Shown here: positions 1-53,979 of the stretch, in pieces | How positions within the stretch are numbered: position 1 is the first letter of the stretch | Layout of the letters: each line of letters begins with the position of its first letter | Virus record (IMG/VR): IMGVR_UViG_3300032893_000062 | Span: 1-53,979 of that record | Length of the DNA: 53,979 nucleotides | Direction: 5' to 3' (one strand) | Source: a virus | Taxonomy: Duplodnaviria > Caudoviricetes | Program-made: the position numbers and the translations under genes | The notes under the pieces: model-generated | The model's database searches: none | Told to the model about the DNA's origin: nothing | What the model saw: the letters and a program-made list of their open reading frames with translations, nothing else

Positions 1-127
1 TCTTTTTCGAGGAGAGCTCGCCACGCATCGTTGCTCACGTCGTAGATCTGCTTTTCTATGCTGCTCATGCTTCGTCCGCAAACAGCCGAGGCGCCATGAT
101 CTTCTTCACCCCACCGTTCCCGTCAGA
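1..127. repeat. Terminal direct repeat, copy 1 (circular-assembly overlap)
   Basis: 1-127 is identical to 53853-53979. The TGA of ORF 65..808 overlaps the ATG of ORF 53555..53920 (ATGA) across the join. Confidence 0.95.
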
Positions 128-808
128 TACTATCCGCAACACCTTCTCCGACCCTCGCTTCACGACGCTGCTCGTCAGCAGCTCCCCCCAGTGCGCTATC
201 ATCTGCGTGAAATTCCTTCCCCCGCCGTTCTTGTTGAACCAGAGCGACGAGTCGTAGAAGTACGCCTCTATGCAAAGGCCGATCTTCTCCTCGGTGTAAT
301 TCAGCAGAATCTTCGATGACTGCAAAACCTTGAAATCTTTCTGACTCCAAGGATACTTCTCCCCTCCTGACTCTCTTTCGAATCTCTTTGAGAACTCATC
401 GGTTACGAACCGCTGGGCTACGGCTTTTTGTTTTTTGTCATTGTTCTTTGTAAGAGTGTTAATTGTAGGGTCCACCGGGGTTGAGGGTTTACCCTCCACA
501 CCGGTGGAGGGTACGTCAACACCGGTTGAGGGTATGACGAGTCTGTAGCTGTTTGGATGGCGCCCCTTAGAGTATTCAATCTCCACCCATCCTGCCGCGC
601 TCAGCTTCTTCAACCAATTTCTGACCGCATTTTCCGTGCAGGAAAGACATTTTGCCATCGTCTCCATCGAAGGCCAACACTCATCATCGTTGCCCGTATA
701 GGCGGCGAGAAGTGCGTAGACTGCTTTTTCTGAAACGCTTATTGAAGGATCGCAAAGAACTTTTTTGAAAACTATTCCGTAGCCTTTTGGGTAACTGTGA
801 TGTGCCAT
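65..808 (-). CDS. Phage replication initiator with N-terminal winged helix-turn-helix
   Basis: SEKAVYALLAAY...CWPSMETMAKCLSCTENAVRNWLKKLSAAGWV is typical of phage initiator HTH domains. Start moved to MAHHSY (808) because a promoter lies at 948-976. Upstream of the AAA helicase across the join. Confidence 0.75.
   Translation of the reverse strand: MAHHSYPKGYGIVFKKVLCDPSISVSEKAVYALLAAYTGNDDECWPSMETMAKCLSCTENAVRNWLKKLSAAGWVEIEYSKGRHPNSYRLVIPSTGVDVPSTGVEGKPSTPVDPTINTLTKNNDKKQKAVAQRFVTDEFSKRFERESGGEKYPWSQKDFKVLQSSKILLNYTEEKIGLCIEAYFYDSSLWFNKNGGGRNFTQMIAHWGELLTSSVVKRGSEKVLRIVSDGNGGVKKIMAPRLFADEA
421..536. repeat. Candidate replication origin: iteron-like repeats plus AT-rich tract inside the initiator gene
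   Basis: Three CACCGG(N)-(T/G)GAGGGT copies at about 472-533, next to an AT-rich stretch at 424-466. Confidence 0.5.
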
Positions 809-947
809 AAAAGAAGAACCTTTCTGAGACGGCTCCGATTGGCGTCGGATTCGCGTATCCCCGGGACTGGACACGCTAACCGTCTCGAAAAGGTTCTTAC
901 TCGCATCCCGGCGGTCCAGAATGGGAGCCACCCCACTCATCGAAGAA

Positions 948-976
948 AACATATCTCACTTTTCCTTTGTTGTAAA
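948..976 (-). promoter_or_regulatory. Sigma70-like promoter for the replication initiator
   Basis: TTTACA-17 nt-TATGTT on the minus strand. Confidence 0.6.
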
Positions 977-980
977 GAGG

Positions 981-1003
981 GGTGGGGAAGTAGATTCCCC
1001 ACC
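981..1003 (-). terminator. Hairpin closing the orphan array
   Basis: GGTGGGGAA-gtaga-TTCCCCACC, perfect 9-bp stem; weak U-tract. Confidence 0.55.
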
Positions 1004-1010
1004 TTGAAAA

Positions 1011-1222
1011 ACGCTCGGGGACCTTGGTTTTCTCGGGCAGGATGGCTCGCTCTTTCCTGTTGGTTTGCTCGGAAAAGTCGGCTCGCTCATCTTAGTTGGA
1101 TTTCTCTCTACCCCCGGCTCGCTCTCTTTACATGGGTTTCTCCACGGCAGTGGCTCGCTCGTGCCATCTGGTTTACTCAAAGGGCTTGGCTCGCTCAACA
1201 CGGCTGGTTTTCTCAACGTCCT
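1011..1222 (-). ncRNA. Orphan TIGR-like guide-RNA array, about 6 units of 36 nt
   Basis: On plus, (T/C)GGCTCGCTC occurs at 1043, 1079, 1115, 1151 and 1187, alternating with TGGNTTNCTC. Unique 8-nt segments separate them. The repeats match the array at 28321-28970. Confidence 0.85.
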
Positions 1223-1349
1223 GAGCAAAAAGCTTCAATTGCTCTTTTTCCTTTTTTTCCCACTTTACCTTCCGCCAGCAGAGATCGCCGTAGCCGCGAA
1301 CAACGGAGGTCCGGTTCTTCAAGACTCGGTGACAGCGGCGGCAGGTCAT
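1173..1349 (-). CDS. Small Cys-rich protein (DUF6011-like), 58 aa; not in the ORF track
   Basis: MTCRRCHRVLKNRTSVVRGYGDLCW fits the CxxC...S..RGxGxxC pattern. ATGA overlap with the upstream gene. Its 3' end runs into the array. Confidence 0.6.
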   Translation of the reverse strand: MTCRRCHRVLKNRTSVVRGYGDLCWRKVKWEKKEKEQLKLFAQDVEKTSRVERAKPFE

Positions 1350-1864
1350 ACGCGCTCGAAGCTAATAGCCCAGATCCATGGATTGCTGGCCCACGGCGCG
1401 CGCTTGCCGTTAATCTTGTCCCATAACTCCGCAAACGCTTCCCTGTTCTGTTTGGGGTAGTCGTCCCATGTGGTGCAACATCCTTCTGCCGCCGCATCAG
1501 ATTCCGTGATCTCCTGTAGTCGCTGCACCTGAACGTCCGTGATGCGAAGTGTGATCCGGGAAGCCCACCGGGGCATATGGATTGCCGGCGTCCAGCGGGG
1601 TTCGATGACGCATCCCCCGTCCACTCGATAGACGATTCCGTCAGCCGGGTCACGCTCGGCGTCGGCATACCGCTTGGCGAAGGTTTCGCGAACCCATAAT
1701 AGATCGCCGGGATGGCCGTACGGGCACCATTGTGCGGCCTCTCCCGGAAGCATCAAGCCATCCAGGCGTCCGGGATTGCGGATCCCTCGGCGTGTCTGCG
1801 TCTTGCGGCCTTCGAGGATTGCACGGACCATAGGACCGCTGAAAAGGATGGGATGCTCTGCCAT
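1346..1864 (-). CDS. ASCH-like domain phage protein
   Basis: PILFSGPMVRAILEGRKTQTRR, LWVRETF, IHMPRWASRITL, NPWIWAISF. Confidence 0.8.
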   Translation of the reverse strand: MAEHPILFSGPMVRAILEGRKTQTRRGIRNPGRLDGLMLPGEAAQWCPYGHPGDLLWVRETFAKRYADAERDPADGIVYRVDGGCVIEPRWTPAIHMPRWASRITLRITDVQVQRLQEITESDAAAEGCCTTWDDYPKQNREAFAELWDKINGKRAPWASNPWIWAISFERV

Positions 1865-1868
1865 GGCA

Positions 1869-2078
1869 TCACTCCTTCAGCGTCTTCGAGACGAAGACTC
1901 CGCGCATCCCCTCAAACTCTATCGGGTAGAGGTACACGCGCTCCCCGCGCTTCATTCCCAGCCCCGGGGGGAAGTAAACGGTCACCCCGGTGTAGTTCCC
2001 GCTGACGTTCACGGAGTACCCCTTCCCCTTGTTTGTGAGGACGGAAACGGTCAGAGGCTTCCTTGTAGTTTTCGCCAT
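1869..2078 (-). CDS. Hypothetical protein
   Basis: RBS-like AGGAGAGG upstream; fits operon packing. Confidence 0.55.
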   Translation of the reverse strand: MAKTTRKPLTVSVLTNKGKGYSVNVSGNYTGVTVYFPPGLGMKRGERVYLYPIEFEGMRGVFVSKTLKE

Positions 2079-2258
2079 TCAATCCCTCTCCTTTCTCAAA
2101 GGACACCATGCGGGAGGCTTTGGCAGAGATTCCATGTTTCTCTGTATCAACGTGTTGTCAGTAGGATACTTCCCGCAATACCAGCCCCTGTTTGTTCGAT
2201 CGTTGCAGCTCACCTTTGCAGACCACTTGCATCGTGCGCAAGTCCTCGGAGCTTTCAT
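2079..2258 (-). CDS. Small Cys-rich phage protein, 59 aa; not in the ORF track
   Basis: MKAPRTCARCKW...PAWCPL; ATGA overlap with the HNH gene. Confidence 0.55.
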   Translation of the reverse strand: MKAPRTCARCKWSAKVSCNDRTNRGWYCGKYPTDNTLIQRNMESLPKPPAWCPLRKERD

Positions 2259-2563
2259 CGCAACGCCTCCTGCTTCGCCATGATCCGTATGGCGTGCTCT
2301 TTCGCCTGGATGGAGTCAGGGTTCATCAGAACCCCGGAATTGCACTCCCCGCAGTGCGTCCCCCGCTTGTTGTCGACGTCGTCGATCACCGAACGGCCGA
2401 ACTTCCGTATGTTGTCCCTTGACTCCGCCAAGACGTGGGCGAGCTCGAAGCCGTCGAAGAGCATCGGCATCCCGCAGTACGCGCAGCGGCCGTCCTGCCG
2501 TTCATAGACGGTCTCCCGCTGCTCACTGAGGACTAGACTTCTTCTGCTCATCTTGGTCTCCAT
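2255..2563 (-). CDS. HNH-like endonuclease
   Basis: VYERQDGRCAYCG...ELAHV...N...HCGECN zinc-binding HNH pattern. Confidence 0.75.
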   Translation of the reverse strand: METKMSRRSLVLSEQRETVYERQDGRCAYCGMPMLFDGFELAHVLAESRDNIRKFGRSVIDDVDNKRGTHCGECNSGVLMNPDSIQAKEHAIRIMAKQEALR

Positions 2564-2772
2564 TTCAATCTCCAGACTATAGCGTAAGCCTCTTCATTCC
2601 TCTGCACTTCAATGAGTTCTTTCGATTCAAAAGCAACATTTATAAACGATTCGAGCTTTCTCATTTGTGAGAGAGCTTCGGCCAGCCCGACTGATTGAAA
2701 ATCAGCCAGCGTCAATGTTATCGTTTCCGGACGCAGGAAAAGTTTCCGAACTATCTCGCTTTCAAAACTCAT
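2548..2772 (-). CDS. Hypothetical protein
   Basis: AT-rich ORF overlapping both neighbours. Confidence 0.5.
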   Translation of the reverse strand: MSFESEIVRKLFLRPETITLTLADFQSVGLAEALSQMRKLESFINVAFESKELIEVQRNEEAYAIVWRLKWRPR

Positions 2773-3359
2773 TTTTTTCTCCTTTCATAGTCTTTCCAAT
2801 ATGACCTCATCTCTTCGTACGTCCGCCCCCCAAGGCTCTTGTACGTCCCCTTCTTCGGGTCCTCGGGGTCTACGTACTCCGTCAGTGGGATCCCGTGCTC
2901 GTCGGCGAAGCGCTCCAGCGTCTTGTTCGCCCAGTTCTCCTCTTCCTGGCTGGCGTCCGCTTCGGATATCGGCTCCTCCGCTCCGTCGAGAGAGAGACGA
3001 GTCCGCCAGTGCCCTTCTCCTGCGGTCATGCGTTTCATCGCCGCCTTCACCTGGTCCGCCGTGTAGAGGGATTGCCCAGCGTCGTCCGTGAGCCACTCCG
3101 CGATGTCCTGGCAGTGCCCGTGGAGTCGGTTCGACCCGCTCCGAGGGCCCGTCTTCCGAGGACGAAACGGAGCGTCAATTCGGAGGCGGAAATGGTCGTT
3201 CGTCTTCGCTCCGACGATGTTGAGAAAGTTCCAGAGCTCGTTGTGAACGACTCCCCCGGTTACCTCGAACGCCATCACGCCGCCGTCACCGGTCCGCTTC
3301 AAGTGGAAGGTGTAGTCGACGCCCATCGCTACAACCTGATCCTTTCTTTCTCGTGCCAC
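2769..3359 (-). CDS. NinB-like recombination protein
   Basis: RKTGPRSGSNRLHGHCQDIA...SEADASQEE...ERFADEHGI resembles the NinB/YbcN pattern. Confidence 0.5.
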   Translation of the reverse strand: MARERKDQVVAMGVDYTFHLKRTGDGGVMAFEVTGGVVHNELWNFLNIVGAKTNDHFRLRIDAPFRPRKTGPRSGSNRLHGHCQDIAEWLTDDAGQSLYTADQVKAAMKRMTAGEGHWRTRLSLDGAEEPISEADASQEEENWANKTLERFADEHGIPLTEYVDPEDPKKGTYKSLGGRTYEEMRSYWKDYERRKK

Positions 3360-3889
3360 TCGACGACGCGGTTGATCGCCTCCAGCTTCAGCGCGCTGAA
3401 CTCCGATGCCTTCACCGTCTCCGCCTTGTATGTCCCCTTCGCCGAGAGGTAGAGAACGATCCCCAGAGGGCCGCTGGGGTACTCAATCGAAAGGTCGCGG
3501 CGCCCCGCGAAGCCGAGATCTGGATCCCCGACGACTTCCTCGACCCCCTCTACTTGATAAGAACCGATTGCGGAGAGGAACCTTTTCAGGGCCGTCAGGT
3601 AGCCTTGCCACTTCGCGTCGAGCCCTTGCTCGTCAAGGATCGTCTGCATGTAGAGCGTCACCATCTTGTGGACGGATACCCCCCGCTCCGCGCTCCCCGG
3701 TTTGTACCAGTTGCTCTTTCCATCCCCAAGGATCGTCGTCACAGAGGGGAGTTTCCGGTCCCGCCAGAAGTAGCGGTGTCCTTCTTCGAGGAACGTGATC
3801 TCGGGGTTCCTCTTCCCGAGGATGTAGAGGGCTATCTGGAACCGATGCCACGGCTCCGGATGCCCACTCTTGATGTCGATGACCGTCAT
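3329..3889 (-). CDS. PD-(D/E)XK (RecB/Cas4-like) exonuclease with rearranged motif order
   Basis: Contains FLEEGHRY, LPSVTTIL, RGVSVH, E..V, FAGRRD, VIDIKSG and QIALY; the last two are at the N-terminus. Confidence 0.7.
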   Translation of the reverse strand: MTVIDIKSGHPEPWHRFQIALYILGKRNPEITFLEEGHRYFWRDRKLPSVTTILGDGKSNWYKPGSAERGVSVHKMVTLYMQTILDEQGLDAKWQGYLTALKRFLSAIGSYQVEGVEEVVGDPDLGFAGRRDLSIEYPSGPLGIVLYLSAKGTYKAETVKASEFSALKLEAINRVVEWHEKERIRL

Positions 3890-4638
3890 ACTCGATGTGC
3901 CGTTGAACCGACGTCCTGGAACGCCACCCCATCGTACACCACGGCGTCGTGGTTCGTTCGCGCCTGCGCGTCCCCCTCCGACTGATTGAAGAGGACCAGA
4001 GAGATCGGCGCCCGCCCCGCAGCGATCGCCTTCACCAGAGCGGGGAGATCGTGACAGATCGCTTTCCAGTGCGCTCGGTTCGACGTTCCCGCAGCAGACT
4101 CCACCTTCTCGGGCTGGACGACGGCGATCTCCGGCGGCTTCTCCGCGAGTTCGACGGCAAGTTTCGGGTCCATCTTCTTCGCATCCTCGATCTCCTTCGC
4201 GCGAGCGTCGTCGAGTTTCTTCTGCTCCTCCTGCCGCTTCTTCTCCGCTTCGTCGGCAAGTCTCTTGTTCTCTGCCCGCTGCCAGTCCCGGGCCTTTGGG
4301 TCGAGAATGGCTATCGCGTCGTCGTAGGGCTTCTTCAACTCGTCGATGAGCGCGATCACGCTGGAGTTAGCCTTGTCCGCAGCGAGCTTCGCGGCTTTCG
4401 TCTTCTCCCTGACAGTCTTGAACCGCTCGTCGATTACCTTCTTCCGCCGGGCGCACTCCTGGGCGATGGTCTGCGCCTGCTGCATCGTCTCGACGCTGGA
4501 GACGACGAACGCCTTCGCCCGCTCGACGAGGCTCCGTCCGTCCGCTCGCATGGCGGGGACTTTGATCTTCTCCCCCTGCACGTCCTCGGTCTCTTCAATG
4601 GTGGTGGCCTCTTCGGTCCCCATGTTGAGGTTTCTCAT
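3886..4638 (-). CDS. Coiled-coil phage protein in the recombination module
   Basis: Long charged helical region; located between ERF and the exonuclease. Confidence 0.6.
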   Translation of the reverse strand: MRNLNMGTEEATTIEETEDVQGEKIKVPAMRADGRSLVERAKAFVVSSVETMQQAQTIAQECARRKKVIDERFKTVREKTKAAKLAADKANSSVIALIDELKKPYDDAIAILDPKARDWQRAENKRLADEAEKKRQEEQKKLDDARAKEIEDAKKMDPKLAVELAEKPPEIAVVQPEKVESAAGTSNRAHWKAICHDLPALVKAIAAGRAPISLVLFNQSEGDAQARTNHDAVVYDGVAFQDVGSTAHRV

Positions 4639-5786
4639 CACATCCCTGCCTTTCCCAAAAGCTCGACTTTCCGGTCCGCAAGAGCCGCCGTCCAATCGAG
4701 GAACTTGCTCTCAAGCGCTGCGACGTCCCCCCAGACCGACTTCCCGTCCTTTTGGTACGCCGCGAGCTCCTCGTCAGAGAAAAGGACGTTGTACGGCCCT
4801 TCGTTCGGGAAGAGCCTCCGAGCCATCGTCTCGGAGATGATCGGCGACCCCTCCTTGTCGACGAGCGGCGTCCAACCTTTCGAGTAGATCTGCCCCATCT
4901 GGTTCAGAAGCCCCTGCAGACTCGCCCTCGCTTCCTTGATGTCACCCGCCACTACCTTCTGTGTCTTCGGCGGTTCGGGTTTCTTATCTTCTTTCGCAGC
5001 GGGAACTCTCACACCAAGTTCGTCAACGGGGACGCCCCCCACCGCGCGGGGTTCCGCAGGTGGTTCCTCGGGAGTTTCTACGTTCTCCCCGCGGCCGACG
5101 ACCCCCGTCCCGCCCATGTAGGCGTAGCGGATCGCGAAGCTCCGTGCCGCCATGTACTTCTGCATCGGCGACATCAGGTGAGTCCCCTCCCCGATCGGGA
5201 TCTCGATGGTCGTCTCCACGACGTGCCCTCCGCGGTGACGGAGAATGCAAGTCCCCGCCATGAAGGGGACCTTCAGCTCTGCATGGACGAACCCCTTCGC
5301 CTTCGTCGTCGCAGAGAACCCGTGCCGAGCGAGTATCGGGCCGATCTTCTCGACGATGTCCTCGTGCGGTGCGTATACGTAGAGAAGCTTTCCTCCGGGG
5401 CACGGCTGTCCTCTCACGAGTCCCGTGTTCTTGCAGAGGTCGCACTTCGTGTGATCGCGGGCCTCCGCCTTCTTCTCGATGATCGGGAACTCCGCCTGTG
5501 CTGCAGCCAAGCAATCGTTGAAATCCTTCTCCGCAACCTTCGCCTGGATCTGCTCGAACAGCGCCACAAGTTCCTTCATGTAATCGATCGAAACTTGGCG
5601 CTCAATCGCCTGCTCCATGAGTTTCTGGAGATTGATGAAGTCATGGACTGGCTCCGTGATAGAGACCTGTCCGATTGTCTGTGTCCTCATCGGAACAGCT
5701 TCTCCGATCGGAACCAAAGCCCCTCCCTTTTCTGACTTTGATACCCTGGCAGGCCGACCCTTCGCTGAAGTCTTTCTTTCTTTCAT
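4638..5786 (-). CDS. ERF-family single-strand annealing protein
   Basis: LAAAQAEFPIIEK...YVYAPHEDIVEKIGPILARHGFS...LRHRGGH...QKYMAARSFAIRY; contains a Cys-rich insert. Confidence 0.8.
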   Translation of the reverse strand: MKERKTSAKGRPARVSKSEKGGALVPIGEAVPMRTQTIGQVSITEPVHDFINLQKLMEQAIERQVSIDYMKELVALFEQIQAKVAEKDFNDCLAAAQAEFPIIEKKAEARDHTKCDLCKNTGLVRGQPCPGGKLLYVYAPHEDIVEKIGPILARHGFSATTKAKGFVHAELKVPFMAGTCILRHRGGHVVETTIEIPIGEGTHLMSPMQKYMAARSFAIRYAYMGGTGVVGRGENVETPEEPPAEPRAVGGVPVDELGVRVPAAKEDKKPEPPKTQKVVAGDIKEARASLQGLLNQMGQIYSKGWTPLVDKEGSPIISETMARRLFPNEGPYNVLFSDEELAAYQKDGKSVWGDVAALESKFLDWTAALADRKVELLGKAGM

Positions 5787-5807
5787 CTGGCTCTCTCCTT
5801 CCTGATG

Positions 5808-5836
5808 ATATTAGCACCCGGAAAACGATCTGTAAA
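5808..5836 (-). promoter_or_regulatory. Sigma70-like promoter for the ERF operon
   Basis: TTTACA-17 nt-TAATAT with extended -10 TG; palindrome AGTTATAACT at 5843-5852. Confidence 0.7.
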
Positions 5837-5851
5837 GAGTTAAGTTATAAC

Positions 5852-6271
5852 TCAGAAGGGTATGTCCTCCTGAAATCCGTCGGGCGCCGCTTCCGTCCTC
5901 GTCCGGGGCCCCTCGTCGTCCTGCCCTGACTCCCGCTGCGGGGCGTCTTTCTTTACCCACCATTCGACGCGATCCGCGAGGACGTACATCCGGGAGTGCT
6001 TCTGCCCGTCCTTCTCCCAGGAGTCGACGCGGAGCTTCCCAAAGACGCGCGACTTCATCCCCTTGTGAAGGTTCTCCGAGACGCGCTCCGCGGTCTTCTC
6101 CCATGCCGTCACGTCGATCCAGACGGGTTCCGACTTCCACTCCGTCCCGACCTTCTTCGAGAAGTTCGAGGCGATGGAGAACTTCACGACCGCTGTCCCG
6201 CTGGAGGTGTACTTCAGCTCTGGCTCCCGGCCGAGGTTCCCCTCGACGACGACAAGGTTCATGTCCTGCAT
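5852..6271 (-). CDS. ssb: Single-stranded DNA-binding protein
   Basis: MNLVVVEGNLGREPELKYT...W.DVTAW...LHKG...GKLR, with acidic C-terminal EDIPF. Confidence 0.97.
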   Translation of the reverse strand: MQDMNLVVVEGNLGREPELKYTSSGTAVVKFSIASNFSKKVGTEWKSEPVWIDVTAWEKTAERVSENLHKGMKSRVFGKLRVDSWEKDGQKHSRMYVLADRVEWWVKKDAPQRESGQDDEGPRTRTEAAPDGFQEDIPF

Positions 6272-7018
6272 TTATTTTCTCGCTTTCTTTATGGCAGCCA
6301 CAAGCCAACGAGAATATTTCTCTTTAGCTTTCCTTTTGGCGGCGGCGGCGTAGGCGGCGGCGTCGGCGGCGGCGTAGGCGGCGGCGTAGGCGTAGGCGTT
6401 GGCGGCGGCGTTGGCGGCGGCGTAGGCGGCGGCGTAGGCGTAGGCGTTGGCGTAGGCGTTGGCGTAGGCGGCGGCGTAGGCGGCGGCGTAGGCGGCGGCG
6501 TAGGCGGCGGCGTCGGCGGCGGCGTAGGCGGCGGCGTTGGCGGCGGCGTTGGCGGCGGCGTTGGCGGCGGCGTAGGCGTAGGCGTTGGCGTAGGCGGCGG
6601 CGTTGGCGGCGGCGGCGTTGGCGGCGGATCTGTCTTTCCCGCTTATCCACAATTCAGCCCATTCATTCCATGCCTTATCCTTGCATACCTTCTTGGCGAT
6701 CTTCACCGCATCGGTAGCAACGCGCATTGACCACGCGAGTACAACCTCTTTGGCATCAAAGGACCACAATACCTTGCGATTTCTGCATACCAGCTTGTCG
6801 TCCTTTTTCTCCATACCTCCGCTGCATTCAACGCGAGATACCGTAAAGCCGGGCGCATAGCGCCAGGCATCAACGATATCAACGCTTGCGTGATATCCAC
6901 TGGCGCACATTCGCAGTTCCCCGGTGTGCGTGTAGGTCTTCCCGACCTCCAACGGCTGGCCGTCCCGAAGGACATTCCCGTTGGTCCAGTGCCACGCTAG
7001 AACTCTTCTTTCTCTCAT
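6272..7018 (-). CDS. Phage protein with Ala-rich low-complexity repeat
   Basis: N-terminal domain with MCASGYHAS; about 95-aa tract of A/Y/N/D. Confidence 0.75.
   Translation of the reverse strand: MRERRVLAWHWTNGNVLRDGQPLEVGKTYTHTGELRMCASGYHASVDIVDAWRYAPGFTVSRVECSGGMEKKDDKLVCRNRKVLWSFDAKEVVLAWSMRVATDAVKIAKKVCKDKAWNEWAELWISGKDRSAANAAAANAAAYANAYAYAAANAAANAAANAAAYAAADAAAYAAAYAAAYAAAYANAYANAYAYAAAYAAANAAANAYAYAAAYAAADAAAYAAAAKRKAKEKYSRWLVAAIKKARK
6338..6626 (-). repeat. Codon-level repeat built only from GCC, TAC, AAC and GAC
   Basis: Plus strand reads as (ggc)n punctuated by gta, gtt or gtc. Confidence 0.95.
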
Positions 7019-7248
7019 CCATTTCTCCTTTCTTCTTCCCTGTCCTTCTCTACGTCGATCAGGCGCTCGACTACGTAGTCCGGCGACTCGCTGTCCTCGT
7101 CAAAGTGCACCATCGCCCGCTGCAAGCCGTCAACGTCCGGCTTCCCCATCGGTCGCGTCACCGTCGCTTTCCCCTCGACGAACATTTCATCGCTCAGCGA
7201 AGAGTTGCGGACGATCACGCGGTCGCCTTTAGAAAGTGCTTTCTTCAT
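7015..7248 (-). CDS. Hypothetical protein
   Basis: MKKALSKGDRVIV...; AGGAGG RBS upstream. Confidence 0.6.
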   Translation of the reverse strand: MKKALSKGDRVIVRNSSLSDEMFVEGKATVTRPMGKPDVDGLQRAMVHFDEDSESPDYVVERLIDVEKDREEERRNG

Positions 7249-7487
7249 CAATAGACCTCCTTCACGACGAACGTTGAAACAGCGCTGTACTCGCGCAGCT
7301 TCTTCCTCGCCACGGAGTCTGCGGTCTCCCCAGGGAGCACCGGTATCCATTCCTGCCAGTCCTGACCGTTCAAACGGTATTCGAGGACAACGGCCTTCGG
7401 CTGCACTCTCGCCCTCGATTCTCGGAACCGCCTCTCGCGATCGGTCGCCCACGCCCGAAGCTCCCGAAGCCGTTCTCGCTTGTTCAT
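7248..7487 (-). CDS. Hypothetical protein, first gene of the early operon (probably leaderless)
   Basis: ATG lies 7 nt after the -10 box. Confidence 0.6.
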   Translation of the reverse strand: MNKRERLRELRAWATDRERRFRESRARVQPKAVVLEYRLNGQDWQEWIPVLPGETADSVARKKLREYSAVSTFVVKEVY

Positions 7488-7494
7488 GGTCTAA

Positions 7495-7523
7495 AGTGTA
7501 TCACGAGTTATACCTATTGTAAA
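7495..7523 (-). promoter_or_regulatory. Sigma70-like early promoter
   Basis: TTTACA-17 nt-TACACT with extended TG; near-palindrome AGTTATACCT at 7506-7515. Confidence 0.7.
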
Positions 7524-7592
7524 GGAATCATGAGAAAAAAAGAGAAGATTTTTGGAGGGTCAAAACGACCCTCCGATGGGGGAAAAAAACTC

Positions 7593-7622
7593 TTTACAAA
7601 AACAGAAAAAGAGGGTTATGAT
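7593..7622 (+). promoter_or_regulatory. Divergent plus-strand promoter
   Basis: TTTACA-18 nt-TATGAT. Confidence 0.6.
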
Positions 7623-7752
7623 TTCACTTTGACAGGTTTCCATTGCAGATCGAACGGAGGGTACCCAAATGATCAACCAAAACTTTTCACCGCAGTCTTT
7701 TCTCTGCTTCAAGATGAAAGACTGATCCGGCCTTCAGGCAAAGGTGAAAAGG

Positions 7753-7781
7753 GCGCCCGTACAAAGCGGGCGCTTTTTTTT
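7753..7781 (+). terminator. Intrinsic terminator, probably bidirectional
   Basis: GCGCCCG-tacaaag-CGGGCGC followed by T8; A-run on the other side; sits at the end of the lysis module. Confidence 0.85.
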
Positions 7782-8211
7782 ATTTCACGTGGCCTGAAAG
7801 CAAGAGAACGAGGAACGTAGAGGCCACCCCGATGATGAACCCCCCGGCGCCCCATTCGACGAGCCGCCACGGGTCGACATGCGGGACGACTCCGGGGAAC
7901 TTCCACGGACCCATCGTCAGGTTATACTTCAGCTTCCCGTCGATAGAGACGACTACGGGCCCGTCGAGGGAGACCGAAGCGTCCTTGTCCGTGAGGAAGA
8001 TGTGAAGCCCCGGCATCGTGATGACGGGCGTTGCCGTGTAGACCCCGAAGATCCACGCCGGTGCGTCGAGCTTCCCTGAATCGATCAAAGCCTTGATCTG
8101 ATCCTCGGAAGTTACCCCGTCGGCGCGGGAAACAGAGACCACCCCGAACATAAGAATCGCAACGATGAGAAGTCCGACCATCAGCAAAACATGATCACGA
8201 GAGAGGCGCAT
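7780..8211 (-). CDS. Membrane or secreted protein, lysis module
   Basis: N-terminal signal-like hydrophobic helix and C-terminal TM helix. Confidence 0.55.
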   Translation of the reverse strand: MRLSRDHVLLMVGLLIVAILMFGVVSVSRADGVTSEDQIKALIDSGKLDAPAWIFGVYTATPVITMPGLHIFLTDKDASVSLDGPVVVSIDGKLKYNLTMGPWKFPGVVPHVDPWRLVEWGAGGFIIGVASTFLVLLLSGHVK

Positions 8212-8548
8212 TCTGAACCTCCACTTGAACCTTTCCCCCCGGGACTTGCCCGACCGCCTTGACGTCGGTTGCCTTGATCCCGAGAGGTGCTGTGTCGACA
8301 ACCCCCCAGCTCCCGTCCGGCTGATGCACCGAAAGGTGAGTCGAATCGATCACAGCGAATGGGACAGGACTTTGTGCGTTGGGGACAAGGACTCCCGTGA
8401 GGAGCTTCCCCACGACGTTGATCACCTTCCTTCCCAGCCAGATCGCCGCGATCGTAGCCGCGACCGTCAACAGCATCTTCCAGTGGGCCTTCAGGAACGA
8501 CAAGAACGGCCCTTTCAACCAGTCCAGAACCTTCTTCATATTTGCCAT
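8195..8548 (-). CDS. Membrane protein, lysis module
   Basis: One TM segment (MLLTVAATIAAIWLG). Confidence 0.55.
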   Translation of the reverse strand: MANMKKVLDWLKGPFLSFLKAHWKMLLTVAATIAAIWLGRKVINVVGKLLTGVLVPNAQSPVPFAVIDSTHLSVHQPDGSWGVVDTAPLGIKATDVKAVGQVPGGKVQVEVQNAPLS

Positions 8549-8614
8549 CCTCCCCTTAAAATGCCCCCGGAGGCCCCAAGGAACGCCCAGAATCGATCCG
8601 GGGGATGATTTCGA

Positions 8615-8971
8615 CTACGGATTCGTCGGGGACGCCGGCGGTGCCACCTTGGCGACGATCCCCGAAAGGACCTGCGGGATCGACTGGACGATGATCTGGT
8701 ACGCCAGCTCAGTGACCGCCAGCGCCAGCAGCCCGATCGCCACTCCCCACAGCCAGAACAGGGCCACCGACGGAAGCACCAGCGGCGCAACCAACTGCCC
8801 GGCCGCAAGACACAGGATCGGCGACGCCACCGACGGGAACCATCCAGGCAGCGGGGTCTTCTTCCACGCCGGCCACCCTTTCACCCACTCGATCAGCCCG
8901 ACCACCATAACGGCGGCCCCGACGATCGACAGAACGACAAGCTTCAAGTCCATACTCTCCTCCTCAAACAA
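8615..8971 (-). CDS. Holin-like membrane protein
   Basis: About 3 hydrophobic helices in 118 aa, next to cell-wall enzymes. Confidence 0.6.
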   Translation of the reverse strand: MFEEESMDLKLVVLSIVGAAVMVVGLIEWVKGWPAWKKTPLPGWFPSVASPILCLAAGQLVAPLVLPSVALFWLWGVAIGLLALAVTELAYQIIVQSIPQVLSGIVAKVAPPASPTNP

Positions 8972-9524
8972 CAGAGATTTGAACGGCTTCCCCGGCCGCC
9001 TTCACCGCCAGATACTGCTGGCACAGCCACGTCGCATCATCGGAGCTCGACATCCGGATGCACCCGTCAGTCGTCTTCCAGATCGCGTCGAAGTGAAACT
9101 CGTAACCCCAATCCTCTACGAAATCTCCGATCGGGGATACGTAGTGCAGCGCCACGTGTCCCGTACCTTTGCAGGTCGGACAGTCCTCAAGTTTTCCGTC
9201 ATCCCCATCGACCGATCTCGTCCCGTGGCAGACGGGACAGACGTCCGATACCTCCCACCTCTCGACAAGTTGATGGGCGTCCGTCTGCAGGACCCACGGG
9301 GCGAGTTCAGGGTCCTTCTCCTCTCGGGCCCCGATCACGTTCCACGTCCCGATCGGGAACGGCTTCGGCATGTAGGGATATCCCTGGCTGCCATCGGCGT
9401 TCAGGGAGTAGATGACGGGGAGCTTCTCCTTGATCCGGTCCGCCTGAAGGCAACTCACCATGAGGAGCTTCCCGAAGGCGGTCAACTGCGTTCGACCTGC
9501 ACTCACGACGATCAATTCACTCAT
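8964..9524 (-). CDS. L,D-transpeptidase (YkuD)-like cell-wall enzyme with CxxCxG zinc-finger insert
   Basis: FPIGTW...YEFH...TTDGCIR (His/Cys motif); insert CPVCHGT...CPTCKGTG. Confidence 0.55.
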   Translation of the reverse strand: MSELIVVSAGRTQLTAFGKLLMVSCLQADRIKEKLPVIYSLNADGSQGYPYMPKPFPIGTWNVIGAREEKDPELAPWVLQTDAHQLVERWEVSDVCPVCHGTRSVDGDDGKLEDCPTCKGTGHVALHYVSPIGDFVEDWGYEFHFDAIWKTTDGCIRMSSSDDATWLCQQYLAVKAAGEAVQISVV

Positions 9525-10207
9525 CAGAACATCTCCGGGAACGCCGCCGCGAACCGGCGGTCGAGCTCCCACTCGTGCCTCAACAGGGCAACGACGTAGT
9601 CGATCTGTCGCTGGTCCAGACCGGTCGGAGCACCCTTGTTGTATGCCGCCGCCGCCGCCTCGAAGCTCAGGTCCCACCGGTCCTTTGCGTCCATGAGGTG
9701 CTGTACCCCGAACGGGATGTTAACTTCTATTCGCTGCAGGTCCGCCACGCTGTACGTCTTGTACGTGTAAGTGTTTAACCCCATCGGCCGGACGTCGAAA
9801 CTCCCGTTCTGATTCGGCCCGTCCATCCGCTCTATCTGATGTCCGCCCTCGTACCACCCGAGCGACATCGCGAAGTCGATCGGGACCGGATGGACCCCAT
9901 CCCCCTCCTGCGCCGCCTGAATGTACAGTGCCGCCCGGACGGGATCTCCGACTTCGATGGCGTAGAAATCGTACACCCTTGACGCCTGACCGGCCAGGAT
10001 CAGCTTGGCAACCGCGGCGTTGATCTCCATCCGGGTCGGGGTCCTCCAGGTGGCAGCCGCCGTCCGTTGACTCATCGCCTCGAACCCTCGGTAGACGAAC
10101 GTCGCAAGGACGATCGACATGACGAAGCACCCCGCCATAAGGATGTACAGCAGATCGAGCTTCGTGAACCGTCTTTTCCTTTCTTCCATAGACTCTCCTT
10201 CGGTCAT
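9524..10207 (-). CDS. Membrane-anchored lytic transglycosylase (SLT-like endolysin)
   Basis: N-terminal TM; WYEGG (catalytic Glu), NQNGSFDVRPMGLN, NIPFG..HL, AAYNKG. Confidence 0.75.
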   Translation of the reverse strand: MTEGESMEERKRRFTKLDLLYILMAGCFVMSIVLATFVYRGFEAMSQRTAAATWRTPTRMEINAAVAKLILAGQASRVYDFYAIEVGDPVRAALYIQAAQEGDGVHPVPIDFAMSLGWYEGGHQIERMDGPNQNGSFDVRPMGLNTYTYKTYSVADLQRIEVNIPFGVQHLMDAKDRWDLSFEAAAAAYNKGAPTGLDQRQIDYVVALLRHEWELDRRFAAAFPEMF

Positions 10208-10407
10208 ATTATACCACCTCCGTCAATCTTGGCCCCGACCACGGCGGTCATCTGCTGACCCTGAACGGTGGTTTCCAGATCCTTGACAGGCGGTGGAACC
10301 TGCCGGTCGACCTTCCCCTCGATCGCGTTCAACTTCCTGAACGCCACCGCCAAGAACACCATCGTCACCATCTGGAAAAGCAAAATCAACATCACGATCA
10401 CGCTCAT
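10204..10407 (-). CDS. Small membrane protein
   Basis: N-terminal TM helix; overlaps the next gene. Confidence 0.5.
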   Translation of the reverse strand: MSVIVMLILLFQMVTMVFLAVAFRKLNAIEGKVDRQVPPPVKDLETTVQGQQMTAVVGAKIDGGGII

Positions 10408-10501
10408 CCGTCACCCCCTTGGTAAACGGGGCCGCGACCGCCGGAAGGAGAGAAAACCGGACGGCCGCATCGCCCCTACCCGCATCAGCGGGATCATCTC
10501 C

Positions 10502-10924
10502 TCACTTGAACACATGCAGGATCACCTGCTCGCCGATCAATCCTACGAGCGGGACCCCAACCCCCACGATCAGCCACACCAGCACCCTACGGACGGTGTC
10601 GGACATCTCCTTCTCGACCCTTCCTACCGAAACCCTGAGCTCCTTGACGTCCTGCTTTCGCTCGTCGACGTTCCTTGTGATCCGGTTGTTGATTTCAGTC
10701 ACGTCCTCGCGGTGCTTCTCGGCCAGATTCTGCACGTCGCGCTGGATCGAGTCGACGATCCGCTTGGTAAGGTCATTCAGACTGGAGATCCCGGCCTCGA
10801 TCCGCCCCTGGCCCTCGGCGATCTCAAGGTGCAGCTTCCGGTTCTCGGCCTGGTCCTGCTCCAGGCGGTCGACCCGCTGCTGCAGGTCGCGGTGCTCGTC
10901 TCGGCTCGGTCCTTCGGCCATCAT
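10502..10924 (-). CDS. Coiled-coil protein with C-terminal TM (holin/XhlA-like architecture)
   Basis: Heptad-rich body followed by VLVWLIVGVGVPLVGLIG. Confidence 0.55.
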   Translation of the reverse strand: MMAEGPSRDEHRDLQQRVDRLEQDQAENRKLHLEIAEGQGRIEAGISSLNDLTKRIVDSIQRDVQNLAEKHREDVTEINNRITRNVDERKQDVKELRVSVGRVEKEMSDTVRRVLVWLIVGVGVPLVGLIGEQVILHVFK

Positions 10925-11901
10925 CCGACCCTCTTAGCTTCGATGATGATGTTACCATTCCCGGATCCGGCTACAAACGAGATGGTTGGAGTAGATCCAT
11001 CCTGGGTCATGAGGTTCAGATAATACGTAGTCAAAATTGGAACGTTGATTCTCTTGCTCTTACTGACCGTACTTCCAGAGCTGGTGCTTGGAGAAGCCGT
11101 TTCAGCGGTCAAATCCTGATCAGATTCAGAATTGTTTGCCGTCGACAAAGTCCCCGACACCCTGTTTCCTGCTGAATTGCCAACCATATTGGCCATCCAC
11201 CGGGCCTCGTGAGATCCAGGAGGCAATTGCAAGGTACCACCCTTGTTGTACCATGTCGAAGCCACCGCCAACGCTTGACTCTGGGTTGTAGTTATCACAT
11301 TTCGATACCATGATCCGTCGCATGACTCCACTACCCACCCATACCCCGAAGGCGCCCCAGAGACCGACGGCCGCACGCGCAGGTGTCCATACTGCTCGGT
11401 GATCTGCCACGTCCCGTTCGTGAACCCCGCCAACCCGTCGTTGACGTTCAGGAGTTTCACCAGCACCGACCCGTAGCCCGAGCCGAGCATGTTGGTCGCC
11501 CCCGCATTGTGGTTCTGGATGTCGACCTCGAACCCTGCGGCCAGGGCCGACCCTGCCGAGGGTAGCGTCACGGTGTACGTGCTCCCCGATCCGAGCGCCG
11601 TGATGATGGTCCCGCTCCCTATCGGGACGGTGAGAGCGCTCCCCGTCGTCATGCGGACGCAGTTCATTATGGCGAGAGCCTGCTGGACGACGTTCGAGAC
11701 TGCCGTCCCCACCTGATTGTCATAGGAGGCGTTCTGGACGACCCCCCCAAGCGTCAGGAGGTTGTTCAACTCCAGCGTCAGGTGCCCCCACATCCAGTTG
11801 TAATGCTGCGCCGCCAAGGGGTTACCGGGAACGTACCCGTTGAGGATCAAAGCGGCGGAAGGAGCGGTCAAAACACCGGCCGTGGCGAAAGAAGGAATCA
11901 T
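10921..11901 (-). CDS. Tail fibre or receptor-binding protein 2
   Basis: N-terminal GYVPGNPLAAQHYNW...ELNNLL baseplate-anchor motif shared with 12184..13287. Confidence 0.75.
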   Translation of the reverse strand: MIPSFATAGVLTAPSAALILNGYVPGNPLAAQHYNWMWGHLTLELNNLLTLGGVVQNASYDNQVGTAVSNVVQQALAIMNCVRMTTGSALTVPIGSGTIITALGSGSTYTVTLPSAGSALAAGFEVDIQNHNAGATNMLGSGYGSVLVKLLNVNDGLAGFTNGTWQITEQYGHLRVRPSVSGAPSGYGWVVESCDGSWYRNVITTTQSQALAVASTWYNKGGTLQLPPGSHEARWMANMVGNSAGNRVSGTLSTANNSESDQDLTAETASPSTSSGSTVSKSKRINVPILTTYYLNLMTQDGSTPTISFVAGSGNGNIIIEAKRVG

Positions 11902-11914
11902 GGGGAACCCCCTC

Positions 11915-11943
11915 TGGACAAGTTATAACTTCTGTGATACCTT
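11915..11943 (+). promoter_or_regulatory. Plus-strand promoter with palindromic operator
   Basis: TGGACA-17 nt-TACCTT with extended TG; AGTTATAACT at 11921-11930. Confidence 0.6.
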
Positions 11944-11969
11944 TGAGAGTGTACAGGAGGTACAGAGAA

Positions 11970-12146
11970 ATGAGTGGAGTGATTGGATTGATCGCGATCA
12001 TGATCGCAACAGCGGTCTGCGGGACCACGTCGGATAGGCTGGACGCCAAAGGGTACCAGCAACCGAAGAGCGCGTCGACAGCGTTCTATCAGGCATGGAT
12101 CGCTCCGGACAACACCAGTGGACCCGACAAACCGCAGGGGAAGTGA
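11970..12146 (+). CDS. Small secreted or lipoprotein-like moron protein, 58 aa
   Basis: AGGAGG RBS at 11955-11960; hydrophobic N-terminus ending in Cys; own promoter and terminator. Confidence 0.6.
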   Translation: MSGVIGLIAIMIATAVCGTTSDRLDAKGYQQPKSASTAFYQAWIAPDNTSGPDKPQGK

Positions 12147-12152
12147 ACTAGC

Positions 12153-12181
12153 AAAGACGGCTTTCGGGCCGTCTTTTTTTT
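12153..12181 (+). terminator. Intrinsic terminator
   Basis: AAAGACGGC-tttcgg-GCCGTCTTT plus T-run. Confidence 0.8.
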
Positions 12182-12183
12182 GT

Positions 12184-13287
12184 CTAGTATTCGATGACAA
12201 TCCGCCCTCGCATTCCGTTTCCGCCAGAGGCTGCGCTGCCGGCCCCCCCCACAGCTCCACTCCCTCCGGCTCCGTCGACGGTGGCGTTGATCCCAGCAAC
12301 CTGAGTCCCCGAAGATGCCATCAATATGAATCTGGCTCCAGGTCCGTATATACTGCCTCCACCATACCCAGATATCGCCTGACCGGTCGTCCCGCTCGCC
12401 AAGCTGAAATATGCCGGACCTCCGTCTCCACCGTTGATGTTGATCTGTCCCCCGACGGCAGATGGCCCCGGAGTCCCTGAGAGTATGTTCCCTGCGCTCC
12501 CGCTCCCTCCAGTCCCCCCAGTTCCCGTCAAAATGTTGGTGCCATCATTGATCAACGAACTGGTCCCTGAACTTCCGGGAGCCGTGCTGGCGGCTCCGCT
12601 CCCTCCCAACCCTACGGTGTAAACCAAGGCAGCATTCGCCATCTCCGTGATCACTGAGATGGCGGTTGCACCACCAGTTCCGCCGGCCCCGAGCGTGGTG
12701 CCTGATGTTCCTCCACCACCTCCTCCGCCACCAGTCACGATGCATTTGTAGGAACCCTTCCAAGGTGTGAACCAAGTCTGCGCCGATCCAGAGGTGAACG
12801 TCTGAAGGAAGGCGTTCCCGCCGATCTTGCACCACGCCGAGCCGTCCCAGAGCAGACGGACCGCACCGCTCCCGAGGAACGCGCTCCCGGAGCCGTTAAC
12901 GATCATCACGCCGGAGCCCGCCAGAGACTCGACAATCAGTTCGATTCCAGGCCGTGCCGCTCCAGCCGTTATGACGTAGTTCGAACTTCCCGAAAGGTTT
13001 GCGAACTGAACGAGCATATTCCCCGCGAACTGCGAGGCGGTTGTGATCGTCCCGCTGGTCGAGATCAGAACGTTGGTCCTTCCTATCGCCTTCAAAACTT
13101 GACTGTCGTCGGCGGTCGACTGCGAAAGCCCCTGTGCCGAAAGGACGTTGTTCAGCTCCGCCGTCAGGTGGTAGAGGTACCAGTTGAAATGCTGCGCCCC
13201 GAGAGGATTCCCAGGAACGTATCCGCTCGAAAGAAGCGGGGCGGAAGGGGCGATCAAGACGGCTGCGGTTCCGAAGACTGGGATCAT
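12184..13287 (-). CDS. Tail fibre protein 1 with glycine-rich C-terminal domain
   Basis: Follows baseplate wedge genes; GYVPGNPLGAQHFNW; VTGGGGGGGG...GRIVIEY. Confidence 0.8.
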   Translation of the reverse strand: MIPVFGTAAVLIAPSAPLLSSGYVPGNPLGAQHFNWYLYHLTAELNNVLSAQGLSQSTADDSQVLKAIGRTNVLISTSGTITTASQFAGNMLVQFANLSGSSNYVITAGAARPGIELIVESLAGSGVMIVNGSGSAFLGSGAVRLLWDGSAWCKIGGNAFLQTFTSGSAQTWFTPWKGSYKCIVTGGGGGGGGTSGTTLGAGGTGGATAISVITEMANAALVYTVGLGGSGAASTAPGSSGTSSLINDGTNILTGTGGTGGSGSAGNILSGTPGPSAVGGQININGGDGGPAYFSLASGTTGQAISGYGGGSIYGPGARFILMASSGTQVAGINATVDGAGGSGAVGGAGSAASGGNGMRGRIVIEY

Positions 13288-13289
13288 GG

Positions 13290-13907
13290 CTATGGCTCCT
13301 CAAAGACGACGAGCGGCAGAGTCTCCAGCGCCGCCACGACTGAGTTGATGATGTAGAGGTACCGGATGTCGATGTACGTCGTGAAAACCACCGTCACGTT
13401 GTCGTATGCGTTCCACGAGATCGTGTACCCCGTCCCCCCGCCGCCGGTGTTCGCCCAAGCGGCAAGCTCGTCGATGACTTGAATCGAAAGTCCGTTGTAC
13501 ATCGCCTCCGCGTAGATCGGGAGGAGCGCCTGGTACCACGTGGCAGGCATGGTGTTGTTGGCCGCCGGAATCGCCGTGTCAAACTCCCCGCCGGGTCCCG
13601 AGGGCCACGTCGATGCGTCCGAAAGCCCGTACGTCGTTGAGTTCACGGGAGGGAGCGAGGCGTCGGAGAGGATCAAGAGGTACTGATTCGTGAAGACGTT
13701 CGTCACCAGCGGACGCGGGTACCCGACGAGTTCCCCTACGTAGTCCAGCGTGGCGTCCACGTCCTGCGCCGTCGCAATCGACAGCGCCGACCAGTACTGA
13801 ATGAGCGCCAGCGGCTCCTGAATTGCGTTCAACATCCCCTGGACGGTCGCCTGAACGACGGGTCCGCTGAACTGAGAGGAAAGATAGTCGGTCGCGTTCG
13901 CGCTCAT
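13290..13907 (-). CDS. Baseplate wedge protein (DUF2612-like)
   Basis: LSSQF...SIATA...TLDYVGELVGYPR; directly after baseplate J-like gene. Confidence 0.7.
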   Translation of the reverse strand: MSANATDYLSSQFSGPVVQATVQGMLNAIQEPLALIQYWSALSIATAQDVDATLDYVGELVGYPRPLVTNVFTNQYLLILSDASLPPVNSTTYGLSDASTWPSGPGGEFDTAIPAANNTMPATWYQALLPIYAEAMYNGLSIQVIDELAAWANTGGGGTGYTISWNAYDNVTVVFTTYIDIRYLYIINSVVAALETLPLVVFEEP

Positions 13908-15358
13908 CCTGCCGCCACCGTCACATTCGCCGACGGGATCGAGGGGAGCGCGTTCCCGTTGACTATGACCTCGTTGTGCCAGCTCGTGTTGTCGAGCGAC
14001 ACCGCAACTCCCGTGACCACGGCGTACGTGTACCCCGCCGCCGCGATGGCGGAAGCGATCGCCGCCCCCGTCACGTGTGCGCCTATCGTCCAGGGGATCC
14101 CCGCGACTATCGCCTGGAGCGTCGTGTCGAACCCGACCTGCGTCGGCGTCCCCGCCTCGTAGTAGACCGTGACATAGACGTTCTGAGCGACTGCGTTGTC
14201 GTACTGAACGGCGATCAACTGTCCTGCGGCCGTCATGTAGGGCTGGACGTTCTTCGCCGTGAAGGTGACCGTCGCCCCCGCCGCCTCGTTTGTGACCGTG
14301 GCGCTCGAAGGGGCAACGACGATGCTCGACCCCGAGACCGAACCGACCTTGAACGTGAAGTTGTTCGACCCGCTCCCGGTCACCGACCACCACTGGCCGG
14401 CGACGAATCCAGCCGTCGAGAAACTCCCCCCTGCGGAGGTGATGGTGTTCCCGGACGCCGCGAACGTGAAGTCGCTCCTCGAGAAGTTCGCCGGCGCCCC
14501 CGGACCGACGGAGAAGGTCTGAATGAGCATCCGCTCCGCGTACGCCGTAGCTATCGCATCCCCCGTTATGTCGCTTCCTGCGACGACGATGTATGCCGAA
14601 AGCGGCGGAACGTTGATCGGCCCCTGAAGGACGAGGTTCACCGTCGGCGACTGGTTCAAGTAGACCGCGCTCTGCGTGATCCCCTGGATCGACGCTATCG
14701 CCCGAGCGGTCCCCTGGAGGTTCTGGTTCGCCGTGTTCCCCTGAAGGAGTCGCTGTCGTATCTGCTGCGACGTCTCAACGTTCCTCCCGACGACGGCCGC
14801 CGCCGGGTTCGTGATCGACGCGACGTGCGGGACCGTCGTGGTGAAGGACGTAAGCGTCCCCGGGGGGACGGCTATCGGCCCGAGGACGTCGGCCTCACAG
14901 AGGAGGCTTCCGGAGCTCCCGCTCCCGAGCGTCAACGTCGCTTGAGCGACGAAGTTGCAGATCGTCCCGTATGCCGCCTTTGTTCCCGAGGGGACCGTCG
15001 CTCCGCTGGAGTCCGCCGTCACGACGAGGGTGACCAGGGAGTACGCCCCCGGGATGAAGGAAGTCCCCGTCATCGGTAGGGTAGATGCAAGCTGCGCATC
15101 TGTCTCCTCGGCTACGGAGAACATCTGCGACGCCCCGAGGAGGTCCTGGTCGTTGTCCGCGAGTATCTGCCCGAGAGATAGGCACATGATCCAAACGACG
15201 TTTCCGAGGGACGCGGCGAACTGAATGACGTTCCCGCTCCCATCGAGGACGTTGTTCGCTGCGAGCACCGCGTTGATCTGAGCGAGGATGTCGGCGGCGT
15301 GCTCCGAGGCGGAGGAAGGCTTCCACGTTCCCGCAGCGTATGACAAAAATGGGGGCAT
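13904..15358 (-). CDS. Baseplate J/gp47-like protein
   Basis: TVPSGT...CEADVLGPIAVPPGTLT...ITNPAAAVVGRNVETSQQIRQR. Confidence 0.85.
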   Translation of the reverse strand: MPPFLSYAAGTWKPSSASEHAADILAQINAVLAANNVLDGSGNVIQFAASLGNVVWIMCLSLGQILADNDQDLLGASQMFSVAEETDAQLASTLPMTGTSFIPGAYSLVTLVVTADSSGATVPSGTKAAYGTICNFVAQATLTLGSGSSGSLLCEADVLGPIAVPPGTLTSFTTTVPHVASITNPAAAVVGRNVETSQQIRQRLLQGNTANQNLQGTARAIASIQGITQSAVYLNQSPTVNLVLQGPINVPPLSAYIVVAGSDITGDAIATAYAERMLIQTFSVGPGAPANFSRSDFTFAASGNTITSAGGSFSTAGFVAGQWWSVTGSGSNNFTFKVGSVSGSSIVVAPSSATVTNEAAGATVTFTAKNVQPYMTAAGQLIAVQYDNAVAQNVYVTVYYEAGTPTQVGFDTTLQAIVAGIPWTIGAHVTGAAIASAIAAAGYTYAVVTGVAVSLDNTSWHNEVIVNGNALPSIPSANVTVAAG

Positions 15359-15362
15359 CGGA

Positions 15363-15722
15363 TCAACCTCCTGGCGACCCCTGGTTGGTCGCGTTCACCG
15401 TCAACGAATCGTCGTTCACCACGTCGTAGGTCGGATAGTAGTCGGCGTGCCCTCCGTTGGAGAGGTTCGACCGGATCTGCCCGTCGAGCTGGGCGAAAGT
15501 CGTTGAACCCGTCAAGAACCCGATCCAGTCGGGGCCGACCCCGGGGAGCTGGGGAATGGAGTTGAGGTACATCCCGCAGAGGACCTGCGCCTGCTGCGCG
15601 TCCTCATCAACTCCCGTGAGGATGTGGACGGCGTGCTGTCCCGTGGTAGCAGACGGAACATAGAGGTCGAGTTTCTGCGGCGTAACTCCTGCGGGCGGGA
15701 CCCCTATGACTTCTGCATCCAT
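15363..15722 (-). CDS. Putative baseplate wedge or sheath initiator
   Basis: Position between spike and baseplate J; PQLPGVGPDW motif. Confidence 0.5.
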   Translation of the reverse strand: MDAEVIGVPPAGVTPQKLDLYVPSATTGQHAVHILTGVDEDAQQAQVLCGMYLNSIPQLPGVGPDWIGFLTGSTTFAQLDGQIRSNLSNGGHADYYPTYDVVNDDSLTVNATNQGSPGG

Positions 15723-15736
15723 ACTCTCCTCTCCCC

Positions 15737-16318
15737 TCACGCCGCTAAGATCTGCGCCAACGCCGTCGTCACGGGAGTCAACGCCCCCGCTAGAGTAGTC
15801 GCCGCAGCCGCCAAACCAGTCGGCCCCGCCTCGCACGAGACGGCGAACGTCGAGAGGGCCGAAAGCAGGTTGTTGATGACCGTGAAAAGACTCGCCGCTG
15901 CGTTCTTCACGTGGAAAAGGTTGGCGGCGTCTATGACGATCTGCGCCTGCTTGCTTGCGGAGTACAGCGGAACCGCCTTCAGGGTCTCCTGCGTGTAGTG
16001 CCACGGGATGTCGGTCGTTGTCGGCGTCGCCCCGGCGGCGGTCTTCACGAAGTCCTTCCCCCCGAGGAGGAGGACGACGTCCCCGGTCGCTATCTGCCAT
16101 GTACCCGGGAACGGCCAGAGAACCTCCACCCGCTTCGTCACGGTAGGTTGTAGCGTCTGCCCGAACTTCTGCGGGATGATCGCGTGCTGAACGTCGACCG
16201 TAGTCTGGTCGGTGGCCTGCACGACCCCCACGTCGACGATGAACTTCGACGCGAGGATGTTCTCGATCAGCCACGCAGGCATCCGCCCAACTGCATCGTA
16301 GATCGTGCTCGTGCTCAC
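15737..16318 (-). CDS. Baseplate spike (Gp138/GpV-like)
   Basis: OB-fold pattern GVVQAT..TTVDVQ...VLWP...IATGDVVLLL; GTG start. Confidence 0.7.
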   Translation of the reverse strand: MSTSTIYDAVGRMPAWLIENILASKFIVDVGVVQATDQTTVDVQHAIIPQKFGQTLQPTVTKRVEVLWPFPGTWQIATGDVVLLLGGKDFVKTAAGATPTTTDIPWHYTQETLKAVPLYSASKQAQIVIDAANLFHVKNAAASLFTVINNLLSALSTFAVSCEAGPTGLAAAATTLAGALTPVTTALAQILAA

Positions 16319-17250
16319 GCCGTGGCCTCCGGAGCGGAAATCGAGACGAGGGACATGTAATTGGTTGCATCGGAGGTGCAGAAATCGAACTCCAGCATCA
16401 GGATCCGGAACGTGTTCCCCGACTTGACCTGCGACCCTCCGAAGCTCTGCCGGAAGTATTTCGGATCGACGATGATGATGTTCCCCGACGCCAAGCCCGG
16501 AACCCATGGGGCCTGAATCTCATACCCCGCCGATGTGTGCTTCGCCAGCGCGATGTAATCGAGCCTGACGAATTGCGATTGCGTCATCCCCAAGTTGGCA
16601 TGATACACTAGCAGCAGATTATTGTACGGGCAGATCCTTACTCCGGTAAAATTGTGATTTTCATCATAGGTTTCAAAAAGGGCTTCGACATGAGGAATCA
16701 TGTCTTTCATCATCCCATTGAATTGAATATCTTCAGGGAGAGCAATGTCAGGAGATATATTGTATACCAGAGTCAATCCCAATCCATCGGCAATATCCTG
16801 ACAGACGGTAGATAGCATAGTCCCGGCCGATTCGACCCCTCCGAAAATCGCATTGGTCCATGTATCAAGATTACCAAGCAATAATTGGAAACATGTCACT
16901 CCGTCAGGCCCCGGAAGCTCTTGGAAAGCGACGAGTATTGAACCCGTGAATCCGACCTGCAGCGTCTTCCGGTACCCCGCCTGAACTTTGACCGTCTTGT
17001 AGTCGGAAAGGGGTCGCGCGAGGTAGAGGTTCGTTATCCGAAGCTCCACCTGGAGGAGCGTGTTCTGCGGGATCAGTTTCCCCTTCAAGCGGATCGTAGG
17101 CTTCCTCCCCTGGCCGTCCCCCGGGGCCGGCGTCGTTATGAAGTCCGTCTCCCCGTCCGCCGTGACGAGTGTGACGTCGATCACCTTGTCCCAGAGGTCG
17201 ATCGAGTTGAAGTTTATCGTCGCGACGTTCGTCGACGGCATCTCAGTCAA
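16315..17250 (-). CDS. Baseplate hub protein
   Basis: LRITNL...VKVQAGY...FTGSI pattern; upstream of the spike. Confidence 0.7.
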   Translation of the reverse strand: MTEMPSTNVATINFNSIDLWDKVIDVTLVTADGETDFITTPAPGDGQGRKPTIRLKGKLIPQNTLLQVELRITNLYLARPLSDYKTVKVQAGYRKTLQVGFTGSILVAFQELPGPDGVTCFQLLLGNLDTWTNAIFGGVESAGTMLSTVCQDIADGLGLTLVYNISPDIALPEDIQFNGMMKDMIPHVEALFETYDENHNFTGVRICPYNNLLLVYHANLGMTQSQFVRLDYIALAKHTSAGYEIQAPWVPGLASGNIIIVDPKYFRQSFGGSQVKSGNTFRILMLEFDFCTSDATNYMSLVSISAPEATA

Positions 17251-17566
17251 CCCCCCACTGAATCAAATAGAGCGAACTGTGCGGAATCAAGTCCGTCAAC
17301 CCGAGAACCGTCAAACCCGTCGACCCCGAGGTGTCGAGGACGATCCCGTAATCGGTGAACCCCGTCCAATCGATGACGTCGGGGATGCACCCGAACTGCC
17401 GGACTTCCCCCGACGGGAGCGTGGCCCAGCCATTCCAGACGCCGTTCAGCCACGAGAATTGAAAGGTGAAGTGCCCCAGCGGCGGGTCCGCTGAGAACGT
17501 GAAGTTCACCGTCCCGGGGTCCACGTTCGGATAGCTTATCAGGTAGGACTTGGAGATCGACCGCAT
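17243..17566 (-). CDS. Small baseplate protein
   Basis: FTFQFSWLNGVW pattern; synteny. Confidence 0.55.
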   Translation of the reverse strand: MRSISKSYLISYPNVDPGTVNFTFSADPPLGHFTFQFSWLNGVWNGWATLPSGEVRQFGCIPDVIDWTGFTDYGIVLDTSGSTGLTVLGLTDLIPHSSLYLIQWGVD

Positions 17567-18162
17567 CACGGGACCCCCGCCGCGGAGGGGATCGCCGCCG
17601 CATTCGAAGGCGTCGAACCGTAAGAGGCAGGCGCCCCTCCCGTCTGCCCTGGAGTCGGAGAGGAGTTCGCCTGGTCGACGGGAGTCGACGCCTGCGTCCC
17701 TATCTCCGCCTTGAGGATCGTGATCTCCACGAGCGAGAGGCGGATCGGGACTCGATTCGCGACCGCTGGGTCGTGCGAGTACTGGAAGCGGGAGATCATC
17801 ACTTGGTAGAGGCGGGAGGAAGGGTCGACGAGCGTCGTCGTCTGCCGCGAGTTGAAGATCCCATCCAGCGCAGTCGTCATCAGAAACAAAGAAGGCATGT
17901 ACTGCGAGGAGAGCTCCACGGGGAACCCTCCGATGTATCCCTCGATCTCCCACGTGCGCGGTCCGGGGGCGACGTTGTCCATCACGTTCTGAAGTCCCTG
18001 CTGAAGGTTGATCAGGACATGTCGCGAAACCTCCGCCTCCATCACGCAGTCGAAGCGCGATGCCTCTATCGGGACGAGTCCGACGATCGGCTGCGTTATG
18101 AACCGCCGGACGAGGTTGACCGCCACAGGGTCGAGGATGGAGACGAGAGTCTGCAGACTCAT
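17566..18162 (-). CDS. Tail tube initiator / Dit-like baseplate protein
   Basis: EVSRH...DNVAPGPRTWEIEGYI; follows tape measure. Confidence 0.6.
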   Translation of the reverse strand: MSLQTLVSILDPVAVNLVRRFITQPIVGLVPIEASRFDCVMEAEVSRHVLINLQQGLQNVMDNVAPGPRTWEIEGYIGGFPVELSSQYMPSLFLMTTALDGIFNSRQTTTLVDPSSRLYQVMISRFQYSHDPAVANRVPIRLSLVEITILKAEIGTQASTPVDQANSSPTPGQTGGAPASYGSTPSNAAAIPSAAGVP

Positions 18163-19214
18163 CGCTGCTGCCCCACAATGTCAGCCGCCTTGTGAAGTTC
18201 CTGAATCCCCGTAGGAGTCACCTTCACCCCGCCCTGTGTCTTGTTCTCGATAGTCAGCGTTCCGTGCGGCCCTGCTATGACCTGGCGAAGCTCTTCCAGA
18301 GTGTCCTTCCAATACGCTGCAGTCCACGGCATCGCACCGGGGTGCGCCACCGCGGAGGAATACTTCAAGTTTCCGGTCGTTATGGCTTGAATCGGACCGG
18401 CCGCGCTGATCAGCAGAGATGCCGCCAGCTTCGACATGGCGTCGATCATAGCACTGATTTCATCATGATTATGCTCGAGCCAATCGTTCAAACGCTTCAG
18501 TTCCGGCGCCAAGTCCGCAATGACCTTAGAAGAGAAGGCTTCCCACATCCCCTGAAACCGCGTCCCTGTCTCACGCAGCTGCCCCATACCCGCCAGAGCC
18601 CCCGCTCGGTTCGGACCGTAGATCCCCTTCGCGGCTTCGGCCCTCATCTGGTCTATGCTCCGACCCGTCGCCCGAGAGTACAGCACCGTGTTGAGTGCGT
18701 CTGGACCGAGCAGCTGCAGGATCAGATCGTTTGCGAGGTTAGGATTCTTGGCGTTGCGGGCGGCGTTCATCAGCGTGCGGACTTGCTGGTCTTGCGTCAT
18801 GTTGACCAGGTCTCCAGGGTTGACGCCGAGCTGCGCAATGTTCTGGAAGAACTTCGTCCCCGGGTCCATCCCCTCCTCTTTCATCCGGACGAGGTTCTGA
18901 TGAAGGCTCTTGATCGAGTCGATGAACGCACTCGCGTTCCCCCCCGCCTCGGTGACCGCCGAGCTCCAAGTCGTAACGGCGTCGGCGTTCATCTGTAGAT
19001 AGTTAGAAGTCAGGAGCAACTGCCCCTGCTTGTTTGCAGCGTCCAGGAGTTTCTTGAAACTGACGGTCACTCCGGCGATCCCTAGCCCGATCTTGACCAG
19101 CCGGGCCAGCTCGTCGCCGACCCCTTTGATGCTCCCGACTCCTCGTTGGAATGACGCCTGATCGGCGTTCAGCTTGAGGGATGCAAAAAAACCGCCTACG
19201 TTCTCGTCAGCCAT
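18159..19214 (-). CDS. Short tape measure protein
   Basis: Helical Ala-rich protein starting GFFASLKL..D; directly after the chaperone pair. Confidence 0.7.
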   Translation of the reverse strand: MADENVGGFFASLKLNADQASFQRGVGSIKGVGDELARLVKIGLGIAGVTVSFKKLLDAANKQGQLLLTSNYLQMNADAVTTWSSAVTEAGGNASAFIDSIKSLHQNLVRMKEEGMDPGTKFFQNIAQLGVNPGDLVNMTQDQQVRTLMNAARNAKNPNLANDLILQLLGPDALNTVLYSRATGRSIDQMRAEAAKGIYGPNRAGALAGMGQLRETGTRFQGMWEAFSSKVIADLAPELKRLNDWLEHNHDEISAMIDAMSKLAASLLISAAGPIQAITTGNLKYSSAVAHPGAMPWTAAYWKDTLEELRQVIAGPHGTLTIENKTQGGVKVTPTGIQELHKAADIVGQQR

Positions 19215-19344
19215 CGCGTCCCTGCTCCATCAGGGCGTCGGTCGCAGCGTTCTCCGCCGCTATGTTCCGAAGTCCGTCGAAGAGGTCGTCGACGTCGAAG
19301 GGTTCCCGATGGTACGTGGCGACGAACCGGTAGTAGCCAAACAT
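19207..19344 (-). CDS. Small tail assembly chaperone partner, 45 aa; not in the ORF track
   Basis: MFGYYRFVATYHREPFDVDDLFDGL...; TGATG coupling to the upstream gene. Confidence 0.5.
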   Translation of the reverse strand: MFGYYRFVATYHREPFDVDDLFDGLRNIAAENAATDALMEQGRDG

Positions 19345-19802
19345 CAGCTCCCCCCTGACCTCTCTGCGGATTGCCTTTGCGACCCTGGAGTCCCGTTCGG
19401 AGTTGCCGCCGCCGGCGGATCGCTTTCGGCCCGCGGCGGCAAGTATTTTTCCACTATCTTTCGGGAGCAGACTTCCAGCAAAAGGCTGTACGCCGCAGGA
19501 TGCTTCCGCAGCACCTCCTGGTCGTCGAATCGATTCGTCATGTCGTTCAACTGGAAGTTGCCGATCTTCTGCCCTTTGTAGAGGACGGTCACCGGCTTTC
19601 CGACCAACGACAGCTTGGCGACCTTCTCCTTCATCTCCACGGAGTCAGCGCCGTTCCCCATCTCGGCGATGTAGCGCATCTGCTCCAAAAGCGGCACGTC
19701 GTTGAACGATTCCATCTCGACGGCGTAATCCTGGAGGAAATCCTTGTTCAAGTTGTTGAGCCGTTTCCTGATCGAGATCAGGAAGTCCATCGTGTAACGC
19801 AT
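19344..19802 (-). CDS. Tail assembly chaperone
   Basis: Position between tube and tape measure. Confidence 0.55.
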   Translation of the reverse strand: MRYTMDFLISIRKRLNNLNKDFLQDYAVEMESFNDVPLLEQMRYIAEMGNGADSVEMKEKVAKLSLVGKPVTVLYKGQKIGNFQLNDMTNRFDDQEVLRKHPAAYSLLLEVCSRKIVEKYLPPRAESDPPAAATPNGTPGSQRQSAERSGGS

Positions 19803-19854
19803 GTCGGCACTCTCTCCTTGTACCGGCGGCCCTTGCGACCGCTTGCCGTTCTTC

Positions 19855-20316
19855 CTACTGCCAGTCGGCGAAGGCGATCTGGACGTCGTACTCCGCCACG
19901 TCGGTCCCTTGGATGTGGAGCGGCTTGCACCGCTTCACCGTCGTTGTGGTGAACGTCCTCCGCTGTATGACGCCGTTCTGGCTCCACGACGCCGTAAGGG
20001 TCCCCCCGATGTTGTCCCCCGACTGCTGCAGCTGCTGGCAGCAAGCGACGATGTCGCCGTTTGCAACAACTCCCGTGGTCCTCACGGCGTTGAACCGCAG
20101 CGTCCCCGCCCTGACCGTGTTGGTGATCATCACCACCACCCCGCCAATCAGAGGAACGACGCGGGCGTTGTCCATCTCCTGGTCGCTGTCGACGATGTCT
20201 CCGTTGACCTTGAACCCGACCAGCGAGATCGAGTTCCCGTCGTTCAGAAGCGGATGGATCCACTGGAGGGAAAAGTCGCCTACTGTCTGAAGCTGCGATA
20301 TGGCTGGATTGGCCAC
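19855..20316 (-). CDS. Tail tube protein
   Basis: 153-aa beta-rich ORF after the sheath; AGTLRFN motif. Confidence 0.7.
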   Translation of the reverse strand: MANPAISQLQTVGDFSLQWIHPLLNDGNSISLVGFKVNGDIVDSDQEMDNARVVPLIGGVVVMITNTVRAGTLRFNAVRTTGVVANGDIVACCQQLQQSGDNIGGTLTASWSQNGVIQRRTFTTTTVKRCKPLHIQGTDVAEYDVQIAFADWQ

Positions 20317-20331
20317 GCCTCTACCCTCCCT

Positions 20332-21486
20332 TTACGCCTTGATGTACAGCGTCCCGTAGATGATCGACTGCCGAAGGTTGTCGACGTACGTCGCCGACCA
20401 CGCGTTCGGCACCACTATCACCCCGCCAGCCTCTGCCGGGAGCTTGTTGAACGGCGGCGCCGTGATGTCGGCCCCCGCCACGCCGTTCGACTTCATCAGA
20501 CGGCCGATCCCGCCGAAGAGGTTCAGCTGCGTGGTCAGGATGTTCAGGACCCCCTGATAGGTGTCGTTGTTGTTGAACCCGCTCTGCGCCGTCGCCGTGA
20601 TGTAGGAGGCCGTCAACTGCGAGGCGACGGTGTCGATGTAGTTCACCAGCCACGTGGCACCGATCAGCGTCTTCGAGATCATCGTCGTCCACTTCTCTGC
20701 GGCGACGTTCCCGCTCCCGTCCCCGACGTAGGTGAAGAAGCAGATCCCGCTCCCCTGCGCGTACCCGTACTGCGTGGCGGTCAGGTTCACCGGGCCAGTA
20801 GCGCTCGACCCGCTCGGCCCGAACGCGTTTCCGATCGCGAGGAAGTCCGTCTTGTTCCCGACCGGCGTCCCCGTATCGTTTACGGTCGCCAGCGTCGCCC
20901 CAAGCTGAACGAGCGCTGGGTTGTACGCCGGATTCCAGTGGTAGATGAACGGCACGTCGAGCGACTTCGACTTGAACCAGTTCGCCTCCGTGCCCACGGC
21001 CCCCGTCAAGAAGGTCCCGTCGTTCGACCCGAAGATGAACTGCGAGAGTGGGTCCGAGGCGGAAAGTGATGCCAGCTGCTGGTTCGCCTGCTGCTTGTAC
21101 GCCGAGCTGTAGGCGAGTTTCCAGTACCCGTACTGGTTGAAGATGGCGTACTGGGACCCGAGGTCCACGGAGGTAGAGCCGCTCCCCGAGAAACTCCCGT
21201 TCGTGAACGTCGCCAGATAGACGATGGACGCCTGGTTCGCAGCGACGGAGTAGAACCCAGTCATCCACGCGAGCATCGAACCCGTTAGAAGCGTCTTGTA
21301 CGTCGTCGCTGTGATCGTCGTGATGGTGTCCATCGCCGGAGCAGCCGAGAAGTTGGCCGCTGCGTCCGCACTGTCGATGAAGACCTCGACGGCGTAGAAG
21401 TTCGCCCCCGGCGTCGTCTGGAGGACGACGGTCGTGACGAACAGAATGTACTTCTGCGCTATCGACCCCACGTAATCATACGTCAT
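20332..21486 (-). CDS. Tail sheath protein (DUF3383-like)
   Basis: IGATWLVNYI...Y...LRQSIIYGTL C-terminal sheath-like pattern; synteny. Confidence 0.65.
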   Translation of the reverse strand: MTYDYVGSIAQKYILFVTTVVLQTTPGANFYAVEVFIDSADAAANFSAAPAMDTITTITATTYKTLLTGSMLAWMTGFYSVAANQASIVYLATFTNGSFSGSGSTSVDLGSQYAIFNQYGYWKLAYSSAYKQQANQQLASLSASDPLSQFIFGSNDGTFLTGAVGTEANWFKSKSLDVPFIYHWNPAYNPALVQLGATLATVNDTGTPVGNKTDFLAIGNAFGPSGSSATGPVNLTATQYGYAQGSGICFFTYVGDGSGNVAAEKWTTMISKTLIGATWLVNYIDTVASQLTASYITATAQSGFNNNDTYQGVLNILTTQLNLFGGIGRLMKSNGVAGADITAPPFNKLPAEAGGVIVVPNAWSATYVDNLRQSIIYGTLYIKA

Positions 21487-21499
21487 TCCCCGCCCTCCC

Positions 21500-22030
21500 C
21501 TACTTCACCCCGACCACCTGACCCTCGAACTCAAAGTCCGGGATCGGGTAGGTCTGCCCCGAGTCTATCTCGTCGGCGTAGACGACCTCTATCCTGACGT
21601 TGTACGCGAGGACGGTGTTCGCCCCCTGCTGATCGAAGTCCGTCACCGTGACCGCTCCGGAGGAAGCCATCAAGCGCCCGTCGTACGCCGCCCAAGCGTC
21701 CTGGACGGCGCTGTTGTGCAGCCAGTGAACGACGCTGTTCGCCAAGTCCTCCGCTACGTCACCGACGAATTGCAGCGAGATCGACGCGATCTTGTGCGCC
21801 ACCGACCAGTTCGTCTCGGTGTCCAACGCGACGAAATGCGGCGTCGTGACGGGTCGCGTCCCGTCGATCCGGAAAGCGCACCACGTCTTCGGCTTCCCGG
21901 GGTAGTTCTCCCCGCCTGTCGGCTGAAACCAGTTCCCCTGCCGCGGAACGACGTACGCTGGGTCCACGCCGAGGATCGCTGAAAGCGTAGCCTGAAGGTT
22001 TGCGGCATTCAGTCTCACGCTTCCCTCCAC
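21500..22030 (-). CDS. Neck or tail terminator protein
   Basis: ISLQFVG..AEDLA; upstream of the sheath. Confidence 0.6.
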   Translation of the reverse strand: MEGSVRLNAANLQATLSAILGVDPAYVVPRQGNWFQPTGGENYPGKPKTWCAFRIDGTRPVTTPHFVALDTETNWSVAHKIASISLQFVGDVAEDLANSVVHWLHNSAVQDAWAAYDGRLMASSGAVTVTDFDQQGANTVLAYNVRIEVVYADEIDSGQTYPIPDFEFEGQVVGVK

Positions 22031-22320
22031 ACGCCGTGCTCAAGGTAGCCGTGCCAATACCGTTCTTTCCAGTCTGGCGTATGCCCGTGGTGACCTATCG
22101 ATGGTGAGAAGGTCGCCGTCCCATCCTCATGCTCCACAGGTGAATGATTCGTGAGATCGCTCATGTCCATGTCATTCATTCCCTCGTCGGGGACGCGAGC
22201 AAACCACCGAAACGAACCGTCAGCCATAGGAGCCTTGACGTAGTCGCCGCGTTCGAGATGGAACGTTCCGTCGGGATTGGGCTGCACCCGTCGCCCCTGC
22301 GTGATCTGTCCTGCGCTCAC
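22015..22320 (-). CDS. Hypothetical protein (DUF6527-like)
   Basis: TFSPSI...WHGYLEHGVW motif. Confidence 0.5.
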   Translation of the reverse strand: MSAGQITQGRRVQPNPDGTFHLERGDYVKAPMADGSFRWFARVPDEGMNDMDMSDLTNHSPVEHEDGTATFSPSIGHHGHTPDWKERYWHGYLEHGVWREA

Positions 22321-22715
22321 GCTATCACCGCCCCGCCGCCCTGCTGGAAGGCTGGTTCCACAGTCTCGGTGCCATCGTTCCCGACCACGCGCTCGCAATC
22401 ATAGACCGTGAACCCAGCTTCGTTCGTCCAAGAATTGTCGGGGAGTCCTATCCGGTAGACGTACTGCCCGTCGTCGATGAACCACCCGACCTGCAGCGTC
22501 TCCGAGGTCCAGAACCGCATCTGCCGTTCGATGACGAGATTCCCGTGCCGGTCGACCACCCTTCGGCCCCCCGTGCACTGAAAGACCCCGGAGAAGTTTT
22601 TCATATCGGTCCTCGGTCCGAAACCGCTCCCCTGGACGGGTTGCATGTTGAAGTACTGAACCTGGACCTTCGCTTCGGGGAACATCGTCAGCATAGAACC
22701 GAGGGAGCCGTTCAT
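22317..22715 (-). CDS. Head closure / head-tail joining protein
   Basis: Size and synteny. Confidence 0.5.
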   Translation of the reverse strand: MNGSLGSMLTMFPEAKVQVQYFNMQPVQGSGFGPRTDMKNFSGVFQCTGGRRVVDRHGNLVIERQMRFWTSETLQVGWFIDDGQYVYRIGLPDNSWTNEAGFTVYDCERVVGNDGTETVEPAFQQGGGAVIA

Positions 22716-23209
22716 CCGAGCGAGACCTCCCGCTCTTTGACCTTCGAGGGGCCGCCGCGGACAACGTACGTCGTCGAGTTGACGAGGAACCCCGTGTCGA
22801 TGAGCGGCGTGTCACTCCCCTTCCGCGCGATGGTCCTCGGTGCGTTCGGTTGCGCCGACTTGTAGTAGTCGCTTCGAACGAACCGCTGGACCGCCCCGAC
22901 CAAAAACGCCCCGATCCCCGCCAGAGAGTACTGACCTTCCGGCTCTCGGTTCTCCTTGATCCGCTTCTGGATCGTCAGCTTGATCATGTTGCGGAGCTCG
23001 GTCCTGACCTCGGCGATCGCCTGGTAGAGGAACGGCCGAGCGGGGATCCTCCTCGACCCGAAGTGCAGGAGCCGTGCGAGGTCGGAGTTCTGGATCTCGG
23101 TCCCCGGATGCGACACGCCGTCCGGATACCCGACCAAGATCTCATCGTCCCTGACCAACCGATGAATCTTCTCCACGTCGACCTTCCCGCCGACCCCGAT
23201 GTCGATCAT
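22712..23209 (-). CDS. Neck / virion morphogenesis protein
   Basis: HFGSRRIPARPFL...PNAPRTIARKGSDTPLIDTG. Confidence 0.8.
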   Translation of the reverse strand: MIDIGVGGKVDVEKIHRLVRDDEILVGYPDGVSHPGTEIQNSDLARLLHFGSRRIPARPFLYQAIAEVRTELRNMIKLTIQKRIKENREPEGQYSLAGIGAFLVGAVQRFVRSDYYKSAQPNAPRTIARKGSDTPLIDTGFLVNSTTYVVRGGPSKVKEREVSLG

Positions 23210-23664
23210 CACATCCCCCATCCGGGGAATCCGAAGAACCCCGGGGAAGAAGCCAGGGAGTTCGTCCTCCCGTAGAGCCGATAGCGTTCGGGGGCACCCA
23301 TGATCATCGAGAGGGCCTTCACGCCGAAAGCGTTCGACTCCAGCTGCTTCAGAGCGGGTTGCGCCTCCAAGTCTTTTCGAGCGATCGAAACCCCTCCGAT
23401 GGACTTCGAAGTCAGCGGCATCCCGCCGTCCCCGGACACTCCGACCACCTTGTCGGGGTACATGTCCGCAAGCCACCAGCCGACCAGATATCCTTCAAGG
23501 TTCGCTTGGTGCCCCGGCTTGCTCTGGTAGAGCTGAAAGATCCCCGGCCACTCGGTCTCGATTGCGGCGCACGCAGCGTCGATCACGGGGGCCGTCATCC
23601 CGTCCGTCGAGTAGAGCGTCGGGAAAGCGGTCTTGATGAACGCCGGGACAGAGGTGTGATCCAC
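23209..23664 (-). CDS. Head-tail adaptor (DUF4054-like)
   Basis: FIKTAFP...YLVGWWL...TSKSIGGVSI...LESNAFG. Confidence 0.7.
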   Translation of the reverse strand: MDHTSVPAFIKTAFPTLYSTDGMTAPVIDAACAAIETEWPGIFQLYQSKPGHQANLEGYLVGWWLADMYPDKVVGVSGDGGMPLTSKSIGGVSIARKDLEAQPALKQLESNAFGVKALSMIMGAPERYRLYGRTNSLASSPGFFGFPGWGM

Positions 23665-24147
23665 TTACGAAACCCTCGCCTTCGACGGGTCGAAAACTTC
23701 GTTCGCTCCGTCCGAGTCGGCCCTGTCCCCTTCGGGGACCTCGGCTACGGGCTTCGCCCGTTCCGGCTCGTTCGGGGGAGTCTTCCCCGCCTTTCGGAGT
23801 TCGTTTCGAAGCATCGCGACCTCCTGCTCCAGCTTGACGACACGAAGGTTCGAGTTGACGTACCGCTCGGGGATGTGGTCGACCACTTGGTAAAGAACCT
23901 TCCCCCTCCCGTCCTTGAAGACCTCCCCACGATCGTCCTTGACGTAGCCTGCGGCGATCATCTCGTTCGCCATCAGCCGCGCCCACTGCGCGTCGTTCAA
24001 CTCCACGACGGGGGTCATCCCGCGGGCGATCTCGCTCTGGTACATCTTCCCTTTCGGGAGCGTCAGGGCGGGAAGAGGCTTCCCGTCCCGGACAATGGCG
24101 GACATCGAAACCGCATAGTTCGCGTAGCTCAAAAGGAACCTTGTCAT
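23665..24147 (-). CDS. Hypothetical protein, head module
   Basis: AAGGAGGG RBS; synteny. Confidence 0.55.
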   Translation of the reverse strand: MTRFLLSYANYAVSMSAIVRDGKPLPALTLPKGKMYQSEIARGMTPVVELNDAQWARLMANEMIAAGYVKDDRGEVFKDGRGKVLYQVVDHIPERYVNSNLRVVKLEQEVAMLRNELRKAGKTPPNEPERAKPVAEVPEGDRADSDGANEVFDPSKARVS

Positions 24148-24211
24148 TTTCGCCCCTCCTTCCGAGGCCAAGCGGGACGGGAGCATTCCGCCCCCGCCCT
24201 GTAGAGTTTCT

Positions 24212-24433
24212 TCATGTCGGGTAAAAGATGATCGTCGACGGAGCCACCGCCGTGGGCGCTCCGCGAGTCGGCTCGACCATCAACTTCGCGCTGGAGAACG
24301 TCCCCAACGAACGGCCGTGCCCGTCCTTGCATGTGACATCCTGCGACCCGTCGCTTTTCGATGCCACCGAGGAGACCGTCATCGTCCCGCCACCCGACGT
24401 CAACCTAACAACGTTGCCCGCTGCAAACGCCAT
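24212..24433 (-). CDS. YodC/DUF2158-like small protein
   Basis: FAAGNVVRLTSGGGTMTV...VTC; AGGAGAG RBS. Confidence 0.65.
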   Translation of the reverse strand: MAFAAGNVVRLTSGGGTMTVSSVASKSDGSQDVTCKDGHGRSLGTFSSAKLMVEPTRGAPTAVAPSTIIFYPT

Positions 24434-24444
24434 CTGTCTCCTCC

Positions 24445-25869
24445 TTACGTGGTCGAGGACTTGATCCCGAACCCGCTCCACGCAGCGACCGCCGCCTGGA
24501 CGGGGGCGTAAACGCCTGCGACCCGCCGGAGGAACTTGTACTGTGTGTCGTAGCTCCCAGGGATCGTCGGATAGACGAACTCCATCAGCGGGGCGCCGAA
24601 CATCACCATCGGCTGCACCTGCCCTTCGGGGCCGGTCCTCATCCGCGGGGCGATCAGGAGGAAGTAGTCGTACGTCTGCGCGTTGAACGAGGTCGACGGC
24701 GCAAGGAGCGGGTCGATCACGATCTCGACGTTCGGCACGGACCCGTCCTCTTTCTTCCCTGCGATGAAGTTCTCGATCGTCGCCTTCAGAGCGGCGGTCG
24801 GGTTGTACGTGGTCGAATAGGGTGCGGTGAGACGGTTGTAGCACTGCGGCGACATCGCCAGGATCAGCGTCTCGGCCTTGTTGTAGAGCGAGTCCAGGAA
24901 CGGAACGATGATCCCTTGCAACGCGGTGAGCATCGATGCGCCAGGGTTCGTCGAGTTGTTGAGGAAAATCGCGTTCATGCTCGAACCCGAGTACGATGTC
25001 ACCGACGACGGGACCGAGAGAAGTCCGACCGTTTCGGTCGCCGTGTTCCCGTAGTAGACCAGGTAGCTCGTCAGCATGTGCAGGACGTAGTCCGTGTACT
25101 GCTGCTTGAGCGTGACCATCTGCTGCCCGAACGGCGATCCGCTCTGTTCCGCTCGCTTCAGCTCCTCGATCGAGAGGTCGTAGCTTGCCGCCATGTGGAT
25201 GACGGGCGAGACCATGATCCCCGACTGGACGTTAACGTTCGGCGCCATGTTGTTCGAGAGTCCACCCGAGGACTCCAACGTGGCGAAGCCGACGTAGTCC
25301 GCGAGGTTCATGTTCATCACCTCGCACCAGGGCTCTGTCCCGCTTTCGACCTCGACGAGATCGAGGGCATTCGAGTAGAGCAAGGGGGCCTTGAAGATCT
25401 GCTGGAACCACCCGACGTTCCACGGCGAGAGGGCCTGCATCCCGAGGAGGTTCGGAGCGTTGGCGTTGGCGTCCATGACGCTATCGGTCACCGCCCTCCG
25501 CTTCGCAGCGGTCAGGCGGTACTGGCCCTTCACCCCAAGCTTCTCATCCCAAACGAAGCCGGTGTCTACTTTCCCTGGCTCCGTCTTGAAGAGCTCTTTG
25601 ACCTCTTCGGTGGCGAGGATCTGCCGGGCGTCTGCGATGTACTTCGCCTTCCCTCGGTATGCCGCGTCTCCGACGTACGCGGGGCGCATCTTCGCGCGGG
25701 CGGGAACGTCGCAGTGGACGCGGTCCTCCGCCATCCCGACTTCGATCTCAGTCCTCCCGAGCCCGTGCTTGAGACTTGGATTGAGGTCGACGAACTGGCC
25801 GACCCTTTCCATCGCCGCTCCGAGCCGCTTGTCGTAAAGTCGGACGTTGTTGTCGATGAACTTGTCCAT
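24445..25869 (-). CDS. Major capsid protein (DUF2184/HK97-fold-like)
   Basis: YDLSIEEL..A...VYYGN...VGLL, ETLILAM..., RRVAGV; follows the protease and decoration genes; strong RBS. Confidence 0.8.
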   Translation of the reverse strand: MDKFIDNNVRLYDKRLGAAMERVGQFVDLNPSLKHGLGRTEIEVGMAEDRVHCDVPARAKMRPAYVGDAAYRGKAKYIADARQILATEEVKELFKTEPGKVDTGFVWDEKLGVKGQYRLTAAKRRAVTDSVMDANANAPNLLGMQALSPWNVGWFQQIFKAPLLYSNALDLVEVESGTEPWCEVMNMNLADYVGFATLESSGGLSNNMAPNVNVQSGIMVSPVIHMAASYDLSIEELKRAEQSGSPFGQQMVTLKQQYTDYVLHMLTSYLVYYGNTATETVGLLSVPSSVTSYSGSSMNAIFLNNSTNPGASMLTALQGIIVPFLDSLYNKAETLILAMSPQCYNRLTAPYSTTYNPTAALKATIENFIAGKKEDGSVPNVEIVIDPLLAPSTSFNAQTYDYFLLIAPRMRTGPEGQVQPMVMFGAPLMEFVYPTIPGSYDTQYKFLRRVAGVYAPVQAAVAAWSGFGIKSSTT

Positions 25870-25883
25870 ATCGGTGTCCTCCT

Positions 25884-26447
25884 TTACGCTGCCGCCGGAC
25901 CGAGGATGTCGATGTCTACGATCCCGGTGAACTCCTCAACGTTCACCACGATCGCCTGCAGCTGATGATAGCCTGCGGGAACCGTCGTCCCTGCGGGGAG
26001 GAAGTTTATGATCCCCGTCGTGTCCTGGAAACAGACGCGACACCCGGGGATCGGTGCGATCGCCCCCGAGGCGCTCGACCCGTAGGTCGCATACCTCAGC
26101 CTTCCTTTGACAACGACCGTAGCCGGCTGCTCGTTGAACAGGTAGTTCGGCTTCGCCGGATCGTTCTCCCTGACCCCCTGCTCGTTGAGCAGCGGCCCCA
26201 TGATCATGAACCCGGATCCTGTCGGATACCCGACGTAGAACGCCGAGTCGTCGGCCGCCGTCCCGCTGGCAAGGATCGACATGATGGCGCCGAAGATGGC
26301 GCTTCCGCTGACGCTCTGGCTGGCGCCCGCGGAGATGATCCCTCCCTTCGTCTGGAGGAGTCTTGTCGACCCTTCCATGACGGCGGGAACCCCGTTGATC
26401 GCCTGCGAGCCGAAGAACTCGACTGCCAGCGACATGTTACTTTGCAT
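25884..26447 (-). CDS. Capsid decoration / cement protein
   Basis: AIFG...Y...PATVVVKGRL; between protease and capsid. Confidence 0.65.
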   Translation of the reverse strand: MQSNMSLAVEFFGSQAINGVPAVMEGSTRLLQTKGGIISAGASQSVSGSAIFGAIMSILASGTAADDSAFYVGYPTGSGFMIMGPLLNEQGVRENDPAKPNYLFNEQPATVVVKGRLRYATYGSSASGAIAPIPGCRVCFQDTTGIINFLPAGTTVPAGYHQLQAIVVNVEEFTGIVDIDILGPAAA

Positions 26448-28239
26448 CGCTTTTCCTCCCTCGTACTGAGTTCAGAAGTCCTTCGAGTCCGCCAGGCGCA
26501 CCGTCGGCGACCTGCTTGCTCGATGAGAGAAGCGCCGTCAACGACGACGCTGAATCGACAACCGAGTCCCCCGCTTTCGGGGGTTCTTTCTTTTCCTCCG
26601 CCGGCTTCTCAGGAGCGGGCGCGGCCGCCGGAGCGGGCTGCGCGTCTGCTTTTGCGGGCGCCGGAGGCTGCGCTGGGGCAGGTGCCCCGGGACCGCTCGA
26701 CGCCGGGGCAGGAGCCGCTGCGGGGGCCGCTGTTCCCTGTCCCGATGTCGAGTCCATGAACTGCTTGATGGCCGCCGTTACCGCATCGGCAAGTACCTCG
26801 GCGGGTGTCTTCTGCGGGGCCGCTGCCGCTGGCGCCGCAGGCGCTGCTGGGGCAGGAACGGGTCCGCTCCCCACAGGTTCGGACGGAGGATCCCCAGGAG
26901 CTTCTCCTGCGGGAAGAGTCGTGCTCATCGGAGTCGCTCCAGGGACCGCAGCGGGCGGCTCGTCGGGGTCGGGTTCGTCAGTGACACCCTTGATCGGCGA
27001 TTCAGTCTTCTTGACCTCTTCGGCCTTGACCTCGGGGACCGCGTCGGCTTTCACCGCAGCGGGCTCTGCGGTCGGGATCGTGGGAATCTCCGCAGACCCC
27101 TTCGCAGGAATCAGGATGCCTTTCGGGTCGATCCCCGCATGTTCCTCGGGCGTCTTGTCAGCGACCTTCTTGTGGCCTGTCCCGTCGCACATGTCGCACG
27201 GTTTCCCGTCCTTCATGCCGGTTCCGTGGCAATCCGAACAATCTTCGGAGGCATCCTTCGCCTTCCCCCGCAGACCCAACAGATCGGAAAGCTTCATCCC
27301 GTCCTCCTTCGAGTCTCCAAATGCCATCACCGCTTGACTGATTGACTCCCTGTCAAGCTTGTCGAACAGAGCGCACGCAAGCTGAATCGCCGACCGGACC
27401 ACCTCGTCCGGGTATTCCTTCATCAGTTTCAAGTCGTCGAGGTAACTCATCAGTAGAGACTTTTCGTCACCATAGGGAAGATCGATCACGAGAGAGCGGA
27501 GCTGCTCGACTCGGTTCTCGATCTCCATCTCGGACATCGTCTGCCGCTGAGATGCCAACGTGTCGAGCCCCGACCAGAATCCCATCGCTTGAGATGCAGA
27601 TTCGTCTTTCGCTTGATCCTTGATCAGCGAGCGACGTTTCACCGCCCACCAGAGACCGGAGGCAATCTTCTTCGCGTTCGTCTGCAACTTGGCGACGGCA
27701 TCCGTGATCGCCGACCACTTCCCGCCACGCCCTCGATTGACAAGCGCCAAATGGTTGGTATGCGTGACCTCGGTCATGATCGCATCGTATGTCTGCCCGC
27801 GGTGCTTGCCCTTTTTCCAAATGAAGTTCGCGCTGTAGCCCGGGGACAGCTCGATCACGTCCTTGTCGTAGGCTTCGATCCCGACCGAGTCCGCCAGCAC
27901 GACCTGACCATTGACGCTGACTTCTCCGATTTCTTTCAGGTACTCAATGTCCGCCGTGTCGGATGTCCAGCCGATTGCTTCTGACTTCCAACTTTCCGGA
28001 TCGATCCATCCTTCAGGATGCTCACGGGAAACGGTCATCTTCGTGAACATGCCTTTCTGAACAGCATCGACCAAAACGGGAGCAGGCCGATAGACTACGT
28101 AGGAGTCCTTCGTTCCTATTTCGGGAGGAGGTGGCCAGGAAAGGCCGAGGTTCGGGATTTCATTCGCGCCGTAAACGTAACAACCAGAATGCGCAAATCG
28201 CCCTTGTTTGACCAATTTCTCGATTACTGCTGTAGGCAC
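26437..28239 (-). CDS. DUF2213-like prohead protease/scaffold
   Basis: AHSGCYVY, VYRP, EHP, ELSPGY, NHLALVNRGRGG; Pro/Ala-rich C-terminal linker and a Zn-finger insert. Confidence 0.85.
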   Translation of the reverse strand: MPTAVIEKLVKQGRFAHSGCYVYGANEIPNLGLSWPPPPEIGTKDSYVVYRPAPVLVDAVQKGMFTKMTVSREHPEGWIDPESWKSEAIGWTSDTADIEYLKEIGEVSVNGQVVLADSVGIEAYDKDVIELSPGYSANFIWKKGKHRGQTYDAIMTEVTHTNHLALVNRGRGGKWSAITDAVAKLQTNAKKIASGLWWAVKRRSLIKDQAKDESASQAMGFWSGLDTLASQRQTMSEMEIENRVEQLRSLVIDLPYGDEKSLLMSYLDDLKLMKEYPDEVVRSAIQLACALFDKLDRESISQAVMAFGDSKEDGMKLSDLLGLRGKAKDASEDCSDCHGTGMKDGKPCDMCDGTGHKKVADKTPEEHAGIDPKGILIPAKGSAEIPTIPTAEPAAVKADAVPEVKAEEVKKTESPIKGVTDEPDPDEPPAAVPGATPMSTTLPAGEAPGDPPSEPVGSGPVPAPAAPAAPAAAAPQKTPAEVLADAVTAAIKQFMDSTSGQGTAAPAAAPAPASSGPGAPAPAQPPAPAKADAQPAPAAAPAPEKPAEEKKEPPKAGDSVVDSASSLTALLSSSKQVADGAPGGLEGLLNSVRGRKSDAK

Positions 28240-28301
28240 ACATCATTTTTACTACTTCCAGATATGATTCGACGGCTTATTTCGTAAAACATCGTAAAAC
28301 G

Positions 28302-28325
28302 AAAAGCCCTCTTTTCAGAGGGCTT
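28302..28325 (-). terminator. Intrinsic terminator ending the array transcript
   Basis: AAGCCCTCT-tttc-AGAGGGCTT stem, followed on minus by a U-rich tract. Confidence 0.8.
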
Positions 28326-28970
28326 CGCTTACACGTCCTGGTTTTTCTCTTTTATCCTGGCTCGCTCCCCGCGAATGGATTTCTCCTTCACTTTGGCTCA
28401 CTCCGCGTCTCTGGATGACTTGACGCCTTTGGCTCGCTCCTCACTAATGGGTGTCTCCGTACCGATGGCCCGCTCTAGCAGATTGGGTTTCTCCCTTTGT
28501 TTGGCTCGCTCTCGTTCCATGGTTTCCTCGGGCGGAGTGGCTCGCTCTTCTGCTGGGATTCTTTACATCCTGGCCGCTTTTCCCCCTTGGGTTTCTCGCG
28601 ATGATCGGCTCGCTCCTTCAAACTGGGTTTCTCCCGCAGGTCTGGCTCGCTCAGGCCGCATGGTTTCCTCGTTTCGGATGGCTCGCTCGCCTTCAATGGT
28701 TTTCTCCCCTGGCAAGGCTCGCTCTTCTACTGGGATTCTTTACCTCCTGGCCGCTTTTACGCGAGTGGGTTTCTCTTGTGATATGGCTCGCTTTTCTCCT
28801 ATGGGTTTCTTGAGGGGGATGGCTCGCTCACCCTCGGTGGATTTCTCCATGCGCTTGGCTCGCTTTCGTTCCCTAATTTCATCTTCCCATATGGCTCGCT
28901 TGGCCTCAATGGTTTCCTCTGCCACAATGGCTCGCTCTCAAGCATTGGATTTATCAACAAGAATGGCATT
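28321..28970 (-). ncRNA. TIGR-like tandem interspaced guide-RNA array, about 18 units
   Basis: On plus, TGGCTCGCTC-type repeats start at 28358, 28394, 28430, 28466, 28502, 28538, 28571, 28606, 28643, 28679, 28715, 28748, 28784, 28820, 28856, 28892 and 28928. Each alternates with a TGGGTTTCTC-type repeat, with unique 8-9 nt segments between. Starts right after the Nop-domain gene stop. Confidence 0.9.
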
Positions 28971-28974
28971 CATT

Positions 28975-29754
28975 TCATGCGCTGTGTTTGTGTCCGAGCT
29001 TCGCTTCCTGATAGCTCGGCGTCACCGGCAACCCCTCGATCTCACGCCATGCCATCCAGAACTCCAAGAGAAACATCTTCATCATGTACCGGATGGCAGC
29101 GAAGTGCCGGTGTTTGTCGCTCTCGGTCTTCCAGCCCTCCTCATTGTCGAGGCGCCCCGTCAATCCCTGCTTCTGTTTTTCCTTCCCCATGTGCAACGGG
29201 TAATAGAACCGTAGAGCGTACGATGACTGACTCTTGATGAAAGAAGATCCGAGAACTCCAAGAAGCTTCGTCTTCAGCCAAGCGTTGTACGGGCATCGGA
29301 ATCCAGGAGTCTTCTTGTCCCCTCTGATCTTCGTCTCGCTGATCTTCCACTTTGGTCGTCCCTCGGCGTCCTTTCCATCAGACACCCAGCCGAAAACTTC
29401 TCCAGGATTCAGACCGCAATACTGCCACCACTTCGACACGTTCGGCTTTTCGATGTCGAGACTTGAAATCAGAACAGCACCCATGAGTTCGCCGACTCCC
29501 TTGACGTTCTGAAGCCAATCGATCCAGATGGGGTACTTCTTCAGCTCGGTCTTGATCATCTTCAAGGTTTCGTCGAGCTCTTTGTCGAGATTCCCCTGCA
29601 TGGTCCCGAGGTATGTTATCCCCTCCTCATCGGTCTCCATGCGGATTCTCGCTTCAGGGTCTTTGGGTGCAGCGGCAGCAAGCCTTTGATCGAATGAGAT
29701 TCGTGCCCGCTGAACATCGTAGTAGCACTGGACAAGCATCTTCAGCTTACTCAC
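28975..29754 (-). CDS. TasA-like protein: IS110 C-terminal/Nop RNA-binding domain, no nuclease domain
   Basis: Coiled coil, then WLQNVKGVGELMGAVLI, SKWWQYCGL, PYNAWLKTKL and HRHFAAIRYMMKMFL..FW..WR..EGLP. No N-terminal DEDD/RuvC or HNH. Array lies immediately downstream. Confidence 0.85.
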   Translation of the reverse strand: MSKLKMLVQCYYDVQRARISFDQRLAAAAPKDPEARIRMETDEEGITYLGTMQGNLDKELDETLKMIKTELKKYPIWIDWLQNVKGVGELMGAVLISSLDIEKPNVSKWWQYCGLNPGEVFGWVSDGKDAEGRPKWKISETKIRGDKKTPGFRCPYNAWLKTKLLGVLGSSFIKSQSSYALRFYYPLHMGKEKQKQGLTGRLDNEEGWKTESDKHRHFAAIRYMMKMFLLEFWMAWREIEGLPVTPSYQEAKLGHKHSA

Positions 29755-30415
29755 GGATCACCTCCTGGAGAACGTCGATCACTTCCGAGATGAGCGCCTC
29801 CATCTTCTCATCCACGGTGATGCTGTCGGACTCGAACGCAGCGATGATCTGCCTAAGATGAAACTCTATCGGCATACCGCTCATCGGTCCTTTTACGAAC
29901 TCAGCCTGCTCCTTGGTGATCGTTTCCTGGCTTGCCAGTTTCGGGTTGTTCGCCTTGACCGCCACAATCTCCGATGTTCCCTTGACTCTCTTCAGGCGAG
30001 AGCTGAGATCATCGTATCTGTTGCGGGAAATGCAGAGAACCTCGCAGATGTGATCGGCTGCGAATCTCTGATCAAGCATCATGTTGATGCTTCTCGCCAT
30101 GTCCCATGCAGTGAGTCGAAGCCCTTGGCGAGCATTCACTCGGATGGCGTCTTCGACCATTTCTTTACGGCTGGCATACGATTTCAGCTCAGCCTGAATC
30201 TTTCCGTCTTCTCCGTAAACAGCCTTGTTCGCCAAAAGACGGTGCATCCCATCGACCAAGACTTTGGTCTTGGCATTGATCAAGATCGGCGGAATCCCTT
30301 CGCCACCAGCGAGAAGAGCTTCCTTGATTGAAGAAACGTTCCCTGAAGAAATCTTGTGCCGAGGATACAAGGTCTCATCGACAAGTATCTCGGCCGTTTT
30401 GATAGATTCGGCCAC
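29747..30415 (-). CDS. ParB/Srx N-terminal domain protein
   Basis: LYPR...IPPILI...LVDGMHRLLA...AIRVNARQG, then HTH-like ADHICEVLCISR; 8-nt overlap with the Tas-like gene. Confidence 0.85.
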   Translation of the reverse strand: MAESIKTAEILVDETLYPRHKISSGNVSSIKEALLAGGEGIPPILINAKTKVLVDGMHRLLANKAVYGEDGKIQAELKSYASRKEMVEDAIRVNARQGLRLTAWDMARSINMMLDQRFAADHICEVLCISRNRYDDLSSRLKRVKGTSEIVAVKANNPKLASQETITKEQAEFVKGPMSGMPIEFHLRQIIAAFESDSITVDEKMEALISEVIDVLQEVIRE

Positions 30416-30471
30416 GGCTGGGCCTCCAAAACAGAAAGGTTGGATCGAACGGGCAACGCCACGTTAAAAAG

Positions 30472-30500
30472 ACAGTATCACGTTTCCGAAAGTCTGTCTA
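30472..30500 (-). promoter_or_regulatory. Promoter of the parB-tas-array cassette
   Basis: TAGACA-17 nt-TACTGT with extended TG. Confidence 0.65.
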
Positions 30501-30634
30501 CGTTTTTTTCAGGGCATCGACGATCATTTCCGACACGGACCGGCCGCTCTTTTCGGCCTTCTTTTCAATTGCTTTCTTCTCCTTCTCGGAGACGCGGACG
30601 GCGATGATGACGTTTTTCTTCTCCTTCGTGTGCC

Positions 30635-31264
30635 TCATCGCGCAATCTCCCGAATGAGCCGTTCCCAGTTTTTCAGCCAGTCCGCGGGCTGTTTCCCCCA
30701 GGTCCAGCCTTCAGTCTCCAGCACGTGCCGTGCTTCGTCCTCCCACGGGTTGCCCCATGTGTCATGCGCGTCGTCGTAGCTTAGGCCGACGACCCGCATC
30801 CCCTTGAAACCCTCCGCACACTCGTGGACGCAGGTCGAGAGAAAATCCACGGGGTCCAGAAGGTTGTGCAGGCATACTTCATCGCTCAGGCACCACGCCG
30901 TCGCGTGGTATCGGGGCTCACGGGCGGCGTATCCGTTCATGCCCATTACGAACTCCATGCACCCCTGCCCGCCGTCGGTTACGCGCTTCCGCACGTTGCG
31001 ACCGTTCACCGTGAAGACCTGGACGATCTCCCCGAGGAAGTTCACCGTCCCCACGTAGCGCTTGTCCAGGGATTGAGAGGTGTTGCTCTCGGCGGAGCGG
31101 ATTGCGTTGATCTGCTCTTCAGTGAGCGAATCGCCGATGTATCCCTTCAAGGCTACCTCCAACGGTTCCCCGCGCATGAGCCTTCGAGATACATCCTCGA
31201 CGAATCGCTCGGACAGTTCCATCAGTCTGCATACATCCCCGACGAATCGCTCGGACAGTTCCAT
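30635..31264 (-). CDS. Putative metal-binding protein with HExxE motif
   Basis: CVHECAEG...YDDAH; duplicated N-terminus. Confidence 0.55.
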   Translation of the reverse strand: MELSERFVGDVCRLMELSERFVEDVSRRLMRGEPLEVALKGYIGDSLTEEQINAIRSAESNTSQSLDKRYVGTVNFLGEIVQVFTVNGRNVRKRVTDGGQGCMEFVMGMNGYAAREPRYHATAWCLSDEVCLHNLLDPVDFLSTCVHECAEGFKGMRVVGLSYDDAHDTWGNPWEDEARHVLETEGWTWGKQPADWLKNWERLIREIAR

Positions 31265-31271
31265 CAGTCTG
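31189..31271. repeat. 42-bp-period tandem duplication
   Basis: 31189-31229 matches 31231-31271 with one mismatch. Confidence 0.95.
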
Positions 31272-31692
31272 AAGGCTCCTTGTCCTTTATCGGAGGTTGT
31301 GGGACGATCAGGAATTTGAAGATCCCCGCCATCAGCAACGGTTCCCCTGCGATCGGCGAGTTGTAATAAGCCTTCACCGAGACGATCCGAACGAGGTCAT
31401 CTTGAAACCCGCTCGAATCAAGGTCCTCCCTCTCTGTGTCGTCGTCGTCGAGGACAATCATGATCGTCGACCCCGACCCCGCATACGCCACGTTCTTTCT
31501 GCCGTTGACTATCGTCCCGTCGTCATACGACAGCGACCAGGTGATCCCACTCCCTAGCGTCGCCGACCCGTTCTCGTCGAAAAACCCGACGTTCAAGATG
31601 AAAGCGGACTCTTCTTCGACGGAGGTCGCCAAGGGCTGAGCTGGCATGTACTGCGGGGTCACTCCGTTGAAAGTCATGTAAGGTTGCGACAT
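31264..31692 (-). CDS. Hypothetical beta-rich protein, possibly virion-associated
   Basis: AAAGG RBS; coupled to neighbours. Confidence 0.5.
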   Translation of the reverse strand: MSQPYMTFNGVTPQYMPAQPLATSVEEESAFILNVGFFDENGSATLGSGITWSLSYDDGTIVNGRKNVAYAGSGSTIMIVLDDDDTEREDLDSSGFQDDLVRIVSVKAYYNSPIAGEPLLMAGIFKFLIVPQPPIKDKEPSD

Positions 31693-31693
31693 A

Positions 31694-31909
31694 TCACATC
31701 CCTTTCGGACAGTTCTGCAAGAGGTACGTGATCGCCCCCGCCATCGAAAGGGGGTAATCGCGGACCTTCGGCAAGTCCCTCCTGGCCCAGTTGATCGCAT
31801 GAAACAGCGATTCGGGGATCTCCACCGTCATGGTTCGGTGAAGGTGCGCTTCCCTCTGACCGTGGTACTGTTTCCTCGGCCGAGCGGGGCCGAAGTTCCA
31901 AGCAACCAT
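31694..31909 (-). CDS. Small protein, possibly ribbon-helix-helix
   Basis: RTMTVEIPESLFHAI...SMAGAITYLL; AAGGAGGG RBS. Confidence 0.45.
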   Translation of the reverse strand: MVAWNFGPARPRKQYHGQREAHLHRTMTVEIPESLFHAINWARRDLPKVRDYPLSMAGAITYLLQNCPKGM

Positions 31910-32682
31910 CACGCCACCCTCCTTCTCTCTTGCGCTGCAGTCAAGCTCCACAGCGGAGCGTATCCACAGCGGCAATTGTACGAGTTGTACTCGGGGTCCG
32001 CCAGAAGCTCCTGCATCGTGTAGATTCGGTGGTTCCGCTCCCTATGCGTCTCCCGGACTCGTCCGTCATTCGAAGTCAGCCATTCGAAGTATTGGACGTC
32101 CGCCTGTTGATACCCTGCGAGCGTTACCGAGCGGTTGAACTTCGCGAATTGGTCCCGGGCGAAGAACTTCGCCCTCCGAGCGCTCGTCTCCTCCATGCGG
32201 TCGACGATCTCCGCGACGTCCAGCTCCCCGCCGGTCTGCGCCCAATCCGTGAGTTTCCCCAAAAACGCCTTCTTCAGGTCGTCCTCTTCTCCCTGCCATC
32301 GCTCCACGGCGTCGTCAAGGTAAAGCTCTCGGAGGTAGCGCATCTTCTGGGAGAAAACCTCCTGGGCCGGCAGCGCCATCAACCTCTCCGCCACCGGCCC
32401 TCCGCGACCGATCAAGTCCTCGATGTTCCGTTTCGCCTCCGCCACTAGTTGCGCGTTCAGGCGGGTCCGCAGCCGTTCTACGTCCACGCCTCGCTCGCCG
32501 ACGAGGTCCTGGAGCTTGTGCAGAACGGACAGCGGCCCTCCCGCTGCGGCCACCCGCAGATTTCCGAACAACTTGTCGTATTCGGCCTTCAGGGTTCGGG
32601 CCATCAGGTCCTCTCGCTTCAGCGAGGGTTGGGGAATCTTCTTCTTTCGAAAAAGCTCGCGGCCTTTCAACAAAATATCCAC
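31909..32682 (-). CDS. Phage head morphogenesis protein (SPP1 gp7 / Mu F-like)
   Basis: RAKFFARDQ...YFEWLTSNDGRVRETH...YNCRC. Confidence 0.9.
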   Translation of the reverse strand: MDILLKGRELFRKKKIPQPSLKREDLMARTLKAEYDKLFGNLRVAAAGGPLSVLHKLQDLVGERGVDVERLRTRLNAQLVAEAKRNIEDLIGRGGPVAERLMALPAQEVFSQKMRYLRELYLDDAVERWQGEEDDLKKAFLGKLTDWAQTGGELDVAEIVDRMEETSARRAKFFARDQFAKFNRSVTLAGYQQADVQYFEWLTSNDGRVRETHRERNHRIYTMQELLADPEYNSYNCRCGYAPLWSLTAAQERRRVA

Positions 32683-32984
32683 CGCCCGGGTTTAGAAACG
32701 CCGAAGGATTCCCCAAGAGGAATCCAGATGTCGTCAAGGATGGATTCTGCAAGAGACAGACTGTCGATCTGTTCCTGCATCCATCTTCCAAACTCACATT
32801 CTCTTGATTGAGATCCGTCTTTCACCGGATTTGGTGGAGACGGGTCCATCAGAACTACAGACAATCGCCTGCGAAGATTCCCAGCCTTGATCTTCAGCCT
32901 CTCGGTGAGTTCCGACATCAAACTCATGAGAGACTCGATCTCCGGTTGCCTTTCGGGAACCGCTCTTGCCATTCCTGACTCCAT
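32667..32984 (-). CDS. Hypothetical protein
   Basis: AAGGAGAG RBS; operon packing. Confidence 0.5.
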   Translation of the reverse strand: MESGMARAVPERQPEIESLMSLMSELTERLKIKAGNLRRRLSVVLMDPSPPNPVKDGSQSRECEFGRWMQEQIDSLSLAESILDDIWIPLGESFGVSKPGRWIFC

Positions 32985-33016
32985 AGTTCTCTCCTTCGCG
33001 TTTTAAGGCCGCCGCC

Positions 33017-33241
33017 TTATGATTCCATCGCATCTTCGATCGCCTGCATGTCGGCGTGCGAAACGACCAGAGGGATCACCACGTTCCCGCGATATTGCAC
33101 GGCGACGTAGTTCCCCGCTGCAGTGGTGAAGTCTTCGAACGACTGCGTCGGATCTGCGGCGACGGAGGCCGTTTTCTTCCCCTTCGTCTTCGGTTGCGGC
33201 TTCAAGCTGGCGACGGCATCTCGAACGTCCATCTCTCTCAC
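33017..33241 (-). CDS. Hypothetical protein
   Basis: GTGA overlap with the upstream gene. Confidence 0.5.
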   Translation of the reverse strand: MREMDVRDAVASLKPQPKTKGKKTASVAADPTQSFEDFTTAAGNYVAVQYRGNVVIPLVVSHADMQAIEDAMES

Positions 33242-34509
33242 CTCATCAGCATTAGCAGTTCTACGAGTTCTTCTTCCGCCATATCGAACGAGGGGGCCTT
33301 CGCGAGTTCCCCGAGCAAGTTCCTGTCGAACACGGGGACGCTCTTTTTCTTCAGCCAGCGCTTGTAGTTCTCGTACGTCGGCCAGTACGGGACGCCTCCG
33401 CCTGGGGGTTCTACGGCTGGCTTGACGTTGCTCGCCGCCAATGTAGCCGATTCTCCGACGAGTATCAGCGCAGTCATTTGGGCCGTCATCGAATAAGCGA
33501 TTGGCGCCGTTTTGGTTAGCGTCGCCGACTCCGCCGTCAACGTCAGGCTTGTTTCGGCAGCGCTCATCGTCAGAGCACGGATCGTCGTCGCGGTCTTGGC
33601 TTCCAAAGTGAGGTTGGTTTTCGCAGCCGTCAATCCGAGCGCCTTGACAGTGGTCGCCGTCTTGGCCGCGAGAGTCAAGGAAGTCATGCCGGCCGTCAAC
33701 GTGTGCCCCTTCGCCATCGTCGCCGACTCGGCCACCAGCGAAAGTGTCCCCATGGAAGCAGTCATGGCGTAAGGTATGGGAGTATGAACGTAAGTCAGCG
33801 TCGCGGATTCGGCCGTCAGCGTCAGAGAAGTCTCGGCAGCAGAAAGAGTATAGACAGCATTGTAGGTTATGATGACTTGACCGTTGGCGCCGTTTCCGCC
33901 CTGCTTCGTCGTCAGGTTACCATAACCCGCTCCGCCTCCACCTCCCCCAGGGGCCACGCCAACGTTTCCGACTTGGTTGACGCCGATTCCACCAGTGCCG
34001 CCAGATCCCCCGCCCCCCGAACCTGTTGCCCCAGCGTTTCCCGTGGCGTTGGCTCCGTTGGCAGCATTGCCACCTGCCGCACCTCCACCGCCGCCATTCC
34101 CGCCATTGTTATTGTTGCCGTGACCTCCAGTGTAGGTGACGTTGCCCGTTCCAATTCCTGCGCCTGCACCGTTTTGCGCGGTGTTCGCGCCGTGGATGCC
34201 GAACAGGGCCATGACTTGGTTGTTGTTGAAATCGGTGAAAGTCCCGTTGGACCCGTTGTTGTTGTTGACTCCGCCCGCTCCGCCCGCTCCGACGTTCCCC
34301 GTAAGATTGGTGCCGGGGACAAGGCCCGTGACATTCGAGCGAGAATAACCTCCACCTCCGCCTCCCGATGATCCGTGAAGCGTGTTGTTGTTGTTGTTCG
34401 ATCCGCCACCACCGCCGCCGCCCCAGACCTCCACCTGCGCCGCTGTAACGTTCGCAGGCACGACCCAGCCGTAGACGCCTTTGGTAGTGAAAGTTGCGGT
34501 TGACATCAC
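33238..34509 (-). CDS. Glycine-rich-domain virion protein with Thr/Ala repeats
   Basis: VEVWGGGGGGG...GQVIITY domain followed by repeated L.LTAESATL units. Confidence 0.7.
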   Translation of the reverse strand: MMSTATFTTKGVYGWVVPANVTAAQVEVWGGGGGGGSNNNNNTLHGSSGGGGGGYSRSNVTGLVPGTNLTGNVGAGGAGGVNNNNGSNGTFTDFNNNQVMALFGIHGANTAQNGAGAGIGTGNVTYTGGHGNNNNGGNGGGGGAAGGNAANGANATGNAGATGSGGGGSGGTGGIGVNQVGNVGVAPGGGGGGAGYGNLTTKQGGNGANGQVIITYNAVYTLSAAETSLTLTAESATLTYVHTPIPYAMTASMGTLSLVAESATMAKGHTLTAGMTSLTLAAKTATTVKALGLTAAKTNLTLEAKTATTIRALTMSAAETSLTLTAESATLTKTAPIAYSMTAQMTALILVGESATLAASNVKPAVEPPGGGVPYWPTYENYKRWLKKKSVPVFDRNLLGELAKAPSFDMAEEELVELLMLMR

Positions 34510-35225
34510 TTCATCCGATCATGGAACCATTCCCAGCCCTTCATCAAAACCGGGTGCGGGACGCGCTCGCGCCATAGAACTTCTTTCATCTGACGAACTT
34601 TCTCCTCAATAGGGATGGTGTAGGCGTGCCAAAAAAACGAGCCCTTGTCGAATCCGAGCTTAGGGAGAAGCTCCATGAAACAAACATGCTTGTAGCCGTG
34701 TCGGGCCAAGTTGCGCGACATGATGAAATCGTCGGTAAGATGTTCAGCCGTGATCCCGAAGTGCGCCTCTCCCAGAGACGGCGTGCAGCGCTCGATGATC
34801 TCCTTCATCGGCATGTCGGGAGGGTCCCAGAGGCCGAAGCATTTGCGTGGGGCCACGGTCAGCCATCCGCAAGTTCCGATGTTGCGCCCGTCCTTCACCT
34901 GCACCTCATCGTAGCGGTGGCGCATGTTGGCGAAATCCTGTCCGTTGTGTGCGCAGGTCTCGTCATCAAGGAAGCACGTCACGTCGATGCACTCTGGATT
35001 GACAAACGTGTCGGCGTCGAAAAATATCACCCAGTCGGCGTCTTCCGCGAGCTCCCTGATCTGCAACTTCTCGCAGACCACCGGCCATTCTGGCCATTTG
35101 CGCTCGGTGATCACGCGAAACTCCGCTCCGATCTTTCGTGCATAGTAGCGGAAGAGAGGGAATGTGATCTCCGTGATCTCCGGAGAATAGCCGTTGACGT
35201 TCAGGGTGAAGATGACCTTTTTCAC
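34506..35225 (-). CDS. GT-A fold glycosyltransferase-like protein
   Basis: YARKIGAEF...EKLQI...VIFFDAD (DxD). Confidence 0.65.
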   Translation of the reverse strand: MKKVIFTLNVNGYSPEITEITFPLFRYYARKIGAEFRVITERKWPEWPVVCEKLQIRELAEDADWVIFFDADTFVNPECIDVTCFLDDETCAHNGQDFANMRHRYDEVQVKDGRNIGTCGWLTVAPRKCFGLWDPPDMPMKEIIERCTPSLGEAHFGITAEHLTDDFIMSRNLARHGYKHVCFMELLPKLGFDKGSFFWHAYTIPIEEKVRQMKEVLWRERVPHPVLMKGWEWFHDRMK

Positions 35226-35647
35226 GAGAGTTGTAGCACTCCATTTGTTCCGTCTAGTGTGATCGTGAAGGTGTCCCCGGTGTTCAAAATGACCTCGCTT
35301 CCGTAGTCATAATATCCTACGAGGTTGCCCGTGGTCACGTCGTAAAGCACGGCGTATCGGAACTGAGCCATCGGCGACGCTCCTCCCGTCCACGCCGTCG
35401 GGCTTGCAAGCACAAGCTTGTAGGTTCCTGATGTTTGCCCATGCGAAGATACCGAGCAGGAGTTTCCCCCCGTCGTGTAGCCGTTACCGGACGCTATCTC
35501 ATGAGCGCTGATTCCACTGTATGTCGAATCAGTCCCGACAACGGGTGCCGTGTCGGTGAGCATGATCTTGTAGGTATCGCTCCCGAGGTTGTCCGCCTCG
35601 ACTACATTCGCCTTGAACGCCTGATAAAAGACAATCGCTACCGCCAT
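35222..35647 (-). CDS. Putative virion structural protein
   Basis: YKIML...EIASGNGYTTGG...RYAVLY...YYDYG pattern common in phage head modules. Confidence 0.55.
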   Translation of the reverse strand: MAVAIVFYQAFKANVVEADNLGSDTYKIMLTDTAPVVGTDSTYSGISAHEIASGNGYTTGGNSCSVSSHGQTSGTYKLVLASPTAWTGGASPMAQFRYAVLYDVTTGNLVGYYDYGSEVILNTGDTFTITLDGTNGVLQLS

Positions 35648-35657
35648 GTCACCCTCC

Positions 35658-37823
35658 CTATTTCCTCATCGGCTCGTCGATGATCTCGACGCTCTCAAGG
35701 TCGAGTCTCCCGCTGGCGTCCCGTTTCGCCTTGATCTTCCTCCGCATCGGTCGGTCAGGGATGTTGACGATGGCCGCAGGGACCTTTATCTCAGGCGGAC
35801 GGTAATCCACCGTAACTTGTGGCGGGCTAACCGTGACATTCGGTGGAGGAACCGTGACAGAGGGAGATTTGACAATGATCGGACGATCCGCCAAACGGTT
35901 GAAAGCCTCCGCAAGATCCTTCATAGAATCTATTACTGCGCCCCGCAATTCCTTCTGATCAGCCATGATCTTACGGTCGAAACGGTCCGGAAGCTGAGCG
36001 ATATCCTTCACGCCTCCATCCTCTACCGTCATCAACTCCCCGAGAGCTTCCGGGAGCTCGGCTTCCAGAGCCTTCTCGATCTTGACTTTCGGATCGAACT
36101 CCCCGGCAAGCTTCTCCGCAAGCCCTCCCACCTGCAGAGCATCGGCGTATGCCGGTTGCTGGTCGTTCTCGTCGATCTGCCTGATCCTCGCCATGATGCT
36201 CTCGGGAATCTCCACGTCGGGGAAGAACTGCTTCGAAAGTTCGAGAACCGCATCAACGGGAAGCTCTGCGGAGGTCATGGTGGAGACGAACGTCGCGAAC
36301 TTGTCGGCGCTCTCCGCCTTCTCCTTCGCTGTCTGGATCGACGGCGGGTTGAAGGTAAGAGCCAAGCTATTCAATTTCCTCATCCCGTCGGGGTTGTCGA
36401 AGTACTCGGGTCCGAAACAGGAAAGGGCGAGGATCTTCACCACTTGGCGAAACTGCGGCGCCACAGTGATCGAAATCTTCTTCACGCTCTCCGCCTGCTT
36501 CAGGAGGACGTCCTCACCGCGGGAGTCCGCAAGCCCCGTCGGAGCTGAGGGGAAAAGGACTGTCTGCGGAAGCTCGCTCCTCGCCGCTATGTCGACCTGA
36601 AGGAGCTGAACGAGCTCCGCGAACCCTTCGTAGTGCCGCTCCACGGCCTTTACTTCTCCGACCGAAGGGACGGTCGCGGGATGAAGGATGCTCCACGTGT
36701 CCATGACGGAGGTGTTCTGCTGCATCATATCCAGAACATCGTCTATCCCCGCCATAGCGAGCTGGGCATCGATCGGGATCTCGTGAAAGAGGATCGACAT
36801 CTGCTGCGCCATAACTGGGATCGACATAATGACGATCTGGTACGCCAGGATCGAGGTGATGTACCCCTCGAAGTCCGATATCCCCCAGCCGATCTGCGGG
36901 AGCATCCCCCAGTAGGGGAGGAGCTTCGGTCGAACCACGGCGCTTCGTCTCGTCGAGACTTCCACGCCTCCTATCGGGATGTAGTAGTGCGAAGGGGTCA
37001 GATAATCCCGCGCGGTCACGTTCCAGTTCGGAACGATCACGCAGTTCCAGCGGTCCGTCGTGACGAAGTGCTCGATGGAGTCTTTTGTAACCCGGCGGTC
37101 TTTCAAAAGTTCGTCAAGAGTCCACGTCAGAGACTCGACCGTATCCTGCTTCAACCGCGGGTAGCAGATCGCACCGCCATAGATCAATCCGTCGCGGAGG
37201 GAGTCGGCAAGTGCGGGTCCGAACAGGATCCCCTCGGCGTATTCCCCCAGAGTCTTGAACTCGTCGGGCTTCCATCCGCTGCCTTCGAACCCGTAGCCGT
37301 TCAGGAGGCAACCCTTCGCCTTCTTGTCCGTGACGACTGCGGGGATTCCGCCGCTGGAATAGACCGCCGTCGCCTGCTGAGGGCTCATCGACACCGGGGT
37401 GTAGGCGAAATTGTACATCCCGGGGTCGTCGGCGCTCCCCACGCCGCTCGCAGGATTCCAGAACCCGTCTCGAACGTACGATGCCCCCTTCATCCGGAGC
37501 ATCCGTTTCCCATCTTTCGTGTAGCGCTCGAACGTCGGGGAGCTTCGCATAGCGGAGAAAGCGGCCATCCTCATCCGGTCGGTCGCCTCTTCTATCGTCT
37601 GGAAGGATCCGCCATCCTTCACGCGCTGCGCTTGGACGTGATCGTGCATTACTTTCTTGATCGCCTCAATATCGTCTATCGGGTGTCTGATTTTGCTGTC
37701 CCTGTCCTGAGAGTCTCCGATGTACTTCTCAGAGGGGATAGAGCGGCATATTATTTCATACGCTTTCTTCACCCACGGTATCGTCGCGTCCTTCGCCAGC
37801 TTCCGAAAGTCCGTTTCCGCCAT
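35658..37823 (-). CDS. Portal protein (DUF1073-like)
   Basis: YSSGGIPAVVTD...LIYGGA...WGIS...IAARSELPQTVLF..APTGL...LTFNP; follows terminase. Confidence 0.85.
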   Translation of the reverse strand: MAETDFRKLAKDATIPWVKKAYEIICRSIPSEKYIGDSQDRDSKIRHPIDDIEAIKKVMHDHVQAQRVKDGGSFQTIEEATDRMRMAAFSAMRSSPTFERYTKDGKRMLRMKGASYVRDGFWNPASGVGSADDPGMYNFAYTPVSMSPQQATAVYSSGGIPAVVTDKKAKGCLLNGYGFEGSGWKPDEFKTLGEYAEGILFGPALADSLRDGLIYGGAICYPRLKQDTVESLTWTLDELLKDRRVTKDSIEHFVTTDRWNCVIVPNWNVTARDYLTPSHYYIPIGGVEVSTRRSAVVRPKLLPYWGMLPQIGWGISDFEGYITSILAYQIVIMSIPVMAQQMSILFHEIPIDAQLAMAGIDDVLDMMQQNTSVMDTWSILHPATVPSVGEVKAVERHYEGFAELVQLLQVDIAARSELPQTVLFPSAPTGLADSRGEDVLLKQAESVKKISITVAPQFRQVVKILALSCFGPEYFDNPDGMRKLNSLALTFNPPSIQTAKEKAESADKFATFVSTMTSAELPVDAVLELSKQFFPDVEIPESIMARIRQIDENDQQPAYADALQVGGLAEKLAGEFDPKVKIEKALEAELPEALGELMTVEDGGVKDIAQLPDRFDRKIMADQKELRGAVIDSMKDLAEAFNRLADRPIIVKSPSVTVPPPNVTVSPPQVTVDYRPPEIKVPAAIVNIPDRPMRRKIKAKRDASGRLDLESVEIIDEPMRK

Positions 37824-38355
37824 TTCCGTCTCCCTTCGCATCTCCGAAGGTCGCTATTCCAGCTGGCGCTCCGCCACCCTTCGCCATCTTGCCGAGCATC
37901 TCCTGCAGCTTCGCCAATTCCTCACCGGTCGGCTGGGGGACGCTCGCCGCCATCGCCGACTGCAGATGCGCGAGCTGCGCCTTGTACTCGTCCGTGAGTC
38001 CGTGCCGAACGATCACGTCCTCAGCGGCACGGACCATCATAAAGACGTTTATAATCAGCGTGACCGTTGCATCTGCCCGCTTTTGGATCTCCTCGTCGGT
38101 CTCCCTCATCCCCTTCTTGAAACGGTACCCGCCGATAATCATCATGCAGCGCATCCCGAACTTCACGCCTCGGATCTCCGTGTTCACCTTCGCCGCATCT
38201 ATGGCCCTTGGAGCCTTCGCTTTCCACTCCCTCAGAACACGCTTCCACAGCGGCCCCAGGTTAGGGACCACGGGAACGGTGGGAAGTTCTTGCGGGGTCA
38301 CGCCCTGCATCTCTGCCGATGCGGCAGCCGCCGCAGCCGCTTGCCCGTCGCTCAT
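37756..38355 (-). CDS. Hypothetical protein
   Basis: AAGGAGAG RBS; between terminase and portal. Confidence 0.55.
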   Translation of the reverse strand: MSDGQAAAAAAASAEMQGVTPQELPTVPVVPNLGPLWKRVLREWKAKAPRAIDAAKVNTEIRGVKFGMRCMMIIGGYRFKKGMRETDEEIQKRADATVTLIINVFMMVRAAEDVIVRHGLTDEYKAQLAHLQSAMAASVPQPTGEELAKLQEMLGKMAKGGGAPAGIATFGDAKGDGNGGNGLSEAGEGRDDTVGEESV

Positions 38356-38567
38356 TCTATTCTCTCCTTCCCTATGACTTTTCCCGTGATTCCATCAATC
38401 CCCACGACATGTCGAACAAACTTGTACTTGCTATTGTATTTACCTGGGATTGTCGGATAAACAAATTGCATCAAAAGAGGTTGATTCCATTTCACAATTT
38501 TCTTTTTTATGATTCCCCCAGGTTCTCTACCTTCTTTTCGAATCAAATCAAAAATGGTCATCCTCAT
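38352..38567 (-). CDS. 71-aa protein containing a copy of the major capsid C-terminal segment
   Basis: LMQFVYPTIPGKYNSKYKFVRHVVGI versus capsid LMEFVYPTIPGSYDTQYKFLRRVAGV. Confidence 0.65.
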   Translation of the reverse strand: MRMTIFDLIRKEGREPGGIIKKKIVKWNQPLLMQFVYPTIPGKYNSKYKFVRHVVGIDGITGKVIGKERIE

Positions 38568-38572
38568 GCTCT

Positions 38573-39871
38573 CTACGCTACCACTCTGTCGGTGATCTGT
38601 CTACGTTCCGCACGGGACGCCTCCCAGAGGTCCTTGAACTCGGCATCCTCCTGGACGATGCGCCAGACCACGTATTCGAGCGAGTCGCACCAGTGATCAG
38701 GCGCCGTCGGCCCTTTCCCCTTCTCCGGGTTCCCCTTGTCGTCGTACTGCCTGACTTTCAATGCCATCGCCAGCGGTCCGCAATTCGGGAAAAGAACCAA
38801 TCGCCCCATCTCGAAGAGCTTGTTGATGAAAAACACGCGGTCGACTATCGACGGATTGATCGCCCCCACACGGCAGAGGATGTTGTACTGCTTGATCTCT
38901 TTCGCGTATCCGAGGACGATCTCGTACCCGCTGGCGTCGGGGTACCATTTGATGATGTTCGGAGGGTAGTCGGTCCGTATCATCTTCGGGGCGTGCCCTA
39001 TCTCTTTGAAGTCCCAGAGCGTCGTCACATAGATCACCCCGCCACGGACCACGGTCCCGCAACCCCTCGAATACCCCGTGTTGAAGTCCTGCCCCACCCG
39101 CACCAAGTCGTTCGATTCCACGGCGAACGGGACCGTCTTCGCCCTGTTTTTGCTCTCATCGTACCCGTAGTAGACTCGACCCGTCGTCAGGTTGACGAAC
39201 ATCCCTTTCAGGAACGCCAGGCGCTCGTTCTCGTTGTACATCCGAACCCAAGAGGCGTACTTCTCTTTCGAGAGGATCCCCGCCTTCACGGCGGCCTCGG
39301 TCTCGCCTCGGATCAGCACGTACGGCTCGTGGGTGTCGTGAAGGTCACTCACGATCTGGTAGAGTCCCTTGTACCCCTGCGCCGTGCTCGAATAGACCTC
39401 GAACGGTTGCCGGCCGTCGGGGAAAACAAGCCTGGTTCGCTCGGAGATCGCCTTCTTCGCCTCCGTCGCCTTTTCGTGCGGGAGCTCGTCGATCTCGTCG
39501 TCTATGAACGCATGATAGTTGTACCCGTAAATGTCCTGCGGGTTCTCGGTCCCGATGCACATAAACTGCATCTTGTTGACCTGAATCAAGCTCGACTGCT
39601 TGTCGAAGTCGTACGGGATCCCGTAACGGCGAAACAGGCGAAAGAGGTCCAGAAGCAAAGTCTTCTTCAGGAATATTACGCTGGTCCCCCCAATCCCTAT
39701 CGTCACCTCGTACTTGTTGTACCGCCGGATGAGATTAAGGATCAAAGCATCGTCTCCGTAGGTTTTCCCAGAAGCATACCCGGCGACGCAGAAAAAGTGG
39801 TTGATGTGCTTGGTCTGTTTGTTCCACGGGGCGTTGAAAAGCTGCGCTTGGTGCTTGATCAAGCTGATCAT
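38573..39871 (-). CDS. terL: Terminase large subunit
   Basis: Walker A GYASGKT, Walker B IDDEIDE, STAQG, nuclease GQDFN and DHWCDSLEY. Confidence 0.92.
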   Translation of the reverse strand: MISLIKHQAQLFNAPWNKQTKHINHFFCVAGYASGKTYGDDALILNLIRRYNKYEVTIGIGGTSVIFLKKTLLLDLFRLFRRYGIPYDFDKQSSLIQVNKMQFMCIGTENPQDIYGYNYHAFIDDEIDELPHEKATEAKKAISERTRLVFPDGRQPFEVYSSTAQGYKGLYQIVSDLHDTHEPYVLIRGETEAAVKAGILSKEKYASWVRMYNENERLAFLKGMFVNLTTGRVYYGYDESKNRAKTVPFAVESNDLVRVGQDFNTGYSRGCGTVVRGGVIYVTTLWDFKEIGHAPKMIRTDYPPNIIKWYPDASGYEIVLGYAKEIKQYNILCRVGAINPSIVDRVFFINKLFEMGRLVLFPNCGPLAMALKVRQYDDKGNPEKGKGPTAPDHWCDSLEYVVWRIVQEDAEFKDLWEASRAERRQITDRVVA

Positions 39872-40332
39872 TCGCCCTTCGCCTCGTCCACGGTCACGTT
39901 GTCGGCGCTCTTCAGGTCTATGTCGTCGAGCTCCTGAGCAACCCCGATCTCCAGCTCCACCCCCTGAGTGACCTGCACCATCTGCTTCGGCATCCCCAAC
40001 CCCCAGCCTAGGAGAGTCCTGGCTGCCGCACTGCTCCCGTTCTTTGATTGCTTCCTGAGTTCATGAAAGAGAGTGTCAATGTCTCGAACCTTTTTATCCT
40101 TGTCCACAAATTGAGACAGGAGGGCGTTGAACGCCAGAGCTATGTCCTTCACTCCGCTTCCCTTCGGCCTTCCCTTCGGGTTACCGCTTTGCCCCTTCTT
40201 CCATGGCGGACGAAGATTCTTAGGGTTACCAGGATGGGTGCTTTTTTTGGTCCTGTTACGTTTGTTGTTCGGGTTGTGAAAACGGGCTTTCGCACCTTTC
40301 GGTTTCCCTGGATTCCCTTTCTTGAAAGGCAT
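39868..40332 (-). CDS. terS: Terminase small subunit (DUF5681-like)
   Basis: PWKKGQSGNPKGRPKG...GMPKQ; ATGA overlap with terL. Confidence 0.75.
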   Translation of the reverse strand: MPFKKGNPGKPKGAKARFHNPNNKRNRTKKSTHPGNPKNLRPPWKKGQSGNPKGRPKGSGVKDIALAFNALLSQFVDKDKKVRDIDTLFHELRKQSKNGSSAAARTLLGWGLGMPKQMVQVTQGVELEIGVAQELDDIDLKSADNVTVDEAKGE

Positions 40333-40489
40333 GGTCAGTTTAGTCTCCAATTCTGCCGGAGAGCTTTCTTCCAGACAAAGGAAAGCGGGGATGCTTTCGG
40401 CCTCGGCGCCGCACCCCCGTTCCTGTTCCACCAAGAGAGACGAGAGGGGAGATCCATGCCCTTGGTGTTGAGCTTGTAGGGACCTCGCG

Positions 40490-41260
40490 TCATCGTTTCA
40501 CCCACCGGGGGATAGGGTGCTCTCTCGCCCAGCGCTTCATCACGGACAGCTTCCACGCTCCGTCTCGACCCCATGCGGCATGTGCTATCCTCGTCCCCTT
40601 GCCAATCTCTCCCGGCTCCTTGCCGCTACCGAACCAATTCCACTCAGGCCCCAGGATATGATACCCAGGAGTGTACTCTGTGTCACGCATCTTCCGCAAC
40701 GGCGGGTTTGTCGTGTAGCCGAGGAGATGCATCACCTGGCCGTTGTCTGTCCATCGGGCCGTCCGCCACGCCTCGGAGGTCCACGCTCGACACCAGAATT
40801 CAAAAGGCTTCCTGAAATCGTCTCCGACAAGTGTTTTAGCTGGATATCCCCGCGTCACTACGACTCCGATGTTCGGACCGCAGCCGTCGGGGGTAACGCT
40901 GTCATGCATCGCCAGCCACTTGTCCTCAGGCAGTTCATCGGCGATGTCCTTTGAGAAGTCCGTGATCACACAGTCGTTATCGAGGTAAACCACGAGATCA
41001 TACTCTCGGATCATCTTGTTTATAGCCGGGATCTTGTACCAGCAGGGAGAGGTCATGTTCGGGAACAGCGGCCATACCGGAATCCGACCGGAGATCACCC
41101 CCGGGAACTCCTCCGCCGTGAAATCCTCGGTGAAGAACTCCCGATAATCATACCCATGATGTTTGGCGTAGAGTTCGAAACGCTCCCGAGCCATCTGCCA
41201 GAGAGCGAACCACTCGGGTTCCCCGGGATGAGCCTTGCACGTTATCAGAACTTTCCTCAT
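40490..41260 (-). CDS. GT34-like glycosyltransferase, paralog 1
   Basis: YAKHHGYDY...WYKI...VVYLDNDC...NIGV...NGQ. Confidence 0.7.
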   Translation of the reverse strand: MRKVLITCKAHPGEPEWFALWQMARERFELYAKHHGYDYREFFTEDFTAEEFPGVISGRIPVWPLFPNMTSPCWYKIPAINKMIREYDLVVYLDNDCVITDFSKDIADELPEDKWLAMHDSVTPDGCGPNIGVVVTRGYPAKTLVGDDFRKPFEFWCRAWTSEAWRTARWTDNGQVMHLLGYTTNPPLRKMRDTEYTPGYHILGPEWNWFGSGKEPGEIGKGTRIAHAAWGRDGAWKLSVMKRWAREHPIPRWVKR

Positions 41261-41589
41261 GACATCGGCCTCCACTTCTTGTCGTATCCCCCTATCCTCA
41301 TCACCCATTTGTTGAAAAGTCGGAACAGCCAATTCAAAACTCGTTGCTTTTTCTTCTCCGACTCTTTCGTCTTCCTGTAGACGAGTTCCGTGGTTATGGC
41401 TCTTGTGATGCACGTCATGCAGACGCAAGTAATCGCGTACTCTCCGCAGTCGGCAAACCCGAACCGGACCACCATCCCTTCGTTCTTCTGGACCGGGAAA
41501 TGACAACTCCCGCATTCCATCCCCTCAGGAGCTGGATGATACGAACAAGCCAGCCTGCTGAGCATCTCTGTATACGTTCTGTCATTCAT
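41257..41589 (-). CDS. Cys-rich hypothetical protein
   Basis: CxxC pairs; coupled to neighbours. Confidence 0.5.
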   Translation of the reverse strand: MNDRTYTEMLSRLACSYHPAPEGMECGSCHFPVQKNEGMVVRFGFADCGEYAITCVCMTCITRAITTELVYRKTKESEKKKQRVLNWLFRLFNKWVMRIGGYDKKWRPMS

Positions 41590-42529
41590 GACTCACCTTC
41601 TCCCACGCCGCATTATACATCATCCGAGCAAGTTCTCCGTAGGAAATCGTCGGTTTCCATCCTATTTTCGAGATCTTCGCCGCATCCCCTCGGAGCTCGT
41701 ACGCCTCCGCAGGTCGGCGGTGCGTCCCAACCCTGACTCGATCCATGCCGAGTCCGGAAAGGGACAGAACCTCTTCCAAGAAGTCCTTGATGGAATGCGT
41801 CTCCCCGGTCGCCACGACGTAGTCGTCGGGGGTATCCTGCTCCAGCATCAAGTGCATCGCCTTCACGTATTCTGGAGCGTACCCCCAATCTCGACGGGGA
41901 GACAAGTCGCCGAGTTCCACGAACTCTCTTTTCCCAGCCTTCACCTCCGCTGCCTGGATGCATATCTTCTGCGTGACAAACTCAGGGCTCCTCCGCGGAG
42001 ACTCGTGATTGAAAAGTATCCCGCAGCACGCGAACATGCCGTAGCTTTCCCGGTAGTTCACCGTAATGGCATGTGCGAACAGTTTCGCCACCCCGTAGGG
42101 GCTGCTCGGATGAAATGGCGTCTTCTCGTTCTGCGGTCCTGGCTGATTCCCGAAAAGCTCCGACGTGCTCGCCTGGTAGAATTTGATCTGCCACGTGACG
42201 GTCTTCTGGTACTGCCGTATGGCTTCGAGAATACGGACGCACCCGAGACCCGTGACCTCCCCCTGCTCTACGGGGTGCTTCCAAGAATCCCCGACGAAGG
42301 CGTCTGCAGCTAGGTTGTAGACCTCGTCCGGCTTGCTCGCCTCCAGACAAGCGAGAATAGAGCTCCCGTCGAGGACGTCTCCCGTGAGATAGACAACTGC
42401 GGGGATCGACAAATACGCTCTGGTGCTTCGGCGCCTCACCCCAAAGACCTTATACCCGAGCGCCAGGAGGAACTCCGAGAGATACGTACCGTCCTGCCCG
42501 CCCGCTCCTATTATCAACGCTGATTTCAT
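41582..42529 (-). CDS. gmd: GDP-mannose 4,6-dehydratase
   Basis: GAGGQDGTYL, PDEVYNLAA, FYQASTSELFG, PSSPYGVAKL, ILFNHESPRR, RDWGYA. Confidence 0.97.
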   Translation of the reverse strand: MKSALIIGAGGQDGTYLSEFLLALGYKVFGVRRRSTRAYLSIPAVVYLTGDVLDGSSILACLEASKPDEVYNLAADAFVGDSWKHPVEQGEVTGLGCVRILEAIRQYQKTVTWQIKFYQASTSELFGNQPGPQNEKTPFHPSSPYGVAKLFAHAITVNYRESYGMFACCGILFNHESPRRSPEFVTQKICIQAAEVKAGKREFVELGDLSPRRDWGYAPEYVKAMHLMLEQDTPDDYVVATGETHSIKDFLEEVLSLSGLGMDRVRVGTHRRPAEAYELRGDAAKISKIGWKPTISYGELARMMYNAAWEKVSHE

Positions 42530-42693
42530 CTGCCTCTGCCTTTTTTCTGAGCTTCCAAAGCTCTATCTGCAAAATCTATCGCTGTATCAACTGCAGCCTG
42601 AGGCCCATTGACAAGCAAGTCTTTATTCCCAAGCCAAGCCTTTAACCAAGCTACGTAATACAGTTGCCAATCATCTCTATCTCTCCTGTTCAT
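42526..42693 (-). CDS. Small hypothetical protein
   Basis: ATGA overlaps on both sides. Confidence 0.5.
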   Translation of the reverse strand: MNRRDRDDWQLYYVAWLKAWLGNKDLLVNGPQAAVDTAIDFADRALEAQKKGRGR

Positions 42694-43454
42694 AGCCCTC
42701 TCTCCTTCACGATGCGCTGCATCACTTCCAACTTCCACGAAGCAGATCGTCCGCACGAAACATGAAAGAACCTGTTTTCCGGTCTCGGAACCCCAGGAGT
42801 CCCGAACCCGTCTCCGATCCAGTCCTCTCCGAACCGGTGACAGAACGGCGTAAACTCCGTGTCATGGTCCTTCCACGCCAGCGGAGGATCGAACTGATAC
42901 TTGTACCCGAGGAGATCGTAGATGGCGCACATGTCGTGCCAGAGGCACCCACACCACGAAGGCGAGTCCCAAGACGCCTGGATAAAACGCCTCGAGACGT
43001 CACAACTCTTTAAGAGCATGACAGCGCTCACTGGTCCCCAATCGGGATGTGTTGCGTCATGAGCATGATACATCCCGAAAGCTTTCCCTTCAGGGAGAGA
43101 GATGTCCGCCCCAGCGTCGAGGATGAGAACGTCGGCGTCGAGGAACAACACGACGTCGAACTTCTCCAAGGACTCGGCTATCATCGGCCCTTTCAGATAC
43201 ATCGGAGAAGTCCTCACTCCAGACCGGTTGTCTCGCGTCGCCTTCGCTTGCCCCGCAGGATCTCGCTTCCATTCTTCGTATCCGAGATCAAGCCGAGGCC
43301 ACCGCTTCAAGTCCAGGTCTCCGTACCACAAAGGGCGGTACTCATATCCCCATCTCTCAGCGTAAGAGATGAAGAACTTCTCTGCAAGCTTAAACACCGA
43401 GAACCAGTCCCCTTCTCGTGGGTCAGCGGCGCAAGTGATCAGCGTCTTCTTCAT
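42690..43454 (-). CDS. GT34-like glycosyltransferase, paralog 2
   Basis: YAERWGYEY...VLFLDADV. Confidence 0.7.
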   Translation of the reverse strand: MKKTLITCAADPREGDWFSVFKLAEKFFISYAERWGYEYRPLWYGDLDLKRWPRLDLGYEEWKRDPAGQAKATRDNRSGVRTSPMYLKGPMIAESLEKFDVVLFLDADVLILDAGADISLPEGKAFGMYHAHDATHPDWGPVSAVMLLKSCDVSRRFIQASWDSPSWCGCLWHDMCAIYDLLGYKYQFDPPLAWKDHDTEFTPFCHRFGEDWIGDGFGTPGVPRPENRFFHVSCGRSASWKLEVMQRIVKERGL

Positions 43455-44203
43455 CCGCAGACCTTGAGGATCTCCCTCATTTTTGCAGCCTTCCCCGAAG
43501 GGTTCCCGTTCCCTCCCGCTATGTGATACGCCTTGACTCCTTCGATCTTCTCCTCTTTCCAGTACGTCGCCCAACATTCCCCGAAGTTCCACCAGACTTT
43601 GTCGTATTCGCTCGACCTGACCTTCCGGACGGGCGGGAGAACGGAGTAGCCGAGAAGATCCATGTAATCGACGCCGTCCGTCCACATCGGGTGAACCTTC
43701 CAAAGCTGTCCGAGCCAAACCTTCCACCAGAACGAGATCGATTCGGGGCATTTCCGCGTCATGTAAAGGCAGCCGCTCGGTCCTCCTCCGTTCTCGTTCT
43801 GCGGAACAGAATTCGCTATCCACCGGTCCCCCGGGAACCCCTCCGCGATATCGTCCCGCAAGTCCACAAGGAGCAGGTCGGCGTCGGCGTACACTACGAG
43901 GTCATACGTCTCCAGAAGTTGAATGGTCCAAGCGTACCGAAGCCAATTCGGCGCCAGCATCGTCCGATCGCGGTTCCAAAGGATGAAGTCCTTCCTCAAG
44001 TCGTAGTTGATCACCCCTTCGATGAAGGCTTCGGGGTGATGAAAAACATGATTGAATCTGACATTCAGCCCCCCGTACCAAACGGGGGAGAAGTCGTACC
44101 CGTGGCGCTCGGCGTACTCTGAAAATCTCGGTTCGGAGATTGCAAGGACCTCCGCCCAAGGCTCGTCGGGGAGGCACCTTGTAGTGATGATGATCTTCTT
44201 CAT
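43451..44203 (-). CDS. GT34-like glycosyltransferase, paralog 3
   Basis: YAERHGYDF...VVYADADL. Confidence 0.7.
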   Translation of the reverse strand: MKKIIITTRCLPDEPWAEVLAISEPRFSEYAERHGYDFSPVWYGGLNVRFNHVFHHPEAFIEGVINYDLRKDFILWNRDRTMLAPNWLRYAWTIQLLETYDLVVYADADLLLVDLRDDIAEGFPGDRWIANSVPQNENGGGPSGCLYMTRKCPESISFWWKVWLGQLWKVHPMWTDGVDYMDLLGYSVLPPVRKVRSSEYDKVWWNFGECWATYWKEEKIEGVKAYHIAGGNGNPSGKAAKMREILKVCG

Positions 44204-44760
44204 GGCTTCCTCAACACCCAGGACGTGTCAGGAAAAACCACATCCGGACCATTCATCCCGAACACTATCCTGAAAGCCCCCGCCACTTCACTCCCAGGTC
44301 TGTCGGGGATGATGTAGTCATGCCCTCCCAGGAAGCCTCCTCTTTTCACCTTCGGCCACCAGGATTGCATGTCGGCCATGGCGAAAGAGAGTGTGTGATT
44401 GGCGTCTATGTAGACGAAATCGAGAGATTCGTTCTCAACGCCGACCACGACGTCGAGAGACCTCCCCTTGTGCTTGATGATGTTCCCTGCCAATCGCGCT
44501 CGTTCATCGAAAGAAGCTTCGACATCCGCCGTAGTGTATCCGTTCGTGGAATCTCCTGTTATCTGCTCGACGGTTTCTGACCAAGGGTCGACACAGTGAA
44601 CGATCTTGAAGTACCTTGAAAATATCTCCGAACTTTCCCCTGCAAAACTCCCTATCTCATACATCACTCCTCGATTCGAGAGATACTCGCAAAGCTCTGC
44701 GAGTCCAGAGGCTATCGAAGGGTTGCCTTCTTGATTGGGATCCCGCAGCCAGACGATCAT
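44200..44760 (-). CDS. Class I SAM methyltransferase (Methyltransf_24-like)
   Basis: EIGSFAGES, VDPW, DFVYIDANH, GGFLGGHDY. Confidence 0.9.
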   Translation of the reverse strand: MIVWLRDPNQEGNPSIASGLAELCEYLSNRGVMYEIGSFAGESSEIFSRYFKIVHCVDPWSETVEQITGDSTNGYTTADVEASFDERARLAGNIIKHKGRSLDVVVGVENESLDFVYIDANHTLSFAMADMQSWWPKVKRGGFLGGHDYIIPDRPGSEVAGAFRIVFGMNGPDVVFPDTSWVLRKP

Positions 44761-45662
44761 TTTCCCCCCTTGATCCTTTCGACCACCCGCAGCGTCTCAA
44801 GAGCATCCGAAAGTCCAGGAACGGGCTGACGGTTCAGTTCTATGTCTTCTAAGAACTCGGTCATTTCGAACTCCAGCGAATCGTCAGGTGCCGGCCACTC
44901 CCAGACCTTCGACTGTCCTGTCGTTCGGTCATGCAGCATCAGCCGTTCGGGTCCGCAGCTCACCAAGCCCGAAACCTCAATCTTACCGCCCTTACCGAAC
45001 AACTCGAAATAGAATAACTTGCCCCACTCGGTGCAACTAACGTGCAACTGGGCCACTTTCTCGGTCGAGGTTCGAAGCAGCATCCAGCCGTTGTCCTCCA
45101 CCTCCATGTCCCAATAGCACGTCTCGACCATTCCCTGAACCTCAACGAAATCCCCCAAAAACCAGCGGGCTAAATCAATCAGATGAACACCTTGGTCGAT
45201 CAACTCCCCTCCACCGTGAACAGCCTGGGCCCTCCACTCCCGGTCGTAACCTGGGCGCCCCCCGTGACCGTATCGTCCCCGGACATACATCAGCGGAGCG
45301 ATCTCAGGAAGCAACTCCCGGGCCTTCCTGAACGATCGGCAATATCGATGATTGAACCCAACCCGAACCAACCCGCCGGTCTCCTTGGATACCCGGACAA
45401 CCTGTCCGAGAGCGGAAATTTTGTCTGCGGCCGGCTTCTCGACCAACACATGCTTCCCAGCTTGCAGGGCAACGATCGTTGCCCTGGCCAGAAGGTCATT
45501 CGGCGTCGACACGATGACGATGTCAATGTCCCGTCGGTTGATAACTCGGCCCCAATCGTCTCCATTGTCAACGGTGGCCACAAGACGACAACCGGCGAGA
45601 GCGGACGCTCGACGCTGTCCCATTCGGCCGAAGCCGATGATTCCGACGTTCTTTGGGGTCAT
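44757..45662 (-). CDS. Gfo/Idh/MocA family oxidoreductase
   Basis: GIIGFGRMG, GKHVLVEKP, VGFNHR, GGGELIDQGVHLID. Confidence 0.93.
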   Translation of the reverse strand: MTPKNVGIIGFGRMGQRRASALAGCRLVATVDNGDDWGRVINRRDIDIVIVSTPNDLLARATIVALQAGKHVLVEKPAADKISALGQVVRVSKETGGLVRVGFNHRYCRSFRKARELLPEIAPLMYVRGRYGHGGRPGYDREWRAQAVHGGGELIDQGVHLIDLARWFLGDFVEVQGMVETCYWDMEVEDNGWMLLRTSTEKVAQLHVSCTEWGKLFYFELFGKGGKIEVSGLVSCGPERLMLHDRTTGQSKVWEWPAPDDSLEFEMTEFLEDIELNRQPVPGLSDALETLRVVERIKGGK

Positions 45663-46228
45663 GATTCCTTCATCACCAGCCAAGAGGTGTCGGGGAAAAA
45701 TCTCACTTCTCGGCCTTCGAAAGATTCGTCCACTGCCTGTTTCACTCCTGGAAATTTCGTGACTGCCGTTGGAACGCATGGGTAGTCGTGACCAGACAGA
45801 AATCCTCCAATTCTTATCTTCGGCCACCACACCTTGATGTCTCTCATGCAGATTTCGTAACTGTGCGTTCCAGCATCGATGTAGGCGAAATCTATAGATC
45901 CGTCGATCAAACTGGTCACCATGTCTAAAGACCCGCATCTGTGTTTGATCATGTTGCCAGCTCTATAGCAACGCTCATCGAATGATTGCTCGATCAAGAC
46001 AGCATTCGGAGACAGAGTCGCCTCCCCCCAGGGGTCTACGCAATGAACGAGGCGGAAAAACTTAGCGAACACCTCAGCGCTCTCTCCTGCATAACTCCCT
46101 ATTTCGTACATCACGGACTCGCTCCCCAGCTTCGAATGTACGAACATGCACAATTCCACAAGTCCGTTGAAGATTTCAGGAATACCGCCTATTTTTTCCG
46201 GTGATCTCATCTCATTAAGAAGCATCAT
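45659..46228 (-). CDS. Class I SAM methyltransferase (Methyltransf_24-like), paralog of 44200..44760
   Basis: EIGSYAGES, VDPW, DFAYIDA, GGFLSGHDY. Confidence 0.9.
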   Translation of the reverse strand: MMLLNEMRSPEKIGGIPEIFNGLVELCMFVHSKLGSESVMYEIGSYAGESAEVFAKFFRLVHCVDPWGEATLSPNAVLIEQSFDERCYRAGNMIKHRCGSLDMVTSLIDGSIDFAYIDAGTHSYEICMRDIKVWWPKIRIGGFLSGHDYPCVPTAVTKFPGVKQAVDESFEGREVRFFPDTSWLVMKES

Positions 46229-47475
46229 CTTCTCCCTTCTTTGTCCAATCTTCTTTTGCAAATTTCGACGAACTCCTCCGCACAATCAGCCCAAGTGTAT
46301 TTCGAATGCATCCGTTCGCTCGCCTTCTTCCCTCGGCGCAGCGCTTCGTCGTAGCCGTGATAAATCTGTTCGAACCTGCGAACCAGAGCATCCCCGTGCG
46401 CTATCGCTCCGTAGCTGTCATGTGCCTTCACCAGACGGATGTGATCCTTCCCCATCATCAACGCCGACGCCGCTAGAGCCGAACCAGGGTTCTCTATCTT
46501 CTCCGCTTGAATCATCTGCAGCGGCGCCATCGACCAGTCCTTCCTCCCGTTCGCGTTGGTGATCGGAAACCCAATTGACTCGTCAGCGAAGTCCACGGGT
46601 CCGCTCCAGTGCGTCCAGATCGACGGCGCCCCGGTCGCCAAAGCTTCTGCGAGAGTCAGCCCCCACCCCTCCCCGACCGAAGGCAAAAGGAAAGCGTGCG
46701 CCGAATGGTAGAGTTCCCGCATCTGCTCTCGCGTGTACGTCCGGGTGTCGAACACGATCCCCGGCAAATCGGGGGCCTCTGGGTTGCAGTCTTTCTCCTC
46801 GAAAAAGTCGACTACGGGGAACTTGATTTTCTTTGTCCCTTGGCATCGGGGACATTTAGCTCTTTCATGATCCGGGCAATCTCCCTCTCGCATCTGCACC
46901 GCAGCCTTGAACTTCACCGTTTTGTCTTCGTCCGTCCCCGATGACTTCATATAGAGCTGAACGTCTTTCGGCATTCTACCGGTTCGAAGCCATTGTGTCC
47001 ACGACGCAAGCGCCAATTGAAACCCCTTCCTCGGGTTCGGAGCTCCAACCCAAAGGAAACGGAAAGGCTCCCCGGGATCCGGCCTCTTGCGTTGGTAGAA
47101 CGGATATTGCTCCGGATCGATACCTAGACGACATCGCTCGACCTTCCCCCGCTTGTAATAGTTCCCGAATAGCTCCACGTTTTGCTTGCAGGGGACGACT
47201 AAAACGTCAGCCTCATTGATAGGCTTCACCCATCCATAGGGGAGGGTGGTCGCTTCGTACATGGTGAAAAGCAACTGCGGGTGAGCAGAATCAACAGCCT
47301 GAAACTTGTCTGGCGTTATGATGTGAACTGCTATGTCATACTCCTTGCCACGTTCTTCAATGACGAAAACATCGGTTCTTCTTCGAAGGGCCTCGAGCAT
47401 CTTGTCGGCTTGAGTGCTGTAGCCGTAGGCATTGCCAATTCCGGAAAGCTGTGATGCCCAGAGAAGGCGGATCAC
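46225..47475 (-). CDS. GT-B (GT4-like) glycosyltransferase
   Basis: FLWVG..NPRKG; LLPSVGEGWGLTLAEALATG (EX7E). Confidence 0.9.
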   Translation of the reverse strand: MIRLLWASQLSGIGNAYGYSTQADKMLEALRRRTDVFVIEERGKEYDIAVHIITPDKFQAVDSAHPQLLFTMYEATTLPYGWVKPINEADVLVVPCKQNVELFGNYYKRGKVERCRLGIDPEQYPFYQRKRPDPGEPFRFLWVGAPNPRKGFQLALASWTQWLRTGRMPKDVQLYMKSSGTDEDKTVKFKAAVQMREGDCPDHERAKCPRCQGTKKIKFPVVDFFEEKDCNPEAPDLPGIVFDTRTYTREQMRELYHSAHAFLLPSVGEGWGLTLAEALATGAPSIWTHWSGPVDFADESIGFPITNANGRKDWSMAPLQMIQAEKIENPGSALAASALMMGKDHIRLVKAHDSYGAIAHGDALVRRFEQIYHGYDEALRRGKKASERMHSKYTWADCAEEFVEICKRRLDKEGRR

Positions 47476-47626
47476 TTCATCCCTCCCCGCGCCCGGGTCT
47501 CGGCCTCTTCACGGCGTGCAAGTTCGTTCACGTGGTGTTCCCATGTCCACTCAGGATGTTCCCGTTGAATACGTATGGCCTCCTTAACGCGCCATCGAGA
47601 TGCCGCTATGTCTGCTTGCGTGTAGA

Positions 47627-48058
47627 TCACGTCGACCCTCCCCCGCCCTCGGGAAGCTCGACCACGGAAAACCCAAATACCTTTCCGTGACGCCTTGCTT
47701 CAACTTCGTCATCAAAAATGTGACGACACGCCATGCACTGCCACCGCTTGGCTTCCTTCAGCGCGGGCTTGCATGTGTGTTCAAATTGAGAATCGTTGTG
47801 GTAATAGCAAGCAAGACAACTCGGCGCGCCCTTGGCGTCCTGGGCTTCCTGGGCGTTGTCGTCTTGGTTTGTGTCGCCTTCGGGATAGCGGTGATTGGCT
47901 TGCCATTCCACCCTCATTCCATCCCACGCTTCGCCACCTATCTCCCATCCGAAGCGTGCACCAGCCCGAAACGCATCACGCTCTTTCTGGCTCACAACGT
48001 CCATCCTTTCCTCGTGATACGGTGCGACCATTCGATCACAACGGGTCCGAGAAGCCAC
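47627..48058 (-). CDS. Cys-rich hypothetical protein
   Basis: CxxC pairs; start uncertain. Confidence 0.4.
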   Translation of the reverse strand: MASRTRCDRMVAPYHEERMDVVSQKERDAFRAGARFGWEIGGEAWDGMRVEWQANHRYPEGDTNQDDNAQEAQDAKGAPSCLACYYHNDSQFEHTCKPALKEAKRWQCMACRHIFDDEVEARRHGKVFGFSVVELPEGGGGST

Positions 48059-48137
48059 ACGATTCCGCTACCGCCAAAGTAGTGCGCCCTTCCCCAACGC
48101 GGTGCCATCGGATGATGATCTCTACGCAGATAGATTT

Positions 48138-48809
48138 TCATGTCTCCCCCTCCGGTGTCTGCGCGGTGGGCTGGGCGGCTACCTTCAATCGGCTCCTGAT
48201 GTAACCGATGGCCTCATCATACCCAACCAAAGGATTATCTCTTTCGACGGTAGTGAAATGACGCAAAATTGAAAGCAACTCCGCCCGCAGCCCTCCCTCT
48301 GCGCCTGACTGCGCGGTGGACTGGGAGGGAATCTTCTGCCATTCGTCTATCTCTTCTTTGGTGAAGGCTCCCGAAAGAATGGCGTCACAGTCCTCGGCCA
48401 TGACTTCATAGTCACCGAGCTTCAGAGCGCAACGATGGTCACTCAGGTATTTTTCGATGGAGAATCGCATCTTGCGTAGAATGTCGATACGCACTCCCTC
48501 TGCGCTTGACTGCGCGGGGGCGGCTTTGAGAGCTTCCTCTGCATCGAGCTGGATATTGCACAGGTCGTCCATTTCCGATTTGCGCGTCTCTTTCATATGT
48601 CGCCAACGCGCCGTCACTCTGTTCATTCGCGTGACAACCTTTCCCAACGCCTCTCGAAGTCCCGGCGGCTCCCCGGGGGCTTCGGCGAGGATGTGACGTA
48701 GTTCAGAGGCATGTCCGCTGATTGCGCCTTCTGCCGGAAACTCCTCTTCCGTTTCCCGATCCCACTTATCTGCCAGCGCTTCCAGCTTCGCCAGTGTTTC
48801 GCTATTCAT
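48138..48809 (-). CDS. Hypothetical protein
   Basis: Long ORF of modular helical segments. Confidence 0.5.
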   Translation of the reverse strand: MNSETLAKLEALADKWDRETEEEFPAEGAISGHASELRHILAEAPGEPPGLREALGKVVTRMNRVTARWRHMKETRKSEMDDLCNIQLDAEEALKAAPAQSSAEGVRIDILRKMRFSIEKYLSDHRCALKLGDYEVMAEDCDAILSGAFTKEEIDEWQKIPSQSTAQSGAEGGLRAELLSILRHFTTVERDNPLVGYDEAIGYIRSRLKVAAQPTAQTPEGET

Positions 48810-48963
48810 GGGGCTTTTGCTCCTCTTCATCTTTCAGCCGTTGCTCTGCCCACCGCTGGTAGTAGCCATCGTGGCCGTGATTGATGTCGCCATAACACAT
48901 AGAGCATGTTTTGCTCCCTTGGTTTTCAGGAATCCAAGAACCGCAGTTTACGCAATAAGGCAT
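48802..48963 (-). CDS. Small zinc-ribbon protein, 53 aa; not in the ORF track
   Basis: MPYCVNCG...CSMCYG; AAGGAG RBS. Confidence 0.5.
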   Translation of the reverse strand: MPYCVNCGSWIPENQGSKTCSMCYGDINHGHDGYYQRWAEQRLKDEEEQKPHE

Positions 48964-48966
48964 GTC

Positions 48967-49197
48967 TTACTCCTTGCGCTTCGCGGGGCCGTCATCGAAT
49001 AGGGCGGCAAGGATGCGGTCAGCCGTTTCCAGTACGCCAACTGGATATGGGCTTCCCATCAGTTTATCAAAGGCATCTGAAATAACCTCTATTACCCGCT
49101 CCCGCCCCTCGACGCGAAGGCGCTCGATGTCGGATGCGAGGTAGACCTCTTCATTGTCTGAAAGCATCGGATCGCCAATAGTGTATCGATTCAGCAT
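48967..49197 (-). CDS. Hypothetical protein
   Basis: AGGAGGGAG RBS. Confidence 0.5.
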   Translation of the reverse strand: MLNRYTIGDPMLSDNEEVYLASDIERLRVEGRERVIEVISDAFDKLMGSPYPVGVLETADRILAALFDDGPAKRKE

Positions 49198-49234
49198 TCT
49201 CTCCCTCCTTGCCTGTATTCTCCGTTACCGCCAC

Positions 49235-49477
49235 CTAAACGGCCGCCATTTTGTTTCGGTAGTGAATGCAGGCGTGCCATTCGGATTCGTTCAAGCACTC
49301 GAACACGTCGCGCTTTCTTCCGATCAACTCGCAGAACTGGACGCGCGTGACTGTTCCGAATCCATCGTCGTGGTCGTAAAAGATGTACTCGCATCCTCCG
49401 AAGTCGGAATAGTTCACGCGCTTGTTGCCTTCCTTGGCGATCTCACTTTCAGGAACTACGAAAGGACACTGCGCCAT
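49235..49477 (-). CDS. Cys-containing hypothetical protein
   Basis: GGGAGG RBS; MAQCPF start. Confidence 0.5.
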   Translation of the reverse strand: MAQCPFVVPESEIAKEGNKRVNYSDFGGCEYIFYDHDDGFGTVTRVQFCELIGRKRDVFECLNESEWHACIHYRNKMAAV

Positions 49478-49488
49478 TTCATCCTCCC

Positions 49489-50022
49489 TTATTGAGCACC
49501 TGTCATGAATGCCGCGATGAGGACGGCATCGGCAACGTCGGCGGTCGCGCATTCGGTTCCAAGCCGCTCCGTGTAGTATGCTGCATACTCTTTCGGCGTG
49601 AGAGTCTTCTTCAACTTCCGTTCGGAATCGGGAAGGCGAGACTTCCAAGTGATCGGGGCTATCTTCCGAACTCTCCACCCGCACGACCAGCACAAGCATA
49701 TCAGAACTCCGCGGATCTCGCCAGCTTTTCCCGCGAACATTGGCGCCGCCTTCATTGGCTCTTTCGTCCCGCCGAACACGCCATCCTCGATCCCGACCTC
49801 GATCTTCCGTCCGTGCGCCTTCTCTATCTCCGCGAAGATCTCGCTTGCCTGGACGTAGATGTAAAACAACCGCCGCAACGGCCCCGCCTTCTTGTCGGGG
49901 CGGATAGACCACTTCCCGAGCACGGTCCCCCCGGAGGTCATCAGGCAAACCCCGGCGGAAAGGCTGCCGGGGTCTATCCCTATGACGGGGTCTCCGAGGT
50001 CGAGCGTGGTGCCGGGACGCAT
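49489..50022 (-). CDS. RuvC-like Holliday junction resolvase
   Basis: VIGIDPGS, VGIED, ITWKS, DVADAVLIA. Confidence 0.85.
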   Translation of the reverse strand: MRPGTTLDLGDPVIGIDPGSLSAGVCLMTSGGTVLGKWSIRPDKKAGPLRRLFYIYVQASEIFAEIEKAHGRKIEVGIEDGVFGGTKEPMKAAPMFAGKAGEIRGVLICLCWSCGWRVRKIAPITWKSRLPDSERKLKKTLTPKEYAAYYTERLGTECATADVADAVLIAAFMTGAQ

Positions 50023-50023
50023 C

Positions 50024-50299
50024 TCACGCCTCCGGGCCGACCCCGTCTTCGAAAAGCTTCTTCTGCTTCTTCTCGTCCTCGTCGAGGACGGGCTCCGGGA
50101 TGAACTCCCGCAGCTCCACGTCGACGTGCTTCTCCAGGAGCTTCCCGAGGACACCATACGCCTCCTCGTCGAAGTCCAGCTCCAGAATGACGCGGATCTT
50201 GTTCCCGTTCCGCAGCTTGCGGAAACGGCAGTCCTCAAAGACGAACTTCCCTCCGAAGCTCGTCAGGACGGGTTCCTCTTTCTTTTTCTCTTTCGCCAT
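50024..50299 (-). CDS. Hypothetical protein
   Basis: AGGAAGGA RBS. Confidence 0.55.
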   Translation of the reverse strand: MAKEKKKEEPVLTSFGGKFVFEDCRFRKLRNGNKIRVILELDFDEEAYGVLGKLLEKHVDVELREFIPEPVLDEDEKKQKKLFEDGVGPEA

Positions 50300-50318
50300 G
50301 GCTCTTTCCTTCCTCCTG

Positions 50319-52595
50319 TTATGATGTTGCTTCTGAAAACAAATCTTGGCCTATAAAATGAGATTCTGCATATTGACAATTCTGAACGGCGATACGGAAA
50401 TAGCTCTCCTTTAGCTCGATTCCTATTCCCTTTCGTCCAAATCTGACAGCCTGATAGATCTCGCTTCCGATTCCCATGAACGGAGAAAGCACAAGTTCTC
50501 CGGGATTGGAATACAGTTTGATGCACCTCTCGATCACGCCAAGCTGCAGCGGACAAATGTGCTTTTCGTCGTCGGCATCACGTGCGGGGGCGTAGCGTAG
50601 AACGTCCGATTCCTGGATGCCGAACCAAATGCCATGCGCCCAGTTTATCCACGTCTCATTGTCCATATCCCCGTTTTCCACGGGACGGATCGCAACTTCG
50701 CACTCCCCCGGCTTCTTAAATATGAGAACCTGATCGATAATCGCAGGCCTCGAGTGTGAGGAATCTTTTCGGAGCTGAGCGAACAAGAGCGCCTTGCTCT
50801 TGACGCGTATAGCCTGCGCTTGCGGGTTCTTCTGGATGAAGGCGCGGCCGACGAATATCCAGCCCTCGCGCTCATAGGCGCGGATAACCTCGCCGGGAAA
50901 ATCCTTCATTCCTATGTAACCATCCTTGACTTCCATGGCGGGAATGTCCGATGAGTGGACGCAGGTCAAACGGCCTGGCTTCGTCACGCGGAGCAACTCC
51001 CGGATGATGAAAGCGTAGTGGCTGAAGAACTCCCCCCAATCCTTAGAGTTTCCCAAGTCATGCTCGCTATTCGTGTAGGTGTACAGGTCAGCGAATGGAG
51101 GGGAGTACACCGACAGATCGACGCTGCTCTCACCGATTTGTGGCAGTTGCTCGCACGAATCGCCATGGATGGCGGTGAAGTTGGCCCCGATCACGGAAGA
51201 AAGGAACTGCTCCTTTTTCTCGTTGTCTTCATCTGCCATTTTTAGTTCCCTCCGTTCATAGATTGCGATATTGCGAAGCAGCTCACTGGTCATCAGCTTT
51301 GCCACGCGCTCCTTACGCTTTACGTTCTCCCATATTTCTTGCTCCGCAGCCGACATAATGATGTAGACGTTTACGGGATGTTTCTGGCCGTAGCGCCATT
51401 CGCGGCGGATACACTGGTAGTACGATTCCCATGAATCGTTTAGGCCGAAAAAGATCATGTTGTGCGCGTTTTGGAAGTTCATTCCGAATCCGCAGATTTT
51501 CGGCTTCGTTATGAGTATATGGTAATTGCCATCCTGGAAGTCTTGAAGATCGCTGATTTTCTGATCTTGAGAATCGTCTCCCTTGACCTCGCGCGCATCA
51601 CGGGCAATCCATCCCTTGAGAGCGTCTGTTTCCGATTGCAGGCCCGCCCATATGATCCACTGGCTCTTATCGCCGTCGAGGATTTCGTCAACGCAACCGA
51701 GACGGTCGGGAATGGTGGACCGCCGGACATTTGTCCGGTCGGTGATGCCGGACAACTTGGAATGGAAAAGCTCTCCCTCTGGAACGTAGTCCGATTCCAC
51801 GATCACCGGCGTGATTTTCAAAGGCGGCAGGATGTAGCCTTCGTCCGAGTATCCGAGCTCAGACGGGCGTGTCATGGCCACAGCCCACGAGGCCATCCAC
51901 TCATAGAAAGGCCCTCGCGCGTGATTCTTCAGGCGCCATTCCTGGCCCTGCTTGTTGCTATGCTTTTTCCGCGTGATACTTCCGTCCTGCTCCTCGCGCT
52001 CATCCTGCTTGTTGGCATGGATGAAAAACATAGCAAGCATTTCCGCGCTCTTGCAGATTCCGAGAAACTCCGCATGGTTTCCGATCTCGCTCTGGTCGTT
52101 CGGTGCCGGGGTTGCGGTGCAGCAGAGGCGATATTTCATTCCTTGGCATTTCTCGGTCAAGTAGCGGCGCGTCACCCCCCCGATGGATTTCAGAATAGAG
52201 GATTCATCCAAAACCACGGCTCCGAAAGCCGAGAAGTCAAGACTCTCGATCATCTCGTAGTTGCAGATCGAGAATCGCCCGGTAACATCCGCCATGCTGC
52301 GGATGTACTTGACATCGATGCCGATCTTTGCACCCTCACGGATGGTCTGCCGCGTCACCGACAACGGTGCGATGATAATGGTGCGCTCGCCCAGCAGCCT
52401 AGCCCATTCAAGTTGAATGAAGGTTTTCCCCAGGCCGGTGTCCAGAAAGATAGCCGCGCGTCCTTTATGACATGCCCAGCGTACAATATCGCGCTGAAAT
52501 GGATAGAGAAGAGAATTGATTGAAGCATCATTCACTTCAATCCCATGATAGATGATTCTATTCTTTTTTGATTGCAAAAACTCTTCGTAAGTCAT
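50319..52595 (-). CDS. SNF2-like helicase fused to an N4/N6 DNA methyltransferase
   Basis: DTGLGKT, LDES, TATPAPN, GMNFQ, QCIRREWR; then YSPPF, HICPL, PFMGIGS, GIELK. Confidence 0.9.
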   Translation of the reverse strand: MTYEEFLQSKKNRIIYHGIEVNDASINSLLYPFQRDIVRWACHKGRAAIFLDTGLGKTFIQLEWARLLGERTIIIAPLSVTRQTIREGAKIGIDVKYIRSMADVTGRFSICNYEMIESLDFSAFGAVVLDESSILKSIGGVTRRYLTEKCQGMKYRLCCTATPAPNDQSEIGNHAEFLGICKSAEMLAMFFIHANKQDEREEQDGSITRKKHSNKQGQEWRLKNHARGPFYEWMASWAVAMTRPSELGYSDEGYILPPLKITPVIVESDYVPEGELFHSKLSGITDRTNVRRSTIPDRLGCVDEILDGDKSQWIIWAGLQSETDALKGWIARDAREVKGDDSQDQKISDLQDFQDGNYHILITKPKICGFGMNFQNAHNMIFFGLNDSWESYYQCIRREWRYGQKHPVNVYIIMSAAEQEIWENVKRKERVAKLMTSELLRNIAIYERRELKMADEDNEKKEQFLSSVIGANFTAIHGDSCEQLPQIGESSVDLSVYSPPFADLYTYTNSEHDLGNSKDWGEFFSHYAFIIRELLRVTKPGRLTCVHSSDIPAMEVKDGYIGMKDFPGEVIRAYEREGWIFVGRAFIQKNPQAQAIRVKSKALLFAQLRKDSSHSRPAIIDQVLIFKKPGECEVAIRPVENGDMDNETWINWAHGIWFGIQESDVLRYAPARDADDEKHICPLQLGVIERCIKLYSNPGELVLSPFMGIGSEIYQAVRFGRKGIGIELKESYFRIAVQNCQYAESHFIGQDLFSEATS

Positions 52596-52783
52596 TCCAA
52601 TTTTCCCCCGCTCTCTTCTTTTTCCTCTTCGTCTTTACTTATCGTCTGGCAATGTCCACAATTAGGGCACATCGCAGTCTTCCCTATCACGTGCGCATAG
52701 CGCAACTCCCAGGTCTTCCCACATGCGTCACAGGTCAAGGCCGGCCGCCTTTTCTTTCCCGCTCGGTTCCCGGTCTTCGTCAT
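52592..52783 (-). CDS. Small zinc-ribbon protein
   Basis: CDAC...CPNC. Confidence 0.5.
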   Translation of the reverse strand: MTKTGNRAGKKRRPALTCDACGKTWELRYAHVIGKTAMCPNCGHCQTISKDEEEKEESGGKLE

Positions 52784-53582
52784 CAGAGATGATGGTCCAC
52801 GTCCCCACCGTCGGGTCGAAGCGTATCGGCATCTCCCGCTCGACGACGTCCCTCCCAGTCACGTTCAACACGCCATCGTTCTGCCCTCTCGGTCGGCGGA
52901 GCGTGATCACGGTGTCAGCTCCCCCCGTGCTCCCGATGCTCCCCGCCACATCCCCGAGCCAGTCGTGCTTCCGTTCCTGCATCGGCGCTTTCTTCGTGTG
53001 ATGTACGAGAATGATCCCGATCCGGTAGCGGTCGGCAACTTCCTTCAGCGTCGCCATGGCGTCATACGTCTCACGGTAGGAATTGAAGTCCTCAACCCCC
53101 AAGAGACGCTGCAGCGTGTCAACGAAGATCGCTTTCGTGTCCGGGTGTTTCAGCATCCACGCTTCGAGGTTCGACACGCCTTCCCTTCCCCGCTTCCACG
53201 TCGTCGGAAGGTAAAGTCTCCCAGATCCATGATCGGCCACCTTAGAAAGTCGATCCTTCAGTCTCCTCTCATTATCTTCCAGCGCCAGGTAGAGGACCGT
53301 CGCCAGGTCAACGTGGATAGAACCAAGAACGCAACCTCCCACGGATATGGCCCACGCCACGGCGAGGATGAGCCACGACTTCCCGATCTTAGGCGACCCC
53401 GCGAGGATCGTTAGACCCGCGGGTATCAAGTCTGGAACTATCCAAGAGACGGGCGTCAACTCTCGGTTGAGGATCTCCTCGCAAGTCGGAGCCTCGGGGA
53501 GCTTGTCGATCTGCCCCTGGATGAAGGCCATAGCCTTCGCGGTCCCTTCGCGGCTCATGTTGAAATGCCGGCCTCTTGCCAT
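52728..53582 (-). CDS. AAA_25 / RepA-like replicative helicase
   Basis: GSPKIGKS, VLYLALED, IFVDT, LVHHTKK, GSIG. Confidence 0.9.
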   Translation of the reverse strand: MARGRHFNMSREGTAKAMAFIQGQIDKLPEAPTCEEILNRELTPVSWIVPDLIPAGLTILAGSPKIGKSWLILAVAWAISVGGCVLGSIHVDLATVLYLALEDNERRLKDRLSKVADHGSGRLYLPTTWKRGREGVSNLEAWMLKHPDTKAIFVDTLQRLLGVEDFNSYRETYDAMATLKEVADRYRIGIILVHHTKKAPMQERKHDWLGDVAGSIGSTGGADTVITLRRPRGQNDGVLNVTGRDVVEREMPIRFDPTVGTWTIISDDEDREPSGKEKAAGLDL

Positions 53583-53920
53583 GTCTTCCCCAAATGGGAG
53601 TAGAACGAGATCAGAAAAGCGTCCACCCCAGCAGCGTCCGGTGCACCGTTGGAGATCAGGAAAGCGTCGTATTCCCTCCTTGCAATCATGGCTGCCCGTG
53701 GATTTTCCTCCATCTTCCCTTCGGCGATGTATCCGATCACGGAGTCAGCTCCAGTTGAATCTCGGTCCGACAACTGCTTCCGAAACCACTCGGCCGTGAA
53801 CCTCTGATCGTCGAGAAAGCACTCCATCATCTTTGGAAGGTTTTCTCGATCCTCTTTTTCGAGGAGAGCTCGCCACGCATCGTTGCTCACGTCGTAGATC
53901 TGCTTTTCTATGCTGCTCAT
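53555..53920 (-). CDS. Hypothetical protein between initiator and helicase
   Basis: Overlaps both neighbours, including across the circular join. Confidence 0.6.
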   Translation of the reverse strand: MSSIEKQIYDVSNDAWRALLEKEDRENLPKMMECFLDDQRFTAEWFRKQLSDRDSTGADSVIGYIAEGKMEENPRAAMIARREYDAFLISNGAPDAAGVDAFLISFYSHLGKTWQEAGIST

Positions 53921-53979
53921 GCTTCGTCCGCAAACAGCCGAGGCGCCATGATCTTCTTCACCCCACCGTTCCCGTCAGA
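53853..53979. repeat. Terminal direct repeat, copy 2
   Basis: Identical to 1-127. Confidence 0.95.

What the first reader, a model, noticed from the sequence alone, without database searches (positions are those of the whole stretch)
28302..30500. Phage-encoded RNA-guided system: ParB-like gene, nuclease-less Nop/IS110-domain gene and a 36-nt dual-spacer array
Seen: a self-contained minus-strand unit of promoter (30472-30500), ParB-like ORF, a 259-aa ORF overlapping it by 8 nt, about 18 repeat units, and a terminator. It is inserted between head genes. Each unit reads on the RNA strand as AGCCA-N8-GAGAAACCCA-N8-GAGCG, so two different conserved repeats alternate with two short unique segments. 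It is not CRISPR: the spacers are too short and there are no cas genes. Established: 36-nt dual-repeat, dual-spacer arrays beside Nop/IS110-related proteins define TIGR-Tas, and the form without RuvC or HNH is TasA. Inference: the array is processed into about 18 guides that direct a non-cutting DNA-binding complex, plausibly against competing phages or host loci.
Basis: partly seen in the sequence, partly recalled or inferred. Interest (0 to 1): 0.95.

Follow-up and report, generated by a model that had tools for sequence, protein, structure and literature searches.

The report
Phage TIGR-TasA guide-RNA cassette with ParB
A wetland phage carries a complete copy of the recently described TIGR-Tas system, in which a small protein uses an array of short two-part guide RNAs to find DNA, so the finding is real but is a new example of a known kind.

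Summary
On the minus strand, a ParB-like gene (29747-30415) overlaps a 259-aa gene (28975-29754) by 8 nt. An 18-unit, 36-nt dual-repeat array (28332-28973) and a terminator follow. The 259-aa protein is a Tas protein. It passes NCBIfam's TIGR-Tas model (124 bits, cut-off 100). It matches solved TasR and TasH by sequence (E 1e-12, 1e-11) and by fold. It has no nuclease domain, and it keeps the Tyr/His pair that TasH uses to cut guide precursors. The upstream protein has a ParB fold.

This tasParB-tasA-array layout was described by Faure et al. 2025 (PMC12045711). This scan has met it before on other DNA.

New here:
- A sibling phage contig has 58 nt where this phage has the 2,258-nt cassette.
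- A second, orphan 5-unit array lies at 1012-1214.
- ParB-linked TasA proteins form one side of the family tree.
- The ParB-like protein lacks the glutamate that is mutated to alanine in solved ParB structure 7o0n.

I found no targets for the guides, and expression could not be tested. The promoter claim is not supported.

Verdict: new member of a known kind, modest interest.

The parts
30416..30497 (-). Leader between the stop of the backbone ribbon-helix-helix gene and the tasParB start. It has a GGAGG ribosome site before the GTG start. No promoter is confirmed.
   Evidence: Sequence read. 0 sigma-70-like sites in 28200-30800. The stretch aligns with the sibling phage's pre-protease intergenic DNA, including a relic CGTGGCG start context.
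29747..30415 (-). tasParB: 222-aa ParB/Srx-fold protein, translationally coupled to tasA.
   Evidence: Family profile against PDB: ParB 7o0n E 2.7e-05, Noc, Spo0J. AF2 pLDDT 96.4. Foldseek ParB, Noc, KorB E about 1e-05. PHROG ParB-like 9.2e-05. 1310 relatives at E<=1e-3. A homologue lies beside tasA on the same strand in 34 of 88 related loci.
28975..29754 (-). tasA: 259-aa coiled-coil plus Nop-domain guide-RNA-binding protein without a nuclease domain. Tyr248 and His255 align with the guide-processing residues of TasH.
   Evidence: NCBIfam NF052498.1 124.3 bits against cut-off 100. PDB phmmer TasR 9mty 1.8e-12 and TasH 21kl 1.8e-11. AF2 pLDDT 91.2. Foldseek top hits TasH and TasR E 5.5e-09 to 3.8e-07, then IS621. 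BLASTP to SpTasH aligns Y248 with Y289 and H255 with H296.
28332..28973 (-). Main TIGR array: 18 units of edge repeat GAGCGAGCCA, 8-nt spacer A, loop repeat GAGAAACCCA, 8-nt spacer B. Unit 0 has a degenerate edge and starts 2 nt after the tasA stop. Units 6 and 11 are short (33 and 32 nt) and nearly identical to each other.
   Evidence: unit table and per-position counts; motif excess over shuffles; Tandem Repeats Finder.
28293..28331 (-). Truncated last edge repeat (TAAGCGAAGCC) running into an intrinsic terminator hairpin and T-run.
   Evidence: Terminator-like site 28326-28303, 10 pairs, loop 4, T-rich tail; sequence read.
1012..1214 (-). Second, orphan TIGR array with the same two repeats: a leading loop repeat plus spacer, five full 36-nt units (1196-1017), then a truncated edge GAGCG. 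A hairpin follows at 981-1003. There is no second tas gene, so it must be served in trans.
   Evidence: units; one TasA and one TasParB HMM hit in the whole window.

Best explanation
The stretch is a complete, horizontally acquired TIGR-Tas cassette of the TasParB-associated, dual-repeat TasA type. It sits between the ribbon-helix-helix gene and the head-protease gene of a roughly 54-kb wetland phage.

Shown here:
- the gene order tasParB, tasA, array, terminator;
- the 8-nt gene overlap;
- the array anatomy;
- family membership of both proteins;
- absence of a nuclease domain;
- conservation of the Tyr/His pair;
- a second orphan array;
- absence of the cassette from a sibling phage.

Inferred from published work on other Tas proteins:
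1. The operon and array are made as one transcript.
2. A TasA dimer grips the CCA-ended repeats and cuts inside each edge repeat with Tyr248 and His255, giving about 18 plus 5 guides of 36 nt.
3. Each guide pairs its two 8-nt spacers with opposite strands of adjacent 8-bp half-sites.
4. Having no nuclease, the complex binds and blocks (represses transcription or replication) rather than cuts.

Since no guide matches the phage itself, the targets are most likely host DNA or rival mobile elements. TasParB is a clade-specific accessory whose role is unknown.

My odds: about 0.95 that it is a TIGR-TasA/TasParB system, and about 0.6 that its working mode is non-cutting binding or repression.
For: Identity of TasA:
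- NCBIfam TIGR_Tas model above its curated cut-off.
- Sequence hits to solved TasR and TasH.
- Confident AF2 model whose best PDB folds are TasH, TasR and then IS621.
- Alignments to SpTasH start at its residue 122, and to TasR at 156. So the HNH and RuvC parts are absent.

Processing residues: SpTasH Y289 and H296, named catalytic for guide maturation in PMC13421893 (passage), align with Y248 and H255.

Array: the 10+8+10+8 units, with both repeats starting GAG and ending CCA, a degenerate first edge, and a truncated last edge plus terminator, match the published description.

Related loci:
- 58 of 80 related viral loci carry GCGAGCC-type arrays: 86 of the 88 arrays lie on the tasA strand, and every one of the 58 loci has at least one there.
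- The published SpTasH array shares the AGCGAGCC core.
- A TasParB homologue lies beside tasA on the same strand in 34 of 88 loci, and directly upstream in 27.
- On the TasA tree all 35 ParB-linked rows, the window included, lie in one half: 4 label changes against 27.8 in shuffles, with 0 of 500 shuffles as low.

Insertion:
- Sibling contig L091 (portal 62%, Mu F-like 63%, major head protein 71% identity) keeps the same gene order. It has 58 nt between the ribbon-helix-helix gene and the protease gene, where the window has 2,258 nt.
- Cassette GC is 0.53 against 0.581 for the genome; 3 of 259 windows of 2.2 kb are as low.
- Flanking genes are shared with 0 of 88 other tas loci.

Function by analogy: TasA proteins bind 36-nt guides, and MbTasA represses targets without cutting.
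Against: - No expression or processing data exist. The only run that holds this DNA is the likely source DNA metagenome.
- No promoter was found.
- No target was found for any guide, in the phage or in the related DNA examined; the counts are under Tried and rejected.
- The 5' repeat motif is GAG, not the UG 'box D' of TasR arrays.
- His255 is not invariant: 3 of the 13 rows of alignment A3 (the window protein plus 12 relatives), all three of them relatives, have Ile or Lys there, while His257 is invariant.
- Repression has been shown for a stem-loop-type TasA, not for a ParB-linked dual-repeat one.
- Several units are degenerate (units 0, 2, 6, 11, 15, 17), so fewer than 23 guides may work.
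Confidence: 0.7

Rival explanations
1. The same TIGR-TasA system, but destructive rather than merely binding. TasParB would be the missing effector recruited by guide-bound TasA. It would cut or otherwise damage the target, as some ParB/Srx-fold proteins have nuclease or NTPase activity.
For: - Tight translational coupling.
- Clade-wide co-occurrence with tasA.
- TasParB carries DGxHR where ParB carries GERRxRA, and lacks the glutamate mutated to alanine in 7o0n. So it is not a standard ParB clamp.
- The reference list of Faure 2025 cites work on multiple enzymatic activities of the ParB/Srx superfamily (seen).
Against: - No nuclease motif was tested or found.
- Best fold matches are DNA-binding ParB, Noc and KorB, not nucleases.
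- 13 of the 48 TasA rows in the ParB-linked half of the tree have no TasParB within about 4 kb. So TasA can stand without it.
Confidence: 0.15
2. The system tethers or positions DNA rather than silencing it. Guides would anchor TasA to host or phage sites, while TasParB bridges or segregates the phage genome (RNA-guided partition), or the bent DNA would help integration.
For: - The ParB family's classical role is partition.
- Faure 2025 raises integrase help and ParB-related 'additional functional diversity' (discussion passage).
- Many guides (18 plus 5) would suit multi-site anchoring.
Against: - I did not look for a ParA partner, an integrase or a parS-like site in the window.
- The cassette moves between unrelated phage backbones, which suits an accessory weapon more than a core maintenance function.
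- No guide matches the phage itself.
Confidence: 0.07
3. The guides regulate the phage's own genes, as a timing switch.
For: TasA proteins can act as transcriptional repressors. The cassette sits in the late head-gene block.
Against: - At 0 or 1 mismatch, no 16-nt guide matches the 53,979-bp genome in either strand geometry with gaps of 0-2 nt. The two 2-mismatch hits are no more than my rough estimate of chance.
- The sibling phage manages without the cassette.
Confidence: 0.04
4. A decaying or inert cassette: the genes are intact but the guides no longer work, or the array is only a repeat relic.
For: - Degenerate units (0, 2, 6, 11, 15, 17).
- The window TasA has a long branch, 1.21 changes per column.
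- No targets were found.
Against: - Both ORFs are full length.
- Both models are confident: mean pLDDT 91.2 for TasA and 96.4 for TasParB.
- The family-invariant residues listed for the two alignments are given in the window's own numbering, so the window keeps them.
- Twelve main-array units keep both repeats within one mismatch of consensus.
- A second array is maintained 27 kb away.
Confidence: 0.03
5. Not TIGR at all: a CRISPR-like mini-array or a protein-coding 12-residue repeat.
For: The period of 36 is a multiple of 3, and a 279-aa plus-strand ORF (28375-29214) runs through the array.
Against: - Two different alternating 10-nt repeats with 8-nt spacers are not CRISPR.
- PADLOC gives no hit for either protein.
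- The plus-strand ORF runs antisense into the real tasA gene.
- Units of 33, 37 and 32 nt occur.
- The same repeats sit beside TasA genes in 58 of 80 loci.
Confidence: 0.01

Closest known systems
tasParB-tasA dual-repeat TIGR operons (Faure et al. [quoted passage not shown] S14)
   Same: A ParB-like gene in an operon with a nuclease-less tasA. Dual-repeat arrays with 10-nt edge and loop repeats lie next to the genes. Flanks vary between loci. The window's TasA falls in the ParB-linked half of the tree.
   Different: Nothing in kind. This copy is divergent (best relative 44% identity, long branch). It has a second orphan array 27 kb away and a defined insertion site against a sibling phage. I could not see fig. 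S14 or the supplementary tables, so I cannot say whether this contig is in their set.
SpTasH TIGR system of Salicola phage CGphi29 (PDB 9w03, 9w04, 21kl; PMC13421893)
   Same: 36-nt units with 8-nt spacers. The edge repeat shares the AGCGAGCC core. Tyr/His processing pair is conserved. It also sits among phage head genes, between the major head protein and a head-tail adaptor.
   Different: SpTasH has an N-terminal HNH nuclease and cuts DNA; the window protein aligns only from SpTasH residue 122 on (27% identity). I did not look for a ParB-like partner gene at the SpTasH locus; none of its annotated products is named ParB.
Characterised TasA proteins: FpTasA (dual repeat), PlTasA and MbTasA (stem-loop)
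   Same: A Nop domain alone. They bind processed guides (FpTasA). They show RNA-guided DNA binding and reversible repression without cutting (MbTasA; PlTasA).
   Different: PlTasA and MbTasA use stem-loop guides and belong to clades that lack the Tyr/His loop. The passages I read mention no ParB partner for any of the three.
IS110/IS621 bridge-RNA recombinases and archaeal Nop5 box C/D proteins
   Same: Shared coiled-coil plus Nop RNA-binding fold: Foldseek IS621 8wt9 E 6.7e-04, weak Pfam Transposase_20 and NCBIfam IS110 hits.
   Different: There is no DEDD/RuvC recombinase domain and no fibrillarin partner. Guides are arrayed rather than a single bridge RNA. Scores fall far below the IS110 family cut-offs (18.7 against 140 bits).
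ParB/Noc/KorB CTP-dependent DNA clamps
   Same: N-terminal ParB/Srx domain followed by a helical DNA-binding-like region. Arg19, Gly56, Arg59, Ala62 and Asn94 align with conserved ParB motif positions.
   Different: The motif reads DGMHRLLA where ParB reads GERRWRA. The position of the glutamate mutated to alanine in the M. xanthus structure 7o0n is Met57 (Phe in the family consensus). The next arginine is His58. The window protein itself hits no Pfam family, and ParB_N matches only 10 of 66 family members. CTPase activity is therefore unproven.

Membership tests
TIGR-Tas (dual-repeat type) | Tas protein with a coiled-coil and a Nop RNA-binding domain | tested here: met
   NCBIfam NF052498.1 124.3 bits against cut-off 100. 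phmmer to TasR 9mty 1.8e-12 and TasH 21kl 1.8e-11. AF2 pLDDT 91.2. Foldseek top hits TasH and TasR.
TIGR-Tas (dual-repeat type) | Array of two different alternating 8-12-nt repeats (edge, loop) separated by two short spacers, unit about 36 nt, on the tas strand | tested here: met
   18 units of 10+8+10+8 nt start 2 nt after the tasA stop. The motif is in excess over shuffles.
TIGR-Tas (dual-repeat type) | Both repeats end in the CCA 'box C', and their 5' motif co-varies between edge and loop (UG 'box D' in TasR arrays) | tested here: met
   CCA ends: edge positions 8-10 in 20, 20 and 16 of 20 units; loop positions 26-28 in 18, 19 and 19 of 20. Both repeats start GAG (16-20 of 20). The 5' motif is GAG rather than UG. 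The paper says such motifs may diverge but co-vary.
TIGR-Tas (dual-repeat type) | [quoted passage not shown] | tested here: met
   Unit 0 edge is ATGAATGCCA (only GCCA kept). The last edge, TAAGCGAAGCC, runs into the hairpin at 28326-28303. Published description seen.
TIGR-Tas (dual-repeat type) | Tyr/His guide-processing dyad on the C-terminal loop of the Nop domain | tested here: met
   Y248 and H255 align with SpTasH Y289 and H296. The residues are named in PMC13421893 and said to be conserved in dual-repeat systems. H255 is replaced in 3 of the 13 rows of alignment A3, all three of them relatives.
TIGR-Tas (dual-repeat type) | Array transcribed and processed into 36-nt tigRNAs bound by Tas | not testable with these tools
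   Only one DNA run, the likely source, holds the locus; no RNA holder is listed.
TIGR-Tas (dual-repeat type) | Guide-dependent binding of DNA, with spacer A and spacer B pairing to opposite strands | not testable with these tools
   No natural target was found. This needs a bench test.
TasA subtype | No HNH or RuvC nuclease domain fused to the Nop protein | tested here: met
   The protein is 259 aa. The alignment to SpTasH begins at its residue 122 and to TasR at 156. No nuclease family appears in Pfam, PADLOC or NCBIfam.
TasParB (tasA-linked ParB-like protein) | ParB/Srx-type N-terminal domain | tested here: met
   Profile against PDB: ParB 7o0n 2.7e-05, Noc 0.0022, Spo0J 0.0034. Foldseek ParB, Noc, KorB about 1e-05. 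PHROG 1033 at 9.2e-05.
TasParB (tasA-linked ParB-like protein) | Operonic with tasA | tested here: met
   8-nt overlap with tasA. A homologue is on the same strand beside tasA in 34 of 88 loci, directly upstream in 27.
ParB CTPase clamps | GERRxRA nucleotide motif with the glutamate mutated to alanine in solved ParB structure 7o0n | tested here: not met
   The aligned motif is DGMHRLLA. The E93 position of M. xanthus ParB (7o0n is the E93A mutant) is Met57, and R94 is His58. Nucleotide binding itself was not tested.
CRISPR-Cas | Single repeat of 25-36 nt with spacers of similar size, plus cas genes | tested here: not met
   There are two alternating 10-nt repeats with 8-nt spacers. PADLOC gives no hit for the two adjacent proteins. 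The other ORFs of the window were not scanned for cas genes.
IS110 family transposase | DEDD/RuvC-like recombinase domain plus the Transposase_20 domain above family cut-offs | tested here: not met
   Pfam Transposase_20 scores 12.3 bits against cut-off 21.3. NCBIfam IS110 scores 18.7 against 140. There is no N-terminal catalytic domain.

The most novel reading that the evidence does not exclude
Guide-bound TasA acts as a programmable loading site for TasParB. In place of a fixed parS sequence, each of the roughly 23 guides would mark a DNA address. There the ParB-like protein would be loaded to spread, bridge or condense DNA, giving long-range RNA-guided silencing of host or rival-element DNA, or tethering to it. 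This would be the first RNA-programmed ParB-type system. It would also explain why one whole TasA clade keeps this partner.
Probability: 0.15. Interest if true: 0.8.

Novelty: new member of a known kind. Interest (0 to 1): 0.3.

Why it matters
TIGR-Tas is a young field, and two of its open questions are what the natural targets are and what the ParB-like partner does. In my two literature searches, 'TasParB' appears only in the 2025 discovery paper. So the partner appears to be functionally untested.

This locus gives a compact, complete example in a full-length phage contig:
- a 2.26-kb cassette with known boundaries;
- a sibling phage without it;
- a second array served in trans;
- a ParB-like protein that lacks the glutamate mutated to alanine in solved ParB structure 7o0n.

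That makes it a convenient construct for testing the partner's role. It does not change what is known about the family.

Tried and rejected
Target searches, all blank or at chance:
- 18 main-array units against the window, both geometries (spacer A followed by the reverse complement of spacer B, and the reverse order), gaps 0-2 nt: no hit at 0 or 1 mismatch for 16-nt guides.
- 475 guides of related loci against the window, and 13 window guides against 80 loci: 0 exact hits; 8 and 1 one-mismatch hits.
- All 581 guides against all loci: 2 exact hits, against a mean of 2.45 when B spacers are re-dealt among guides.
- 22 full-length window guides (24 units parsed; the two short units were skipped) against 117 kb of seven related phage contigs: 0 exact, 1 with one mismatch, 9 with two.

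I did not scan the large collections with composite 16-mers. The pattern would have to be a joined, partly reverse-complemented string. A 16-mer would also give many chance hits in collections of that size.

Binding and expression:
- Complex prediction on TasA plus TasParB gave no verdict (score 0.00 against a mark of 0.32). This counts neither way.
- The look-up of sequencing runs listed one DNA run, a wetland metagenome that is probably the source. No RNA holder is listed, so expression is untested.

Searches that found nothing:
- Rfam: no family in the window.
- Megablast of 24 kb of the window against isolate phages: no match.
- tblastn found Tas relatives in only three isolate phages: phiRSL1, Mvi-JY20 and CGphi29. 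I found no array within 2.5 kb of the phiRSL1 gene.

Host:
- 5 of 8 genome-contig relatives of TasA are spirochaete MAGs or Sphaerochaeta, at 35-41% identity. That is too distant to name a host.

Ideas rejected:
- The ribbon-helix-helix gene upstream is part of the cassette. Rejected because the sibling phage has it without the cassette.
- The 177-nt Tandem Repeats Finder period marks a 5-unit duplication. Rejected because only units 6 and 11 share spacers.

The text passages I read did not settle which of the two strand geometries holds, so I tested both. Supplementary files of the papers were closed, so I could not check whether this contig is in the published tas locus tables or in fig. S14.


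Full report
WHAT IS THERE

The window is a single 53,979-bp virus record. It is a tailed phage with nearly all genes on the minus strand:
- large terminase at 38573-39871;
- portal at 35658-37841;
- Mu F-like head morphogenesis protein at 31909-32682;
- DUF2213 head protease at 26437-28239;
- major head protein at 24445-25869.

Between the Mu F-like gene and the protease gene, reading the minus strand, lie:
- two unknown genes;
- a 45-aa ribbon-helix-helix gene (30498-30635; NikA-like 2.9e-10);
- a 222-aa ORF (29747-30415);
- a 259-aa ORF (28975-29754) that overlaps it by 8 nt and has a GGAGGT ribosome site 5 nt before its GTG start;
- a repeat array;
- a hairpin with a T-run at 28326-28303.

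THE ARRAY

It has 18 units from 28973 to 28332. Of these, 15 are exactly 36 nt and three are 33, 37 and 32 nt. A unit is GAGCGAGCCA, 8 variable nt, GAGAAACCCA, 8 variable nt.

I pooled the 15 full units with five from a second array. In that set, 18 of the 20 repeat positions carry one base in 16-20 of 20 units; loop positions 22 and 25 carry one base in 13 and 9. The 16 spacer positions carry their commonest base in only 5-11 of 20.

GCGAGCCA occurs 14 times against 2.43 expected, and 0 of 100 shuffles reach 14.

The first unit starts 2 nt after the tasA stop and keeps only GCCA of its edge repeat. The last edge repeat is cut short (TAAGCGAAGCC) and runs into the terminator stem.

This matches the published account point for point: two alternating 8-12-nt repeats, a 5'-truncated first edge repeat, and a 3'-truncated last edge repeat plus terminator (PMC12045711, passages seen). 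Both repeats start GAG and end CCA. The paper calls CCA 'box C' and says the 5' motif (UG in TasR arrays) may diverge but co-varies between the two repeats (passage).

A second array with the same repeats lies at 1012-1214: a leading loop repeat and spacer, five full units, a truncated edge, then a hairpin. The window holds only one tasA and one tasParB, so that array must be served in trans.

THE 259-AA PROTEIN

Sequence and family:
- Pfam gives only a sub-threshold Transposase_20 hit. PHROGs calls it 'transposase' (1.9e-36).
- NCBIfam's curated model NF052498.1, 'TIGR-Tas system RNA-guided endonuclease', scores 124.3 bits against a cut-off of 100.
- phmmer against PDB sequences finds TasR 9mty (1.8e-12) and TasH 21kl (1.8e-11).

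Fold: an AlphaFold2 model from 48 sequences has mean pLDDT 91.2. Its best PDB folds are TasH and TasR complexes (E 5.5e-09 to 3.8e-07, TM 0.63-0.71), then IS621 recombinase (6.7e-04).

Domains: the alignments start at residue 122 of SpTasH and 156 of TasR, so the HNH and RuvC domains are absent. It is a TasA.

Processing residues: PMC13421893 (passage) names Y289 and H296 of SpTasH as the catalytic residues for guide maturation. [quoted passage not shown] BLASTP aligns them with Y248 and H255 here. In alignment A3 (the window protein plus 12 relatives), H255 is replaced in three relatives while H257 is invariant, so which histidine acts is open.

THE 222-AA PROTEIN

The window protein itself hits no Pfam family; 10 of 66 family members hit ParB_N. 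A full-library search finds 1310 relatives at E<=1e-3.

A profile of 66 of them matches solved ParB (7o0n, 2.7e-05), Noc and Spo0J. The AlphaFold2 model (pLDDT 96.4) matches ParB, Noc, KorB and pNOB8 ParB at E about 1e-05. So it has a ParB/Srx fold.

In the profile alignment the ParB motif GERRWRA (GARRWRA in the E93A mutant 7o0n) lines up with DGMHRLLA. The E93 position is Met57 and the next arginine is His58, while Gly56, Arg59, Ala62 and Asn94 are kept. I therefore do not accept 'CTPase' as shown.

RELATIVES

Arrays:
- Of 80 viral loci that encode TasA relatives, 68 have 36-nt-period arrays by a k-mer chain detector.
- 58 of the 80 have GCGAGCC-type arrays. 86 of their 88 arrays lie on the tasA strand, and every one of the 58 loci has at least one there.
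- The published SpTasH array shares the AGCGAGCC core.

TasParB association:
- A TasParB homologue lies on the same strand beside tasA in 34 of 88 loci: 27 directly upstream, 6 downstream, and 1 further upstream (L010, where one search finds arrays in the gap).
- On a FastTree of 89 TasA rows, all 35 ParB-linked rows, the window included, lie in one half (48 rows) and the other 41 rows have none. That is 4 label changes against 27.8 in shuffles, with 0 of 500 shuffles as low. Near-copies inflate such clustering, and the tree is a quick one.
- The window's TasA pairs with L001 on a long branch.

THE CASSETTE IS AN INSERTION

Nine neighbouring window proteins have no hit at E<=1e-3 in any of the 88 tas loci.

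A sibling contig, L091, shares the backbone in the same order:
- terminase 51% identity;
- portal 62%;
- Mu F-like 63%;
- protease 52%;
- major head protein 71%.

L091 has the 45-aa ribbon-helix-helix gene followed after 58 nt by the protease gene. The window has 2,258 nt there. Both junctions in the window resemble the sibling's 58-nt spacer.

The cassette's GC is 0.53 against 0.581 overall; 3 of 259 windows of 2.2 kb are as low.

The promoter scan finds nothing in 28200-30800. The cassette may simply be read through from the upstream late genes.

HOW IT MOST LIKELY WORKS

By analogy with published systems, one transcript carries both genes and the array. A TasA dimer binds the repeats and cuts in the edge repeats to give 36-nt guides (FpTasA binds such RNAs; self-processing by TasH). 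Each guide pairs its two 8-nt spacers with opposite strands of adjacent half-sites (section 6 of PMC12045711). Without a nuclease, the complex blocks rather than cuts (MbTasA represses reporters and binds targets, section 12 of the preprint).

None of this was tested on this locus. The only run holding it is a DNA metagenome.

TARGETS

I found none.
- Against the phage itself there is no hit at 0 or 1 mismatch for 16-nt guides. This argues against self-regulation.
- Searches against related tas loci and against seven related phage contigs stay at chance.
I tried that route here on the sibling contigs I could fetch, and it came up blank.

COMPARISON AND VERDICT

Faure et al. 2025 describe tasParB-tasA operons with dual-repeat arrays of 10-nt repeats and varied flanks (Methods passage). 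The follow-up preprint counts 6,685 arrays at 20,096 tas loci (section 5). NCBI has a curated model that names the protein.

This scan has already met TIGR-TasA systems, some with TasParB, on other DNA. In my two searches 'TasParB' occurs in only one paper, so the partner's role is open.

This is a new, rather divergent member of a known kind. Its use is as a clean test construct, not as a new system.

Noticed in passing
window 1012-1214 (-), hairpin 981-1003: Orphan second TIGR array with the same edge and loop repeats, five full units plus a leading half unit, 27 kb from tasA. It overlaps the end of a small Cys-rich ORF. There is only one tasA in the genome.
   Followed up: yes
window 28725-28757 and 28548-28579 (-): Units 6 and 11 of the main array are short (33 and 32 nt) and almost identical to each other, including their spacers (GGAGGTA or GGATGTA, and GTAGAA or GCAGAA). 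The first spacer looks like a ribosome-binding site. A 23-nt stretch spanning this unit's edge repeat, spacer A and loop repeat has no match at up to 4 mismatches in the 80 related loci. Their meaning is unknown.
   Followed up: partly
L091 7903-8098, against window 28240-30635: The sibling phage contig has the ribbon-helix-helix gene and then the protease gene after 58 nt. Both window junctions carry look-alike copies of part of that spacer (GAAACGTGATA on the left, GGAAGTAGTA on the right, against GGAACGTAGTA in the sibling). This could be a short duplication made at insertion. The sibling is too diverged to be sure.
   Followed up: partly
window 30280-30462 (-): A 60-aa ORF out of frame with tasParB starts at a GTGGCG that aligns with the sibling's protease start codon context. 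It is probably a relic of the old protease 5' end, not a gene.
   Followed up: no
window 28375-29214 (+): A 279-aa open frame runs through the array on the opposite strand and into antisense tasA. It is an artefact of the 36-nt period (12 codons), not a gene.
   Followed up: partly
L081 (Salicola phage CGphi29) 1138-2490: The published TasH system also sits inside the head-gene block, between the major head protein and a head-tail adaptor. Its array shares the AGCGAGCC edge core with this window. Head-gene blocks may be a favoured landing place for these cassettes.
   Followed up: partly
L082 (Ralstonia phage phiRSL1) 2135-3172: ORF034, annotated 'transposase', is a Tas relative (36.5% identity over 83% of the query). 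My detector found no 36-nt array within 2.5 kb. A 1.4-kb unannotated gap follows the gene.
   Followed up: partly
L083-L088 (genome contigs): Five of the eight genome-contig relatives of this TasA lie in spirochaete MAGs or Sphaerochaeta, at 35-41% identity. Four of those five carry GCGAGCC-type arrays. This is a weak hint at where this clade circulates, not a host call.
   Followed up: partly
window 26437-28239 (-): The DUF2213 head protease has a weak DnaJ-type CxxCxGxG zinc-finger match (E 0.0069, below cut-off) and a long Ala/Pro-rich C-terminal half. The sibling's protease has the same make-up.
   Followed up: no

What the first reader, a model, noticed from the sequence alone, without database searches (positions are those of the whole stretch)
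29747..30415. ParB-like CTPase translationally coupled to TasA: candidate effector for a nuclease-free guide system
Seen: a ParB/Srx motif (DGMHR...N.RQG) and an HTH-like segment, with the stop overlapping the Tas-like start (GTGAGTAA). I found no ParA and no integrase in the genome. Established: ParB CTPases load at specific sites, spread along DNA and can silence promoters. Inference: TasA plus guide could act as a programmable loading site for this ParB, giving RNA-guided silencing, or tethering and segregation of an episomal phage. I cannot confirm whether this pairing has already been characterised.
Basis: inference. Interest (0 to 1): 0.85.

Follow-up and report, generated by a model that had tools for sequence, protein, structure and literature searches.

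The report
ParB-like partner gene of phage TasA
A phage gene for a ParB-like DNA-binding protein is joined in one operon to a nuclease-free RNA-guided protein (TasA) and its guide array, a pairing already noted in print but still of unknown function.

Summary
Window 29747-30415 (-) encodes a 222-aa ParB/Srx-fold plus HTH protein. Its stop overlaps the GTG start of a 259-aa nuclease-free TasA, which is followed by a 36-nt dual-repeat TIGR array and a terminator. The 54-kb phage genome has no ParA and no integrase.

The pairing is not new. Faure et al. 2025 (Science) named this gene tasParB and noted its operons with tasA, but no function was tested.

My survey supports a real functional link:
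- ParB-linked TasAs are 24 of 35 rows in one TasA clade and 0 of 44 in the other.
- TasA and ParB subclades mirror each other.
- Start/stop overlaps recur in other loci.

"CTPase" is unproven. The GxxR motif and the Asn are kept, but two residues mutated in solved ParB structures (Q52, E93) are Tyr and Met here. No guide matches the phage's own genome, which argues against self-segregation.

New here: Tas-less relatives of this ParB-like protein sit beside Vipr, the Cas7-like protein of phage VIPR systems, with pentanucleotide arrays. Earlier scan notes on other DNA had seen such loci. One accessory family therefore serves two unrelated nuclease-free guide systems.

Most likely it helps RNA-guided silencing of foreign DNA.

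The parts
29747..30415 (-). tasParB-like CDS, 222 aa: ParB/Srx N-terminal domain, HTH and a conserved C-terminal helical part
   Evidence: ORF. Family profile against PDB ParB. AF2 pLDDT 96.4. Foldseek matches.
30239..30253 (-). DGMHR (residues 55-59), which aligns with the ParB box II motif GERR. G56, H58 and R59 are invariant.
   Evidence: Alignment to 7bnk/7o0n. G, H and R are present in 76 of 76 family rows.
30122..30136 (-). NARQG (residues 94-98), which aligns with NLQR of the ParB box III motif ENLQR. Asn94 is kept. The preceding Glu position is Val93.
   Evidence: N in 75 of 76 rows.
30002..30058 (-). Helix-turn-helix segment (residues about 120-138)
   Evidence: Secondary structure of the AF2 model. 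PDB alignments reach the ParB HTH.
30423..30427 (-). GGAGG ribosome-binding site 7 nt before the tasParB GTG
   Evidence: Sequence read.
29747..29754 (-). GTGAGTAA: the tasParB stop overlaps the tasA start
   Evidence: Overlaps of -4, -8 or -1 nt between the two genes occur in 9 related loci.
29758..29766 (-). AGGAGGTGA ribosome-binding site for tasA, inside the 3' end of tasParB
28975..29754 (-). tasA CDS, 259 aa: Nop-domain Tas protein with no nuclease domain
   Evidence: PDB hits 9mty_A at 1.8e-12 and TasH 21kl_A at 1.8e-11. phrog_4285 at 1.9e-36. No Pfam nuclease domain.
28358..28964 (-). Main dual-repeat TIGR array. Period 36 nt, edge repeat GAGCGAGCCA, loop repeat GAGAAACCCA, 8-nt spacers. 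It includes two short variant units.
28303..28326 (-). Intrinsic terminator after the array
1016..1223 (-). Second, orphan TIGR array with the same two repeats, about 5.5 units, ending in a hairpin

Best explanation
What it is. This is a tasParB gene: a ParB/Srx-fold plus HTH protein made from the same transcript as a nuclease-free TasA and its tigRNA array. The operon sits as an insert among the late genes of a complete phage genome that lacks an integrase.

Most likely mechanism.
1. TasA dimers loaded with 36-nt tigRNAs (8+8-nt spacers) bind 16-bp sites on foreign DNA, either a competing mobile element or the host.
2. TasParB acts there as the accessory DNA-binding partner. It strengthens or extends transcriptional or replicative silencing, possibly through a nucleotide-gated N-domain.

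Shown: the fold, the operon, the array, conserved co-inheritance with TasA, and homology to the ParB-like gene that accompanies Vipr in VIPR loci.

Inferred: physical recruitment by TasA, nucleotide binding, the silencing role, and what the targets are.
For: Operon. There is an 8-nt stop/start overlap with an internal RBS. The array and terminator lie downstream.

TasA-centred survey.
- 23 of 81 viral loci carry a strong homologue (HMM E<1e-60) on the same strand within about 2.2 kb: 20 upstream and 3 downstream.
- 9 of these overlap by 1-8 nt.
- 4 of 15 MAG loci also have it directly upstream.

TasA tree (79 rows; 3 truncated ORFs under 200 aa dropped). All 24 ParB-linked TasAs fall in one starred clade of 35. 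The other clade has 0 of 44. The subclades mirror the ParB clades.

ParB-centred scans of the two Tas-linked clades. 13 of 15 and 10 of 10 loci have Tas. Among contigs not already found through TasA, 7 of 9 have it.

Careful ParB tree. The 24 Tas-linked rows, including the window, form one side of a branch against 38 unlinked rows, with support 85/88.

The same accessory family in a second guide system.
- Tas-less relatives (26-37% identity over about 200 residues) sit beside a roughly 200-aa protein in 30 of 42 loci.
- That protein folds as a Cas7-type RAMP (pLDDT 91.0). Its top Foldseek hits are type VII Cas7, Csm3 and Cmr6.
- It is homologous to phiSUSP1 Vipr.
- It has period-5 arrays nearby in 35 of 42 loci. 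Control periods 4, 6 and 7 give 0 of 42.

Published context.
- TasA RNPs repress transcription without a nuclease (Xu et al. preprint 10.64898/2026.09.09.750476, passages).
- In phage SUSP1 a VIPR accessory gene of another family, vap1, is needed for function (10.64898/2026.10.15.759431, passages).
Against: - Nothing here shows that TasParB and TasA touch.
- TasA alone represses in the published assay, although that was a stem-loop-type TasA, not this clade.
- 11 of 35 TasAs in the linked clade lack the gene within 6 kb, including the closest relatives L004, L005 and L007. It is therefore dispensable for some.
- The quick ParB tree placed the window with the unlinked half. The careful tree's grouping is only moderately supported.
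- Residues of canonical ParB that were mutated in solved structures (Q52, E93) are not conserved, so a ParB-like CTP clamp cycle cannot be assumed.
- No target of any guide was found.
- SUSP1 vap1 does not belong to this ParB-like family, so its genetics transfer only by analogy.
Confidence: 0.5

Rival explanations
1. TasParB supplies the missing enzymatic activity. A ParB/Srx-fold NTPase or nuclease-like domain would act on DNA held by TasA, for example by nicking or by nucleotide-dependent remodelling, rather than by passive spreading.
For: - An invariant, active-site-like set is kept in 75-76 of 76 family rows: D13, G56, H58, R59 and N94.
- The Arg-to-His change in box II and the loss of the canonical Gln and Glu suggest a chemistry different from ParB CTP hydrolysis.
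- One member weakly hits GmrSD_N and one hits a DGQHR Dnd model.
- VIPR types III-V use enzymatic accessory genes (passage).
Against: - The best sequence and fold matches are DNA-clamp ParB, Noc and KorB, not nucleases.
- No metal-binding acidic cluster was identified.
- The VIPR paper groups its DNA-binding accessories with repression, not destruction.
Confidence: 0.15
2. TasParB is an operon-specific transcription factor that works like KorB. Its HTH binds a fixed site and controls expression of tasA and the arrays. It does not work at guide-specified targets.
For: - An HTH is present.
- KorB 8qa9 is among the best fold matches (TMq 0.49).
- The gene always lies in the same transcription unit as tasA.
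Against: - No palindromic operator was found in the 281 bp scanned around its start, window 30380-30660.
- No sigma-70-like promoter was found between 28100 and 31400, though the host is unknown.
- The HTH residues are poorly conserved while the N-domain pocket is invariant.
- A mere regulator would not be expected to be shared with VIPR loci, which have unrelated promoters and arrays.
Confidence: 0.15
3. Partition or tethering. TasA plus guide marks the phage genome, or a host site, and TasParB segregates or anchors an episomal prophage.
For: - ParB homology.
- No integrase in a complete genome, so an episomal state is conceivable.
Against: - No ParA-type ATPase.
- 0 of 15 canonical guides match the phage's own genome with <=1 mismatch in either strand geometry, with gaps of 0-2.
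- The operon sits among late structural genes.
- No lysogeny module was seen in the ORFs scanned. Those calls covered 20 of the larger ORFs, not all of them.
Confidence: 0.05
4. Neighbours only. The tasA-TIGR module and the ParB-like gene share an insertion hot spot and have no joint function.
For: - The ParB-like family is much wider than TIGR loci: 1 of 42 loci from the broad scan has Tas.
- 11 of 35 clade TasAs lack it.
Against: - The TasA and ParB subclades mirror each other.
- Start/stop overlaps recur.
- 7 of 9 newly found contigs, ascertained through ParB alone, have Tas.
- The published text says flanking genes differ between loci (passage).
Confidence: 0.05

Closest known systems
tasParB-tasA operons of TIGR-Tas systems (Faure et al., Science 2025, PMC12045711; passages read; fig. 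S14 not seen because supplements are closed)
   Same: - A ParB-like gene in an operon with a nuclease-free tasA.
- Dual-repeat arrays with 10-nt repeats.
- Phage context with variable flanks.
- ParB likeness visible only to profile methods.
   Different: - Nothing essential differs.
- This locus adds a second orphan array 28 kb away and a small RHH gene upstream.
- I could not compare it directly with the published TasParB sequences.
ParB-like gene beside Vipr in phage VIPR loci. VIPR is described in preprints 10.64898/2026.04.26.720920 and 10.64898/2026.10.15.759431 (passages and section 9 read). The word ParB occurs 0 times in their main texts.
   Same: - The same protein family: 26-37% identity over nearly the full length, with shared D13, G56, H58, R59 and N94.
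- Tightly coupled to a small nuclease-free RNA-guided DNA binder and flanked by its guide arrays.
   Different: - The guide protein there is a Cas7-like RAMP with GGYNN pentamer guides, not a Nop-domain TasA with 36-nt tigRNAs.
- The window has no Vipr homologue and no period-5 array.
- The tested accessory, SUSP1 vap1, belongs to another family.
Canonical ParB CTPase clamps: Spo0J/ParB, Noc and KorB
   Same: - ParB/Srx N-domain followed by an HTH.
- The GxxR motif and the box III Asn are conserved.
- These are the best sequence and fold matches.
   Different: - No ParA and no parS-like site found.
- Box II is DGMHR, not GERR.
- The positions of M. xanthus Q52 and E93 are Tyr and Met.
- The Glu of ENLQR is Val.
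- The C-terminal part carries its own conserved motifs (K154, Q170, G180, Q189).
- CTP binding is untested.
KorB-KorA of plasmid RK2: a ParB-family clamp held by a small site-specific partner for long-range repression. The mechanism is recalled from memory. The structure 8qa9 appears.
   Same: A ParB-fold protein paired with a separate site-specific DNA binder in a silencing role. 8qa9 gives TMq 0.49.
   Different: The site-specific partner here would be an RNA-guided TasA dimer. No interaction has been shown.

Membership tests
TasParB (TIGR-associated ParB-like protein, Faure et al. 2025) | ParB-like protein detectable by profile or structure methods | tested here: met
TasParB (TIGR-associated ParB-like protein, Faure et al. 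2025) | Encoded in an operon with a nuclease-free tasA | tested here: met
   8-nt overlap. TasA identity.
TasParB (TIGR-associated ParB-like protein, Faure et al. 2025) | Dual-repeat TIGR array with 10-nt edge and loop repeats next to the gene pair | tested here: met
TasParB (TIGR-associated ParB-like protein, Faure et al. 2025) | Sequence relationship to the published TasParB examples | not testable with these tools
As a proxy, the window groups with 23 other Tas-linked ParB-like proteins (support 85/88).
ParB CTPase clamp (ParB/Spo0J/Noc/KorB) | ParB/Srx N-domain followed by an HTH | tested here: met
ParB CTPase clamp (ParB/Spo0J/Noc/KorB) | Box II GERR with both arginines | tested here: not met
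   DGMHR: the first Arg is His58, invariant in 76 of 76 rows.
ParB CTPase clamp (ParB/Spo0J/Noc/KorB) | Gln of QPR and Glu of GERR. These are the residues mutated in 7bnr (Q52A) and 7o0n (E93A). Their role in hydrolysis is recalled from memory. | tested here: not met
   They align to Tyr17 and Met57. Family-wide the positions hold Y/W/T and F/N/M.
ParB CTPase clamp (ParB/Spo0J/Noc/KorB) | Box III ENLQR | tested here: inconclusive
   Asn94 is kept (75 of 76 rows). The Glu position is Val here, Glu in 12 of 33 Tas-linked rows and Leu in 26 of 43 unlinked rows.
ParB CTPase clamp (ParB/Spo0J/Noc/KorB) | CTP binding and hydrolysis, and loading at a specific site | not testable with these tools
   Needs biochemistry.
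Type I ParABS partition system | A cognate ParA ATPase encoded nearby | tested here: not met
   0 matches to PF13614 and PF01656 in the complete genome.
VIPR system | Vipr RAMP protein and GGYNN pentamer array | tested here: not met
   The Vipr HMM gives 0 hits among the window's ORFs. The window has no period-5 array.

The most novel reading that the evidence does not exclude
One phage ParB-like family is a portable silencing module. Two unrelated nuclease-free guide proteins, Nop-domain TasA and Cas7-like Vipr, each recruit it to guide-specified sites. In this reading the RNP replaces parS as the loading site, and a nucleotide-gated ParB-fold clamp spreads or bridges DNA to shut down a rival element.
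Probability: 0.2. Interest if true: 0.85.

Novelty: new member of a known kind. Interest (0 to 1): 0.5.

Why it matters
- The function of nuclease-free TasA systems in nature, and of tasParB in particular, is open. The only paper in the searched library that names tasParB reports the association and a model, with no experiment.
- This locus is a clean, complete-genome example with tight coupling.
- The comparative result gives a concrete hypothesis. The same ParB-like family accompanies both TasA and Vipr, and no searched paper holds both 'vrRNA' and 'tigRNA'. This suggests a shared downstream effector for RNA-guided silencing, which could be tested by swapping the proteins between systems.
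- If the effect is real, it may offer a compact way to boost programmable repression.

Tried and rejected
- Complex prediction of TasA (alignment A1) with TasParB (A2): ipSAE 0.01 and 0.00, verdict 'no answer'. This is no evidence either way.
- Single-sequence searches with the window protein found nothing in Pfam, NCBIfam, the PDB or PADLOC.
- The word-based search found only 2 proteins.
- tblastn against 50,697 deposited phage genomes: 0 hits for TasParB and 0 for a VIPR-linked relative. TasA hit 5 records from 3 phages.
- Guide targets in the phage's own genome: 0 hits with <=1 mismatch for 15 canonical units, and 2 hits with 2 mismatches. Over all 17 units, shuffled A/B pairs gave means of 0.05, 1.25 and 16.5 hits at 0, 1 and 2 mismatches, dominated by the two 6+6-nt units.
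- Guide targets in 1.62 Mb of fetched loci: 0 exact and 5 one-mismatch hits. My own estimate of chance is about 3.
- I did not scan public collections with 16-mers, because by my estimate chance hits would number in the tens to hundreds per pattern.
- The RHH gene and the two upstream ORFs were not found in related loci by tblastn.
- The inverted-repeat scan of 30380-30660 found only one 9-nt palindrome.
- The promoter scan found none.
- The quick ParB tree suggested at least 3 origins of the Tas link. The careful tree did not uphold separating the window from the other Tas-linked rows, so I dropped that claim.
- I did not see the supplements of the TIGR and VIPR papers. They may already show the ParB-like vap or this cross-link.
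Full report
**The sequence.** Window 29747-30415 (-) is an open frame of 222 codons with a GTG start, preceded by GGAGG 7 nt upstream. It holds DGMHR (residues 55-59) and VNARQG (93-98). Its TAA stop lies inside GTGAGTAA, and the GTG of that octamer starts the next ORF, 28975-29754 (-), 259 aa. AGGAGGTGA sits 29766-29758, at the right distance for that GTG. A public gene call instead begins at the ATG five codons later (P0003, 254 aa). In that case the genes would be 7 nt apart rather than overlapping.

**The neighbour is a Tas protein.**
- It matches phrog_4285 at 1.9e-36.
- In the PDB it matches 9mty_A, an 'IS110 C-terminal domain' protein, at 1.8e-12, and TasH chains at 1.8e-11.
- It has no Pfam nuclease domain, so it is a TasA.

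Directly downstream lies a dual-repeat array with a 36-nt period. The edge repeat is GAGCGAGCCA, the loop repeat is GAGAAACCCA and the spacers are 8 nt. It ends in an intrinsic terminator at 28326-28303. A second array with the same repeats lies at about 1223-1016.

**The genome.** The window is a whole virus record of 53,979 bp with direct terminal repeats, rated 100% complete. Genes identified:
- portal, large terminase, a helicase-methyltransferase and primase-like proteins;
- a Mu F-like protein and a DUF2213 protein;
- major head, baseplate, tail, Erf and replication-initiator proteins.

All lie on the minus strand. The tasParB-tasA-array unit sits between the Mu F-like gene and the DUF2213 and major-head genes. 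There is no match to tyrosine or serine recombinases or to ParA-type ATPases.

**Is it ParB-like?** On its own the protein is nearly invisible:
- 0 Pfam hits even at E<=10;
- 0 NCBIfam hits;
- 0 PDB hits;
- 0 PADLOC hits;
- only PHROG phrog_1033 'ParB-like partition protein' at 9.2e-5.

An exhaustive search shows a large family: 1310 cluster representatives at E<=1e-3 and 625 at <=1e-10. Most of the 150 listed are about 215-250 aa long.

A 64-member alignment gives a profile with these results:
- It hits M. xanthus ParB (7o0n, 7bnr and 7bnk; 2.1e-5 to 7.2e-5), B. subtilis Spo0J 6sdk, Noc and T. thermophilus Spo0J.
- 10 of 64 members reach Pfam ParB_N.
- 14 of 64 reach NCBIfam Noc and 11 of 64 reach parB_part.

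The AF2 model is very confident (pLDDT 96.4, pTM 0.88). Its best PDB fold matches are ParB-CDP, Noc, pNOB8 ParB-N and KorB (E from 2.4e-5).

**Is it a CTPase?** The alignments place YPR under ParB's QPR, LPPI under LQPI, DGMHR under GERR and NARQG under NLQR.
- The structures 7bnr and 7o0n are the Q52A and E93A mutants (titles). Their changed residues align with Tyr17 and Met57.
- Across 76 family rows, G56, H58, R59 and D13 are invariant and N94 is present in 75.
- The position before N94 is Glu in only 12 of 33 Tas-linked rows.

The nucleotide-pocket GxxR and the Asn therefore persist. The residues I recall as needed for CTP hydrolysis do not. 'CTPase' is an open question, not a finding.

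**What is in print.**
- Faure et al. [quoted passage not shown] Their Methods name the gene tasParB, describe 10-nt repeats and an AlphaFold3 model of two TasA with two TasParB, and report HHpred matches to ParB CTPases (passages).
- 'TasParB' occurs in no other paper of the searched library.
- The only relevant paper holding TasA, ParB and TIGR together is the same one.
- Xu et al. (preprint 10.64898/2026.09.09.750476; outline and passages) show that a TasA RNP binds DNA and represses transcription. ParB occurs 0 times in that text.

**Neighbourhood survey, starting from TasA.** A 30-sequence TasA alignment retrieved 218 viral relatives, of which 80 were kept. With L001 and L002 that makes 81 loci.
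- A family HMM found a strong ParB-like ORF (E<1e-60) on the same strand in 23 of 81 loci: 20 upstream and 3 downstream.
- Overlaps were 4 nt in seven loci, 8 nt in one and 1 nt in one.
- In MAG contigs, 4 of 15 TasA loci have it directly upstream.
- In a quick TasA tree of 79 rows (three ORFs under 200 aa dropped), all 24 linked TasAs fall in one starred clade of 35. The other clade of 44 has none. The subclades match the ParB clades.
- Eleven TasAs of the linked clade lack the gene within 6 kb, including L004, L005 and L007, the window's nearest relatives.

**Neighbourhood survey, starting from ParB.**
- A scan with the alignment of one Tas-linked clade (A5) gave 15 loci at >=42% identity, 13 of them with Tas.
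- The other clade (A6) gave 10 of 10 with Tas.
- Counting only contigs not already found through TasA, 7 of 9 have Tas.
- A scan with a broader alignment (A3) gave 42 loci, of which only 1 has Tas.

In the careful tree of 65 ParB-like rows (L123 dropped for a weak hit), the Tas label needs 3 changes. The 24 linked rows, including the window and L003, are one side of a branch against 38 unlinked rows, with support 85/88, not starred. The earlier quick tree had put the window among the unlinked rows, so this placement is only moderately secure.

**What accompanies the Tas-less relatives.**
- In 30 of the 42 loci a protein of about 200 aa lies beside the ParB-like gene, often overlapping or abutting it. 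It is absent from the 81 TasA loci and from the window.
- It belongs to phrog_4652, 'unknown function', and has no Pfam hit.
- Its AF2 model (29 sequences, pLDDT 91.0) matches Cas7-type RAMPs. There are 33 PDB hits at E<=1e-3, and those listed are type VII Cas7, Csm3, Cmr6, gRAMP and Csf2 chains or their effector complexes.
- Arrays with a 5-nt period, of the GGC/GGT-NN type, flank these genes in 35 of 42 loci that hold both genes. The figures are 3 of 49 for ParB-plus-Tas loci and 3 of 69 for Tas-only loci. Periods 4, 6 and 7 give 0 of 42. Some contigs were fetched twice and so count twice.

Earlier notes of this scan named such loci VIPR systems and pointed to 2026 preprints. I checked this:
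- The protein is homologous to phiSUSP1 Vipr (tblastn 2e-8; HMM 2.8e-28).
- The preprints describe Vipr, GGYNN vrRNAs and accessory 'vap' genes. vap1 enhances protection, and deleting it abolishes it.
- The three VIPR texts contain 'ParB' and 'TIGR' 0 times.
- No searched paper holds both 'vrRNA' and 'tigRNA'.
- SUSP1 vap1 (146 aa) does not match the ParB-like family. The ParB-like gene is therefore another accessory class, and I cannot say which without the supplements.

**Targets.** Fifteen canonical 8+8-nt units were tested in both possible strand geometries with gaps of 0-2.
- 0 match the phage's own genome with <=1 mismatch.
- In 1.62 Mb of fetched loci there are 0 exact and 5 one-mismatch matches, about what I estimate for chance.

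The guides therefore point away from the phage itself. The targets are unknown.

**Reading.**
- Conserved coupling, mirrored phylogenies and use of the same accessory family by two unrelated nuclease-free guide systems make a joint function with TasA the best explanation. I give 0.5 to its most likely form, a DNA-binding helper that strengthens or extends RNA-guided silencing of foreign DNA.
- An enzymatic role (0.15) or a purely regulatory role (0.15) cannot be excluded.
- Partition of the phage is unlikely (0.05).
- The locus is a new member of a known kind. The link to VIPR is the part that I did not find in print.

Noticed in passing
L082-L123 and L137-L152, e.g. L104:4203-5904: Tas-less relatives of the ParB-like protein sit beside a Cas7-like RAMP (phrog_4652, homologous to phiSUSP1 Vipr) and are flanked by GGY-NN period-5 arrays. 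These are VIPR loci whose accessory gene is ParB-like. The main texts of the VIPR preprints never use the word ParB.
   Followed up: yes
L097:2855-7059: A hybrid locus: a Tas-like ORF (2855-3703), Vipr-like (4336-4980), ParB-like (4980-5663), a period-5 array (5706-6003) and a second Tas-like ORF (6112-7059). I saw no TIGR-type array in the two stretches I read.
   Followed up: partly
window 1016-1223 (-): A second, orphan TIGR array with the same edge and loop repeats, about 5.5 units, ending in a hairpin. It lies next to the replication-initiator gene, 28 kb from tasA.
   Followed up: partly
window 30498-30638 (-): A 46-aa ribbon-helix-helix ORF (Pfam NikA-like 3.1e-10, RHH_1 5.9e-7). It has an ATGA overlap with the upstream ORF and lies 82 nt before tasParB. 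tblastn did not find it in related loci.
   Followed up: partly
window 28547-28590 and 28724-28767 (-): Two near-identical short variant units (6+6-nt spacers, variant repeats AAGCGGCCAG and AAGAATCCCA) lie 177 nt apart inside the main array.
   Followed up: partly
L004, L005, L007, L013, L014, L019, L021, L023, L031, L047, L051: These TasAs belong to the ParB-linked clade but have no ParB-like gene within 6 kb. Seven of them form one starred subclade, which suggests a single loss.
   Followed up: no
L155:3995-7712 (same contig as L017): One TasParB gene is followed by two tas genes (5152-6060 and 6834-7712).
   Followed up: no
NC_010811.2 13546-14181 (hit H2): The TasA relative of Ralstonia phage phiRSL1 is annotated 'transposase' in RefSeq. 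Phrog_4285 carries the same label. This is probably a carried-over IS110-type annotation.
   Followed up: no
A6 alignment (L008, L010-L012, L016-L018, L022, L024, L041): One Tas-linked ParB clade has SGNHR and ELR in place of DGxHR and YPR. It keeps Glu-Asn at the box III position.
   Followed up: partly
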